In this document: in pieces, positions 1 to 64,000 of the stretch
Position numbering within the stretch: position 1 is the first letter of the stretch
Layout: the number at the start of each line of letters is the position of its first letter
Origin: Octopus sinensis
Taxonomy: Eukaryota
Direction: 5' to 3'
Length of the DNA stretch: 64,000 nucleotides
Assembly: GCF_006345805.1 (NCBI RefSeq)
Contig: NC_043000.1
Span: 90,520,001 to 90,584,000 of the forward strand
Program-made: the position numbers and the translations under genes
Notes under the pieces: generated by a model
Seen by the model: only the letters and a program-made list of their open reading frames with translations
Told to the model about the DNA's origin: nothing
Database searches by the model: none

Positions 1-508
1 TTGTGCCGATTTTTAAAGGAAAGAAAAAGGTCAATAAATACTTGCCATTACCCAAGATTTTCCAGGTGCTCATGAACGACGGATTTTGATAGGTTGAGGC
101 TTTCTGCCAATTCGCAATGTGGGTTATTCTCAATTAATAACTTGATTTGGTTATCATCTGTAGTGGATGGTCTGCCTGATCGCTCTTTATCAATAAGGCT
201 ACAATCTCCAGCTCGGAACCTTGCGAACCACTTCTGTACAGTTCTTCATCACTGTAAACCGCGCATGTTTTTTCGGTTGCTTGTGAGGCATTTTTCCCTT
301 TACGGAAAAAGAAAAGCATCAAGTGCCGAAAATGAACTTTCTTATCTTCCAATTTAAAGTGTTAAAGAACTAACACGAAAAGATAGCTTAAACTGTGCTC
401 TAAATGGAGTTGTAGTCAAATCCTATTTTATGAACTCAAACATGTTCTAAAATAAGTCGAAACGTAAAGCTACTATAAATCGGCACGAACTTTCCCGACA
501 ACCCAATA
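1..508 (-). mobile_element. Internally deleted mariner (Mos1-like) element; the second TIR is cut by the window start
   Basis: ORF 134-352(-) MEDKKVHFRHLMLFFFRKGKNASQATEKTCAVYSDE resembles the mariner N-terminal HTH. AAATCGGCACGAACTTTCCCGACAACCCAATA (477-508) is largely the reverse complement of the window start TTGTGCCGATTT. Confidence 0.8.
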
Positions 509-721
509 CATCAGGTTGCCGAAGCAAAAACTTCTTTTCTTTCGTTCATATTTTGTCGCCACCTGATGGATACGAACGGTGAAAGAGTTGGCTACTTTTT
601 GGATTTAAACTCAAGAAAATAGGAAGAAGGCACATTTTATTATTTCTGTGAACAGTTTGCCATGAAAAGATTATTAACTGTTTATTTATTTTTTTTCATA
701 AATTACGGCAACAGCAACATC

Positions 722-885
722 AAGTGGAGGCGCAATGGCCCAGTGGTTAGGGCAGCGTACTCGATTCCCAGACCGGGCATTGTGAGTGTTTATTGAGCAA
801 AAACACCTAAGCTCCACGAGGCTCCGGCGGGGGAGGGTGGTGAACCCCGCTGTACTCTTTCACCACAACTTTCCCTCTTTCTTCC
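722..885 (+). mobile_element. tRNA-derived SINE, family E (head with internal deletion)
   Basis: GGAGGCGCAATGGCCCAGTGGTTAGGGCAGCG A-box head; related sequence at 37699-37786(+) and 38772-39037(-). Confidence 0.7.
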
Positions 886-1176
886 TACTTCTGTCACAAA
901 GCAGAAGAACCATGATGTAACCCACTATGGTGTGGTAAACTTTCAGACCCTAGTCTAGATTGCGAATCCTCTGTACCCCAGGATGGTTCAGCTCTCCACC
1001 CGTTAAAAGCCACCGTTTACGGAATGAGGATAAAAACATAGCTTTCGCGCCCGTGTAACCGCAGGTCTATCGCGTGTGGTTGGTGGATCTTCAAGTTGCC
1101 ACACGCATTCTTAGTAGCTTAGTGTAGGCTCGAATTAGAGATTATTCTTTGTGGCTAATGGCGTGAGTCCTGATTG

Positions 1177-1400
1177 GAAGAAGAAGAAGAAGAAGAAGAA
1201 GAAGAAGAAGAAGAAGAAGAAGACATCAACATCATGATCTGCAGTGCGCTGTCATCGATGTCATCGTCGTCGTTGTCATTATCATCATGATCGTTATCAC
1301 CCTTATTGTCTTCGTTTTCGTGGTCATCATCATCATCATCATCATTGTCATCATTACCGTCGTCGTCGTCGTCGTCCTCATCACCAACACCACCACCACC

Positions 1401-1450
<50 letters not shown>

Positions 1451-1470
1451 TGTCATCGTTGTCGTCATCT
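1177..1470. repeat. Compound trinucleotide microsatellite (GAA/CAT/CGT/CAC)
   Basis: Directly visible; source of several spurious homopolymeric ORFs. Confidence 0.95.
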
Positions 1471-4082
1471 CTTGGCTGTAAAGTCGAATAACGATTTTTT
1501 TTCAATAAAAACAAATGACAAAAACGTTAAAACTGCTACGAAGAAAAAAAACCCAAAGAAAAAAATATGTATATAAATAAACAGAAACCAAAAAGTAAAA
1601 GAGAAAAAAGAAAAAGAAAAAAGAAACAACAATGAAAAACAAATAAACGATAACAATCTTTTCCTCCTCCTTTCACCACCACAACACATTCTTACTCACC
1701 CACACCACCACCACCACCACCGAAAAAAACACCCCCCCTTACCGCCCCCCCCAAAAAACAAGGAACTGAAGCCAACTAACACACATAACAAATATTGGTC
1801 TTGAATGGAATGGAATAACTAATTCTCTGGTATGTTTATTGGTAAGACGCACCGTAACTGTTTGCTAATTAATACCACAATTGCTACCATTAGCAGCAGC
1901 AGAAACAGTAGTAGTAGTAGTAGTAATAGTAGCAATAGTAGTAGTAGTTGTAGTGGTGGTGGTAGTAATAGTAGTAGTTACTACTTCTAGTCGTAGTAAT
2001 GTAAAAGTAGTCGTAGTACATGAATAATGGATTTCACAAGGCCGTTCCATATTAGATGTTGGCAAAAGTTTCTAACTTTAGGAAATCGAGTGACGTGCCA
2101 AAGCAAATAGTACATGACCTCCTGTAACCTACTAAAGAGTCTATGACCCTTGTTCAACCTGCCAACAGACACCATGAATAAGTTTTATCTGCGGTCACTA
2201 CATTTTTAACCTTAGAAAGAAGAAACACATACATATATACATACATACACACGTTGTATGGTGTAGATTACACGCACACATGCATAAACACAAGCACACA
2301 CACACATGTGTATACATGTGTGTGGAAAAAAAAAGTACAATAGAAGAAACGTAGAAAAAAAAGGATATGGAAAGAAAGACAGAAAGAAAAATATCCTTAA
2401 AAAAATAAAAGTTCTCTCTGAAAATATGCATGACAATGAACATTGTTGCTTGTTGTTATCGTTTGTTGTTTGTTGACGTTGATGTGGTTGTTTATTATAA
2501 TAACTACAGCAGTTGGTGGTGAAGACATCGCTGAAGAAAACAAGAAAAAAACCCCCCAAAAAACAGAACGAAACAAACGGAAACAAATACGCCGATGACA
2601 ACAACGGCCATGTTGAAGACAAGTTCGGTGACGATGATGATGATGATGATGATGATGATGACAGTGAGGAAGGAGAGGAGGTGGATCAAGAGGAAGAGAC
2701 CGATGATGGCAATGAAGATGATGGTAATGAGAATATTATTAATGCCGCTGCTGCTGCCACCTGCTACCTGCTGGTGCTGCTGCTGCTACTACTACTGCTA
2801 CTACTACTACTACTACTACTACGCCTTTTCCTCCTACTACTGCTTTATAGACTCCGCCGACAACACCACCACCACCGCGACTACCACCACTACCACCACT
2901 AGCTACCCCCACTACCCGAATACCCCCACTACCCCCACTACCAGACTACCCTCACTACTCCTCCCCACCGGCGCTGGCACAGGCACCACTGCCACCGCCT
3001 CCAATGTCACTGCTACTAATGTCACCACCACTGCCACCGCAACCGCTGCAACCGCCACCACTATCATCTCCACTGTCTTTGGTATCATTGTTGACTGATA
3101 AGAAACATGATTTAGAAAGAAAAAAAGGTGAGGAAAAGGAAGAAATTGAAGAAGAAGAAGAAGAAAAAGAAGAAGAGCAAGGACACAGTAACGATGGGAG
3201 ATGAGTCGGAGAACGATAAAAAAGAAAAGAACGCTGCTAGTGCTTCTGTTGTTTATGATGACGAAGATGATGATGATGATGATGAAAATGAAGAGCAGAA
3301 AGAAGAGAAACAAGAAGAAGAGGACGAAAGAAAAGAGCTACAAGAAGAAGAACAACGACAATAAAGATAGCAACACCGTCGACGACATACACGAAAACTT
3401 AGATTTGGTTATGAAATGAAAGTAAAACAGCTTAGAAACTAAAATAAGATTAAAATAAAGGTTAAATGATAGAATTAGTAAGATTTTAATTTAATCTTGA
3501 TACGAACAAAGACATATTCTTTCCAAAGTTTTTGTCTTATTTGAATGTTCTTTTGTGTTTTTGATTTTGTTGTTATCTTAATTATTATTTTTGATTGTTT
3601 TTATATTATTTGTAAATTTCATAATTTTTTTTTTTTTGGTTTGTTTCATTTTGTTTTGTTGTTTTTCTTCTTCCTTCAATTTTTATTTTCGGAAAAACTA
3701 AATCAAACACCGATATCACCCCGTATCTGTCATGAATATTTATACCTTTTGTTTTTAAAATACATGATTTGTTTGCCTGGGTCTGAAGAAGACGAAGAAC
3801 AAGAAGAAGGCGAAGAGGAAGAAGAAGAAGGAGGAGGAAGAAAGAAATTAAGACAACATTTATTTATAAATTTGTTAGTGTTTTCTTTTCGGTCCTTAAT
3901 TCCTCCTATGTTATCGTCCTTAAGAATCAGGCTTGACCCCTTTAATTAGATTTTACTTTGGGTCACATCGCAAACAAAATATTAAACAATATAAACAATA
4001 AAGAAAAAAGAATGGAGAAAAAGAGGAGAGAGAAAAAGGCGGAGGAGAATGTGACAAAGAGGGGATGATACTGTCAGAGGGA

Positions 4083-4145
<63 letters not shown>

Positions 4146-4375
4146 TATATGTACTGTATGTATGTATGTATGTATGTATGTATGTATGTATGTATAAAAA
4201 TACAGACAGGGGAGCAGTGAAATCGGGAGTTAGATTGTTAGCTTGAGAAATAGAAATTGAGTGTAAAAGATATTATCTCCGTCACTGTCTCTGTATGTGT
4301 GTATGTGTGTATGTGTGTATGTAAATATGTCTCCCTGTGTGTGTGTGTTTGTGTGTGTGTGTGTATCCTTTTATT

Positions 4376-4555
4376 CCTTTATTTTATTCTTTTATATGTG
4401 TTAGTCATTTGACTGCGACCATGCTGGAGCACCGCCTTTAGTCGAGCAAATCGACGCCAGGACTTTATTGTTTGTAAGCCTGGTCCCTTTTGTCGAAGCG
4501 CTAAGTTACGGGGACGTAAACACATGATCATCGGTCGTCAAGCGAAGCTGTGGAC

Positions 4556-4623
<68 letters not shown>

Positions 4624-5317
4624 TGTTAGGAAATTATTAAAACGATAAAGACGTTCTGTCGTATATTTAAGTTAAACGGGCAGAGAGTTTTTCATTCTGC
4701 ACTGTAAGGTCAGGATGAAGTCCATTGTCAAAATGGGGGAAGCTAGATGTTAATAGCCAGCTTGGGAAACTCTAACAAATTGGCTAGGCTTTAGCTAACC
4801 TTTATAAGCAGACATAATTGTACCCCCAGTTTTTTGTGACAACATTCAATTGGATTCTGGAAGCTGTGATTGCCTGTTTAGTTTATGCACTTTGTGCTTT
4901 GTGTTAGGCATTTATGGAATTATTTCAAGCTCCAGGAATTCGCCAGAACTTTTTGCTTGTCAGTTTTAAAATAATTTCTGTCATATTTGGGTCCAAAGTT
5001 CGAAAACCAAATTTGTGAGGCCAATTTGTGAATCCAGAGTGACGAATCCAAGTTTATGAAACGAAGATGGTGAAGCCGGGTTTCTGAGTTCGTATTTCTG
5101 AACTATATATATTTTACCTTTATAAATATTTTGACTGCACGTCTAGTGTAGCATTAATTTATTTTGTTCGTATATATTTGTTTTGTATGTAGAGTGTTTG
5201 TTTATGCTGACACTTAATTGTTAATAAAATTTTACAAAGAAATTCGTGGTGTGTTGTTGTTTTGAGTTACCCCAACCTTTTTCGTTGTGTAAATTCGGGT
5301 TATGGTCACCAGGTCGT

Positions 5318-5375
<58 letters not shown>

Positions 5376-5538
5376 GACAGGCTTCTTTCAGTTTCCGTCT
5401 ATCAAATCCACTCACAAGGCTTTGCTCCGCCCGAGGCTATAGTAGAAGAGACTTGTCCAATGTACCAAACAGTGGGATTGAAGTCGGAACCATGTGGTTG
5501 ATAAGCAGGCTACCTACCACACAGCCACTCCTGCGCCT
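4376..5538 (-). mobile_element. Composite SINE (head A 5373-5538, internal microsatellite, body B 4376-4565) interrupted by a solo LTR
   Basis: Head and body match the intact A-microsatellite-B copies at 13711-14129, 55929-56408 and 61375-61794. Confidence 0.7.
4624..5321 (+). mobile_element. Putative solo LTR (698 bp)
   Basis: TGTTA...TAACA termini (TG...CA), TATAAATA at 5121, AATAAA at 5223, flanks ACAT/ATAT as an imperfect 4-bp TSD, lying inside a (CA)n/(TA)n tract. Confidence 0.6.
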
Positions 5539-5738
5539 ATATATATATATATATATATATATGGAAGCGGATTTGAAAATTTGTAGACAGTATTTGATAG
5601 GAGAAAGTGTGTATTGTTTAGTCAAAACTATATGAGAAATCATATTTAAGTATTTATACGGAACTTTAGGGGAATGACCAACTTTTTTAGTTCATCTCCA
5701 GTCTTGTATGTGTTTGGCAAATGTATATATATATATAT

Positions 5739-5792
<54 letters not shown>

Positions 5793-5944
5793 TACACACA
5801 TATATATATATATATACTTTTTATCGTTTTTATCGTTTATCTTAATTTTTTTCAAGATCTGGTATTTATTTTATCGGAGCCTTTTGTAGAAACGCTAAGT
5901 ACGGGGATGCAAACAAACCAAACTTAATGTTATACTTTTTGTAT

Positions 5945-6002
<58 letters not shown>

Positions 6003-6372
6003 ACCCGAGTGCTATATTGCTTCATTTGGTCATTCCTTTGTACACAGACGCACACACACACACACGTACACACACACGCACACGTATGTATGTATTTATG
6101 TATGTGTGTCTGTATGTATGCGCACACACATGTGTGTATAATCTTCTAACGGGTAGCCATTACGTCTCTTGTATCATCAGAGAATGCTAGTGACAAGAGA
6201 AAAGCTGGAGGTCTGTGAACGCTTGACGCGCTGGGAAAGATGCCTTTAGCTTCCAGTATACGGGGCCCTATCTGCGGATCTTATCTATTTAGGCCGACAG
6301 AACAACAACAACAACAACAACAATAATAGTAATAATAACGATAATAATAATGATAATGATAATGATAATAAT

Positions 6373-7989
6373 AGCAACGAGAGAATGAGAAGTAGCACTG
6401 ACGGTAACATTAAAATACACAGGAGCATTTTCCAAGGAGACTCGCTCTCTCCGTTACTCATTGCGTTAACCCTTCTGACAACTCATTGCCTTAATCCTTC
6501 TGATATTGCGTTAATCCTTCTGACAACTCATTGCGCTAATTCTTCTGACATTGCACTAATCCTTCTGACAACTGTACTGAGAAAATCCGGGTCTGCCTAT
6601 GACTTTACCAAAACCAAGATAAGAATAAATCACTTACTTTATTTGGATGATCTCAAGATATATACAAAAAAATGAGACAGATCGGAATTCTCTGCTCCAA
6701 ACAGTCAGAATATTCTGTAAAGCACTGGAATGCAGTATGGTGCAGGTAAGTGTGAAGTTCTAACTGGGAAGAGAAGCCGGAAGATAAAGTAGTGTTGCAA
6801 GACGATAAGATAATGGAAAGAGATATGAGAGAGGCACTATGGAGTACAAAAGGAGAACTGCGAAGGTGCACGAATCAAAATTAAATGGAAAGCGCATCAT
6901 TAAAGCCACTTACGCATAGGCAATGTCAGTATTAAACTATTCTGCCCCCTTTCTGAAATGGACAAAAATCAACTCGCAGAACTTGTGTAGAACAGTTAGA
7001 AAGCCACAATCCACCCAAAAAGTAATACTGACCAACTCTGTCTGACAGGAACACCAAATTCAGCTACTTAGGTCGCACATAGACTGTTTCATAACCTTAA
7101 TTACTAAATGTGGAAGACACTGTGGGTACTGTGACACTAGGTCTGAAAAATTATGTTGTACAGAGTAAAGAAAGAATACTTTCGGCAGCCAGAGATGCCC
7201 CAAAGGTGACAGAAGCAGTAAAAGAAATTAAAGAGAAAAAGAAAAACAACAGGATGAACTAATGAAAAGAAATGGAACTGCATGACCAATTCATGAAACA
7301 AACGGAAAATATTGGAAGTGAAACTCGCTGGATTTGGTTGACGGACGGAATCTTGAAATGAGAAACAGAAACGTTAATTATAGCGACTCAGGAATAAACC
7401 CTTAGAACAAATCTGAATAAAGGCAAAGGTCAACAAAACTCAAGTAGCAAATGTAGAATCTGCAGGAAAGGAGACGAGAGTATTAGTCACATTTTGATTG
7501 GGTACAAAAGGAGTACAAGTGCAGACATGACTGTATAGGCAAAAAAGTGCATTGGGATGTTGGTCGAGTATGTAGCTTCAAAACTTCGCTATAAAACTTC
7601 GCTATAAAGACTAACGATACTATTGAGGCAAGAAGACCAGACTTGATTATAGGGGGGAAATAAACAGTGCAAGATCATATATTTTCGCAATTCCCTACGA
7701 TAGCAGAATCGATACCAAAGAAATGGAAGAAATTGAGAGCTGAGGAAACTGTAGAAGACCAAGACAATAATTATTTCTTTTGCAATCGGTGCAGTTGGTA
7801 CAACACTCAAAATGCTATCTAAAAGACTGAAAGAAAGCGGAATTGAAACTTACACTGTCGAATTGTAGAAAAGTACCATCCTATATTTTATAAGAATCCT
7901 AATAAAAATTCTTGAAATTTGAGGAGACTTGTTGTCTTCTCAAACTTGGAGATAAAATTCTTGCTAACTATATTGGCATACACTTGCGT
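6373..7989 (+). mobile_element. 5'-truncated, degenerate R4/Dong-type LINE (RT C-terminal half, CCHC-type knuckle, REL endonuclease)
   Basis: IFQGDSLSPLL and NHLLYLDDLKIY RT motifs (ORF 6385-6675); CRICRKGDESISHIL and RHD near 7450-7530; RRPDLII and FAIGAVGT near 7630-7800; (TAA)n on both sides. Confidence 0.85.
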
Positions 7990-8252
7990 AATAATAATAA
8001 TAATAATAATATAATAATAATAATAATGATAATAATAATAATAATAATAGTAGTAGTAGTAATAGTAGTAGTAGTAGTAGTAGTAATAATAACTTGGAGA
8101 TAAAATTCTTGCTAACTATATTGGCATACAATTGCGTAATAATAATAATAGTAATATTAATAATAATAATAATAATAATAACAGTAGTAGTAGTAGTAAT
8201 AATAATAGTAATAATAATAGTAATAATAATAGTAGTAGTAATAGTAGTAGTA

Positions 8253-8300
<48 letters not shown>

Positions 8301-8309
8301 GTAGTAGTA

Positions 8310-8345
<36 letters not shown>

Positions 8346-8360
8346 GTAGTAGTAGTAGTA

Positions 8361-8416
<56 letters not shown>
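7990..8416. repeat. (TAA)n/(TAG)n tract containing a 47-bp duplicate of the LINE 3' end (8091-8137)
   Basis: Directly visible. Confidence 0.95.
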
Positions 8417-8417
<1 letters not shown>

Positions 8418-8812
8418 GAGATCACGAAGAAAAAAATACTTTCTAATTGATGTATCAATACCAGCAGATGACAACGTGTCTCTAAACGAAATGGAGAAAC
8501 TTTCAAAATTCAAAGACCTGAAAATAGAGGTAATTCGAATGTGGAGTTTAAAAACAGAAACAATTCCTTTCATTATAGGCGCATTAGGTATGATAAAAAA
8601 ATATTCAGAGAAATACATAACAAAAACACCAAGACTAAAAAAATATATATAACATACAGAAAATAGCACTACTAGGCACCACACACATCCTACGTAAAAC
8701 ACTTTTAGCACAGTAACAATAAGAGCATCACATCAAACCACAGCACATGCCCAAGGCACACGAAGCTGCGCTCGGTAGTGCAGTGACAGCACGTGATAAA
8801 AGTAAGACTACA

Positions 8813-8813
<1 letters not shown>
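8417..8813 (+). mobile_element. Short 3' fragment of a second R4/Dong-type LINE (REL domain, 3' UTR, TAA tail)
   Basis: Translates to YFLIDVSIPADDNVSLNEMEKLSKFKDLKIEVIRMWSLKTETIPFIIGALG...IQKIALLGTTHILRKTL; TAA tracts at both ends. Confidence 0.85.
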
Positions 8814-8846
<33 letters not shown>

Positions 8847-11800
8847 CACAAAAATGAAACTTTACTGCCATACAAAGCAGTTTCTCCCGTGCACGACGTC
8901 TCGGTGAAACATGTGCGAAACACGTGTAATCAACACCGGAAAGTTTAAAAATTATAAAATATGAATGGAACAAAACAGTAAGTACATAAATTGCGTAATT
9001 ACGCATACACTCGAATGCCTACACAATCATGTATATATTTTAATACCCTAGGACTACGCATACACCCTAATGTTTACATAACTACGTGACATTTACAGGA
9101 CACACATACACGCACATGAAAACACGTGTCACAAACGAGGCAAAAAGAAAAGAAAACAAAAAACGAAATAAAACAATCTTTTATTTTTCGAACTAACACA
9201 GACACCACAAAAAACTATGCCCGGAGATAAATCTATCAGCAAAAAAATACAAATACAGATCTGTTAGTCTTAAAAAGCTACGTCACGAGCAATGTTTACA
9301 TGAAGAGATCCGTCTCCTAATGTCAACGTTCAAGCTCGTCATGCCTCAATCATAACAAAGCCGAATACAAACCAGGTTTGTCGTCTTCCGGGACATCAAG
9401 GGTCGCGTAGTCGAATGATGAACCAGGTTCGGTACGAAATATCAGCTACTAGTTCAAATATTCCCGAAACACAGGAGCTGGAAGTACCCCACAACGGGAA
9501 TATTCCAACACATGCCCATCCATGCTCGTCATCAAATAACCAAAAGAAAAAGAATGAAAAATGGTCTAGGGGAAATAATAAAGAAGTTCTTTACGGCCTC
9601 TTATCATGCCATATATCTTCCCACAAATAAATCTAATACTGTACAAAACTACTTAAACTTTGAAGTAAGACCCTACATAGACTGTAACAAACTTGCCAAC
9701 GCCAGAAGAAACATTATGAAAAGAAATTACTAACTGAATTAGAGATTGAACACATTAAACAATCAGTACGGGATAAAAGGAACGAAGTTGCAGCTAAAGA
9801 AGATATTACAGAATAAATAATTATAGACCAGTCCAGGGTTGATGAAAATGCAATAATAATCGAAAGAGTTAATGTAACTGATAGGCAAAGTGAAATACTC
9901 TCTGAACCAACCATAAACACTAAGATAAAAATCGAATAGATAAAGAAAGTTAGATATAAATTTACCCAACAGGACTGCATGTTCTAAAAAAATCAAATCA
10001 TGATTGAATGGCTTAAAATGAAAGAATCCCAATAGGAATGAATGCGATACTCTCCCGAAAATTCCCAACTCTAAACAAAACCTGAAAATACTTGGTAAAA
10101 TCCGCCTTGGACTTAAGATATAATTTCAGCTAATGATGTTGATATTACAGATCTCAACCATCTGTACTATGCATCCGCGAAAATCTCAACGATTCTATGT
10201 GGTGAAAAGATTAGAAAACAACAACATTCCCATAAAAAGCCTACTTGCCAAGAGCGTATTCAACCCCAAATTTAGCTATTTAGGTCTCACATAGAATGTT
10301 TAAAAACCTTAATTTTGACAAGAGTATCAAACCAACAGAAATCCGAAAATTAAAGTAAAAAATATATGAAAACCATATTTGACATCGATACCACCATAGA
10401 AACCATGAAGCAAAAGATATGTGCTAAAGCTGCCGGCAAAGCATGGTATGAAAAGCGCGTTAGATTCTTCAAGGACAATAACATGTTAAAAAATAACCCA
10501 ACAAATTTTTACAGGAAGATAAGGAAAATACCAGTTACACTAAAGTCTATCCCATCAAAAGAAGTGCAGGAATTTTGGAATAAAATTTGGACAGAAGAAA
10601 AAACACTCAATGAAAAGGCCCCTTAGATTGATAGAATATCTAGACTTAGAATCCTTAGAAGAGCAAAAGTGGGAGGGTATCAAGGTAGAGGATGAAAGGT
10701 CTGCCCTTAGGAAGTCAAGCAAATGGAAGTCTCCAGGAAAGGATAACATTCCTAACTTCTGGTTGAATGTCTTTCCAGAGAGCCATGAATTGCTAACAAA
10801 ACTTTACAACAATGTTTTGCAACGATCCAGTGTGATTTCCTCTTACCTAGTTAATGGTGTAACATTCCTACTTTCAAAAAATGAAGAAACAAATGAACCA
10901 AAAAAATATAGACCCATAACCTGCTTACCAACAATGTATAAAATGCTAACATCTGTCTTGACTGAATATACCTATAGCCTTTTAATAGGAATTGGTATAT
11001 TCCCTAATGAGCAAAAAGGATGTAAACGTGGGTCTTATGGTTGTAAAGATAAGCTACTCATCAATAAAATGATCTTGGAAGATTGTCACAAACGACACAA
11101 AATCTTGTCGATAACTCTGCGAATGCAGAGCCGAGGGTACGGGCTTGAAGAAGTTCTCGGTATCGAGCGCGGGTAAACGGCGGGAGTAACTTGGACTCTC
11201 TTCAGGTGAACGGATCGAAGGCGACGAGGATGTTGCCGCTATCCCTATCTACTACTGTCTAGCGATAAGCAGAGCTGAGTTACTACGACGAAGACCACGA
11301 GTGTGTGTGTCCGTGTGTTATCCACGCGCATCGAAGCGGCGATTTCACTTGAGAGAGTTCTCGGTCGAGTGCACGAGTCGAAAGAGTTATGCGGCCGGTC
11401 GATTGCCGGGGAGTAAGTCTGATAGACTATAAAAAAGCTTTTGATAGTCTACTACATAACTGGATTAAGAAATATCTAGAAAAGTTTAAAATAGCGCCTA
11501 CTCTGCGAAACTTCTTGTCTGTAAGTAAGAGATCATGGAGAACCACATTGACTTTGAACAGTGACAATGAATCTCTTAATGCTGGAGATGTAAGAATTTC
11601 ATGTGGCATTTGCTAGGGTGACTCTCTATCACCACTCCTCTTTTGTCTAGTCTTAATATCGCTCTCGAAAGTGCTCAATGATCTACAATACAATTATAAA
11701 ATGCTTGATAAAAATATAAATCATCTCATTTACATGAATGATAAAATTCTCTTTGTAAAAAATGACCAACAACTACAGGGCTTACTAGCGACTGTTAAAC

Positions 11801-12680
11801 AATTCAGTGGTGACATCAGGATGCAATTTGGTCTTGATAAATGTGCAAAAGCTACCTTTATCAAAGAAAAAATGACAGAAACATCCAATTTTAATCTTGA
11901 CCAGCAGAATACCATAAAGGAATTAGAACCAGCGGAGAGCTACAAATACCTAGGAGTATCCGAATCAAACATTCAGTGATGAAGGAAAGGATCAGAAGAG
12001 AATATTATCGCAGGGTAAGGGCAATACTCAAGAGAATGCAAAAAACAGGATCGAAGCGATCAATACTTTAGCCATACCAGTCGTGACTTACAGTTTCAAT
12101 ACCATTAACTGGTCAATTACTGAAGTATGTAATCTTGACAGAAAAATACGAAAATTGTTGACAATGCATAGAATGCACCACCCTAAGGCAGATATAGAAC
12201 GACTTTACCTGCCAAGAAAAAAGGGAAGCCGTGAACTTTTACAACTGGAATTAACAATGGAAATTGCCAAAACTGGCCTAGACACCTACCTGAAAAATTC
12301 TGATGACTGGATGTTATAACTTGTCTCAAAGCATTAAAACAACAAAACATCATACTCAGTAACAAAACAGGCAAAGGAATATCTTTGGGGTTTGAATAAT
12401 TCACCTCTGGAAACATGGGTGTTTCGTTCAACATCCTTATACAACCCTTATTCAGGTTTTTTTTTGTGTAGGATGGGTTACTCGACCTGATGAAAATTCT
12501 AACTGGGTCCCACCTGCAATGTCAGGCGCTGTTAATTTTGATATGAGATCACCATGTTGCGCACATATGGTTGCGATTCATGTGTCTGGTGTACCCTTAT
12601 CAAATAGATAGTCATGATGTGTATACTGGACTTCGTATATTTTACACCGGTTTCACTTTGATGGAAAGCACTGTTCTCAA
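8847..12680 (+). mobile_element. Long degenerate R4/Dong-type LINE (N-terminal region plus RT), REL domain deleted, TAA tail; 5' boundary uncertain
   Basis: Frameshifted ORFs 9415-12319 with WKSPGKDNIPNFWL, YRPITCLPTMYK, EQKGCKRGSYGCKDKLLINK, IDYKKAFDS, NHLIYMND, QFGLDKCAK, YKYLG and HHPKADIERLYLPRKKG; (TAA)n from 12679. Confidence 0.85.
11120..11417 (+). other. GC-rich insertion composed of degenerate 28S rRNA fragments, splitting the LINE RT
   Basis: 11166-11207 matches the conserved 28S core AGCGCGGGTAAACGGCGGGAGTAACTATGACTCTCTTAAGGT at 39/42 (first 26 nt identical). Further 28S-like blocks at 11126-11147 and 11239-11265. TCTG repeats at 11116-11119 and 11418-11421. About 55% GC by hand count, in AT-rich LINE sequence. 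Confidence 0.85.
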
Positions 12681-12691
12681 TAATAATAATG

Positions 12692-12755
<64 letters not shown>

Positions 12756-12787
12756 TGGGAAGTAGTGACAAATCTCATTCGCCCTGC

Positions 12788-12854
<67 letters not shown>

Positions 12855-12888
12855 TATAATATATATATATATATATATACATATATAC

Positions 12889-12949
<61 letters not shown>

Positions 12950-13624
12950 CACATATATTTATATTTTTTTAATACTTATGCACATACATTTATATATATA
13001 TATTTATACATACGCATAAGCATACATATAAGCACAGACATGTATATACTTACACACACACACACACACACACTCACACACGCACACTCACACACTGACA
13101 TACATCTACACACTTACACACACACAGGGAAACTACTGTTTTAACTTTCCCCGCCAAAACTATTTTGTTTAATTAATTACTCTGGTGTATTTAGTCGAAC
13201 ACATCTGCTGTTATATCGATTACAAAGAAATATGACAGTTTAGAACATATCAGCAAATATAGGAAATACACAATTTCGTCATCTTTGAACATAAATCACG
13301 ATATATATACTATATAGACAGATTGCCTATTTATATAATTATTGTCATGAAGGCTTCGGGGCTGTTTTTGAGATCGGCCATTTTGTTTTGTTCTTTTTTT
13401 GCGAGCGTTAGTCTTCTGCTTCTCTTTTCACTCCTATTATATCCGCATGTGTAACGTGGATGTTACAAGATTTATCGTGCAAGGAAGCTAGTGGTAACTG
13501 ATTTGCACTACCGCTGCAAAACTGACGCATAACGTGGTTTTTTACTTGTATATTTTTTGGGATCAAAATATCAAAATATGTTTATCAGCTGACTGACAAA
13601 ATAATACACACACACACACACACA

Positions 13625-13692
<68 letters not shown>

Positions 13693-13710
13693 ATACATAG
13701 ATATATATAT

Positions 13711-14126
13711 AGGCGCAGGAGTGGCTGTGTGGTAGGTAGCTTGCTTACCAGCCACATGGTTCCGGGTTCAGTTCTACTGTCTTCTATACAGCCTCGAGCC
13801 GACCAAAGCCTTGTGAGTGGATTTTGTAGACGGAAACTGAAAGAAGCCCGTCGTATATATATGCATATATATATGTATATATATATGTATATATGTATAT
13901 ATGTATATATGTGTATATGTTTGTGTGTCTGTGTTTGTCCCTGCACCATTGCTTGACAACCAATGTTGGTGTGTTTACGTACCCGTAACTTAGCGGTTTG
14001 TCAAAAGAGACCGATAGACTAAGCACTAGGCTTACAAAGAATAAGTCCTGGGGTCGATTTGCTCGACTAAAGGCGGTTCTCCAGCATGGCCACAGTCAAA
14101 TGACTTAAACAAATAGAAGAATAAAA

Positions 14127-14129
<3 letters not shown>
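13711..14129 (+). mobile_element. Composite tRNA-derived SINE (head A, internal microsatellite, body B)
   Basis: AGGCGCAGGAGTGGCTGTGTGGTAG head with B-box-like GGTTCAG, (TA/TG)n middle, B body ending GTCAAATGACTTAAACAAATAGAAGAATAAAAGA. Confidence 0.85.
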
Positions 14130-14199
<70 letters not shown>

Positions 14200-14314
14200 T
14201 ATAATCGTACATTTATACATATGCTTATATACATAGATATGAATGTTTATACATGCGAACCTAAGCACACATACGTATGAATTCTTATACTTATACATCC
14301 CATATATTAGTTAC

Positions 14315-14513
14315 AAATTTTGGCACAGGGCCAGCAGTTTCAGGGATGGGGTTGAGTTGATAACAACGACCCCACCGTTCGACTGGCACTTACTTTATCG
14401 AAAGGATGAAAAGGAAATCAATCTCGGCGGAATTCGAACTCAGAACGTACAGGTGAACGAAATGCTGCTAATCATCTCGACCGGAGCGCCAACGATTCTG
14501 TTAGCTCGCCACT
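14315..14513 (-). mobile_element. SINE, family C
   Basis: Shares GGATGAAA...CTCGGCGGAATTCGAACTCAGAACGTA with many other copies in the window. Confidence 0.75.
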
Positions 14514-15040
14514 TTAACTCATCCCATAGATCAGTGCCAAAAATGTGGGTATCAGGGATATATCTGAATGGGTATTTCGCCATATTGAAAAGGCGTGTGT
14601 TCTAGTGGTTTGTTAACTGAGCTCAAGATAATAATTTATTGGGCTTGATTTCTAATACGGGAGATGTGTTGCTTTCTTGAGCAAGGAACTTTACTTATCC
14701 TTGCTTCAGCCAGCTCATCTGATAAAGAATATTATTAAAATTGACTGGGACTCAAGGCCAGCAGCTACTTAATGCAACAGTGTTTACGAGTAAGTGGTAT
14801 GGTTAAAAACGATCAGATATGACGAGGGATACATCTATTGTGTACTGTTATATCCCATCTGTACCCTTTTTATCTACCAGTTTGGGAATTAATTACAATG
14901 TCTACTAATAGAGAGGGCAACCAGAAGAATATAGAATTCCATTTTGAGATAGGAGACATCAACAGAAACCGACAGAAATATTTCAACTTATAATATATAA
15001 TGCATTGTCGAACAGTTTATAATATTTATTTCGTTATTAA

Positions 15041-15150
15041 GCAAGCAGAATTGTTTGCACGCCTGGTAAAATGCTTGGCAGCATTTCGTCCGTCTTTACA
15101 TTCTTGGATTCAAATGCCGCCGGGGTCAACTTTGCCTTTCATACTTTCAG
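15041..15150 (+). mobile_element. SINE family C, partial
   Basis: GCAGAATTGTT...AAATGCTTGGCAGCATTTCGTCCGTCTTTACATTCT...GGTCAACTTTGCCTTTCAT. Confidence 0.65.
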
Positions 15151-15429
15151 ATCTCTAGCACCAATTAGTTCAAAGCAGCCTAGCTCCTAACAACACTGAA
15201 TCAAGTACTTGCAAGTACGCTCAATGCTTAAGTTATAGTACACCTGTTTCTTCATTAATAGCTTCACACTAACCACTGGCTCCGAAGTCTAGTTCTAAAC
15301 CAAGCAAAACTTCAACTGTGCGATTGTCAATATTGCAAAACATGCACATTGGGACTTTCTCTTCGTTTCACTGTGTCAGTTACATGCCGTTTACTGTACC
15401 AGAATTACATAACACCCTGCGACTATAAA

Positions 15430-15492
15430 TCTTACTGTAATGGGCGTTATGTCCGTCTGTCTGTCTGTCCGTTCGTCTGTCTGTCTGTCCGT

Positions 15493-15524
<32 letters not shown>

Positions 15525-15726
15525 TCGTCTGTCTGTCTGTCTGTCTGTTCCCTCTTCACGGGCAAACGGCTGGACGAATGGTCATGATGTTTTTCGGGAT
15601 TACGGAGGTAATCAGGAAGGTTTTTTAGCGAAAAAAATGTGAAAGAGTATGATTATTTAGTGGATATTGAATTTTGTATTAATAAATCACCTTTATACCC
15701 CCATCGTAGATGGGTAGATTTGCTAG
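15430..15726 (+). mobile_element. Non-autonomous Helitron-like element
   Basis: 5' TC after A, internal (CTGT)n, 3' hairpin CCCATC-GTA-GATGGG (15700-15714), then CTAG (15723-15726) followed by T. Confidence 0.65.
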
Positions 15727-15960
15727 TTATATAAATACATCTATATTTATAATAACTTTCTTCTTCTACTTATGATTGTGTATGTAACAAATGAAACTTT
15801 GAAATCCCAAGCTCTAAAATATCATGAGCTCGATTCATTCGACGAAAAATTTTTCAAGGCCCTGCTGCAGCTTGGCCGCAGTCTAATGACTGAAACAAGT
15901 AAAGGATAAAAGATAAAAGATATATGAAGAAAGAATTTCTTAAATTAAAATCAAACTATA

Positions 15961-17064
15961 TACAGGGTTGTGCAAAAGTAGGTATACAGTTATGAAAAAA
16001 GAAAACACGTACAATACTCATTTATTTTTATAAGAAAAAAAATAAAAGTTACGATAAAAGTATTGATATAATTCTTGTTGGATAGATAAACTGTACATTC
16101 CTCCTGGTTAAACGTGGTAGCAAGCAGCTATTTTAAATATACCAATAGCTAGTCGACAGTTGAAGGTAGAGAGCACGAGTAGACAGTGGTATCTGTGCTG
16201 ATATAGTAATTATACTGTGATATACTGAGTGGGCGTTATAATTATCCAATCTTTTGAGGATAATAACGGGGGTGGGGGGTTGTACAGTGCCAAATATTCT
16301 ATAAACGACTTCGAAATATAACAATATCTGTCAGAGCGACAACCGTCGTCAAAAGACAGATACAACAGTGGTAAAAGACCGCACTACAACAGTTATGATA
16401 AATGTATTATTATGATTAATGACACAGAAAATATCGAAAAATGAGGCTAACTAATTTAATGTGCGGATCCAGTGAGTCTCATTCGCAAAATGATCCCTCC
16501 TTTAATTTTGCTCAGATTACTTACGATTTTGGTGCATCGATGCAACTCTGAATTTTGATCACGAACAACCAATTACTTTATCTCGTAAATTAAAGAATCT
16601 GATGTTATTTGGAATTAAAGTTGGAAAATTTGGGTAACAGATAGCGAGACATTAGCAGCTTGTTACCATGACAACCGCACGCTGTGTTGTGTTTCACTTC
16701 ACTCGTATCTTTGCCGCACGTAATCAATAGCGTGAAACGCCGTCTTTGTCACTTGGATGTTAAGTCACTGTAAGTATAGCAAAAGTTGTTTACGATGTTT
16801 ATACAGTTTCTTGGCATTATGAAGGTGAATTGACAGTATTGCCAACCTTCAGGGACTCATTGACTCAAATAGCTGGATTTATGATTTCGCTAGGTTAATT
16901 CTATTCATAAACATTTGAATTAGGAGTATTTCTTAAACCGTTAGCTTCACATTTCTTTTTTCTTGGGACAAATTCTTTGTTGATCTGTGTTATTCTTATC
17001 GTAGTTTACAAATCCAAGCATAGAAACGTTACTCGACTTTGGAGTTTTGTAGACAGACACCCCC

Positions 17065-17102
<38 letters not shown>

Positions 17103-17718
17103 AATGCATAAACGTACATATTAACTTATATATGAATACATACATCTACATTTACTTATATATTAATGATGTACACAAATACATGACAGATGTACATAAT
17201 ACTGAAATATGCATAAACACATGCAGCCAAATATATTAATATAGCAAATAAAAGATAATAATAAAAACATACGACCAATGAAGAGACAAAAGAAACAGTA
17301 AGATCATACATGCTGATTTTATTAGGTATTTGTGTTTATTTAGAAACCTACAATGAACAGGTAATTTCACAGACGCTAAACTATAAATTTCACAGGGTAC
17401 AACCTTAAAGTTGATACCGATCCGCTAAACGCAGAAAATTTGTCTCACGATTTGCTAAAAATACAGTTTTCCCGATTTTTAAACCTCTGTAACTTTTGCC
17501 TCCAATGTTCTTCTCCACAACATCATACCTTCATAGCAATGAGACTGGAAGACTACATTATTATAACCGATTTTCAGATTTTTTTAAACATCATTTAAAA
17601 AAATGCATATTTTGCGAATCAATTTGACTAGATCCTAATGTGGTAATAATTTTAATGAATTAAGTATTATAACATTGATGTGATACTTACTGTATACCTA
17701 CTTTTGCACTCCATTGTA
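15961..17718 (-). mobile_element. Tc1/mariner-type TIR pair enclosing a degenerate transposase N-terminus and unrelated sequence
   Basis: 15970-15990 GTGCAAAAGTAGGTATACAGT is the exact reverse complement of 17689-17709; TA at both outer ends; ORF 16133-16324(-) RIFGTVQPPTPVIILKRLDNY resembles a mariner-family (DUF4817-like) HTH. Confidence 0.6.
16662..16675. promoter_or_regulatory. RFX X-box-like motif
   Basis: GTTACCATGACAAC, one mismatch from the GTNRCCATRGYAAC-type consensus, in a CpG-containing non-repetitive stretch; strong splice-donor-like GTAAGT at 16770. Confidence 0.3.
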
Positions 17719-18180
17719 TATTAAAACTTTTTAAAACCATATGGAGTTTTGGTGGTGTGTTAAACGGGTTTTCGCCGTTTTCAGCTTTCCCAAAAGCTGT
17801 TTTTAAACAAGTAAAAAAACTGCAAAATTTCATTTCACTGTTTTTTTAGATTATTTTTTTTTTATATATTTCATAACTTGTAATTTAAGAAAATCGTTCT
17901 TAATATTGTGATAGTATCAAGAACTTTTTCTAAAAACATTGTGTGTGTGTGTGTGTGTGTACGTACGCACATGGTAGTATGGCTAAGGGGAAGGTTTTGC
18001 TGCTAAATAGGAGATTAAATATATGCACATATAGATTATATCCTTTCCTTGATATTTAGATTTTTAACTCTAATCATGTTTTAATTAACTTTGTCTTAAA
18101 GTATCAAGCAATAACATGACATTGACATTTATATATATTAATAAGATATAGTATCGTATATATTGTCAGATGCATATATA

Positions 18181-18292
18181 AAGGATGAAAGGCAAAGTCA
18201 ACCTCGGTGGAATTGAACTCAGAACATGAAGACAGACGAAATGCCGGTAAACATTTTGCCCGGCGCGCTAACGACTCTGCCAGGTTGCTACC
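18181..18292 (-). mobile_element. SINE family C, 5' half
   Basis: AAGGATGAAAGGCAAAGTCAACCTCGGTGGAATTGAACTCAGAAC. Confidence 0.75.
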
Positions 18293-18507
18293 TCTTTTGG
18301 TACTAATATAGATAGTTAGATAGATATAGATATAGACTTACATACGTACACACAAGTTGTCTATGCAGTTAACCAATTGACGAATAATAAAGAAATGGAA
18401 TTGAACCAGTGCGTGGATTTATTATTGGTATAATGACCCTCCCGAGTTACAAAAAATCTGTTTCGAAACTCGAGTTCAGATCAAATACAATAACAAAATG
18501 TATATTG

Positions 18508-18720
18508 GCTTCAAAATTTAGCATAACGCCAGTAATTTCAGGGGAAGGACTAAGTCGATTAAATCGAACCCAGTACTCAACTGGTACTTATTTTATCGAC
18601 CCCGGAAGGATGCAAGGTGAAGTCGGCCCCAGCGGCATTTGAACGCAAAACATAAAGCCGAAAGAAATGCTGTAAAACATTTTGTCCGGTGCGCTAACGA
18701 TTCTGTCAGCTCGCCGCCTT
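18508..18720 (-). mobile_element. SINE family C (left member of an inverted pair)
   Basis: Full-length match to family C on the minus strand. Confidence 0.8.
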
Positions 18721-18747
18721 AGTAATATTATCAATATTAGTACCAAA

Positions 18748-18960
18748 AGAGGTGGCAAGCTGGCAGAGTCGTTAGCGCGCCGGGCAAAATGTTTACCAGC
18801 ATTTCGTCTGTCTCACGTTCTGAGTTCAATTCCACCGAGGTTGACTTTACCTTTCATCCTTTCGATATTGATAAAATAAGTACCAGTTGAACATTGGAGT
18901 CGATGCAATCGATTTATACCTAACCCCGAAATGGCTGACTCTACACCAAAATTTGAAATC
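18748..18960 (+). mobile_element. SINE family C (right member of an inverted pair)
   Basis: GGTGGCAAGCTGGCAGAGTCGTTAGC...CCAAAATTTGAAA. Confidence 0.8.
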
Positions 18961-19527
18961 AATATTAGTATCAATAAATAATAATTCGGTATTCTCGGAG
19001 AAACAGTACTTCGCCTTTGGATGAATTGAAATATCCACACACACGTATGCGCGCGCACGCACGCACACAAACACGTTTCAATGTACATTGAAAAACTAAT
19101 AGCATTTAATACAAATAATTAAAACCTAGATAGAAATGTTTATATCTTAATCAGAAATTATTCCTTCATTGTAATTTGTAGCTTCACGATGGCGAAGGTC
19201 ACACAAAGAAGAAATATGTTAAATAAAAGATAAATTTGAATATTTATGTGTCTTTATATATATCTATGTATCTATACACACACACACACGCATACACATG
19301 TAAATATAAATTATCTTTTCGTTTGTTTTCATCCTATCCAGTGTTATTTGAATTTATACAAAAAAATATTTTTATCGTGGTGTTTTTGAGTTTTTTGGGA
19401 GCTCAATTCTTTCTCTATAAATTTTATTTATCGTTTTTGAAATTTGAATAAATTTTATCTCTTTTCAAAAAAAAAAAACCCATCGAACTTCTCTGACATC
19501 CGAAAGTCTCTCCTTCTCCATCTCTCG

Positions 19528-19575
<48 letters not shown>

Positions 19576-19668
19576 ATATTTCGGAATGGTCATTTTGCCA
19601 GTTTAGCCAATAAAATCTTGCACAACGAATATATAAATGTATATACATATATATACCCTTTCTCTCTT

Positions 19669-19725
<57 letters not shown>

Positions 19726-19792
19726 CTATATATGTATGTGTGTGTGTGTGTTTTGTGAATTGGTATTTTTTAAATATATATTCTTGAAACTT

Positions 19793-19870
19793 GAGAACTA
19801 AATAAACTCAATCCAAACATAAAATATTCTATTGAGATGAAGACGAACGACTCGCAGTTTTTAAATGGTA
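19793..19870 (+). mobile_element. Possible Penelope-like RT remnant
   Basis: Translates to ELNKLNPNIKYSIEMKTNDSQFL, similar to the PLE RT motif LNxxHPxIKFTxE...LPFLD. Confidence 0.35.
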
Positions 19871-20130
19871 CAAGCCTGAAATACTTGAAGGAAGGCTGCG
19901 ATTCAAACATTCAGAAGATTTATTAAAATGTAATGCAGCCTTGTCTACCAAAAGATATCAACATTATGATAAAGCAATGAAGCAGTTAACATATGTGAAT
20001 AAATCTTCAAGTCAGCCTCTATCCCACGTTAAAATCGTTGGAGAATATCAGACATGTTTTAACAAAGAAATTTTGGTCGATCGAGTGGAGAAAGACGTAG
20101 AAAAACACCTTCGAGAATACAAAATACAGC

Positions 20131-20227
<97 letters not shown>

Positions 20228-20380
20228 CGTCTGCCTGTCTGTATTCATGAATATCTATGTATCCATATGTATACATTTTTATCTATCTAGCAATCTATAT
20301 GTCTGTCTATCTATCCATCTATGTCTGCCTGTCTGTTCGTCTTTCTCTATTTTTCTTATTCTTTTTCCCTGTATGTATAT

Positions 20381-20526
20381 GTGGCTGTGTGGTAAGAAGC
20401 CTGCTTCCCAACCACATGGTTCCACTTTCAGTCCCACAGCATTGCACCTTAGGCAGGTATTTATTGGATGAAAGGCGGTGCTCCGGCATAGCCGCAGTGA
20501 AATGACTGAAACAAGTAAAAGAATAA
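20381..20526 (+). mobile_element. Internally deleted A/B SINE (head fused directly to the body 3' end)
   Basis: GTGGCTGTGTGGTAAGAAGC head continuing into AAAGGCGGTGCTCCGGCATAGCCGCAGTGAAATGACTGAAACAAG. Confidence 0.7.
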
Positions 20527-20586
20527 AATAATATAAATATAGTATATATATATGTATATATATACATACACACACACACACACACA

Positions 20587-20629
<43 letters not shown>

Positions 20630-21379
20630 CACTTATGTATACACACTTAGACATACGCACACATACATGTATAACGAGGCACTTAGATATACGCGTGTGT
20701 GTGGTGTATATATCTGCAAGAATTGTAAAGATAAACAGCCGTACATTTCTAAGTCATCTTTCCTCTATAACGTTATGTATACATGTATATACATGTTTCC
20801 ATACATACATACATACGCAATATATACATACATATATACATACATGCTTACATATATGTATATGTGTATATGTGTCAGTGCGTATATAAAAGTGTAAATA
20901 CTTTAATTCCTAATAAATGCATTTATTTATAGACACAACACTTCCTTGTTAGGAAACGAAACGGAACGAAACGAAACAGCTTTGTACTTTGGAACTCTCA
21001 CTGAAAAAGGAGTCGATTTTCGTTGACTGTCATTATTACCCGCTAAACTTGCATCACATTCTCAAAGAAGTAGTCTCGTTTGGATCGCTTTACCATCAGT
21101 CATACGACACTACGCTAACGTCAACGAACCATTGGCAACTAGCGAAGAGAACATATAACACAAATCGCTGTACAAACTCTCCTGCTACTAAATAAGGTAT
21201 CTGATTATGATCTTTGTCATTGGAAGCCGTCTAACAGTCCGTAATGTTTACCATAACAGCACCATTAATAATTGTCTGGTTGAGGATGCAGTGTTGCCGT
21301 GCTTTTAGTAGGACATATGTACTGAGATAACTATTTTACTTGTCTCGACTCTTTGTTGTTGGTATTGGTAGTTTTGTTG

Positions 21380-21723
21380 GCTAGGTTCTTCTTCTTCTTC
21401 CTTTCCCTCTCCTCCTGCGCCTCCCCTTCTTCTTCTTCTTCTTCTTCTTCTCTTCTCCTTCTTCTTCTTCTTCTTCTTCTTCTTCTTCTTCTTCTTCTTC
21501 TTCTTTCTTCTTCTTCTTCTTCTTCTTTTCTTCTTCTTCTTCATCTTCTTCTTCTTCTTCTTCTTCTTGTCTTCTTCTTCTTTTCTTCTTCTTTTCTTCT
21601 TCTTCTTTTCTTCTTCATCATCATATTCTTCTTCTTCTTCTTGTCTTCTTCTTCTTTTCTTCTTCTTTTCTTCTTCTTCTTTTCTTCTTCATCATCATAT
21701 TCTTCTTCTTCTTCTCCTCCTCC

Positions 21724-21801
<78 letters not shown>

Positions 21802-21806
21802 GTCTG

Positions 21807-21870
<64 letters not shown>
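21380..21870. repeat. (CTT)n followed by (TATC)n microsatellites
   Basis: Directly visible. Confidence 0.95.
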
Positions 21871-21917
21871 CCATAATCGGATATTTCTATGCATACATAT
21901 ATGTGCATATGTATATA

Positions 21918-21968
<51 letters not shown>

Positions 21969-23350
21969 TATATATATATATGTATATATATATAAGTATA
22001 TATATGTATGTGTGTATATATGTACGCACGCATTCTATATATATTCAAGCATACCTACATAAATATACGCACACACACACACATATATCTACCAGTATAC
22101 ACACAGACATCCATGGACTCACACATAAATATGCATAGAAGCATATGTATTTATAAAAATGTATATATATATATATATATATATTGTCACACATGAATAC
22201 ATATACACGAAGCCTCACATCACGTACAAGAAGTTACATATGAATAAATACGATATATAAACACAATACTATTCATAATTATTTGTACATTTATATAGAC
22301 ACAAACACGAAGTACACACACACACACACGCACACACACACACACACGCACGCACACACACACACACACACGCACACACACACACAACCTGAAGATTGAG
22401 AAACATCACGACCATATTTCTTATCCATATACTTAACGTCTTGTATTTCACATTTCCACATTAATGTCTTCCTGGTATAGAAGCGTGTGTTCGGTATGTA
22501 GAATAGCAAATATATGTGAACCACATTGATAATAAATGTAAAGTGTTGACATTGATGAACTTGTAGCATTAGTACAGAATTATAAACAATGAAATGAAAC
22601 TCCAAATAAAACGAAAATGAAAGAATAATATATTAAAAAATCACATTGTGAAATTCTAGAGTTAATGTCTACGGTATGGAGCTAAATATGTTAGTTGAAA
22701 CAACAAGGGCGCCATCTATGACCTATTTCGGAAGGCCTCAGAAAATACTGAACGGGTTGTGGAAAAAGACCAACATTTTTGTTTGTTGCAACAGAAAACA
22801 GCTCATCTACGCGAGAAATTTTAAATCTCGAATAGGAAACCCAGTACGAAAGCTTGCAACTGAGTAAATTTGGGTCAAAATATCCATTAATCAGGTAGTG
22901 GTGTTAAACAAGGCAAAGCATCAAACCTACTACTGTCAAAGAGGTGTAGTCCAATATCCCGGCTTCTGTACCGTTTTCGTTTACTCACTTTCATTCACTG
23001 AGCATGGCTCTTATCTGAGAACTTCTGTCAAAAGTACAAGCGTAGTAATGTAATTCGAAACACGATTTTTATCCAAGAAGTTAACGATTTCTGATAAGCG
23101 TCCATGTCAGTTACGGGGGCACTGAGTTCGATCGCTCACGGAGAAATTATACGAGATAAACAAACACTCATCGCAACTTTCCACTTTCGTGGATCGAATT
23201 TGCTTTCCATTATTTTCCGATGTCAATTTTAATTAATGTTTTAAACATTTTAATCAAATGTTTAAGTTTTATGTATGTATGTATGTATGTATGTATGTAT
23301 GTATGTATGTATGTATGTATGTATGTATGTATGTATGTATGTATGTATGT

Positions 23351-23903
23351 TATATCAGGTCACTTTCGAGTGCTACTGGTAACCTGTAACCCAGTACAAC
23401 CTGTTGCATGGTCGGGTCGTCGGCGACTAAACCGGCAACCCCACCAAGCTTGCTTGGTGAGGAGGGTGTTTATTGGTCACCCTGCGGGATGAAAAACAAA
23501 ACCCGTCAAAGGGCAGAGGAACTCTTGAGAGTCAACGGCCATCCAATAAATGTCTTAAGGCTGTATCATGCGCGGGGACATAGAAATAATCGGACTGAAT
23601 ACCCGATCGCACGGTTAAACCACTGGGAGTGAAGGGCTCCTAGCCTTTGTTAGGGCATCCATCTAGGAGAAGGTAACTGAGGTTACTGGGATAACTCCGA
23701 CATAAAACCTGCGGCTCAGTGGTTACCGATGATATTGACTTGTTCTTCTTTTCGGATTATGGCTGCTGTTGCTTAGTGAGTGGGATTTACTCAGTGCATA
23801 GCCTTTCCTCACTTTAAAAAAAACTTCTTGCACAGGCATTGCACGATAACAACATTGATTAAGCGTCGTGCAATGGCCATACTCATTAAAGAGGGGGCAG
23901 CCA
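23351..23903 (+). mobile_element. Non-autonomous RTE-type LINE derivative (5' UTR fused to 3' UTR), between (TATG)n tracts
   Basis: GGGCATCCATCTAGGAGAAGGTAACT (23653-23678) resembles a recurrent RTE 5' UTR motif (from memory); 3' 43 nt match the LINE 3' end at 61820-61862(-) at 39/43; no RT coding sequence between. Confidence 0.6.
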
Positions 23904-24047
23904 CCAGGTATGTATGTATGTATGTAGTGGCCCGGGAACAAAATTTGCTTAGGTGGTGCAAACCCAGGTTCAAATTTTTTTAACGTAAAAAGTCGATTTT
24001 TTCAATGTTAACATTAAGACAAATGCAGTTATAATAATTTTTATTAT

Positions 24048-24480
24048 TATGAGGGTCGGCTGAAATGTTCCTACTCTCATGGAATGTGACCAAATGAAGT
24101 CCATATTTTAATGTAGTTCCCCTTACTGTCCATACACTTCCATCAGTAGTTGTAGTACTTGGGTCGCGCTGGTGAAGACGCTATCATGTTGGTTAAAGTA
24201 TTCATCAACAGCAGATAAGATGTCATCACCACAGCGATACTGGTGCCCAACTGGGTGTTTGTTCATGCTGGGAAACAGATGATAATAAAATAGAACCAAA
24301 TCACTAACGTAGGGAGGGTAATCAACCAGTCCAAAGCCAGTCGCGCAGAGCAGACATTGAAACCAAACTTGTGTGCTGAAGCATTGTCCTAATGAAACAA
24401 AACTCCATCAGTTTTTCGTTTGGTCTTGATAGCCTTTCGTAACTGCCTTAGCAAGTTTGTGTTGAACTTTCAATTTATGT
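24048..24480 (-). mobile_element. Mariner transposase C-terminal remnant with one TIR
   Basis: Minus strand gives LRQLRKAIKTKR...GVLFH*DNASAH, typical of the mariner catalytic region; TATGAGGGTCGGCTGAAATGTTC TIR at 24048. Confidence 0.7.
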
Positions 24481-25814
24481 TGTAATCATTTTGAACATGG
24501 TCAATAAAATATGTTTTGCATTAACGTATAGTATATGTAATAATGTGAAGTATATTTTGTATATTAAAATGTTTAATTTTGGAAATATATCAAGCGAAGC
24601 AAACATGAGCAGTAAAAATAGGAATTGCAAGTATTTCAAAATGTGGGATACTACGCGGTGAAAACTAACAAAAAAGGAAGAATAGAGTGGTGCTTGTGTT
24701 CCAAGAGTACGATGAGAGGGCTCAGGAGAAGGATAGAAAGATGAGATTGAAAGGAAGAAAGATACCAGGAAAGAAAAGAATGAAAAATGAAAAGATAAAT
24801 TGGATGTCTGAAGTGAATGCTAGGCAAGAGATGAAACACACACACACAGAGGCACAAATGTACACACACACAGACACACACATTAATGTTAATGCATACA
24901 TTATATCTGTAAATGCATCTGTAAATGCATGTGTAAATGTGTGTGCGCCCGCGCACACACACACATTTACACATGCATGTGCACACACATACACACACAC
25001 TCACAGACGCACTCTCCTATACACATGTACAAAAAGGCGCGCACACTCACATAGGCATTCAAACACATGGAAACACGCACAGATTTATATACGTAATTTT
25101 ATATTCACCCTGACAAGTGTATTTTCATATTTTTTATGGATTAGCTGACATGCCGGTCGACATATTTTTTATACTTTGATTTACAACAGAATGTGCGTGC
25201 ATACATACATGCATACATGCATACATACATACATACATACATACATACTTACATACATACATACATACATATATACATACATACATACATACATACATAC
25301 ATACATACATACACACGTATGCATATATGCATATATATATATATATATATACATTCATGAATATACATACATATATATATATATATATATAACATAATAT
25401 ATATATACATGAATATATATATCAATATATATGAATATATATATATATATATATTATATATTATATATATATATGTGTATATATATATATATGAAAATGC
25501 AACTATACACTCCACATCTCACACACACATATTATGCAATATAACCATATGTTTGCATAAAATTTATATACATATATATCTTTATATATATGCATATAAT
25601 ATATGTGACTGTGTGTGTATGTGGGGTGTGTGTATATGTGTGTGTGTGTATGTGTGTCTCATCAGATATTTATGCTTAACTACATTATGTCACATACATA
25701 TATACATACATGGATTTATATATTTTTATCTGTGAACACACAACCTCATATATATATGTATATATTAATGTGTCTATGTATATATATGTATATATATGTA
25801 TATATAAATGTGTC

Positions 25815-25888
<74 letters not shown>

Positions 25889-26274
25889 ATATATGAATGT
25901 ATTAATGAACATCCACACACACACACATATATGCACATATATACGCATATATATGCATATGTAAATGTACATATTTATATATGCATATATGAGGATTCGC
26001 GTTATTGTCGACATGATCTTAAGTGAGATTATATATGCCGTGTGTAAATTTAGTGTGTAGATTACAGTGTTAACAAGTTGCAATTTGATTTCATAATATT
26101 GATATAATTATTCCACTGTGATTTAATTCCTCGTATATACACCCAGAACTTCGTTATATACATATGAATTATGTATGTAGAAATACAGTCATACATATTT
26201 AAACAAATGTATCGCTACACACGGCGGAACATGTAGACGCTAAAACTCACACAAACACACATACTTACACACAC

Positions 26275-26311
<37 letters not shown>

Positions 26312-26458
26312 CACACACACGTCCAGAAAGATATGCTGGCATATATAGATACACTCACACACGGACATGTGCAATTTTTGCGCATATAATAAAAAGTGTA
26401 ACTACATTTATATTTCTTTTTAATGTGTATAAAGATGTGTTGGAATATCTGCCTCTGT

Positions 26459-26499
<41 letters not shown>

Positions 26500-26584
26500 T
26501 GTCTGTATGTCTATCTGTCTGTCTGCACATGTATAAATGTATACGTATGTATACAGAGCGGTGCGTAAGAGTGGGGCATGCACG

Positions 26585-26622
<38 letters not shown>

Positions 26623-28344
26623 TGCATATGCGTGTATATGTTATAGGTGCATGTGTGCTTGGATGCGCATGCTTATGTGCGCTGCTTTGTATACGGGTAA
26701 GCTTAGGGTGTGGGTATGTGTGTGTGGATGCGTGTGTGGCTATGAGTGTGGCTATGTGTGTGTGCGCATGCGTGTGTTTTGTAGCATGAATAGGCTTTTG
26801 TGTACGCATTTGTATCTGTATGTTTACGTGTGAATATATGTATAGAAGGTTAATCAAAATCCTTTTGCATGGGTATATACATGTGTGTACATGATGTGTG
26901 TATGCGTGTGTATGTGTGTATATGAGTGTGCATGCGCGCGTATGTGTAAATATGTATGTGTGAGTGTGTGTGTGTGCTGTGTAAGTATGTATATGCGTGT
27001 TTGAATCTATGTGCGTGTGTGTTTGCGCGCGAAGGTGTCTTTTTAAACGCATGTTCGCGTCTTTCCAATCCGGTCATGTGTTCGCACGAGGTGCGGCAAA
27101 ACCCCCACAGATTCACCATTCTTAATAAACATTTCAGAGGATTAACACATAATAATAACTAAAAACAACACACGGTAAAACATTAGCTGCATGAAGACGC
27201 CATTACTATCCGTCTAACTTCACTAGCTTTAAAACAATATCCTTGTAAAATATGGAATACATTTCTGCCGCTCCCTGTATTTGCGTTCCCGTCTATTTTT
27301 ATGCTTGTATTGGCGATAACGAAGTGCGAACTATCGTCTCTTAAAACACGGAGAATTTTCTAGATTCTAGATCTAAGCATACATAACACAGAGAATAGAA
27401 AGAATAGAAAGCGATTAGCAAATTCATACAGCAATACTATAAATATTTGAATTCGAATTATTTCATCTGGACCATATAGACTTATATTTAAAATTAGTTC
27501 ATCGCTTTATCTGCATTCTGTTATCCCTTGGAGAGATTCACATTTGCTTTATAAGTGTCCCTCCCTCTCGCCATCCTTAATGTATAATTTCATGCATCTG
27601 CAGTTGACTAGAGTTTAAGCGGTAATTCGATGGTCTATAATATATAACACGTTTACGGGTTGGACATAAATTGGGTGTACAATCTCACACATCAATTGTG
27701 ATAGACAATCTGGTTCCAGTTACAAACGATTGCGCAATTGAATTTACCTTCCCTCGACGTGTTTATTTGCACACAAATACGCTCACACTCACAGGCACAC
27801 GCTCACATACACACATCTACGCTCATATATGCATATATGTGTATGTATGTATGTATGTATGTATGTATGTATGTATATATAGACACACACGCGCACTGTG
27901 TATATATATATATGCATATATAAGAGTGATGTAAAATTAAGATATTATAGATACATAACAAGGAGCGTACGCTCGAAGCCTTACACATATACAGAGATAC
28001 AAGTAGCAATACATACACATATACACGTACAAACTTCTCATACACACACATATGTATGTACAACCTTCTCATACACACACACACACACACACACACCACA
28101 CACACACACACACGTATAATACATATATACATATTTTAATTTTATATTGCGCATACATACAATTTTGTGTGAGTATACAGAAGTGTAACACTTTTCTTGT
28201 GAATTAAAGTTATCTAATCCGATAAAATTGCCATTTTATGCATCATATATTAATGATGAATTTTCTTTAATTATTTACGTTAAAACAATGATGATGACGA
28301 CAACAATAATTATAATAAAAATAACAATAATAATAACAATAGTT

Positions 28345-28477
28345 TCAAATTTCTGCCACAAGGGCAGCAATTTTGATGGGAAGGTATGAGTTGATTACTT
28401 ATTTTTATCGAGCCCGAAAGGATGGAAGGCAAAGTCGACCTCGACGGAATTTGAACTCAGAACGTAGCGGCAGGCGA

Positions 28478-28480
<3 letters not shown>
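28345..28480 (-). mobile_element. SINE family C, partial, abutting a (TAA)n/(GAT)n/(CTA)n tract (28480-28910)
   Basis: GAAAGGATGGAAGGCAAAGTCGACCTCGACGGAATTTGAACTCAGAACGTAG. Confidence 0.75.
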
Positions 28481-28557
<77 letters not shown>

Positions 28558-28592
28558 TAATAATAATAATGATAATAATAATAATAATAGTG

Positions 28593-28659
<67 letters not shown>

Positions 28660-28822
28660 GGATGATGTTGATGGTAATAATCTGATTAGGTACGACGGAG
28701 TGGATATTGTCATGATGACGAGGATGGAGGCGATGATGATGATTATGATGATGATGATGATTATGCGTTAAGTTATGATGGTGAGAATAATAAGAATAAT
28801 GATACTACTACTACTGCTGCTG

Positions 28823-28861
<39 letters not shown>

Positions 28862-29258
28862 ACTACTACTACTACTACTACTACTATTACTACTACTACT
28901 ACTACTACTACGGTACACCGACAGGACTCACCTAGTTTGATCATACAATATTCACTTAATCTATTTGATTAAGATTACATTAACAGTTCAAGCATCTGTG
29001 GTATACACAACCGCCTTCACTCTACTTCAGTAACGAGATATTTCAGTCTATAAAACAGCTGGAATGCAAATACACTAAAATCGACAGGGAGGCCATACAA
29101 TTTAAGCAGAAGCTAAGTAATTTGATCAAATGTACTGCTTTATGACTAGGGCTTACCGTTTGCCGAAATATTGAAAATAGGTGGCTCTCTCCTTAATAAA
29201 GTATAATGGCTTTTTCTTTCATTAATATATATATGTATGTATGTATATGTGTGTGTAT

Positions 29259-29430
29259 AGGTGCGGGTGTGTGGTAAGAAGCTTGCTTTTCAGTCACCTG
29301 GTGCTGGGTTCAATCCTACTGCGTGTCAGCTTGGGCAAGTGTCTTCTACTATAGCCTCGGGTCAACCAAAGCCTTGTGAGTGCATTTGGTAAACGGAAAC
29401 TGAAAGAAGCCCATCGTATATATATATATA

Positions 29431-29476
<46 letters not shown>

Positions 29477-29774
29477 ATCCAAACAAGAAAAACAGAAAAA
29501 AAACCAGCAACGCGAGGACGTGGAACAATCAAAGTATTATTTGACGCTCAGGAAAGAAGGGGAAGGAGGGTTTTAACGTTTCGAGCGGAGCTCTTCGTCG
29601 GAAACAAGGAGAAGGAAAGATCCCAAGAAGGGAAGACAGAGGAAAAAATAATTTGCTGGTGGTGCTCAGAGATCACATGTTGAATATATATATATATATA
29701 TTCCATTTCCTGAGCGCCTATTAATAATAATACTGTAATTGTTCCATTGTTGTTGTTTTTTTGTTTCCCGTTTG

Positions 29775-29817
<43 letters not shown>

Positions 29818-29896
29818 GCCATGTTGGATCATTAGCCCCTACACGCAATTTTTTTCTCTCCTTGTTTCTCTCCTTGTTTCTTTTGTAAACCTTCCC

Positions 29897-29940
<44 letters not shown>

Positions 29941-29987
29941 TATATATATATATATATAGTATATATGTATATATATATATATGTGTG

Positions 29988-30022
<35 letters not shown>

Positions 30023-30223
30023 CTGTAATTGTCCTCACCACCATCGCCTGACAACCGGTGTTGTTGTTTTTACATCCCCGTAAGTTAGCGGTTCAGCAAG
30101 GAGACCGATCGAATATGTACTAGGTCTTAAAAAAATATGTCCTGGGGTCGAATTATTCGACAAAAACACTTCATAGCAGGGCTCCAGCATAGCCACGGTC
30201 AAATGACTAAGACAAATGAAAGA
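29259..30223 (+). mobile_element. Composite A/B SINE with Penelope-like pieces nested in its internal (TA)n
   Basis: Head A 29259-29417, body B about 30020-30223; intervening (TA)n contains unique segments 29472-29900. Confidence 0.7.
29569..29608 (-). ncRNA. Candidate minimal (Penelope-type) hammerhead ribozyme with variant core
   Basis: Minus strand GTTT-CCGACGA-A-GAGC-TCC-GCTC-GAAACGTT-A-AAAC: stem I GTTT/AAAC, stem II GAGC/GCTC, palindromic AACGTT stem III; core reads CCGACGA instead of CUGANGA. Confidence 0.45.
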
Positions 30224-30289
30224 ATTTTTGATCGAATGTATCGACCAAGGAGGTTTTTAAATTTCGTTTTTAAAGCTTGCTACTTATCC

Positions 30290-30680
30290 TATCGATATTT
30301 TGTGCCGAACCGCTATGTTTCGGGGACGTAAATACGCAAGCACCGTTTGTCAAGCGGTGGTGGGGTACAAACACAGACGCAAAGACACACATATATACAC
30401 TGTCTTTCTCCCTCTCTTTCTCTCTCTCTGTCACACACACACACATACACACACATATACTCTTTACTCTCTTTTACTCTTTTACTTGTTTCAGTCATTT
30501 GACTGTGACCATGCTGGAGCTCCGCCTTTAGTCGAGCAAATCGACGCCAGGACTTATTCATTGGAAGCCTGGTACTTATTCTATCGGTCTCTTTTGCCGA
30601 ACCGCTAATTCACGGGGACATAAACACACCAGCATCGGTTGTCAAGCGATGTTGGGAGGACATATACAGACACAAACACA
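30290..30680 (-). mobile_element. Two SINE body-B copies (30290-30375 partial; 30465-30680)
   Basis: TTTCAGTCATTTGACTG...CATGCTGGAGC...CGCCTTTAGTCGAGCAAATCGAC. Confidence 0.8.
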
Positions 30681-30792
30681 TACACACACATACAAATGGA
30701 AAAAAAGAATATAGGTGTGTGTGTGTGTATATATATATATATTATAATATATTATACTATAATATATATATAATATATAATATCATTACATT

Positions 30793-30823
<31 letters not shown>

Positions 30824-31150
30824 TATATATATATACACAAAAGATAGATAGATATGAGTTATTCCCTGTGTGCGCGTTAGATCAACGTGTGTTGAAACTA
30901 GAGAACAGTATAAATTGGTTAACAAGAAAACTATTGTCATCTTTCTTTCTTGCTTAATTGTATTGTGTATCTTGTGTCAACTGTAAAATCAATGAAAAAC
31001 AAATGCTGCAATAATGCAACTAATACTAACAGCTCCCCAGGGATCGACTGTTGTTTACACGTTTCATTTCATCTGTTTCCTGCATAGATTTCTTAATTCC
31101 GTTCTCATTGGCCGTTTCGGTTTCGATAGGTTTTGTTTTGTTTTGTTTTT

Positions 31151-31211
<61 letters not shown>

Positions 31212-31218
31212 CACCACC

Positions 31219-31257
<39 letters not shown>

Positions 31258-31331
31258 GTATGTGCATTATATATACATTCATCTCCATATATATTCTTAA
31301 TATATATAATATATACATACATACATACCTG

Positions 31332-31402
<71 letters not shown>

Positions 31403-31419
31403 GTCTGTCTGTCTGTCTA

Positions 31420-31471
<52 letters not shown>

Positions 31472-32658
31472 CCTATAATAGGAGCGGTGTATTAACTAAT
31501 ATAAGCCACTGTATTTGTATTTATCTTTTCTCTTTCAAGTACATACAAACGATCACTTCCTCATATATTACAGTTAAGTACAACTGTCACAATTATAAAA
31601 CGTGTATTTAAATTTGAGCTACTATTAGTTTCATGCCATGAAAACATAGTAAACAAGCAAACTTATGTATGAAGACAAGTGTTTGCAAGCAATTATTCAA
31701 ACTCAAATTTTATAAAGTAACTGGTCTACTTTTGAAAGACAAAAAAGGAAGGTTAGTTTGTTTTTTATAATTAACTTTTTTATTTCTACTTTTCCCTGTT
31801 ATAATTCAAGACAGCACGGCCAGGGAACCGTGAAGTCTTGTATAAAAGAAATGGGGAACAAGACCTTTTTATTTTGAAAAGAAAGAAAATGAGAAATAAA
31901 TAAATATATAAATAAATAAAATAAAAAACGAGGAAAGAGAAGAGAGAGAAATGAAGGAATTAAAAATAAATAGAATAAAATAAAATAGACTACACACTAC
32001 TACACATTCACTCGTTAATCACTCATAAAATCTTAATGTAGTTCTACAAAAAGTGACACTACACGTTTACAGACTCATGGTAGAGCCTCCACTTTTTATA
32101 AATTTTCTCTTGTTTGCTTTCATTGTATGATCTGTTTTGTTTTCAATTATATATCAGGGACGCTGGTTTTGAGAAAACAGGAAAAAAGTTGAGAGGAAGA
32201 TAAAGACAAAAAGTACTTTCTCAAAGAACAACGTTATTTCTTACTTGTTTGTTTTTTTCAAGTCCTATCTCGTCTTTTCAAAAAAGACCAACCTTGCTTT
32301 ATATTGAGTCTGAGAGATTGCTTAGAAGCACAAGGCTTGATTTAAATGCTTGCCTGTTTAGTGTGTTATCATAGCATGAAACTACTTGTAGTTCGAATCT
32401 AAATCCTGTGTATGTTAACTTATATTTCCCTTTCACCGAATGGAGTAGTTTTTATTGATCCTACCAATAGCGGAGCAGTATAATATACATAAACACACAT
32501 ACACACAGACAAAGACAGACAGACAGACACACACAAATATCATATATACATATATATATACACAATTATGTTTTTATATATACGTAGATACACACACATA
32601 TAATGTATATACATAAATACATAATACATACACACACACACACAACACAACACATATA

Positions 32659-32714
<56 letters not shown>

Positions 32715-33059
32715 ATATATATATATATATGTGGGTGGTGTGTGTGGTAGCTGTGTGTCTTTTTATGTATCTGTAAAACATTTGTTTTAACCAGCTGAAG
32801 TACATTAAGTAACCAACAACAAAAATGCACAACACGAAAATTGAATAAGTTTTTGATTGATCCTCAATCCAATGATTCACATGCATCTGCATGTTTAGCT
32901 AGGCCCTTCCTTAACACTAATGAGAAGGCACTTTCTCACTCCACGCAATTGTAGCAGTGTCGTCAGTAAAAACTCTGTTAAGCGCAGTAATGATTGTATT
33001 GATAACATTATGTAAATCTGCAGTGACAACTAAAAATTTATTAGCACCAGAGAAAATAA

Positions 33060-33420
33060 CCCAATTTGAATGTAATTTCAGATACTCAATTAAGTGCCCG
33101 TTGAGCGGAAAATGTCTGTCAAAAGAAGTAGGTCCAGAGCAGGTGCACATTTGAACAGTAAAATCGGATACCGGATTCAGTACAAAAACTTTTAAAGCTA
33201 GCTTTATGCAGCACATCCAATCGCTTAGGCCTCGAAATAAATCGCTTAGGCCTAGAAACATCGTTTTCGAAATATATTTGGTGTTTGAAAGACAGGCAAA
33301 AGCAGATCCTGGATAAAACGGAATATTGTTTTATAGGCAAAAGAACACAATGGTCATAGTAAGTGCTGTAATCGATGTGTGACGGAAAACCCCAAAATCT
33401 TTATTATTCTCCCTGGTTGT
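33060..33420 (+). mobile_element. Degenerate Penelope-like GIY-YIG endonuclease remnant
   Basis: Across frameshifts: ECNFRYSIKCPLSGKCLSKEV / TGFSTKTFKASFMQHIQSLR / SKYIWCLKD / KCCNRCVTE, collinear with the ORF at 59800-60200. Confidence 0.75.
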
Positions 33421-34084
33421 ATATTCAACAGGAGAGAATAAACTTTCTTGTCATACCGCAATGGAAATAAATTTAAGCTTCAAATTTAACGCAGCATATT
33501 TCTACAAATTGGCTGAAATTTAATCGACTAGCGATGAAGTCGTAATATTAACTCCTGCTAACGCATTTAGTACACTAACTCAAAAATCCCACAAAATATA
33601 AAAATAACATCTTATGTAGTATAAGAGTTATCAAAGTATACCATGTAACTCAAGGGTTATCAGCTTTCACCATCTAATACAAGAGTTACCTAGGTACCTA
33701 AAAGAAAACATCACTTTTAAGTGAAGTAAGAACTGCGTTTGCTATCATATTAAACAAACGCTGAATTCCGGCAGGAAGTTAAAGTTACCCATCTTGAGAG
33801 AAATGATTTTTTTCAGTCGGAAATTACCATCACTTACCAGAGAATCATGTGAGCTGAATTAAACAATGAAAGAGTAGGGATGAAACGCCATCTTAGATAA
33901 AGTTAAACCTCTTGTTGCCGTACATCATGCAATTTGATTGATCCATTTTATCGTGAAACTTATAGTAGAGTAATACCATTCGGCTGCAGCTGAATGCTGG
34001 TACTATAAGTCTCACATATATATACATATATACGTATACGTGTATGTATATGGTGTTTGTATATATATTTATATAATATATATC

Positions 34085-34122
<38 letters not shown>

Positions 34123-34259
34123 AGGTATATTATATATATACATATATAAATATTACATATATATATAGATATACATATATAAATATATATATATATATAC
34201 AACCTACATATATATAAATATATACATACATATATTATACATGGTTATACATATATACA

Positions 34260-34354
<95 letters not shown>

Positions 34355-34698
34355 TTTGTCTGTCCATCTATCCATGTATATGATGAAACACTGCGAACAT
34401 TATAACAAGTTTCACGAGAATAGCCACCAACACCAACCGCCAGCAACAGCATCACAATCACAACAATAACCGCTGAGCTCGAACAACGATAACTACAACA
34501 TAAACAACATCCACAGTACCAACACTAACAGAACAATAAAACAATCAGAAACAAATACATTTTAACATGTAAGTAGATATCTTATTTCCTGTTACTTCTG
34601 TAAAGATAATAATGTACAATGAGTAAATGTGCTAATGCTATTACCCAAATAACAATACAAGTACTATATGTGTAGACGCACAAAAATACTATAATACC

Positions 34699-34743
<45 letters not shown>

Positions 34744-34757
34744 ATATACTAATATTA

Positions 34758-34808
<51 letters not shown>

Positions 34809-34892
34809 CATATATATTATATATATATATATCATATATATATTATATATACATATATATATATTATATATATTATATATATATATATACAT

Positions 34893-34925
<33 letters not shown>

Positions 34926-34949
34926 ATACATATATATATACATATATAT

Positions 34950-35017
<68 letters not shown>

Positions 35018-35241
35018 AATGTATGTATACATACTATATGTATACGGAGATGCAAATGTGGAAATTGTAAGTACCAGAAACGTATAGCGCTTACAGCTGC
35101 GAGAACATATGCACACACACACCTTTATATTTCTTTTATAGTTACGTATGCAGACTCAACTATTACTCTCTCACATTTACATTTGCTCATATGCTTATAT
35201 ACACGCACAGTCACAAAGACACATACACATACACACATTCA

Positions 35242-35299
<58 letters not shown>

Positions 35300-35794
35300 C
35301 ATAAACACATTCTTTTATCAACATCTTTTACTTTTTCTCGCACAATCGTCTACACACTGATTCCTGTTCATTTTCTCTCACTATGTCCGTCTCTATGTAG
35401 CTCTGTCTTTCACAAACAAGTGATACACACACACACACACGCGTACGCACAAACACACAGACACACACACACACATATATACATATATTTGTATATGTAC
35501 ATAATGTAGGTGGCCCATTAGCAATTACAACCTACATGTATATATATGTATGTATATATATACATATATATTTATATATATACGCACACATATGTACACA
35601 CGTATATGGTAGTACAGTCAAGATAGATAAAATTTAAAGCATGAATCTATCTATCTATCTAATGTATCAATCAATCAGTCTATCGATCCCCCTCTCTTTC
35701 CTCCCTCCTCTCGAGCACTCCGTGCGTGAGTGTGTATATATGTGTGTATATATATATACAACATATACATATATAAATATGTATATAATATATG

Positions 35795-35856
<62 letters not shown>

Positions 35857-36037
35857 ATATACAATATACATACATATATAATATATAATATAATATGTAT
35901 ACATATAATATATATATATATATAAGTGGTATATATATATATATATATGTATACATATATATATATATATATATAAGTGTGTGTATATATATATATATGT
36001 ATACATATATATATATATATATATATAAGTGTGTGTA

Positions 36038-36076
<39 letters not shown>

Positions 36077-36329
36077 TTAAATGGTACTATATATATATAT
36101 ATATATTATATATAAGTGTGTGTATATATATATACACACACTTAATCAAACACACATACACACAGACAAACATACACGCACTCTCTCTCTTTGTCACAGA
36201 TTATCTTGCTCTCTGTCTCACTCTCTCTTTCTCATTTTCTATCTGTCTCTGTGTTCAGAAGACTTTTCTTTATTCAGTTTATTTTTTTGCAATATGAATT
36301 AGCAGATGATATTAGTTACAAGACGAAAA

Positions 36330-36550
36330 CGACTACGATGTCGACGATGATGATGAGGATGATGTTAATGAGGATGATGATGATAACGATTATGCTGATA
36401 ATGTGATGATAGAAACGACGACGGCTACGACAACGACTATGATGATAGTGAGAATGATGGTAATGGTGACGTTGATGAAAGCGATAATGATGACAATGAT
36501 GATGATGGTGGCGGTGGTGGTGGTGGTGGTGGAGGTGGTGATGATGATAG

Positions 36551-36596
<46 letters not shown>

Positions 36597-36775
36597 AATT
36601 CTGATGATGATGATGGCCACGATCACGGTTATAGTGATGGCGACAATAATGGTGATGGTGATGTTGATGAAGAATATAATGGTGACAATAAAGATGATGA
36701 TAGTGATGGTGGTGGTAGTGATGATGATGATGATGATGATGAGGATGATGATGATGATGATGGTTACGATGAAGG
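36330..36775. repeat. (GAT)n/(GGT)n compound microsatellite
   Basis: Directly visible. Confidence 0.9.
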
Positions 36776-37149
36776 GAGATGATGCCCCCTGAATTACCTG
36801 TTCGTTAAATTCTCGTGCCAATTTTTGAGTTGGGTGGGTGGGTACTCTACCGCCGACAAATGTACCTTTCCAAATACAATCAGCGCGACACAGTGTGTGT
36901 GACATGACAAAGTCTTAGGTTTACAAGAGCAATCCATCTTGCAAACTTGCAAAGAGTTTTTACACCTACATATTCCACTCCAAGACTTGTGTCGATTCAA
37001 CGACGGAGTAAAAGACGTTCCTGAAGATGGGATCGAACGTGAGACCTCGTGTGGTGTGAGGTCAAGTAGAGAGAAAGATGTTAGATAGAGACTAAGATGA
37101 TTCGGTTTTTGTGTTAAGTTGTTGTATATATGTAGTAGTTTCTTTGAAA

Positions 37150-37300
37150 TGGAGGCACATGGCTTAGTGGTTAGGTGTTGGACTCATGATGGTAAGACGG
37201 CGATTTTCATTCCTGGACTGGAGGATACGTGTGTTCTTGAGCAAAACCCTTTATTTCACGTTGCTCAGTCCATTCAGCTGGCAAAAATGGTAATTCTGCG
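37150..37300 (+). mobile_element. tRNA-derived SINE family D (CORE-like middle), partial
   Basis: GGAGGCACATGGCTTAGTGGTTAGG head; CTTGAGCAAAAC...TTTCACGTTGCTCAGTCCATTCAGCTGGCAAAAATG. Confidence 0.7.
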
Positions 37301-37698
37301 ACGAAACTGGCCTTCCATTAGGAAGAATATGGACGCCAGAGAAATCGGGAAACTGGCCCTTATGGTCATTACGGAGTAATGTGGCTTAACCATAAACCAA
37401 TTTTTTAAATAATGTTGTTTGTTGTTTAAACTGAAGGTAAATAAGCGGTATCTATTCGTCAATTGGTCAGCTAGAAGTATCAGCTAGAATTTTCGGAAAT
37501 CAAATAATGCTATATTAAAAGTAGAGAAACCGGTAATAATCTTGGAGAGAAAATAAAAAAACGATGGAGCGGTGCGATTTGGACGTCTTCGAATATAGAC
37601 CTACTCGATCAGTGCCGGCCTGGGGCTAAATAATAACAATGATAGTAATAGCAGAAAGAAACGGGAAAGTAACAACAACAATAACAGCAGTAACAAGT

Positions 37699-37786
37699 TG
37701 GAGTTGCAATGGCCCAGTGGTTAGGGCAGCGGACTCGCGCGTCGTAAGAACGCAGTTTCGATTCCCAGATCGGGCATTGTGAGTGT
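37699..37786 (+). mobile_element. SINE family E head, cut by the assembly gap
   Basis: GCAATGGCCCAGTGGTTAGGGCAGCGGACTC...TTCGATTCCCAGATCGGGCATTGTGAGTGT, then Ns. Confidence 0.75.
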
Positions 37787-37886
37787 NNNNNNNNNNNNNN
37801 NNNNNNNNNNNNNNNNNNNNNNNNNNNNNNNNNNNNNNNNNNNNNNNNNNNNNNNNNNNNNNNNNNNNNNNNNNNNNNNNNNNNNN
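37787..37886. other. Assembly gap (100 N)
   Basis: Run of exactly 100 N. Confidence 1.
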
Positions 37887-38771
37887 GAAGGTTGTAGTCT
37901 AGCAAACCGACTACAGGACACATCACACTGATGGTGGCCTCCAGGGTGAGCTCCTGTCACGTAAGGAAGCAATGAAGTGCTTCAGACAAAAACAACTGAA
38001 GTGGCCTGCTATGCCCGCATGATATCTTGTCCTTCACCTCAACTGTAACATTCAACTCCACCCCACTGAGTACACTGGATAAGGTCTGGGATGTTCCTAT
38101 TTTCTTCGATTGTGTATGGTGGATGAATTCCACTGAGATCGAAACCGAAACATCATCTACATTTTCTTCATTCTGAGAAATGCCTTACTTCCTTCCAAAG
38201 TTACACAGGTCAACGACCACCAGATGCTTAGCTTAAGTGGAATTATCTCTATCTTAATGTAACAGGTCCTTCTTCATAAAGACGTTGAACACAGGATGAG
38301 CTCCTGTCGCGTAAGGAAGCAGTGAAGTGCTTCGGTCTGTAGGTTTCGCCCATGAAGAGGATTTTCATACTCCCTAACTGCCTTGATGACATGCACCGCC
38401 TCTTCTCACATGTCATTCACGGCTCTTTCCACCTAGGCGTGTGTCGCTGCATTTGGCTGTCAGATTTTAACGGACACCTCTACAGCATGCTCTCTGCAGT
38501 ACGGTTGCTACGATGATAACTTGTGCTCTCGTCCCTTTCATCCCTACAAGCTGTTTACTTGTGTCCTGCGTTGTCCTTGTCATTTAGACAGATAGAGGAG
38601 AAGTAGTACTGTTGGTTTCGCTTATTTGCCCATGGGAGTCGATCCCATCGCTTTGTCGTTATTTTCGTATTGTTACCACCACTGCTGTAGTCAGTTTGAT
38701 GTTTGTAGTTGTGATAATGTTCTTGTCGTGTTGGTTTTTCCTATGCATGCTTACAGTTGTTTGTTCCTTTC

Positions 38772-39037
38772 GAGCCACGCCTGGCTCATACGGCTGGTTT
38801 CCCGGTTTCCTTGGCGTATAGGTTCCCCACCTGGACGGGACGCCGGTCCGTCGCAGGTGAGCTGCAAGATGCAGGAAGAAAGAGTGAGAGAAAGTTGTTG
38901 TGAAAGAGTCAGCAGAAGTTCGCCATTACCTTCTGCCGGAGCGGCGTGGGGCTTCGGTGTTTCGCTCATAAACACACACATCGCCCGGTCTGAGATTCGA
39001 ACCCGCGATCCCTCTAACCACTAAGCCATGTGCCTCC
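38772..39037 (-). mobile_element. tRNA-derived SINE with V-domain-like 3' part
   Basis: Minus-strand head GGAGGCACATGGCTTAGTGGTTAGAG...GGTTCGAATC; later CCTGCGACGGACCGGCGTCCCGTCCAGG, resembling the V-SINE domain as recalled. Confidence 0.65.
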
Positions 39038-39334
39038 ACATGCTTATAGTAGTAAGAGGAATTATTTTCGCTACTTAGTCATTGAATTTGGGTGTTATGA
39101 CTGATATAATTCCAAAAGAGACAAAGCGACCAACCAGTAGCTAGTAAATATGAAAATTATGTCCTTCGGGGCATAATTTGGCAGTGCCCCTTTTCACCCA
39201 GTGAAATAGGGGTCCTCATAAAATGTCTCAACAAAAAATGTTAAACAATAAACAAATTATTTCAACGGAATTTAACGCACTTTTGGGAGTCTACTTCTTG
39301 GCAATATCTTTGTTGTTGCTGTTGCTTAAATCGT

Positions 39335-39375
<41 letters not shown>

Positions 39376-39383
39376 TTTCTTTC

Positions 39384-39415
<32 letters not shown>

Positions 39416-39674
39416 TATTTCTTTCCTCTTCTCCCATCTTCTCTCCTCTTGCCTTCTCTTCTACATATTTTTCTATATTTCCTCAATATCTTCTTAATTT
39501 TGCACTTCTTAATACTGAAATTTGCACATTTCCTCTTCTTCTTCCCTCCTCCTCCTCCTCCTCCCTCCTCGTTCCCCCTCCGTTCTCCACCTCCTCTAGC
39601 CCTCCTCCTCCACCTCCCATTGTCATCATCGTTGTCGCCGCCGCCGCCGCCGCCGCCACCACCGTCGTTGTCCT

Positions 39675-39720
<46 letters not shown>

Positions 39721-40448
39721 CCATCATCATCGTCGTCGTCGTCTTCTTCTTCTTCTTCTTCTTCTTCTTCTTCTTCTTCTTCTTCTTCGTCTTCTTCCTA
39801 TATCGTAAAACGAGGCTCAAGTGTTATGAAGTGTTCCTGGAGATAGTTTCCGAAATGAATAAGGAAAGGAAATAAAAAAAAGAACCTCCCCTTCCAATGC
39901 CTAATCAAAAACAGTAAAAAAAGACCCACGAAAACAAAACAAAACAAACAGACAAATAACCCCATAAGAGCCCTCCCCCTACATCTGTAAGCCGATGTGT
40001 GAATTCAATACGTAATCAATATGAACGATAGCAACGCGTAAATAATTTACCGTTATTTTTAGAGAGAATGCTGGGTTTGTCTTGTCGTGCTGCCATGCAA
40101 TACGATGATAGAACTTTTAGTTTTTTGGTTAAGGAGTGGCAGGAGGAAGAAGAGAAAGCGGAAAGAAGAGGGTGAAGGTAAAAAGCAAAATACGAGCTTC
40201 TCTCTGAGTGTGCATGTGAGTGAAAATGTGTGTGCGCGTCGCATATGTGTGCTGTGGTTACGTGTGTGCACGTGTGTTTCTATATGTGTGTATGTGTGTG
40301 TAAGTGTGTGTGTGTGTGTTTATATACATATAGATATGCATATACTTATCTGTGTGTATGGATATACGTATAGGTATTTGCACATATGTTCCTGAATATA
40401 TATATGTATATATATATATATGCGTGTATATATATATATATATGCGTG

Positions 40449-40479
<31 letters not shown>

Positions 40480-40798
40480 ATATATTATATATAATATATA
40501 TATATATATGCCTATATATATATTATTGTATATTAAATGTGTGAATATATATGTATATATAAACATGTAATTATCTGTATGTGTATATATACATATATAC
40601 ATCTGTGTATGTGTGCGTGTGTGTGTATGTGAGTATGTAAATATGTATTTGACTACATATTGTGCACACGCATATGTATATATATTTATGTATATATATA
40701 TATGTATACACATAAACGCGCACACACACATATATATGTATATACACATACATTTACATACATGTATATATATATATATATATGCTTATATATATATG

Positions 40799-40844
<46 letters not shown>

Positions 40845-41073
40845 CTTTAATATACATATGTGTGTGTGTATGTATGTATATATATATATGTATGCATATA
40901 TACGTGTGTGTGTCAGCGGTTAAGTGTTGTAATGTTAAGGGTATAAGATAGCGATAGTGAAAGATAGTACTCTTATGTGGATAGAGAAAGCGAAAGTATG
41001 AGAAAGAGAAAGAGGAAACGAAAGGGGGATAATCTATATCAGAGAAGATATAGATAAGAGGGCATAACGCACA

Positions 41074-41126
<53 letters not shown>

Positions 41127-41332
41127 GCAAATAATAAAAGAGAAAAACAAAACAATGCAGAGATATGTCTAATGGAAAATGAACGTATGGATTGATAGAT
41201 TTTGAGATATATATTAATGGACCTGTGTGTATATACATGCATAAAATTTTCCACACGCCCATATATATGCTGCAACGAAACAGACGGTCACGCAAACAAA
41301 ATATTAACAAAAACATTTTACATAATGAGTGC

Positions 41333-41405
<73 letters not shown>

Positions 41406-41736
41406 TATATATATAAATATATTATATATATATATATACATATATATGTGCACGTATGTACATGAATTTTTCGACACTATTTATGGTTAGTATATATACA
41501 CTCATGTATATATGTATGAATGTCTGTCTGTATGTATACACGCATGTGTATTAAAGGTTGCGTGGGTAAATAAATTGCTGAAGATAGGTTGATATAGATG
41601 GGTAGATATATTGCTACATTATACAAGGTAATGTATAAATGTTAGCACGAATAGCAAAATGAACACGAAGAAAAGATAGAAAATTATATAGCTAAATGTG
41701 TGTGTGCATTACATGTATGTACATATCTACAAATGA

Positions 41737-41779
<43 letters not shown>

Positions 41780-41966
41780 TGTACATATAAGTTTTTGAAT
41801 CTCTCACACCTTATCTCTTCCTCAGCCATCCTCTCTTACTCATCTCCTCTCTTTCCCTCTCCCTCCCTCTACACATACATATATGTACGAATACTCATAT
41901 ATGTATGAATATATATATATATACTCATATATGTATGAATATATATATATGTATATATATATATGT

Positions 41967-42275
41967 AGGAGCACTCCGTTGGTTACGACGACGAGGGTCC
42001 CAGCTGATACGATCAACGGAACAGCCTGCTCATGAAATTAACGTGCGAGTGACTGAGCAATCTACAGACACGTGTACCCCTAACGTATTTCCCAGGGAGA
42101 TTCAGCGTGACACTGAGTGTGAGAAGGCTGGCTCTTTGAAATACAGGTACAACTCATTTTTGCCAGCTGAGTGGACTGGAGCAACGTGAAATAACGTGTC
42201 TTGCTCAAGGACAACGCATCACCGGGAATTGAACTTACGTGAGACGAATGTTCTAACCACTGAGCCACGTCCCTT
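41967..42275 (-). mobile_element. SINE family D, near full length
   Basis: Collinear with 57094-57397; tRNA-like head at the right end (GTGGCTCAGTGGTTAG...GTTCAATTCCC). Confidence 0.85.
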
Positions 42276-42483
42276 CGTATATACATACATACATACATAC
42301 ATACATACATACATACATACATACATACATACATACATACATACACACACACGCACACACACACATATATAACGAGAGAAGTTTTATATAATTATTGTTT
42401 ATATAGATTTAATATTTTTGTCATATACATTATATGCGTATTCTTTCGGCTATGAGCACACATATACGAATGTGTGCATGTGG

Positions 42484-42525
<42 letters not shown>

Positions 42526-42622
42526 TAAGTATACATGCATAATATACATTATATATATGCATATATTTGTGTATTATACCTACATACCTACATTACATGT
42601 ATATACATATATATATGTATAC

Positions 42623-42677
<55 letters not shown>

Positions 42678-43479
42678 ATATATATATATATATAGTGATG
42701 TTTATGAGCGTATATATATGTATACGTACACATATACATCGGTATGTTTTGCTTTTATGTCAGTTCCTTTTAGAAGCAGATAAATACGCTAGAATTTAAG
42801 CTTCATATCTGGTTATTTAAAATCAAAGCCTTTTCAGCGTTGTTAATTTTGCATATAGTCAAATTACACTACAAAATCGTGGGCTTAATTATTTCCTATA
42901 TTTACATTATCAGAGTAGGGTTAAGTACGTTAATTATGAAAAATATTATTAGAGGTAGCTAACGTTTTTCGCAAGTTGAGCGAACAAGGCCAACCATCCG
43001 GAATATTTTATTGCGACCTCTTTATTACATGAATATGCGGTCATCCCCAACTTTTAAAATTAAACGATAAATTAACCCACATACTTTTTAATAGATAATT
43101 ATATAAAACATTGAATCTGAGGTAAATATTTTTAAAGTTAGATTAAGAATTTATTAGCAGGATGACTGAATATTGAGATCAGAGTAAAATCTATTATAAA
43201 CTCGTTTACATACATCTCATAATATATTATCCATAGTTTAATGACGGCAGAGTATGATTTAATAGACATTTGGTTGCTATTTGTAGTAGGGAGAACGACT
43301 CTGCAGAAAATACCTCGTTGGTGTGAGCACCTTCGTATGGTTGGATACCACGAGAACATCACTCGAGTCACCATGTTTCAGAATGTAACCTTGAGGAAAA
43401 ATACAATATTAATATGTTTTCGTTTTGCTCAAACCATTGTATGTACATAGTTCTTACAGTGACACGAAAACATCCGGAG

Positions 43480-44050
43480 ACTAGTGATGATGGAATGTTA
43501 TCTTTGCTCGCTCAGTTTTCCAAGTGTTACCACTCTGAGCCAAATTGCACACTTCTTTCCATATGATACCCATCTCGGTCAAGTCTAATCTACTCACACA
43601 GTCTTTTGCCATGTCTTCACCGTTCGGTCATCTCCTTCCTTTAACTGTCCACTCGACCGCTGTCTTTGCCCGTCTCTCCAAGGATAATCGTGATATAAGA
43701 ACAGACGGCTTCTTTTGTCAAGCTGTGATTGTATCTTGCAGTTTACTTAAGCCAGCTCTTCTCGTGATTTCATTGCTTGTGACGTGGTCGTACCAGTGAT
43801 CTTCTGCATACTTCTAAGGCAACAACAATGAAGAACATTTGCCATATTGCAAATCCTCTCCATCAGCTTCCGTGCTTCATTTGCACACAATGCCGTGGGA
43901 ATGACAATAGATACGTATAGACGAATTTGAACCCTTGATGAATGGAAGAAAACGACTATGTTGGTCTCAAACATTGGAAGACTACCTTAGCCGATCGGAA
44001 GCCCGTATGAGAAAAGAGTGCGAGGCTGGCAGCCTTTGCCCCTCAAAATT
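43480..44050 (-). mobile_element. RTE-type LINE RT C-terminal fragment
   Basis: ORF 43747-43974(-) VQIRLYVSIVIPTALCANE...NVLHCCCLRSMQKITG resembles KIRLYxSxVxPTALYAxE...xCLRKILG. Confidence 0.7.
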
Positions 44051-44442
44051 AAACAAAGGCTACAGAAACCATTCTGGAGACTGAGGCAGAGCAAAAATGT
44101 GAAATTGCAGTATTCATGCTTTTCTTAAGGACATTAGTGTCGTATGTGAGAAGATGAATGATGTTCACAAACGAGCAATCAGATTGTTGGTTAGATTTGG
44201 CCCGAGATTATTATTTGTACTTTACGAAGCTTGCTCCATTTTTGTGCTGAAATATTTATAAATATAATTTAGTGATATGCACGAGATGAGCTTTATAACG
44301 TTCATACCCAGTGTCTCACATATATGAACGTATGTATGTATGCACATATGTACGAACATATGCATGTATGTATGCATGGAAACACTCTCTCATACATGTA
44401 CATTTTCGTATGTATATATGTGTGGATGAATGTATACATATG

Positions 44443-44476
<34 letters not shown>

Positions 44477-44502
44477 ATATTATAAATGCAACATATATAT
44501 CG

Positions 44503-44589
<87 letters not shown>

Positions 44590-44737
44590 GTATATGTATG
44601 TATTCCATATGTATGTATATTTCGGTGTGTGAATATTTGAAAGGAAAACACAATCAAAGCGATGAATCTATTTTATAAATGGATAAAGGCAGATGACTGA
44701 CAAAGAAAGGCAGAAAGAGAAGAAAACGAAGAGTAAC

Positions 44738-44781
<44 letters not shown>

Positions 44782-44891
44782 CTAGAGAGGCAGACAGACA
44801 GGCAAACTCAGAGATAGATCGATCAATAGATAGATACATACATATACAGATAGATAGACTGACATACAGTTAGAGAGACGGACAGAGCGAC

Positions 44892-44958
<67 letters not shown>

Positions 44959-45348
44959 GGGAGGTGTAGTTAACTGAGGAGAGCAGACCATTGAAAGTAA
45001 TAAATTTCAAATATATTGGAATATTCTGCAGAAATTATAAGAAATGTAATAAAGTTTCCTATGATAAAAATTGCTTTCCTTTGAATATGGTGGCAAAACT
45101 TGTGTATTGTGTCCGTGTGTATTTATGTGTGTATTTGTGCTTTGGGTGTGTGCGTGAGTATGAATTATGAATGTGTGCATATGCAGACGTGCATGTGAGT
45201 TCGTGCATGTGTTGGGTTTGTATCCTTTGTGAGCTAGTGAGTGTATACATTTGTAAATGTATACATATGCCTGTGTGTGCACACACACACCCAATTATAC
45301 CTACAAATATATATATATATATACATACATACATACAACATACATTAC

Positions 45349-45420
<72 letters not shown>

Positions 45421-45482
45421 TAGTATACATGTATGCATAAACACACATACATTATAAATATGTATATATATATATATATAAC

Positions 45483-45520
<38 letters not shown>

Positions 45521-46308
45521 ATGTGTGTGTGTGTGTAAACATATGCGTGAGACGGTGTGTAAATGAGGATGGCTTTTACACAGAGATTAATCATGCATCA
45601 ACAAGGCCAGAGAATTTAAACAAGACGGAGAAACCATTCGTCAACTCTTTGAGTAAAATAAAAAAAATGATTACTTTCTTACAAAATAACAACTACATCA
45701 ATAACAACAACAAAAACAAGAAGAAAAAGAAGAAGCAGAAGAGGAAGAAGAAGAAGAAGAAGAAGAAGAAGAAGAAGAAGAAGAAGAAGAAGAAGAACAA
45801 CAACAACAGCAACATCATCAGCGACAATATGTTACATTCAATTTTCTGGAAAAATAGAGCGAGTGAGAGGGAATGCTAGAAATGATAGAAAGAGAGAGAG
45901 TGAGAGAGAGAGAGAGAGAGAGAGTGGGGGGACGATAACGGGGATGGGGAAGAGAAGAATGAAATGAGATTGCGTGACGTTCATACGTTCCACATGCGGA
46001 TCTGAAATCGATAATGAGGTCACACAACGTCTTGAGAAATATTCCGATGTACTTTTTTTCTCTTTAGACACAACCCGTGTTGAGTTCATCATTTTTATGG
46101 CTAGTGTTATTGTTGCTATTGTTGTTGTGTACCTCTAGATTATTTCTGATTCAACAGACTTATGATGAAAAGTAATGACTGTACCGGCGTTTTAACTATA
46201 ACTACACTATCAAAAGATTTATAGGACAATCTTAATCCAGCCCTGACAACTCTGTCAATTTGTCTAGGAACTACAACATCATAGAAGTACAAAATGTGTT
46301 TTTGCCCT

Positions 46309-46349
<41 letters not shown>

Positions 46350-47070
46350 GGTGGTGGTGGTGGTGGTGGTGGTGGTTGCTATTGTTGTTATTGTTGTTGC
46401 TTAGTTTCCCCTCGCACATCAGATCTATAACTAAAAGTTTTCGGATCGGAACTATCAAATTGATATCTAAGACTACATTATTCAAGATGAACATCCTGTG
46501 TACGTCAGTAAAGTGAGACTGGTGGGAGGTTTGGCAGCTATTTCTAGTAGACCGAGCCATTCCAGATTTTGGAGCACTAGGACAAATACTAAAATTCTAT
46601 CCAAGACTGGAACTACTCTGTCTTTTGATAACTACGACACGCAATAAACAGAATAAATGCATAAATAAGTAATTAAATAGATTTTACAAAAACGGAATTC
46701 AAGGGAACTAGTAATGGTCTGCAACGATAGAAATCAAAATCATTTAATAACATTTGCATCTTTGAATATATTTGTACGGTATATGTATTTGTAAATTGTA
46801 ATATTTTGAGCAATAATACTCTTCTTCATGAGGATGATAGCCTTAAATAAATTAAATAAAGAAGTGTTTTTCTGAATGTCATTAAACATCGTAGAATGGA
46901 GTGAAATGACTGCAACCCAAAATCGACACCCCGGATCAAAGTATCTTACCGAAAGCCCCTTTTTCTTTCTTACGTCTTTCAGCAACTCGCATCAAATCAA
47001 CCTCTTAGATACATTTTACGAGTCTACGTAAATATATATGCACATATATGCATATACTAGCATATATGTA

Positions 47071-47157
<87 letters not shown>

Positions 47158-47250
47158 TGTATAATTATTATTTGAGAGAATAAAATCCAAACTTACAAGG
47201 AAAAAAATTCAATTTAGAAATACTAAATCAAATTTCACACAATATAATAT

Positions 47251-47426
47251 ATATATAAAAAATTAGAAAAACACCTTTTGTCAATTCAAATGAACAATTA
47301 AATTACACCATTTTATTGTTATTTTAATTTCAATTTTTCTATTATATGTAATTTTCAAGATGGTGTAATTTAATTGTTCATTTTGAATTGATAAAAGGTG
47401 GGTTTTATTTTCTAATTTTATATATA
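47251..47426. repeat. Inverted repeat, arms about 61-67 bp (47251-47311 / 47360-47426), 48-bp spacer
   Basis: CAATTCAAATGAACAATTAAATTACACCAT versus ATGGTGTAATTTAATTGTTCATTTTGAATTG. Confidence 0.85.
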
Positions 47427-47895
47427 CATATATATATATTATATATAAATCTACACACATTCATGCGTATATACACACATGTGTATACGCATACATGCAG
47501 TTACTTCGGACTATTGTTTTAGATTTCTAATCGATGATTAGTGGAGCTCTTCACTACGTGACTAACTACCTCTGTATCAAACCTTATAAACTGCGTTTCA
47601 TAAAACTGTAAAGAACACATCTCATCAGAAGATGAAAGATGTGACAAGTGCCGCCAAAATATAGAAAACATTCATGAAGTTTGCATATGCAAATGTATCC
47701 ATGACACATGAAGATGACATTCACTTTGTGTCCATGTTTATGTGTAGATAATTTTGTATATTCTGAGATATATCTTCCGTGCATGTGCACTTAACGGGCG
47801 CGAGCACACACACATACGCACACACGCACACACACATATCTGTCTAAGTATGCGTTTGTGTATACATACAAGACCACCTTGTTGATTTTGCTTAA

Positions 47896-48106
47896 CCCAT
47901 TAAGTCCCAGAGTACTTAAATTTCTGAAAATGACTTAATTTTTTACAGATGATTAAAAATACGTTAAAATGAAAAAAATAATTATTAAAACTCATTAGAA
48001 ATGGAAATACTCAGTGTCTTAAAAACAGGACACGGAGACAATGTGATATAGCTTATTCAATGCTCTCATTTAGTGTCCTGTTTATAGGACAGTGGGACTT
48101 AATGTG
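47896..48106. mobile_element. piggyBac-type MITE (211 bp)
   Basis: TTAA|CCCATTAAGTCCCA ... TGGGACTTAATGTG|TTAA: TTAA TSD and 14-bp TIR with one mismatch. Confidence 0.8.
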
Positions 48107-48212
48107 TTAAGTTGCAATGAAAAGTGTCTTAATTTGTAGGCTAGAAATATTGTCTTTCTCCAGTGGTGAGAAATTCGTAAAATGAAACCAAGATGCATAC
48201 ATACATATATAT

Positions 48213-48256
<44 letters not shown>

Positions 48257-48298
48257 TACATACAGTATATATATATATATACATATATACTGTGTATA

Positions 48299-48386
<88 letters not shown>

Positions 48387-48681
48387 GTAATATATATAAT
48401 TCCATGCAAAAATTCATGAGTAAATAAAGGCGCAATATGGATACATTTACACACACAAATAAACACACACGCACACACATTCTCACACATACATACAAAA
48501 ATACAGACGCATACACATACATAGCGTCTACCCACACATAAAATCATCCGTAATTCTTTAAATGTCGAACCGAAAATTCGAAGCCAAAATTACTGCGAAA
48601 TTCTCGAATACTCATTCTGCTTGTCTATCTGCTTGACTGTCCTTCTCCGATTCTGTCTGTCTGTTTATCTATCTATCTATC

Positions 48682-48752
<71 letters not shown>

Positions 48753-48916
48753 CTATCTGTCTATCTGTCTATCTATCTATCTATCTATATCTATCTATTA
48801 TCTATCTATATATCTATCTATCTATCGATCTATCTATCTATCATCTATCTATCTATCTATCTATCTGTCTATCTGTCTATCTATCTATCTATCTATCTAT
48901 TCTATCTATCTATCTA

Positions 48917-48951
<35 letters not shown>

Positions 48952-48963
48952 TCTATCTATCTA

Positions 48964-48998
<35 letters not shown>

Positions 48999-49201
48999 GC
49001 CTGCCTGTCTGTCTGTCTGTCTGTCTGTCTGTCGATCAAGCCAAGTAGGTAGCTGTCAACTTGCCTATTTTTATAGTAATATGCATGTGGGCATAAGTGT
49101 CTGGATTTGAGTCATTGCAAGTGTATAAATTACTTGTTCGTATACATACAGACATGCACATATGTGCACGCACACAACTATATATATACATATATGTGCG
49201 C

Positions 49202-49242
<41 letters not shown>

Positions 49243-49282
49243 GATATGTACCTATACATATGTATATGTATATATGGATATA

Positions 49283-49321
<39 letters not shown>

Positions 49322-50414
49322 ATATATATATGTATATACATGCATATGCATATGTAAATATGTATATATATATGTTTGTGTATGTATGCATGCATATATG
49401 CGCGCATACGTACGTCACACTGTTTGGTATATCTTGAAGTTGGTCGCTACCAGCAGCCGCTAGTGTACATGATGTTGAGAGTGATTAAACTTAACGCGTT
49501 GTTAAATTTCTGAAACGTCATTGAATATCGAAATGTGAATTGGTTGTACATGCCGCAAGGCGGGTCTGGTTTCTCCTTTACAGTTTCATACAAAAACTTG
49601 CAACACGATCAAATACCTGCTGTAATTTGGAGTTTGAAATCCCACGAGACTTATTAGAAAACATCCAGCTACGTATTTGATGGCTCTATGTAGGTCTATG
49701 TAGCTCTATGTAGGCTAGGCATTAGGTTAGTACAATACAATTTCTGCTACGGAGACTGATAAGGAAAAAAAAAAAAAAAAAAAAAGAAATAAAACAAAAA
49801 GAACAAAAAGCAAAACATAAACATAATAAAATGAAATATCTGAAGAAATTCCAGTTCTCAATAAGTTTACATTCCATACACCTAGAGACATACAATGTTA
49901 TATGAAAAACTTATAGAAAAATAAGTGAATACGACGACGGTCATAGAATTATTTTGTACGTATCTGTGTTTGCAAGTGTGTCTCTGTGTGTTTATGTGTG
50001 TTTGTTTGTTTGTGTGTCTGTTTGTTTGTGTGTGTGTTTGTGTGTGTGTGTAGTTCATGGAGTGTGTTACTAGGTCGTAGTAAATAATGTCTGAACTTAT
50101 CAAACCTCGCCGTTCGTTAATAAGCGTAATATAGTATATAGCATGGATTTGATGCCACAAAGGCGACGATCAAATCTCAGAAAACTTTTCTGATGAAGCT
50201 GGTTTGGCAGCATGGTTAAGGAATTTACTCAAGGTTCCGAGTTCGGTTCTACAAGGGTAAATCTTAGCTAATTATTTTTTTTACTGTATTTGAGCCGCAC
50301 CTCGTGAGTGTAACTAGGTAGATGGAAGTCGTTTGGAAGCTCGTTAGATCGAGTGTGTACCCACTATTCACAAATGATGATAGTGATGATGATGATGATG
50401 ATGATGAGGATAAT

Positions 50415-51120
50415 CTTTTCTGCTATAGCCACAATGCCTGAAAGTTTTGGAGGAAAGGGATAGTTGATTACATCGATTTCAATACTAGACTGGCTCTGAT
50501 TTACCGACTTAGAAAGGATGAAAGGCTAAGGTGACCTTTGATCTTTGAACATAAAGGGACGGAAAAAAATGCTGCTAAGCATTTCGCCAGACGTGCTAGC
50601 GTTTCTTATTTCTTTATTGCCCACAAGGGGCTAAACATAGCGCTGCAATCAAGGACAGACAAAGGGATTAAGTCGATTACATCGACACCAGTACGTAACT
50701 GGTACTTAATTTATCGACCCTGAAAGGATGAAAGGCAAAGTTGACCTCGGCGGAATTTGAACTCAGAACGTAGCGGCAGACGAAATACCTATTTCTTTAC
50801 TACTCACAAGGGGCTAAACACAGAGAGGACAGACAAACGGATTAAGTCGATTATATCGACCCCAGTGCATAACTGGTACTTATGTAATCGACCCCGAAAG
50901 GATGAAAGGCAAAATATTTCTCAGCGGAATTTGAACTCAGAACGTAGCATTTCGCTCGGTGTGCTAATGTTTCTGTCAGCTCTGCCAGCTCGGCGCACTA
51001 ATGATTCTGTCAGTTCGCCACCTTCAATACTAGCAATAACGATTTCAAATTTTGGCACAAGGAGAAGTGGGGTAGTTGATTAGATTGATCCCAGTGTCCA
51101 TCTGGTACTTATTTTATCGA
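50415..51120 (-). mobile_element. Tandem cluster of 3-4 family C SINE pieces
   Basis: Repeated AAGGATGAAAGGC...TTTGAACTCAGAACGTAGC and ACAAGGGGCTAAACA...GACAGACAAA blocks. Confidence 0.8.
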
Positions 51121-51121
51121 T

Positions 51122-51520
51122 CACTGGTTGTGCAAGAAATATGGGCTAGAATGTTCCAATAGGTTGTATGAATACCAACCTTTGTCAGTAGTAGAGAATG
51201 ATCAGGTGAAACTCACAAGAGATATACTAGACAAAAAGCTGAAATATAAACGATTATATATCACTCTCCTAAGAAAGAACCTTCATTGACGTAGCTATCG
51301 ATATAGACCAGAATATTGTAAAAACAGAGGAAGAGAAAGTCGAAAAGTACCAAACTTATCATTGGAAGTGAAACAAATCCATAGAGCCTAGAGGCCGTCG
51401 AGCAATATTCCGGCAATATTCTGGTATAAAAAGCTGCGAATATCAAACTTCATAGGAAGTACTCAGTTGGCAGCAATACTTCAAACGGCTCATGTGTTGG
51501 GAAAAGTGTTGCATCTTTAA
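51122..51520 (+). mobile_element. Fourth R4/Dong-type fragment (REL domain)
   Basis: WLCKKYGLECSNRLYEYQPLSVVENDQVKL...IDVAIDIDQNIVKTEEEKVEKYQ...AAILQTAHVLGKVL across frameshifts. Confidence 0.75.
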
Positions 51521-51589
51521 GCTGCAAGATGGAGCTGAGATGTGGCACAGATAAATTTGAAGTTCAGTGAATTAATAATATTTCTTTCT

Positions 51590-51792
51590 ACTAAAGGCAC
51601 AAGGCTTGAAATTTTGGGAGAGGGTAATAGTCGATTACATCGACCTCAGTGTTTCACTGGTACTTAATTTATAGACTCCAAAAGGATGAAAGGCGGAGTT
51701 TGACCTATGTGGAATTTGAACTTAGAACGTGAAGACAAAGAAAATACTGCTAAGTATTTCGCCCGGTGTACTAAAGATTCTGCCAGCTCGCT
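51590..51792 (-). mobile_element. SINE family C, followed by a long (TAA)n tract (51797-52125)
   Basis: Family C consensus blocks. Confidence 0.75.
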
Positions 51793-51793
51793 G

Positions 51794-51853
<60 letters not shown>

Positions 51854-51882
51854 TAAGGATAATAATGATAATGATAATAATG

Positions 51883-51944
<62 letters not shown>

Positions 51945-51955
51945 AATAACAATAC

Positions 51956-51988
<33 letters not shown>

Positions 51989-52015
51989 TTATGATAATAA
52001 TAACAATAATAATAA

Positions 52016-52046
<31 letters not shown>

Positions 52047-52065
52047 AGTAGTAGTAATAATAATA

Positions 52066-52105
<40 letters not shown>

Positions 52106-52519
52106 TAATAATAATAATAATAATTTCTCTGCCCTAGGTGTCAGGAAAACACTCGGCAAGAAATGGAAACAATATTGAAAGAAGATTCTAATGAAAATGA
52201 TAATAATAATAATAACGATAATTTCTCTACGAAAAGTTTGCAAAACGAGGAATACAAAATACAATATGATAAGTTGTGGGGCTATATGAAGACATTTAAA
52301 AAGTAAAACGAAAAAAAAAACAAAAAATAAACCAGCAAAGAAATCAAAATTCAAGCAAGAAAAACTTCCCTTGAAGGGATCACATATCGGAGAGCTACAC
52401 GTGGAAATCCCAGAAATCCATGAATGCTTTGACCACTAGGCCAAGTGCTCTCTTCCTATCATTTTCCCTAAATTTACAGGTGCATTCTTAGTGCAAGTAT
52501 TCGGGACTTCCTTACCCCA

Positions 52520-53240
52520 TTCACTCACCTTTCAATAAATTTACTGGAAAGCAGTATTTCCTCTCTCCACTTTTACCTCACTTTTCAAGTAAAACTTGAA
52601 AAAAAATTGATGAGGGCTTGGCCAGATTATGAAGGCATCTCTCTTCAGCTTTTTAAGTTTCGCCCACCACAGAACCTTTCTTTCTAAGCTCATCAGACAG
52701 ATAAACACCACCTGTCCTTTGGACAGGAAGGACAAGTGGTGAGCTTATAATAAACTCAGCTGTTAGTCAGATCCGTGTCACGTGCAACAGCAGTTGTTCG
52801 ACATAATTCTACAAGTCGGCACTGTTCAAGCACTGGACGAGCGCTTGCAGAATAGTTTCGTGGATCTACGCACACTTTGAGTAGGCCCGGTTGACGGCAT
52901 TTCTATCCTTGCCAGCAGAATTTATCACGACATGGACATGACTCCCAGAGATTTATGCAAGTTATCCAATGGCCCCGGCTTCAACATCCCCCGACAGCTG
53001 ATACTCGTCAACGCCTAGAAGCTCTCCGAGAATGTAGCCACTCATGCCTGCCACTAAACCTTTAGAGAACAGCATTACCTAACTAACTGAGAGCTTGTGA
53101 GCAACTGAAGATACTTTGGGTGCTAAGCACTTTGCCTCAGTCTACGCTCGATCCACGACTGTAGCTCACTCAAAAACATCAACAGTGGAGAGTTAGTCTG
53201 ACAAACTGGTCACAGCTGCTTAGCTTCATGGTGGAACAAT
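52520..53240 (-). mobile_element. L1/Tx1-type LINE 3' fragment
   Basis: Minus strand SKCA*IHETILQALVQC...NYVEQLL (zf-RVT-like) and VFICLMSLERKVLWWAKLKKLK...FFFKFYLKSEVKVER. Confidence 0.55.
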
Positions 53241-53757
53241 CACAAAAGACCTGATATTATTAAACGGACGGTCTAAGAAATAGGAAGCAATTTGTGGGTA
53301 AACTGACTAGGAAGTTGGTTGTTTCGTCGATATTTGTAGATAAAGCGAACATCTGTGGTGCATTAATTGAGAACTTAGAGGTTTTTTTGGTTATGTTGAG
53401 TAACAATAGATGTTTATACACGTTGAGAACATTAGGATTTTCCAAAAAAGATCAAAGGAATTTGATATGCCTTTCAAGCCAATTCGATTAGCAGCACAGT
53501 AAATATTTGAAAATAATTTCGAAGAATCACCATTCGGGTTTCCTGGAATGGAATATTTGCATATGGCACACATATACAGACATATGAATCGATAAATAGT
53601 AATGAGACATAGACCCGTGATAAAGAGACATTTTAACATTATTTTAAATGTGTAATAGATATATATATATATATCTATTACACATATTAATTATTTTCCA
53701 TTACTCATACTAACTCCTACTCACATTAATACATATACACATTTATTTCAACTCATA

Positions 53758-53970
53758 AAGCGGCGAGCTAGAAGAATCGTTATCGAATAACATAAAATGC
53801 TTAGCAGCGCTTATTGTTCTTAACGTTCTGATTTCAAATTCAACCGAGGTCGAATTTGCGTTTCACCGTTTCGTAGTCGATAATATAAATATCAGCTGGG
53901 CACAAGAGTCGGTGAAATCGACTAATCCTCTCCCCTCTAAAATTGTCAGTCCTGTGCCAAAATTTGAAAC
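53758..53970 (+). mobile_element. SINE family C
   Basis: GCGGCGAGCTAGAAGAATCGTT...GTGCCAAAATTTGAAAC. Confidence 0.75.
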
Positions 53971-54092
53971 ATTTGAAACTTCCACTCACATAATGAAAAA
54001 TCTCTGAAGTCAACTAAAAGAAAACTCGTCACGTTTTTAGAGAACAGCTTGAATTCTTCAAAAGAGGAACTTAAATAAAACAAAGAAAAACA

Positions 54093-54314
54093 TACGAGGG
54101 GGTGGGGTTGAACAGTTCCTGGCTTTGAGTAAAAGAAAATGTTGGAGGATCAGTTAAATATGATTTTATTCAACATATCCCCCTCTCAGATCCAGACACT
54201 TATTGCTGCGGTCCTTCAGTTTTTCTAACCCTGCAAAAGAACTCGGAAGGTTGGGCTTCCAGCCGGGCCTTTCGCGATATCCTTAAAGCCAAGAACATTT
54301 CAGCACCCGTCGTA
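54093..54314. mobile_element. Mariner-derived MITE
   Basis: TACGAGGGG...TTGAACAGTTCCTGGCTTT versus AAAGCCAAGAACATTTCAGCACCCGTCGTA; TA at both ends. Confidence 0.75.
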
Positions 54315-54452
54315 GTATACAAGTATAGGTATATAATCGTTTATACGTTTACTTGTTTCAGTTATTGAACTGCAGCGATGTTGTTTGTGGCAGCGCCTTG
54401 ATGTGTTTTAGTCGAACAAATCTTAACATCAACTTAGTAGTAAAATTAAATG

Positions 54453-54487
<35 letters not shown>

Positions 54488-55515
54488 GGTATGTGGAGCA
54501 ATGCCGAGAAGTTTACGTATACATTGGTTCGGAGTGATAATGGAAGTCATTTAACCAATATGCTGCTCAATGAACACGAAACCACGATTTTGAAAAGCGA
54601 GGTTCTTAGCTACAAAGCCATACATACGGCTTTCCGTAACCTTTATGGATATAAATGTTAAATCATATCTTAAATAGATTATATGGAACTACAACCATTG
54701 CTTTTAGATCGAACTAAATAGATTATTATATATATTTTCTTTATTATTTTGATAAGTTTTATTTTCCTGATTACCGGTTTTAGTGACGGAGGAAAACTAG
54801 ATTTAGTTGATATTATTACGACTTTAATCCTAACCTTATGTCTTAGAGTTAGTTACGTCAAAAGCAATACTTGTCCTGTTTTAAATGAAGCGAAATATAG
54901 AGTGATGACAAAGAATTTAATGAGACTATGATGGGTGACAGAAAATTTCTGAAATAATAAAAAAAAAAAACAGAACGAAAAAAATCGAACAAAAATGCAA
55001 AAACAAAGAATGAAAACATAAATGAATGAAAAAATTAGACGCGAGACCAAAAGTAAAGAAAAGAAAAGAAAAATGGATGGGAAATTTATGAGATTTTCTT
55101 GAATAAATTGGTTTTATTTAGAAGAATTTATTTATAGCATAACGATACATTAAATATCATTGTAACAAGATTGAGTTTGATTTTTATAGTAAACCTTTTT
55201 TTATTTAATTTCTCTCTCCGTTTTCTTTTTTTAATTTTTTGCAGCTGTTGTATAAAATTCTCCAAAGTTTAGCTTCTTTATATAACACTGTATTAGTACC
55301 ATACCGTTAGTAAAAGAAGAAAACCAACCAACCAACCACCGACCAATCAACTAACCAACGAAACACACAAACAAAGAAAAGAAAGTAGCACTAATGAATG
55401 TTTAAATGATTACAAGTAAGAAAGCATTTATACTGATGAGACGATGAGGAAACACCCACTCTGGTCTATTCAGATTTTAACTAAGATATGTATGTGTGTG
55501 AATACGTATATACAG

Positions 55516-55578
<63 letters not shown>

Positions 55579-55617
55579 GAGAGAGGAAGATTGAGTAAAA
55601 AATATATATAGCTGTAT

Positions 55618-55869
55618 GTAATGTTTGTCTCCACTTCAGCATGGCTGTTCCGTACGAACCGATGTTACTACCGTTTTTAAACTCAAGAAGACGCTCCCAC
55701 CAGTTGCTTATCGATGCAGTCTGCACTCGGTACATATTTGCAATTTGCAATATATATCGGGCGGAGATTGCTTCGATAACCTGCTGAAGGAGGCGTCATC
55801 TTGGGGTTAAAAACAATAGTAAGGTCGCTTCGTACGGAACAGCCATGTTGAAGTGGCAACAAGCATTAC
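55618..55869. mobile_element. Foldback MITE with about 63-bp imperfect TIRs, unclassified
   Basis: 55618-55680 and 55807-55869 are reverse complements, including CCACTTCA(G/A)CATGGCTGTTCCGTACGAA. Confidence 0.75.
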
Positions 55870-55928
55870 CTCTTAGTATAGTTACTAGTTCCATCTTAAC
55901 AAAAGATTTTCTAACAAGTTACTTTGCA

Positions 55929-56408
<480 letters not shown>

Positions 56409-56556
56409 ATATGCTCACACATGAATGTTCATCTAGATATTTTCAGTTTTTGTTCCTCTCTATATATCCCTATATATTTACATCTATGCTTGTATATTCT
56501 ATATATCAAGCCCAAGCGTGTTCATTTGTTTACTTGCATCATTATCTCTCTATCAG

Positions 56557-56624
56557 CTCAACTGGATTCCTCTTATAGCCACTTCATACCCTGTGGACTT
56601 AGTCCTCGAGAAAGATTTCGGAAT
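56557..56624 (+). CDS. Candidate 68-nt internal exon of an unidentified host gene
   Basis: Acceptor ATCTCTCTATCAG| and donor AAT|GTAAGT; two open frames (QLDSSYSHFIPCGLSPRERFRN or LNWIPLIATSYPVDLVLEKDFG); no homology recognised. Confidence 0.3.
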
Positions 56625-56712
56625 GTAAGTTCAAATCATTTGAACACTACTATGTGTTGTTTGTATTGAGCATCTCTGGTTTTCAACTGTTGATCGTATA
56701 TACATATGTACG

Positions 56713-56819
<107 letters not shown>

Positions 56820-57093
56820 TTATCTATCTGTCTATCTTGTTGTCATCATGAGAATTTTATAAGCTTTCGAGAGAACGCGAAATAATTCATTTTTGAAATT
56901 GTACATCTCGACGAATATCCATAAAGCTATAAATGTTAGCATGCTATTTATTGGGCAGAACAAATCTTTTTGTGCAGGTAAAGTCGAATGCTGGCCATCT
57001 GATAGGGGAATGTATTCTACATCCACGAAAAGTTAACATAGAGCTGAGTCAAAGTCTTATTAAATATGCATACATACACATACACATAGCTAA

Positions 57094-57397
57094 CTGGCAC
57101 TCCGTCGGTTACGACGACAAGGGTTCCAGTCGATCTGATCAACGGAATAGCTTGCTCGTGAAATTAACGTGCAAGTGGCTGAGCACTCCACAGAGAAAAA
57201 TAGCCTTAACGTAGTTCACTGGGAACTTCAGCGTGACACAGAGTGTGTCAAGGCCGGCCCTTTTTGAAATATAGATACTACTCACTTTTGCCAGCTGAGT
57301 GGACTGGAGCAACATGAAATAAAGTGCTTTGCTCAACGTGAAATAAAGTGGCTTACGATTGTGACCCGAATGCATTAACCACTAAGCCACGTGCCTT
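57094..57397 (-). mobile_element. SINE family D
   Basis: Collinear with 41967-42275. Confidence 0.85.
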
Positions 57398-57704
57398 CAC
57401 ACATACACATACACGTTTATATATAAGCATAAATCAGAGCAAATTATATTTGTATGTGTGAGTGAATGTGTGTGTGTTGATGTAGGCATAAGGCCAACAA
57501 CTTCGTGGAGAAGGGGTAAGTCAAGGTAAGTCAAATACCAGTCGATACCAGTTCTTGACAAATAATTAATTTTATCTTCTTCCAAAGAATAAAAAGTGGG
57601 ACTTGAACTCATAATCTAGAGAGAGTGAATCAAGTCTGCGAGAAAGCTTTCTGACGATTTAACGATTCTAGAAATCTCTACATTTGTTAACCTATGTATA
57701 TATA

Positions 57705-57824
<120 letters not shown>

Positions 57825-57881
57825 GTATGTATGTATGTATGTATGCATGCATGTATGTATGCATGTACGCATTTGTGTGTC

Positions 57882-58064
57882 TGTGTTTGTCCACCCACCA
57901 TCGCTTGACAATCGATGTTGGCGTGTTATCGTCCCCGTAACTTTGCTGTTCAGCAAAGGAGACCGATAAAATAAGTACTAGGCTTACAAAGAAGGGGTCG
58001 ATCTGTTCGCGTAAAGGTGCTGCTCCAACATGGCTGCAGTCAAATGACTGAAGCAAGTAAAACA
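57882..58064 (+). mobile_element. SINE body B
   Basis: GTTTGTCCACCCACCATCGCTTGACA...GCAGTCAAATGACTGAAGCAAGTAAAA. Confidence 0.8.
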
Positions 58065-58374
58065 ATATCTATCTATATATATATATTATATATCTTCCAC
58101 TTAGTGCCGACTGAATCTGCGCTTGCGCGGGAAATTTGAAAAATTATAATATATAATGATGAGACACGTGTTTATACCGTCTCTAACTTATATGTTAGCA
58201 TTTTGGCGTAGACCCTGATGAGAACTCCGCCTAGCAAAAATTTTTTATTTGCTTGAATCTTAATTGTTTTTGCTATATATATATATATATATATTATATA
58301 TAATATATATATATTATATATATAGAAGTATCACATAAATTTTAATATAAGTTATTATATAGCTTACATTTCAG

Positions 58375-58570
58375 GCGATGAGTTGGTAGAATCGTTACCG
58401 CGCCGGACAAAATGCTTAGCAGCATTCCTTCTGCTTTATATCATGAGTTCAAAAGATGTCGAGGTCGGCTTTGCTTTTCGTTCTTTCAGCATCGATAAAA
58501 TAAGTACCAATTGAACACTGGGATCGATGTAATCAACTTCCTCCCGCCACAAAATTTCAGTCTTTGTGCC
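58375..58570 (+). mobile_element. SINE family C
   Basis: GGCGATGAGTTGGTAGAATCGTTACCGCGCCGGACAAAATGCTTAGC. Confidence 0.75.
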
Positions 58571-58601
58571 TGGATTGTGTGTTTATGTGTGTTTTTATGT
58601 T

Positions 58602-58638
<37 letters not shown>

Positions 58639-59060
58639 GTGTATATTTAAACTCAAGAGAGGCGGCCTTTAACTGGCAGCCTTACATGCAAGAAGAAGCA
58701 GTCAAAACTACGAAAACCACATTTAAGAGCAATTTCGAAGGGAATGAAAAAGATAAACTTTTACTTTGTTTTTTCACAGCCATTCCTAGGTTTCAAACTG
58801 TATTTACAGCATTATCTAAAGCAGGATATAAACAAGAGATTACCTTTATTGACAAGGCGAGCTTACATATTCCTAATAATGGAGTGAACATTAACTACGT
58901 AAACAAAAACGTAATAAAAATAAAAATAGATTTACGATAGCAACAAATCCAGCGTCCAAACCAAATCATAGAAATAAAAATATAGACCAGAGCTTAGGTA
59001 ATTTTGATAAAACTAATTTAGATAAATCTAAAAAGCATACAAATAATAGTAATAAGAATA

Positions 59061-60218
59061 ATGATAATCGTGGGATCAATAATAATTCAACTAACCCTAA
59101 CTCTAATTTTAGAAAATATAATCTGGTTGAATATTCCTTTTAACTGGGCGATATTATCGGATATATACGGCAAATTCAAAATAATACTAGAAAAAATTTT
59201 CCAGCCTCTCATAAGTATCATTTCTAAGAGAACAGTTAGGATTTCTTACTCAACCCTCCCAAATATGTCCACTATAATAGCTAGAATTAATAATAAAAAC
59301 ATTAAGTTAGCCAGGAATAATAAGACTAATTCCAGCATGAATACCAATAATAATTGTAATAATATTATCATAGATAAAAATAAAAATAAAAATAATAACA
59401 ACAATAATAAGAATTATCAAGATAAGTGCAGCATCAACAGCAATGGAATAACTAATAATGATATTGATATTAATAGGAATAATAATAATGATAATAATAT
59501 GAGCAATACAAATAGAAATAATATCGGGAATGAAGATAACAACGATATCTATAGCAGTAATAAGCATTCGGATATTAATACAAACAATAATAATAGCAAT
59601 ACCAATAATGTTGATAATTATGATATGACTATGGTAGATCTAAATGATAGTATAATCGGATCGATAAACGGTAACACATCTTCAGATAAAAATATTATCG
59701 ATAATAACGATAATAATACTCATGATAATTTGAATAGCAGCAATATGAGAGATCTATCCTTAAATAATTCTAAATCTGAAAATTATCTCCCTAGTTGCAA
59801 TTGTAGGATTAAGTCAAAATGCCTGACATCTGGTCTGTGTGGGGCCCATAATGTAATCTATAAATGTACTATAACTACTGCGAATAGCAAATTCTTTTAT
59901 CTAGGTTGTACTATAAAATTTAAACAAAGAATAAGCAATCATCTCTCCTCTTTTAAGTTACGTCATAAAGCTAGCTGTACCACACTTTCCAGTAAGATCT
60001 GGGAACTCAAAACTAATGATATTAAATATAACCTAAAATGGGAAATAGTTAGAAAGGCAATGCCTTATAAAAATAATAGGGTAGGTTGCCAACTCTGCTC
60101 CTTGGAGACATATGAAATTCTAAAACATAGAAAAAATAAAAACCTATTGAATAACCGTATTGAGATAGGTCAGTCTTGCATTCATTCAAAAATCAAAACT
60201 CTAAAATGTTTTAAATAG
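59061..60218 (+). CDS. Penelope-like ORF fragment (385 aa) with C-terminal GIY-YIG endonuclease
   Basis: ORF track; motifs as listed for the element. The true ORF continues upstream through apparent frameshifts near 58900 and 59110. Confidence 0.8.
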   Translation: MIIVGSIIIQLTLTLILENIIWLNIPFNWAILSDIYGKFKIILEKIFQPLISIISKRTVRISYSTLPNMSTIIARINNKNIKLARNNKTNSSMNTNNNCNNIIIDKNKNKNNNNNNKNYQDKCSINSNGITNNDIDINRNNNNDNNMSNTNRNNIGNEDNNDIYSSNKHSDINTNNNNSNTNNVDNYDMTMVDLNDSIIGSINGNTSSDKNIIDNNDNNTHDNLNSSNMRDLSLNNSKSENYLPSCNCRIKSKCLTSGLCGAHNVIYKCTITTANSKFFYLGCTIKFKQRISNHLSSFKLRHKASCTTLSSKIWELKTNDIKYNLKWEIVRKAMPYKNNRVGCQLCSLETYEILKHRKNKNLLNNRIEIGQSCIHSKIKTLKCFK

Positions 60219-61220
60219 AAATCGTATAGAATAGCCGTATTTAGCTAGGTCGGTCTGGTATTCACTTAAAAATCAAAACTCTAAAATATTTTAAATTGAA
60301 ATCTGTAGGCTCTTCCACTTGTGTTCCTTCTTTCTAACTGTACCTTTTTAATTATAAAAATTAATAGTATTTGTACGGTGCTCATTTAATTTAATTGTCT
60401 ATATAGTAAATTTGATTAACCTAACATAAATCATATAAATTTTGCTAATATTCCCTAATTCTAAATTTAATAAATAATACAATTCCCTTAAAGATACAAG
60501 TAATTTCTCTATATACTTTGAAAAAGAAAAATTCTCCCACCATTTACTATTGAACTTAATTTGACCCCTAGATGTTAACCAAAATTCTTTCTTACAATAT
60601 ATACGTATGTCAAAATAGAAACAATAATAAATTAACCTTCTATTCTAGTGTTACCCATAACTTTCTTACTGTATCTTCCTCTACTGATAGCTTTTGACCC
60701 CTTTAACATCTTCCTTTGATCTCTCTGTATTCTTTTCTCCTACCATTAACTCTGTGAGGGTCTCAGTTCTTGACAGGTGGTAGTCAAACTTAATATTCCT
60801 TTATAAATATAAAATTCCTTCAACACTGACCTAGATTTTCTGTTACCACAGAAATAAACTAACCTTTGTCTATAGTGTATTTATGTTTTCTTACTCCTCT
60901 ACTCCCTTCCTTCCATTATGTCCTTTATTTGGGCCTGCTACTACAACCAAATTCTGTTTACAACAACTTAGTTGTGAAATGACCCGCGTGTGACCAGCAG
61001 CTTTCCTCATGTCTCCGGAAATTATACCTACATTTTTATGGATGGATTCACCTTCTGTGGGAAGTTAACAATCTTTTTAAAAACTTTTTTATAAAACTGT
61101 GCATCATTAGAAAGCATTTTAAGTCTGCTTATAATTTGACTGTAAATTTCATAGAACTCACTCCTAATACTTCATGAGGATAATCAAACCCTCTAGAATG
61201 TCTGGAAAACATATATGCGA

Positions 61221-61309
61221 TTTAGCTGATGAATACTGGACATTTGTATTTGCTGCAATATTTGCAGCTTCAAATAAAATAGCTCTTAGTATGAAACAAT
61301 TGTACTAAA
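61221..61309 (+). ncRNA. Type I hammerhead ribozyme
   Basis: Stem I TTTAG (61221-25)/CTAAA (61305-09); CTGATGA (61226-32); stem II ATACT (61233-37)/AGTAT (61288-92); GAAA (61293-96); palindromic stem III ACAATTGT; GUA cleavage triplet (61302-04). Confidence 0.8.
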
Positions 61310-61342
61310 ACTACTAATCCGTTCTTGTTGCTTTTTCCTTGG

Positions 61343-61374
<32 letters not shown>

Positions 61375-61377
<3 letters not shown>

Positions 61378-61527
61378 CGCAGGAGTGGCTGTGTGGTAAG
61401 TAACTTGCTAACCAACCACATGGTTCCAGGTTCAGTCCCACTGCGTGGCATCTTGGGCAAGTGTCTTCTGCTGACCAATGCCTTGTGAGTGGATTTGGTA
61501 GACGGAAACTGAAAGAAGCCTGTCGTA

Positions 61528-61564
<37 letters not shown>

Positions 61565-61794
61565 GTATATGCGTGTGTGTGTTTGTGTGTCTGTGTTTGT
61601 CCCCCTAGCATTGCTTGACAACTGATGCTGGTGTGTTGACGTTCCCGTCACTTAGCGGTTAGGCAAAAGAGACCGATAGAATAAGTACTGGGCTTACAAA
61701 GAATAAGTCCCGGGGTCGATTTGCTCGACTAAAGGCGGTGCTCCAGCATGGCCGCAGTCGAATGACTGAAACAAGTAAGAGAGTAAAAGAGTAA
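61375..61794 (+). mobile_element. Composite A/B SINE
   Basis: Head A 61375-61526, (TA/TG)n, body B 61590-61794 ending AAACAAGTAAGAGAGTAAAAGAG. Confidence 0.85.
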
Positions 61795-61818
61795 TATATA
61801 TACATACATACATACATT

Positions 61819-62017
61819 ATGGCTGCCCCCTCGTTATCGAGTATGGCCATTGCACGAAGCTTAACTGTTATTGGTGCTGTGATCGAATGTGTCTTTTTAG
61901 CCCAGCTAAAGATCTACAATGTCTTGTACAGAATTGGCAACTAAAACCTTTACCGGTAATAGCCAGCTGTAGTTGTAACTGGGCTTCATGTACCTTTGCA
62001 TGTCGTTTAAGTCCTTC
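61819..62017 (-). mobile_element. RTE-type LINE extreme 3' end between (TATG)n tracts
   Basis: CQFCTRHCRSLAGLKRH C2H2-like terminus; 3' UTR shared with 23861-23903. Confidence 0.65.
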
Positions 62018-62026
62018 TACATACAT

Positions 62027-62139
<113 letters not shown>

Positions 62140-62855
62140 GGAGGAGTCAAAATTCCCGAACTATAAATATGCAGTTGGTGAAACTACTAGAAGCCATTAA
62201 ATTTTGCTCACAGATCGCAATATGCAGTCAGACTTCATGATTTTCGACTCATCCCATATGAACTCTATGTGTATGTACATGTAAACGAATATACTTATAT
62301 ACAAATACAACCTGCAAGTGGAACACTAAAAATATGCAAGACTTCTCTCAAGTTTAGATGAAAGATTGTTTTGTTATCTATATTCCAACGACGAAACTTT
62401 GTAACTTTGTTAGAAACCTTCCTCAGTGGAACAATTTAAATAAAAAAAAGAAGAGAACATATATATATATATACGTACATGGACATATACAAACACACGC
62501 ACACACATTCATATATAATTTCTGATGTTAAAACCTTTTGACCACAACATATAGGCACTTAGTTAACTACATAAAACTGTATATGCCGAAACTCATAAGT
62601 TTCAAAGTACATGTGTTTCTGATACAGAAACTAATGACGAAACCATGTTTACCTGCAAAATGTTTCATATATCAATACTAGAAGATAATATATATCATTC
62701 TCTCATTATAGTGTTCTTTATAAATTCTTAAAATTAGAGTGTTTCACGTTGCCGTAAGAATCTAAAAAGAAAGAAAAATGTTTTATAGACATAAATACAA
62801 AGAAAAAAAGATGTCTAATCGATCGGATGATTATTTCAAAATTAAGCATTTAAAC

Positions 62856-63167
62856 CAGAGGTTCTCAACCATTTTTACTTATGAACCCCTTTGATTATTA
62901 TTTTATTTTGATGGACTCCTAGCAATTCAACGTTTAAAATCTAGTTTTAAAGAAATTTATTTCAAAATTATTATTTACCTTTCGCACATTAACTTGTGTA
63001 GGTTGAACTATGTAAAATGTTAGAAGGGAGCTTGTTTCTTGCAATACATACCAGTACATAGATCTAAATACTATTGTGAATCCTGAATTTACTATTTTAT
63101 TGTGTGGACCTCTCAAATTCTTATATGAGCCCTCAGGAACCATGTGGGCCCCGGTTGATAACCACTC
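62856..63167. mobile_element. hAT (Charlie-like) MITE
   Basis: CAGAGGTTCTCAACC ... GGTTGATAACCACTC imperfect TIRs; no clear 8-bp TSD. Confidence 0.55.
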
Positions 63168-63810
63168 CGAAAGAATAAATGGAAAAGCCCACTACAGCTT
63201 TTCCTTTCATTATTTTTCCCGGCGCTCTGACGACTGCGTCATTTTTTTTGTAAATCACTCATTCTCATTTAATTGTTTATTCATAGGTTTCGTCTCATTC
63301 GATACCCTAACCCCAATGTTTGTTTTGTCTGTCCTCGTATCGTCCCCTCTTTTTCTCAACCTCATGGTTAATAAAGAAATTGACTGTACCAAGTCGGCAA
63401 CTTTTCTTTCTAACGAGTAATTTAAGAAAAACATAGAGAAAAGAAATGGAATCGAAATACTTTAAAAGCGAAATGCAAGGAAAGCTTTTTCTTGACAGCA
63501 GGTTATCGATGGAGTTGATTGATCAATAAAATTAAAGAACTAATAGCAAAGAGTACATATTGTAAGGATAAATAGCAGTATAAGTGGTATATCTTTTCGT
63601 GGTATTTATACTAAATCATTTATTTTTCTATCTGAACAAACGAGATTTTAAATAAGATTGCTTTTGTTTATGAAGTGATTCTTGCTTTGACTCACAATTG
63701 AAATGAATCAGCCTAGTTGATCGTCTGGACGAATAAAAACCAAATGGGAGGCGTGTTTACGTGTATGAGTGCGATGTGCGTGCTTGTATATAGGTGTATG
63801 CGTGTACATA

Positions 63811-64000
63811 TCTATTATATAAAATCCGTACTGTCTGTCTGTGTCTTCTAGGATTTCGGGCATCCTCCATCCAATTGCGCTCAAATTTGATATGTAGATA
63901 CCGACGGTATCAGGGCGTGTATAAGTCTTGAAACAATTACAAAAATCGATTCCAGGTGAGAATGCGATCGATAAAGCCGTTTGTAAAATTTGTAAAATCT
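63811..64000 (+). mobile_element. 5' part of a non-autonomous Helitron-like element (runs off the window)
   Basis: A|TCTATTATATAAAA...CTGTCTGTCTGTG...CAAATTTGATATG layout typical of such elements. Confidence 0.45.

Follow-up and report, generated by a model that had tools for sequence, protein, structure and literature searches.

A GC-rich insert with a 28S rRNA-like half in the reverse transcriptase of a decayed octopus LINE: a possible patchwork filler

How does a short GC-rich block, of which about half resembles 28S rRNA, come to lie within the reverse transcriptase (RT) of a LINE, and is it a mobile element in its own right, the remnant of one, or something else? The question is raised by a stretch of 64,000 nucleotides from Octopus sinensis (contig NC_043000.1, positions 90,520,001 to 90,584,000), hereafter the window, for which the original prediction had proposed that a retroposed, 28S-derived cassette cleanly split the RT of a Dong/R4-like LINE. 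The reading developed here, to which we give about an even chance on the strength of the sequence, is that the insert would be a one-off patchwork filler, guided by microhomology, non-functional, present in one copy of the LINE and drawn in part from a diverged 28S-like donor. The features on which the argument is built are collected in Table 1.

Table 1. Features of the window that bear on the insert and its host LINE (positions refer to the window)
Feature	Position	Strand	Remarks
5' part of decayed RLE-type (Dong/R4-like) LINE	9400..11119	+	N-terminal region and first RT half; 5' limit (9400) approximate
3' part of same LINE	11422..12385	+	RT from IDYKKAFDS on
(AAT/TAA)n array downstream of LINE	12679..12755	.	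Dong-type target microsatellite
Further (TAA/AAT)n arrays	7989-8417 and 8814-8846
Insert	11120..11421	+	302 bp, 55.1% GC, CpG o/e 1.46
Left copy of imperfect direct repeat	11112..11119	+	TAACTCTG
Right copy of direct repeat	11414..11421	+	TAAGTCTG; 7/8 identical to left copy
Piece A, 28S-like	11117..11151	+	stretch just 3' of R1 target site (tagcGAAaccacaGccaaGGGAAcGGgcttgg)
Piece B, 28S-like	11145..11280	+	TGAAGAAATTC to helix 69 and R2 site
Core block	11166..11207	+	39/42 identical to eukaryotic LSU consensus, 26-nt exact run
Deletion point	11207..11208	+	30-36 nt of invariant 28S (AGCCAAATGCCTCGTCATCTAATTAGTGAC...) absent
Second conserved block	11240..11265	+	TCCCTATCTACTA(CTG)TCTAGCGA; R1 target-site region, 3 extra nt
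Second half of insert	11281..11421	+	GC- and CpG-rich
AT-rich 13-nt inverted repeat directly 3' of insert	11423..11451	.	weak hairpin, -7.7 kcal/mol
Diagnostic joints of insert			GGGCTTGAAGAAGTTC and CTCTTCAGGTGAACGGATCG

The host of the insert is a LINE whose open reading frame, in the frame translation, reads ...HKRHKILSITL up to 11119 and picks up with IDYKKAFDS at 11422. Its 5' part matches the Pfam family RVT_1 (1.8e-22), two relatives, P0003 and P0008, map to 10712-11113 by tblastn, and the best matches of P0003 among solved structures (PDB) are R2 proteins. The 3' part carries stops and a degenerate YMND motif, and the copy in the window stops near 12385, ahead of the C-terminal zinc-knuckle/RLE (restriction-like endonuclease) domain that is present in relatives; in two of these, L002 and L001, the C-terminus carries CRVC...H...C plus RLE-like sequence, with a zf-RVT match that stays below threshold (23.6 bits versus a cut-off of 27.5). 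Regarding the surroundings, Dong elements target TAA repeats (PMC3774820), and (TAA)n microsatellite arrays lie both upstream and downstream of the copy described here. Identification of the host as the RT of a LINE of the RLE group, with Dong-like (TAA)n flanks, is supported by these sequence features. No host gene is evident near the insert in the window. Ordinary octopus SINEs are recurrent within its 64 kb.

The limits of the insert are drawn by the reading frame. Once exactly these 302 bp are excised, the RT frame runs on uninterrupted (...ILSITL|IDYKKAFDS) and aligns without gaps to eight relatives at the junction, as the original prediction would have it, while the insert as it stands breaks the frame, its length being 3n+2. 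Its composition contrasts with flanks of ~33% GC and CpG o/e 0.47, the adjoining 100-nt windows having 29-42% GC, and both insert and LINE are oriented alike on the + strand. A block that occurs only once in the window and is foreign in composition to its surroundings may suggest an assembly or sequencing artefact, i.e., a chimeric read or a mis-filled gap that joined rDNA-like sequence to the LINE, but we regard this as very improbable: the homologies at the junctions amount to just 4-8 nt on each side, far under an assembler k-mer, the LINE picks up again to the nucleotide, and the only assembly gap in the window (37787-37886) is 26 kb away. Moreover, the insert is not canonical rDNA, unlike the contamination to be expected, and it has no E. 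coli, phage-like or prokaryote match; what the plasmid and E. coli collections returned was the 42-nt 28S core alone, in seven mislabelled "plasmids".

The split is less tidy than it first seems. At the 3' side the frame resumes exactly at 11422. The codons that abut the 5' junction, ACT CTG (T-L), are encoded by the last 6 nt of the left repeat and occupy a site at which 87 of 89 relatives have W, with A-W before IDYKK in 75 of the 89. Since these codons are anomalous, up to 6 nt to the left of 11120 may belong to the event, and the TCTG noticed earlier at both junctions, which does exist and forms part of the 7/8 identical direct repeat TAACTCTG/TAAGTCTG, need not be a target-site duplication. 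In addition, cmscan aligned UaACUCUGcgAAUG, in the region of the left repeat, to UGCUCUGAAUG of 28S. The last 6 nt of the left repeat may thus derive from the insertion rather than from the LINE, and a reading of the flanking repeats as a target-site duplication (TSD) appears doubtful.

The first half of the insert was compared with a profile constructed from 67 genuine 28S loci, which was searched with nhmmer over the whole window on both strands and matched 11163-11265 (E=1.2e-10) and 11117-11151 (E=0.061), both values being window-wide. On the sub-region, cmscan with LSU_rRNA_eukarya gave 20.9 bits (E=0.0026), and local alignment to 28S scored 76, as compared with 18.8 +/- 2.4 for shuffles (z about 24). 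These values, far above chance, support a 28S derivation of the first half, in which the 28S-like stretch spans about 165 nt (11117-11280). The identity of the core block to the LSU consensus had been read by eye and was confirmed at the same figures, and the original prediction had staked its 28S claim on similarity beyond that block, which both nhmmer matches provide.

The 28S-like stretch is not a simple copy. Piece A corresponds to positions 510-544 of the 28S profile and piece B to positions 389-530, so that piece A lies 5' of piece B in the insert, yet its 28S counterpart is downstream of that of 11163-11265. The local alignment score of piece A, 36, was reached by none of 500 shuffles, with 25/29 matches at positions that are at least 90% conserved; the colinear alignment of cmscan is a competitor to this permuted reading. 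Piece B, aligned pairwise to the 67-locus consensus, scores 115, matching at 83 conserved positions and mismatching at 18, and the joint between the two, GGGCTTG|AAGAAGTTC, has a 2-nt (TG) microhomology. The core block within piece B ends with AGGT, which we take to be the R2 insertion site (AAGG|TAGCC); the R4 insertion site is midway between those of R2 and R1. After the R2 site, piece B continues with a gap, measured as 36 columns by nhmmer and as 30 consensus positions versus 2 nt by cmscan, then with the R1-site block, and on to GCAGAGCTGAG. A true R2 junction was considered for this point and rejected, as AGGT is followed neither by TAGCCAAATGCC nor by recognisable R2 sequence (for R2 biology, see PMC3774820 and PMC5035012).

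Piece A and the end of piece B both read GCAGAGCyGAG where 28S has CCACAGCCAAG, and hence have three derived changes in common. The substitutions relative to 28S are biased towards GC, with 11 AT>GC and 2 GC>AT; such changes, together with the CpG ratio of the insert, are the reverse of decay in situ within AT-rich DNA and point to a donor that had already diverged. That functional 28S was simply retroposed here was rejected, since the pieces are permuted, 36 nt of the core are deleted, derived changes are shared and the substitutions are GC-biased; a colinear processed 28S retropseudogene with neutral decay only was ruled out by the non-rRNA half as well. Of the 28S-derived retroposed cassette first proposed, the 28S ancestry holds for part of the insert and the simple retroposed copy does not hold.

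The non-rRNA sequence of the insert amounts to 120-140 nt. The second half contains a (TG)n-like run at 11300-11319 and, at 11348-11378, a weak repeat (71%) of 11144-11174, and the last 15 nt of the insert weakly resemble 28S GGGAGTAACTATG in helix 69, a likeness that 7 of 500 shuffles equal. No match was obtained for this half in Rfam at E<=10 or in L001, L002 and 120 rDNA loci, and the 28S profile gave no nhmmer match in 11266-11440. The whole insert, compared with the same paralogs and rDNA loci, matched in (TG)n only, and it has no similarity to the LINE sequences of the window, L001 and L002.

Could the block, taken as 302 bp or as 294 bp with an 8-bp TSD, be a short non-autonomous retroelement, hitherto undescribed, that has a 28S-derived body and was moved in trans by a LINE? 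Such a reading draws on the imperfect 8-bp direct repeat at the flanks, the significance of the 28S-derived body, the shared derived changes, which imply that the 28S-like sequence had already gone through changes of its own prior to insertion, and the precedent of a 28S-derived SINE in mammals (PMC4994717). We nevertheless consider it unlikely, because SINE-like marks did not appear: the insert ends with ...GCCGGGGAGTAAGTCTG, with no poly(A), microsatellite or other simple-repeat tail and no LINE-derived 3' end; no tRNA, 5S or 7SL head was matched and no promoter boxes were found in it; its RNA fold is no better than those of shuffles (z = +0.6); and its left repeat overlaps codons unlike LINE-derived ones. 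Rfam, at the gathering threshold, returned nothing over the whole window. Further copies were equally absent from what was searched, with none in the 64-kb window, where ordinary SINEs do recur, no match of the six-frame translation among 5.8 billion predicted proteins, even at E<=10, and 0 matches of insert-specific DNA patterns in metagenome, prokaryote-genome and viral collections. Other element classes were dismissed by eye: a MITE or solo-LTR, as terminal inverted repeats and TG...CA ends are both absent, and an intron or "introner", as no register of 302 bp has both a GT start and an AG end.

The position of the conserved blocks brings in a different family of explanations, namely that a 5'-truncated, 28S-specific RLE element (R2- or R4-like), carrying diverged 28S-like sequence in its UTR, inserted off target, with LINE TAACTCTGA serving as pseudo-target in place of 28S TAACTATGA. 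The best-conserved block does end exactly at the R2 site, the 28S interval in the insert coincides exactly with the R2-R1 target region, helix 69 is faintly echoed by the last 15 nt, and poly(A) is lacking in RLE elements anyway. However, the insert is strongly 28S-like towards its 5' side instead of at its 3' end, it includes 28S from beyond the R2 site, which a 3' UTR mimic should not, and the target similarity past 8/9 nt is, by eye, at chance level. The insert is accompanied by neither R2-like coding sequence nor an HDV-like ribozyme, and no such element is known in cephalopods, the reports of R2 in Mollusca being confined to oyster; we hold this reading to be quite improbable. The HDV-like ribozyme of R2/R4/Dong 5' ends was itself rejected as a candidate, with no Rfam ribozyme match at E<=10 and a fold z of +0.6. 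A variant, also unlikely, is that the block would be a copy, perhaps 5'-truncated, of a cephalopod retroelement or UTR module not yet described, i.e., a rearranged imitation of the R2-to-R1 stretch of 28S with which RLE-type LINEs (relatives of R2/R4) would pair with their rDNA target, and that it landed off target at a TAACTNTGA pseudo-site. If so, the perfectly conserved islands (helix 69 to the R2 nick, and the R1-site block) would reflect selection for pairing.

Paralogous copies of the LINE have changed at the same site. The O. vulgaris paralog L001, which is 84-86% identical to the window copy, has lost 115 bp, and the right edge of this deletion is that of the insert, to the nucleotide; some 70 bp beyond it, L001 also carries 176 bp of its downstream sequence as an inverted copy. 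L002 has a 30-bp deletion across the site. With three clustered rearrangements from three copies, the insertion site is, by this comparison, apparently prone to rearrangement. The 28S profile had no match in the L001 and L002 loci. A hairpin-driven hot spot was rejected as an explanation and is kept as a possibility only, the inverted repeat beside the insert being weak (-7.7 kcal/mol) and lost in L001. The shared right edge is also an argument for a reading in which the insert would already have been present in the master of a non-autonomous LINE subfamily, and thus be common to several copies, with the deletion in L001 arising as RT skipped the GC-rich block, a plausible roadblock (MFE -99.5 kcal/mol) in AU-rich RNA. 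This would require trans-mobilisation, because the insert destroys the RT frame, and it relies on a comparison of two copies that are only 84-86% identical; we consider it rather improbable.

We return to the patchwork filler. According to this reading, a polymerase would have quit the LINE template at 11421/11422, copied about 300 nt off other templates, hopping at least two or three times, with a minimum of 165 nt drawn from a GC-rich 28S-like sequence that had already diverged and spanned the R2-to-R1 target region, and returned to the LINE via short homologies (TAAsTCTG, CTCTG). The polymerase would most likely be the LINE's own RT, at work in the retrotransposition that made this copy, in which case the copy would have been dead on arrival; only slightly less likely is a DNA-level equivalent, in which a break at this spot was mended by microhomology-mediated templated repair. 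The sense orientation of the insert in the LINE is as expected for template switching by RT, and a sense-oriented foreign copy with short junction homology is what chimeras of LINE and other RNA display. The further feature of such chimeras, a foreign segment at the truncated 5' end of the LINE with one TSD, is not seen here, as LINE sequence is present on both sides. No donor locus was found, so that it is the insert itself that suggests a diverged 28S-like template, probably pseudo-rDNA or a 28S-like transcript, and a template switch as the probable mechanism. A point against template switching is that, for an internal insertion, the polymerase must be back almost exactly at its departure point.

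If the patchwork reading is true, it carries little weight for the host, as this would be another dead LINE copy with captured junk; the insert would be a neat natural example of template switching in several steps, performed by a LINE of the R2 superfamily or taking place at one, and this cephalopod genome would contain diverged, GC-rich 28S-like sequences apart from functional rRNA. If instead the 28S-like module were a recurrent target-mimic of rDNA-specific elements, its conserved islands would map what these elements need in a target.

Known systems resemble the insert in part. Mammalian SINE28 is a multi-copy SINE family derived from 28S (PMC4994717), and the insert, like it, is a short 28S-derived sequence outside rDNA. 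The source of SINE28 is the 3' end of 28S, whereas the piece in the insert comes from the domain IV core, has no tail, and belongs to no family found in the 64-kb window or in the protein, metagenome, prokaryote and viral collections. Filler DNA captured at double-strand breaks is familiar from break-capture studies in yeast, and rDNA-derived pseudogene fragments are described by Robicheau et al. 2017, as cited in PMC10946416. Both are, like the insert, non-functional, located at non-rDNA sites, endowed with short junction homologies and sometimes mosaic. Break capture has no orientation preference and usually takes up contemporary rDNA, in contrast to the large, GC-biased divergence of the insert from 28S.

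Some fish R2 elements, and R2Hm-B, have 28S-like sequences in their 3' UTR (PMC5035012), and these share with the insert a diverged, TE-borne imitation of the 28S stretch just upstream of the R2 site, which ends there and shows lower conservation than genuine 28S. In those elements the mimic is the 3' terminus of a complete R2 in rDNA, while the insert has no R2 sequence, includes 28S from downstream of the site and is lodged inside the RT of another LINE.

Finally, 28S/LINE-1 chimeras of primates (n=18, 83% in sense orientation, median 28S segment 269 nt) frequently begin near nt 3636 of human 28S and are put down to RT template switching or RNA ligation (PMC13174262). They and the insert have in common a few hundred nt of 28S-type sequence fused to a LINE in sense orientation. 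The start at nt 3636 is, by our estimate, presumably close to the piece in this insert. In the primate chimeras authentic rRNA was copied and 28S stands at the 5' end of a truncated, APE-type L1, whereas the insert is internal, with the same LINE on both sides, an RLE-type host and a 28S-like part that is permuted, deleted and diverged. RTs of the R2 superfamily, to which such a host would belong, perform template jumping in vitro.

The reverse transcriptase (RT) frame of the studied LINE (...CKDKLLINKMILEDCHKRHKILSITL) is interrupted at 11119/11120 and picks up at 11422 with IDYKKAFDS, and when the 302 bp in between are deleted in silico the protein runs gapless against eight relatives across the joint. 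The factual statements of the original prediction, namely an RT split by a block of 55% GC, a repeat on either side and a frame restored upon removal, are all correct. The CpG observed/expected ratio is 1.46 in the insert, as against 0.47-0.48 in the LINE on both sides, and the sole N-run of the window, a 100-N assembly gap (37787-37886), lies 26 kb away.

Features of the window and of related records
Feature	Location or records	Remark
Direct repeat flanking the insert, left copy	11112-11119	TAACTCTG
Direct repeat flanking the insert, right copy	11414-11421	TAAGTCTG
Second LINE copy (same RLE-type family)	~6400-8650	more decayed; upstream of the studied copy
Second LINE copy, RT piece	6403-6669	
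Second LINE copy, C-terminal pieces	7266-7651 and 8431-8631	
Deletion and inverted duplicate in the O. vulgaris paralog	L001:4740-5015	
Source of that duplicate	L001:5855-6030	
PLSDB records with the 28S core	NZ_CP087163.1, NZ_CP090427.1, NZ_CP117868.1, NZ_CP066061.1, NZ_CP050529.1 and two more	

The window is AT-rich, laden with microsatellites, and holds several fragments of one LINE family. The studied copy extends on the + strand from ~9400 to ~12385, its RT domain matches Pfam RVT_1 at 1.8e-22, and the protein collection contains 459 relatives; the closest named among them is a hypothetical protein of Octopus vulgaris (P0054) at 81% identity. The host LINE is reasonably labeled Dong/R4-like because, among solved structures, the family matches R2 proteins best, its relatives extend into a CRVC...H...C zinc knuckle and then an RLE-like region (their zf-RVT match is sub-threshold, 23.6 bits vs a cut-off of 27.5), and (TAA)n arrays surround the copies in the window. 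Dong, which forms the R4 clade with R4, has (TAA)n as its target (PMC3774820). Arrays of (TAA)n at 7989-8417 and 8814-8846 separate the second copy from the studied one, as if elements of this family had inserted in tandem into a TAA microsatellite. The endonuclease part has been lost from the studied copy, which ends ~0.9-1.1 kb before the family 3' end, without zinc knuckle or RLE; beyond it come unrelated sequence (12385-12680), an (AAT)n array and an extended run of (AT)n. Because truncation of LINEs normally affects the 5' end, the missing 3' end is attributed to a later deletion or rearrangement. Elsewhere, a 385-aa ORF (59061-60218), whose middle is a long low-complexity stretch rich in Asn and whose C-terminal part is Cys-rich, has no Pfam match.

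Regarding the 28S references, an exact 70-nt pattern gave 120 loci, and the 67 with 400 nt on both sides were aligned to build a profile. When the whole window was searched on both strands with nhmmer, this profile matched 11163-11265 at E=1.2e-10; the similarity is therefore significant beyond the 42-nt block first noticed (11166-11207), whose 39/42 identity to the 28S consensus, with a 26-nt exact run, was reproduced. The second-best match in the whole window (11117-11151, E=0.061) directly adjoins the best one, and the Smith-Waterman score vs 28S is 76, against 18.8 +/- 2.4 for shuffles. The Rfam eukaryotic LSU model aligned to 11112-11254 with 20.9 bits (E=0.0026) in a search of the sub-region and reached 14.3 bits (E=0.39) over 431 nt; with just a fragment of the rRNA present, both lie far under its gathering score of 50. 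As a separate observation, seven small unannotated bacterial "plasmid" records in PLSDB match the 42-nt eukaryotic core at 92.9% and probably contain contaminating eukaryotic rDNA.

From the sequence we infer that the donor was a 28S-like template. A retroposed 28S cassette had been proposed, and its 28S origin stands for the first half of the insert, whereas a plain copy is contradicted by the order, completeness and GC bias of the 28S pieces and by the non-rRNA second half. Piece A (11117-11151) aligns with positions 510-544 of the profile (tagcGAAaccacaGccaaGGGAAcGGgcttgg, directly 3' of the R1 target site) and piece B (11145-11280) with about 361-530, so that the 28S-downstream piece would come first; this permutation is probable rather than certain because cmscan also gives, for the first 19 nt, a colinear though weaker alignment. 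Directly after AAGGT, the R2 insertion site, the insert lacks 30-36 nt of the universally conserved core, which no functional rRNA could do without. In 28S coordinates A and B overlap, and both read GCAGAGC(C/T)GAG vs CCACAGCCAAG in all 28S genes; they share three derived substitutions (chance ~0.004, a rough hand calculation), and divergence of the template from 28S therefore preceded its double copying or its duplication. Changes at positions at least 90% conserved in the 67 references comprise 11 AT>GC, 2 GC>AT and 9 strand-neutral ones; in-place decay in 33%-GC DNA would run opposite to these GC-ward changes and to the high CpG. The 28S interval copied coincides exactly with the R2-to-R1 target stretch, its best-kept block stops at the R2 nick, and fish R2 elements bear diverged 28S-like sequence ending at that nick (PMC5035012), all of which keeps alive the improbable alternative that the 28S-like part is a TE-borne target mimic. 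The second half (11281-11421) matches neither the 28S profile nor any Rfam family at E<=10, and shares nothing beyond a (TG)n run with the paralog loci and 120 rDNA contigs. It holds a weak internal repeat (71%) of 11144-11174, and its terminal 15 nt show a faint similarity to 28S helix 69, with 7/500 shuffles equally good.

The idea of a new SINE family finds only partial support: the insert has neither a tail nor a small-RNA head, terminal inverted repeats and splice sites are absent by eye, and its fold (-99.5 kcal/mol, z = +0.6) is not better than those of shuffles. No further copy occurs in the 64-kb window, while the common octopus SINE recurs there; the concatenated six-frame translation gave no match, even at E<=10, among 5.8 billion proteins, and pattern scans of metagenome, prokaryote and viral collections gave 0 matches, negatives that cover the window and these collections and are weak for the host genome itself. 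ORF translations at 5246-5635, 13563-13949 and 20319-20660 share GTMWL(V/I)S(K/R)LPTTQPLL, a motif that points to copies of a single short dispersed repeat; this repeat adjoins (TA)n/(CA)n runs and presumably resembles the common octopus tRNA-derived SINE.

At the junctions, the TCTG repeat reported earlier is indeed present within flanking copies that agree at 7/8 positions, a point in favor of homology at the joints. A duplication is doubtful: the insert is preceded by the codons ACT CTG (T-L), where 87/89 relatives with the motif have W before IDYKK (A-W in 75/89), and at least three substitutions in six bases are unlikely for a LINE copy of this age (~0.02, hand calculation). As T-L replaces a near-invariant W and the colinear 28S position reads GCTCTGAATG (cmscan), the simpler reading is that CTCTG arrived with the insert and that the event replaced ~6 nt, without a 4-8 nt duplication. 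The internal joint between pieces A and B, GGGCTTG/AAGAAGTTC, shows microhomology as well, and the anatomy is the one produced by serial template switching.

We give an even chance to an origin as a one-off patchwork inserted through template switching. In its RT version, the LINE enzyme would copy its own RNA 3' to 5', exit it at 11422, continue on other RNAs, at least one of them a diverged 28S-like transcript used twice, and return to the LINE RNA via CTCTG/TCTG homology. R2-type RTs are capable of template jumping, and this capacity, the sense orientation and the precedent of 28S/LINE-1 chimeras are the reasons why this version is favored. Such chimeras number 18 loci, with a median of 269 nt and 83% in sense (PMC13174262).

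Related loci are rearranged at the same place. The O. vulgaris paralog (L001, OX597814.1; 84-86% identical) lacks window 11005-11119, a 115-bp deletion whose right edge is, within 3 nt, the insert's right-edge nucleotide, and ~70 bp further on it carries an inverted 176-bp copy, 98.3% identical, of a segment that lies 850 bp downstream in L001 itself; this copy looks like another templated insertion, and the region like a complex templated rearrangement. In a more distant relative (L002:4380-4400, a contig of ENA ERZ25878469; ~66% nt identity), a 30-bp in-frame deletion removes the NLSIAWIDYK codons spanning the insert site. An AT-rich 13-nt inverted repeat begins one base 3' of the insert; it is weak (-7.7 kcal/mol) and not kept in L001. 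The site seems fragile, with three copies being too few for statistics. Microhomology-mediated templated repair of a DNA break would account equally well for the insert anatomy and the L001 rearrangements. L001 may also descend from an insert-bearing master, the RT having skipped the GC-rich block, in line with its deletion edge coinciding with the right edge of the insert.

The insert is a real and statistically well-supported feature and is best counted as a new case of phenomena already known, i.e., rDNA-derived pseudogene fragments and the capture of rRNA-like sequence by a LINE. It is somewhat unusual in that it lies inside the LINE, its donor is permuted and diverged, and its host LINE is of the RLE type.

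What the first reader, a model, noticed from the sequence alone, without database searches (positions are those of the whole stretch)
11166..11265. The captured 28S segment is the R2/R4/R1 target hotspot, with homology breaking at the R2 site
Seen: similarity stops at CTCTCTTCAGG-T, skips about 36 nt of 28S, and resumes as GAACGGAT...CTATCCCTATCTACTA(CTG)TCTAGCGA. An ACGCGCAT piece of the skipped region appears later at 11324. Established: R2 inserts at TTAAGG^TAGC, R1 inserts about 74 bp downstream in TGTCCCTATCTACT, and nematode R4 inserts between them. The interrupted LINE belongs to the R4/Dong REL group. Inference: the insert may be a by-product of site-specific retrotransposition at rDNA (junction read-through transcript, or a non-autonomous R-element derivative), or a target-site mimic carried inside a LINE.
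Basis: partly seen in the sequence, partly recalled or inferred. Interest (0 to 1): 0.7.

Follow-up and report, generated by a model that had tools for sequence, protein, structure and literature searches.

The report
Scrambled 28S-like filler inside dead LINE
A decayed Dong/R4-type LINE is split by about 305 bp of rearranged, already-degenerate DNA derived from the 28S rRNA gene; it does cover the R2–R1 target interval and does break at the R2 cut site, but it looks like captured junk rather than a working element.

Summary
A profile built from 65 real 28S genes aligns window 11166-11265 to 28S (E=3.7e-13). There is a 27-36 nt gap whose left edge lies at the R2 site (TTMAGG^T, ±1 nt). ACGCGCAT is at 11324-11331.

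The insert is about 305 bp (11114-11418) and splits the RT motif NLSI|AWIDYKK without losing any LINE codon. Its 28S-like part (11116-11282) is circularly permuted: 28S 410-448, then 278-334, then 359/371-433. The first join lies in a GAAGAA microhomology, as in a head-to-tail array of a 164-nt 28S unit. The remaining 136 nt are not recognisably rDNA.

Four results indicate a source that had already diverged before insertion:
- 15% substitutions at universally conserved 28S positions.
- A GC-ward bias of 8:1 in a 34% GC genome.
- Four derived changes shared by two copies of one 28S stretch.
- LINE decay of only about 4%.

I found no TSD, tail, TIRs, ribozyme, significant RNA fold or second copy. 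The R2-site coincidence is not significant (about 10%, or 28-42% if 3-5 named sites are allowed). However, the R2Bm recognition motifs (RUM, RASIN, their spacing) are intact.

Best reading: a fragment of a degenerate 28S-derived repeat captured at a DNA break. A link to R-element activity is possible but unproven, because the host genome could not be reached.

The parts
10366..11113 (+). Left half of a decayed Dong/R4-like LINE (RT N-terminal region, ending ...CHKRHKILSI)
   Evidence: tblastn of L001 RT ORF residues 1-181 maps to 10574-11116 at 57% identity. ORF 10366-10626 matches the N-terminal region of relatives.
11114..11418 (+). Insert of about 305 bp: GC 55%, CpG obs/exp 1.46, single copy in the window, no TSD, tail or TIR. 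It splits NLSI|AWIDYKK with at most 6 nt of LINE ambiguous.
   Evidence: L001 4539 aligns to 11112 and 4546 to 11421.
11116..11152 (+). 28S-like block 1, corresponding to 28S 410-448 (just downstream of the R1 top-strand nick)
   Evidence: nhmmer E=7.5e-4; BLAST E=4.6e-5; alignment.
11146..11207 (+). 28S-like block 2, corresponding to 28S 278-335. It joins block 1 inside a shared GAAGAA and ends at the R2 site. Positions 11167-11192 are 26/26 identical to 28S. The R2Bm RUM and RASIN motifs are intact.
   Evidence: BLAST E=3e-13; nhmmer. Motif definitions are from PMC10499050.
11208..11282 (+). 28S-like block 3, corresponding to 28S 359/371-433, following the 27-36 nt gap. It has an extra ACT/CTG at the R1 top-nick position (11252-11257 region).
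   Evidence: nhmmer.
11283..11418 (+). Remainder of the insert, not significantly rDNA-like. It contains a GT microsatellite (about 11300-11322), ACGCGCAT (11324-11331), a weak echo of block 2 (11348-11372) and GGGAGTAA (11409-11416).
   Evidence: score 14 against shuffle mean 13.2; 118 of 1000 shuffles reach the internal-repeat score.
11419..12397 (+). Right half of the LINE (RT motifs ...LIDYKKAFDS... through the thumb). It has three in-frame stops and one frameshift. The CCHC/endonuclease part is missing.
   Evidence: tblastn; Pfam RVT_1 on 11671-11976.
12671..12755 (+). (AAT)n tail or target microsatellite at the LINE 3' end
   Evidence: L001 ends in the same way.

Best explanation
The insert is non-functional captured DNA. 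It is a fragment of about 305 bp cut from a degenerate, GC/CpG-rich sequence derived from the 28S gene. That source had already been rearranged into head-to-tail copies of a roughly 164-nt 28S unit (28S 279-442, joined at two GAAGAA repeats). The source could be a defective rDNA unit, an rDNA orphon, a small 28S-derived tandem repeat, or mosaic 28S DNA of the kind found at R2 ends. The fragment was pasted, without target duplication and with little or no loss of target bases, into a chromosome break inside an already integrated, dying Dong/R4-type LINE. The joining was by end joining or by microhomology-primed copying. Shown: the anatomy, the permuted order, the divergence pattern and the clean target site. 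Inferred: the repair mechanism and the nature of the donor.
For: (1) Permuted 28S order with a junction in a GAAGAA microhomology. Positions 11116-11282 align collinearly to a synthetic tandem array of 28S 279-442 with score 80.75, against 26.1±4.4 for shuffles. A single contiguous 28S piece cannot start at 410 and continue at 278, so the donor already held the junction.
(2) The source had already diverged. There are 17 substitutions at 113 positions that are >=90% conserved across eukaryotes, plus six indels. AT>GC outnumbers GC>AT 8 to 1 in a 34% GC genome (p=0.0011). CpG obs/exp is 1.46, against 0.45-0.58 in the LINE flanks. The two copies of 28S 415-433 (11119-11140 and 11262-11283) share four derived changes seen in none of the real 28S sequences where this stretch was examined (35 of the 65) (p about 3e-4). 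The LINE itself has decayed only about 3.8% (95% upper bound 9.9%), estimated from 3 stops in 471 codons.
(3) Clean insertion. Relatives read NLS[I/T]AWIDYKK across the site. At most 6 nt are ambiguous. There is no TSD, poly(A), TIR or other TE hallmark. A possible 6-of-7 nt microhomology lies at the right junction (donor-type CTTGGAC against LINE CCTGGAT).
(4) No sign of function. RNA-fold z-scores are -0.05 and -0.04. There is no Rfam family, no protein homologue of the open frame and no second copy in 64 kb.
Against: The tandem-array inference rests on one junction plus shared derived changes in a short stretch. The second half of the insert is not significantly similar to 28S or to the first half. 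The age argument uses a crude stop-codon clock: at its upper bound, 17 substitutions have p=0.06. Microhomologies at the junctions are short and ambiguous. The 42-nt near-perfect core, flanked by much more diverged sequence, is not what uniform neutral decay predicts.
Confidence: 0.5

Rival explanations
1. One-step capture of canonical 28S rRNA or rDNA. Several template switches by a reverse transcriptase or a repair polymerase on normal 28S produced the mosaic at the moment of insertion, and all divergence accumulated afterwards in place.
For: The junctions lie in microhomologies: GAAGAA, and T or G at the gap. R2-type reverse transcriptases jump templates in vivo (PMC3414825). 28S rRNA is abundant. 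The 26-nt perfect run and 93% identity over 42 nt fit a real 28S origin.
Against: Divergence at conserved sites (15%, plus an unrecognisable 136 nt) exceeds the LINE's own decay (about 4%). The change is GC-ward in an AT-rich genome, and the two copies share four derived changes.
Confidence: 0.17
2. By-product of R2/R1/R4-type activity. The donor was an rDNA unit, or the 28S-like end region of an R element, that had been cut by an R2 endonuclease. The deletion starting at the cut site is a repair scar, or the piece is a remnant of a non-autonomous R element.
For: The gap begins at TTCAGG^T, ±1 nt. The R2Bm recognition motifs are intact. The RUM at -34..-22 is identical. The RASIN fits TTNANNT, including the essential T+1. 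Spacing is unchanged, and the three differences (-15, -14, -4) fall on tolerated positions. Diverged 28S-like stretches, including duplications up to 113 nt and pieces from downstream of the site, are documented at R2 ends (PMC3774820, PMC5035012). R2 occurs in molluscs and many other phyla.
Against: No R-element sequence, HDV-like ribozyme or genuine downstream TAGCC junction is present. The R2-site hit is expected by chance about 10% of the time. By my own count from the alignment, the lower substitution density in the core (3/39 against 12/60 conserved positions) is only suggestive. With three substitutions, missing all eight critical bases has p of about 0.5. The start of block 1 does not match an R1 junction. 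The host's rDNA and its R elements are unknown.
Confidence: 0.2
3. Functional target-site mimic or decoy propagated as part of a LINE or a non-autonomous element.
For: The R2 recognition module is intact within otherwise degraded sequence.
Against: The insert frameshifts and truncates the RT. A relative has an empty site. There is a single copy in the window. There is no significant RNA structure and no terminal hallmarks.
Confidence: 0.04
4. Artefact: a mis-assembly or chimeric read joining rDNA-like sequence into a LINE, or chance similarity.
For: The window contains a 100-N gap elsewhere (37787-37886). Read support cannot be inspected.
Against: E=3.7e-13 excludes chance. The two LINE halves resume at adjacent codons. 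The inserted sequence is not canonical rDNA, so a simple chimera with an rDNA read is unlikely.
Confidence: 0.03

Closest known systems
Templated or 'filler' DNA insertions at repaired double-strand breaks (NHEJ/MMEJ capture of distant genomic or cDNA fragments; from general knowledge, e.g. templated sequence insertions described in human and yeast cells)
   Same: A few hundred bp of foreign sequence sits at a clean break. There is no target-site duplication, no tail, and short microhomologies at junctions. The content is mosaic.
   Different: The donor here appears to be an already degenerate 28S-derived repeat rather than a unique locus or fresh cDNA. The donor was not identified.
rDNA orphons and 28S fragments outside the rDNA arrays, including those flanking R1/R2 copies in Drosophila heterochromatin (general knowledge; tandem R1 arrays separated by 28S target pieces are described in PMC2718515)
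   Same: Short, degenerate 28S pieces from exactly this target interval lie away from functional rDNA, sometimes tandemly arranged.
   Different: No R1 or R2 sequence accompanies the 28S pieces here. The location is inside a LINE reading frame.
28S-like sequences carried at the ends of R2 elements (R2 3' UTRs in fish, PMC5035012; duplicated and diverging 28S sequences at R2 5' junctions, PMC3774820)
   Same: These are diverged copies of 28S sequence adjoining the R2 site. The 28S-like stretch ends at the R2 cut site. Duplications of up to about 113 nt, and pieces from downstream of the site, are documented.
   Different: Those stretches adjoin R2 UTR or ORF sequence on one side and genuine 28S on the other. 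Neither is present here.
SIDEs: R2 and R2/R1 hybrid short internally deleted elements (PMC3414825)
   Same: They are small non-coding derivatives associated with the R2-R1 interval.
   Different: SIDEs have an R2 ribozyme and an R2 or R1 3' end, and they sit in 28S at the R2 or R1 site with typical junctions. None of these was found.

Membership tests
Functional eukaryotic LSU rRNA gene segment (Rfam RF02543) | Scores against the LSU covariance model | tested here: not met
   There was no match at the gathering score or at E<=10. A real 401-nt 28S piece scores 436 bits.
Functional eukaryotic LSU rRNA gene segment (Rfam RF02543) | Collinear order and intact universally conserved core | tested here: not met
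   The order is 410-448 | 278-334 | 359/371-433. There are 17 changes at 113 conserved positions, and 27-36 nt including helix 71 are deleted.
R2 SIDE / R2-R1 hybrid SIDE (PMC3414825) | HDV-like self-cleaving ribozyme at the 5' end | tested here: inconclusive
   No Rfam ribozyme family matched at E<=10 and the fold z-score is about 0. R2 ribozymes are poorly captured by sequence models.
R2 SIDE / R2-R1 hybrid SIDE (PMC3414825) | Sits in 28S at the R2 or R1 site, with genuine downstream 28S (TAGCC... or the 14-bp TSD) | tested here: not met
   Nothing lies between AAGG and the resumed 28S-like sequence. TAGCC... is absent and there is no 14-bp duplication.
R2 SIDE / R2-R1 hybrid SIDE (PMC3414825) | 3' end of the host's R2 or R1 element | not testable with these tools
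R2 with 28S-like 3' UTR (PMC5035012) | The 28S-like stretch ends at the R2 site and is followed by genuine 28S, with R2 sequence upstream | tested here: not met
   Block 2 does end at the R2 site. It is preceded by another 28S-like block and followed by diverged 28S lacking +2..+27/36.
Predicted R2 target (R2Bm rules, PMC10499050) | RUM A(-31)WWWGCNNNA(-22), RASIN T(-6)TNANNT(+1), and fixed spacing | tested here: met
   Positions 11174-11186 (GTAAACGGCGGGA) are identical to the wild-type RUM. TTCAGG|T fits the RASIN. There is no indel between them. These are rules for the Bombyx protein only, and cleavage was not tested.
TPRT retrocopy or chimeric retrogene made by a LINE | Target-site duplication and a 3' tail (poly(A) or the LINE's microsatellite) | tested here: not met
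   There is no TSD beyond an ambiguous GATA, and no A-rich or (TAA)n tail on either strand.
DNA transposon / MITE / Helitron | Terminal inverted repeats with a TSD, or 5'-TC...CTRR-3' ends | tested here: not met
   The ends ACTCTGCG... and ...GGAGTAAGT are not inverted repeats.
Break-repair filler / templated insertion | No TSD, minimal target loss, junction microhomology | tested here: met
   At most 6 nt are ambiguous at the target. There is a possible 6-of-7 nt microhomology at the right junction, which is short and ambiguous.
Break-repair filler / templated insertion | Identifiable donor elsewhere in the genome | not testable with these tools
   The host genome is absent from the collections searched.
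R4/Dong group of REL-endonuclease LINEs (the interrupted element) | RT followed by a CCHC motif and a PD-(D/E)xK endonuclease, with a (TAA)n-type tail | tested here: inconclusive
   All features are present in the 64%-identical full-length relative L001, which matches solved R2 proteins. The window copy has the RT and an (AAT)n tail but lacks the endonuclease part. No phylogeny was done.

The most novel reading that the evidence does not exclude
The insert samples an undescribed 28S-derived tandem repeat (unit of about 164 nt, spanning the R2-R1 target interval) that lives outside functional rRNA genes. The repeat keeps an intact R2 recognition module, so it would act as an extra-ribosomal landing pad or decoy for R2-type elements. 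The deletion that starts at the cut site would be a scar of such an attack.
Probability: 0.1. Interest if true: 0.55.

Novelty: new member of a known kind. Interest (0 to 1): 0.27.

Why it matters
Taken as found, this is one more rDNA-derived fragment in a dead transposon, with no consequence for the host. It would matter only if the host genome holds a family of such 28S-like units with preserved R2 recognition motifs. That would give a natural system for asking how rDNA-specific retrotransposons find, or are diverted from, their target. It would also show how R-element damage spawns satellite-like DNA.

Tried and rejected
- Rfam at gathering and at E<=10: no LSU or ribozyme hit. I therefore fetched real 28S genes and used nhmmer and BLAST instead.
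- Exact-pattern scans for the deletion junction in metagenome, bacterial/archaeal genome and viral collections: nothing. A canonical 28S pattern found nothing in viral contigs.
- Peptide from the insert's open frame against 5.8 billion proteins: no hit at E<=10.
- Exact look-up of the window's ORF: not on record.
- Contigs carrying the closest LINE relatives (L001, L122, L123): they lack the window's SINE and the insert, so they come from other taxa.
- RNA folding of both strands: z about 0.
- Hairpin-skipping by a reverse transcriptase as the cause of the gap: the gap covers helix 71 plus 14 nt upstream and 5 nt downstream of single strand, so it is not a clean stem-base skip.
- Second half of the insert as a diverged second repeat unit: not significant, either against 28S or against the first half.
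- Natural 28S genes with the tandem junction or this deletion: 0 of 123 loci held.
- Insert start as an R1 junction: rejected, because downstream 28S after R1 starts 60 bp past the R2 site, not 74.
- Exact R4 site: the primary paper is not held and searches did not give it.
- Spliceosomal intron, MITE and Helitron readings: the ends do not fit.

Full report
**Setting**

The window is AT-rich (34% GC), rich in microsatellites and SINEs, and eukaryotic. From about 10366 to 12397 on the + strand lies a decayed non-LTR retrotransposon. Its reverse transcriptase is at most 69% identical to anything in the protein collection.

The relative I fetched, L001, is 64% identical (57% over the tblastn match) and is full length. 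It has RT, a CCHC motif, a PD..D..K restriction-like endonuclease and an (AAT)n tail. Its RT-linker region matches solved R2 proteins (9nl2, E=2.7e-12). The window copy also ends in (AAT)n.

**The insert**

A GC-rich block (55% GC, against 35-36% in the LINE flanks) interrupts the RT at 11114-11418. Relatives read NLS[I/T]AWIDYKKAFDS across this point. In the window ...KILSI ends at 11113, and ...LIDYKKAFDS resumes at 11419 in another frame.

Protein and DNA alignments to L001 leave at most 6 nt of LINE unaccounted for. There is no convincing target-site duplication, no A-rich or (TAA)n tail on either strand, and no terminal inverted repeats. The block is single-copy in the 64 kb, and it is the only rDNA-like sequence there.

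**Checking the observation**

Rfam found nothing. I therefore fetched 120 genuine 28S loci with a conserved 39-mer and built a profile from 65 of them.

nhmmer aligns 11166-11265 to 28S at E=3.7e-13. There is a single 36-nt gap directly after AAGGT, resuming at GAACGGAT. ACGCGCAT is at 11324-11331.

Two qualifications apply:
- The right end of the gap depends on the alignment. An equally good reading (TGAACGGATCGAAGG = TGACGCGCATGAATGG) makes it 27 nt. The left end stays at the R2 site ±1 nt either way.
- There is a further 28S piece upstream, 11116-11155 = 28S 410-450.

The order along the insert is therefore 410-448, then 278-334, then 359/371-433. The first junction lies in a GAAGAA that occurs at both 279-284 and 443-448 of 28S.

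Positions 11116-11282 align collinearly to a synthetic head-to-tail array of 28S 279-442, with score 80.75 against 26.1±4.4 for shuffles. The last 136 nt are not significantly like 28S or like the first half.

**A donor that had already diverged**

Four results point the same way.
- At positions conserved in at least 90% of real 28S genes, the insert has 17 changes in 113, plus six indels.
- Of the substitutions that change GC content, 8 go AT>GC and 1 goes GC>AT, in a 34% GC genome (p=0.0011). CpG obs/exp is 1.46, against 0.45-0.58 in the LINE flanks and about 0.9 in real 28S.
- The two copies of 28S 415-433 share four derived changes (C>G, C>G, A>G, A>T). None of these occurs in the real 28S sequences where this stretch was examined (35 of the 65) (chance about 3e-4).
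- The LINE around the insert has only 3 stops in 471 aligned codons. That implies about 3.8% decay, with a 95% upper bound of 9.9%.

An insert cannot be older than the copy it sits in. Most of its divergence, and the tandem junction, therefore predate the insertion. I conclude the donor was a degenerate, GC-rich, 28S-derived repeat, not the working rRNA gene or its RNA.

**Mechanism**

A clean target with no duplication or tail, mosaic content and short junction homologies fit capture of a DNA fragment during double-strand-break repair. One candidate homology is donor-type CTTGGAC against LINE CCTGGAT at the right end. This step is inferred.

Template switching by a reverse transcriptase on fresh rRNA would explain the microhomologies but not the divergence pattern. 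A return of the RT to the exact next LINE nucleotide is also implausible.

**The R-element idea**

The break at the R2 site is real, but taken alone it is weak evidence. With about six breakpoints in 171 nt, a hit within ±1 nt of the R2 site is expected about 10% of the time. The figure is 28-42% if three to five named sites are allowed.

The insert start does not match an R1 junction. R1's 3' junction is 60 bp past the R2 site and its 5' junction is 74 bp past it (PMC2718515). No R-element sequence, ribozyme or genuine TAGCC junction is present.

One feature does favour the idea. The only well-preserved stretch (42 nt, 3 differences, including a 26-nt perfect run) is the R2 recognition module defined for Bombyx R2 (PMC10499050):
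- The RUM (-34..-22) is identical.
- The RASIN fits as TTCAGG|T, including the essential T+1.
- The spacing is unchanged.
- The three differences fall at -15, -14 and -4, all tolerated positions.

Statistically this is only suggestive. By my own count from the alignment, 3 of 39 conserved positions differ in the core, against 12 of 60 elsewhere.

Diverged 28S duplications at R2 ends are documented (PMC3774820, PMC5035012). A donor scarred by R2 activity therefore remains a live possibility, at about 0.2, and it is compatible with the main explanation.

**Limits**

The host genome could not be reached:
- The window's ORF is not on record.
- The insert's junction and peptide have no match in any collection.
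- The contigs that carry the nearest LINE relatives lack the window's SINE, so they come from other taxa.

**Verdict**

The most likely reading is inert captured DNA from a degenerate 28S-derived repeat, a new example of a known kind. Interest is low to moderate.

Noticed in passing
window 6406-8700 (+), and 8728-9006: A second REL-endonuclease LINE of a different family lies just upstream, in the same orientation. RT is at 6406-6789, CCHC/endonuclease at 7101-7901, and the endonuclease C-terminus at 8431-8698. Long (ATT/AAT)n-type expansions interrupt it (about 7900-8450). The interrupted LINE seems to sit in or next to its microsatellite tail, as expected for Dong-like (TAA)n targeting.
   Followed up: partly
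window 12398-12670: The interrupted LINE loses protein similarity at RT-thumb residue ~284 of 629 of the L001 RTc ORF. It continues for about 270 nt of non-coding sequence to its (AAT)n tail. The CCHC/endonuclease region is therefore internally deleted.
   Followed up: partly
window 5328-5556, 13691-13900, 20381-20432, 29259-29461, 55930-56136, 61357-61570: A SINE-like family of about 200 nt has 77-85% identity between copies, and the copies are usually flanked by (AT)n/(GT)n microsatellites. ARAGORN finds no tRNA in the window. From memory it resembles an octopus SINE; this was not verified.
   Followed up: partly
window 59061-60218 (+): An intact 385-aa ORF has an Asn-rich low-complexity middle and a Cys-rich C-terminal domain (CNC...C...GLC...VIYKC...YLG.T..FK.R..H), reminiscent of GIY-YIG-type domains of Penelope-like elements. 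There is no Pfam hit at E<=0.01.
   Followed up: partly
window 37787-37886: A run of 100 N, which is an assembly gap.
   Followed up: no
window 22299-22387: The only other BLAST match to the fetched rDNA loci (L014, 80% over 98 nt). It lies in a (CTAT)n-type microsatellite region and is probably low-complexity similarity to a spacer, not rDNA.
   Followed up: no
window 11115-11130: A perfect 6-bp palindrome with a 4-nt loop (CTCTGC GAAT GCAGAG) lies at the very start of the insert. It was created by changes relative to 28S. It could be chance or a snap-back synthesis footprint.
   Followed up: partly
window 10900-11600 and locus L026 250-650: cmscan gave no LSU hit for the insert even at E<=10, although nhmmer gives E=3.7e-13. 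A real 28S piece of 401 nt scores 436 bits. Short rearranged rRNA fragments can therefore escape the Rfam scan.
   Followed up: yes
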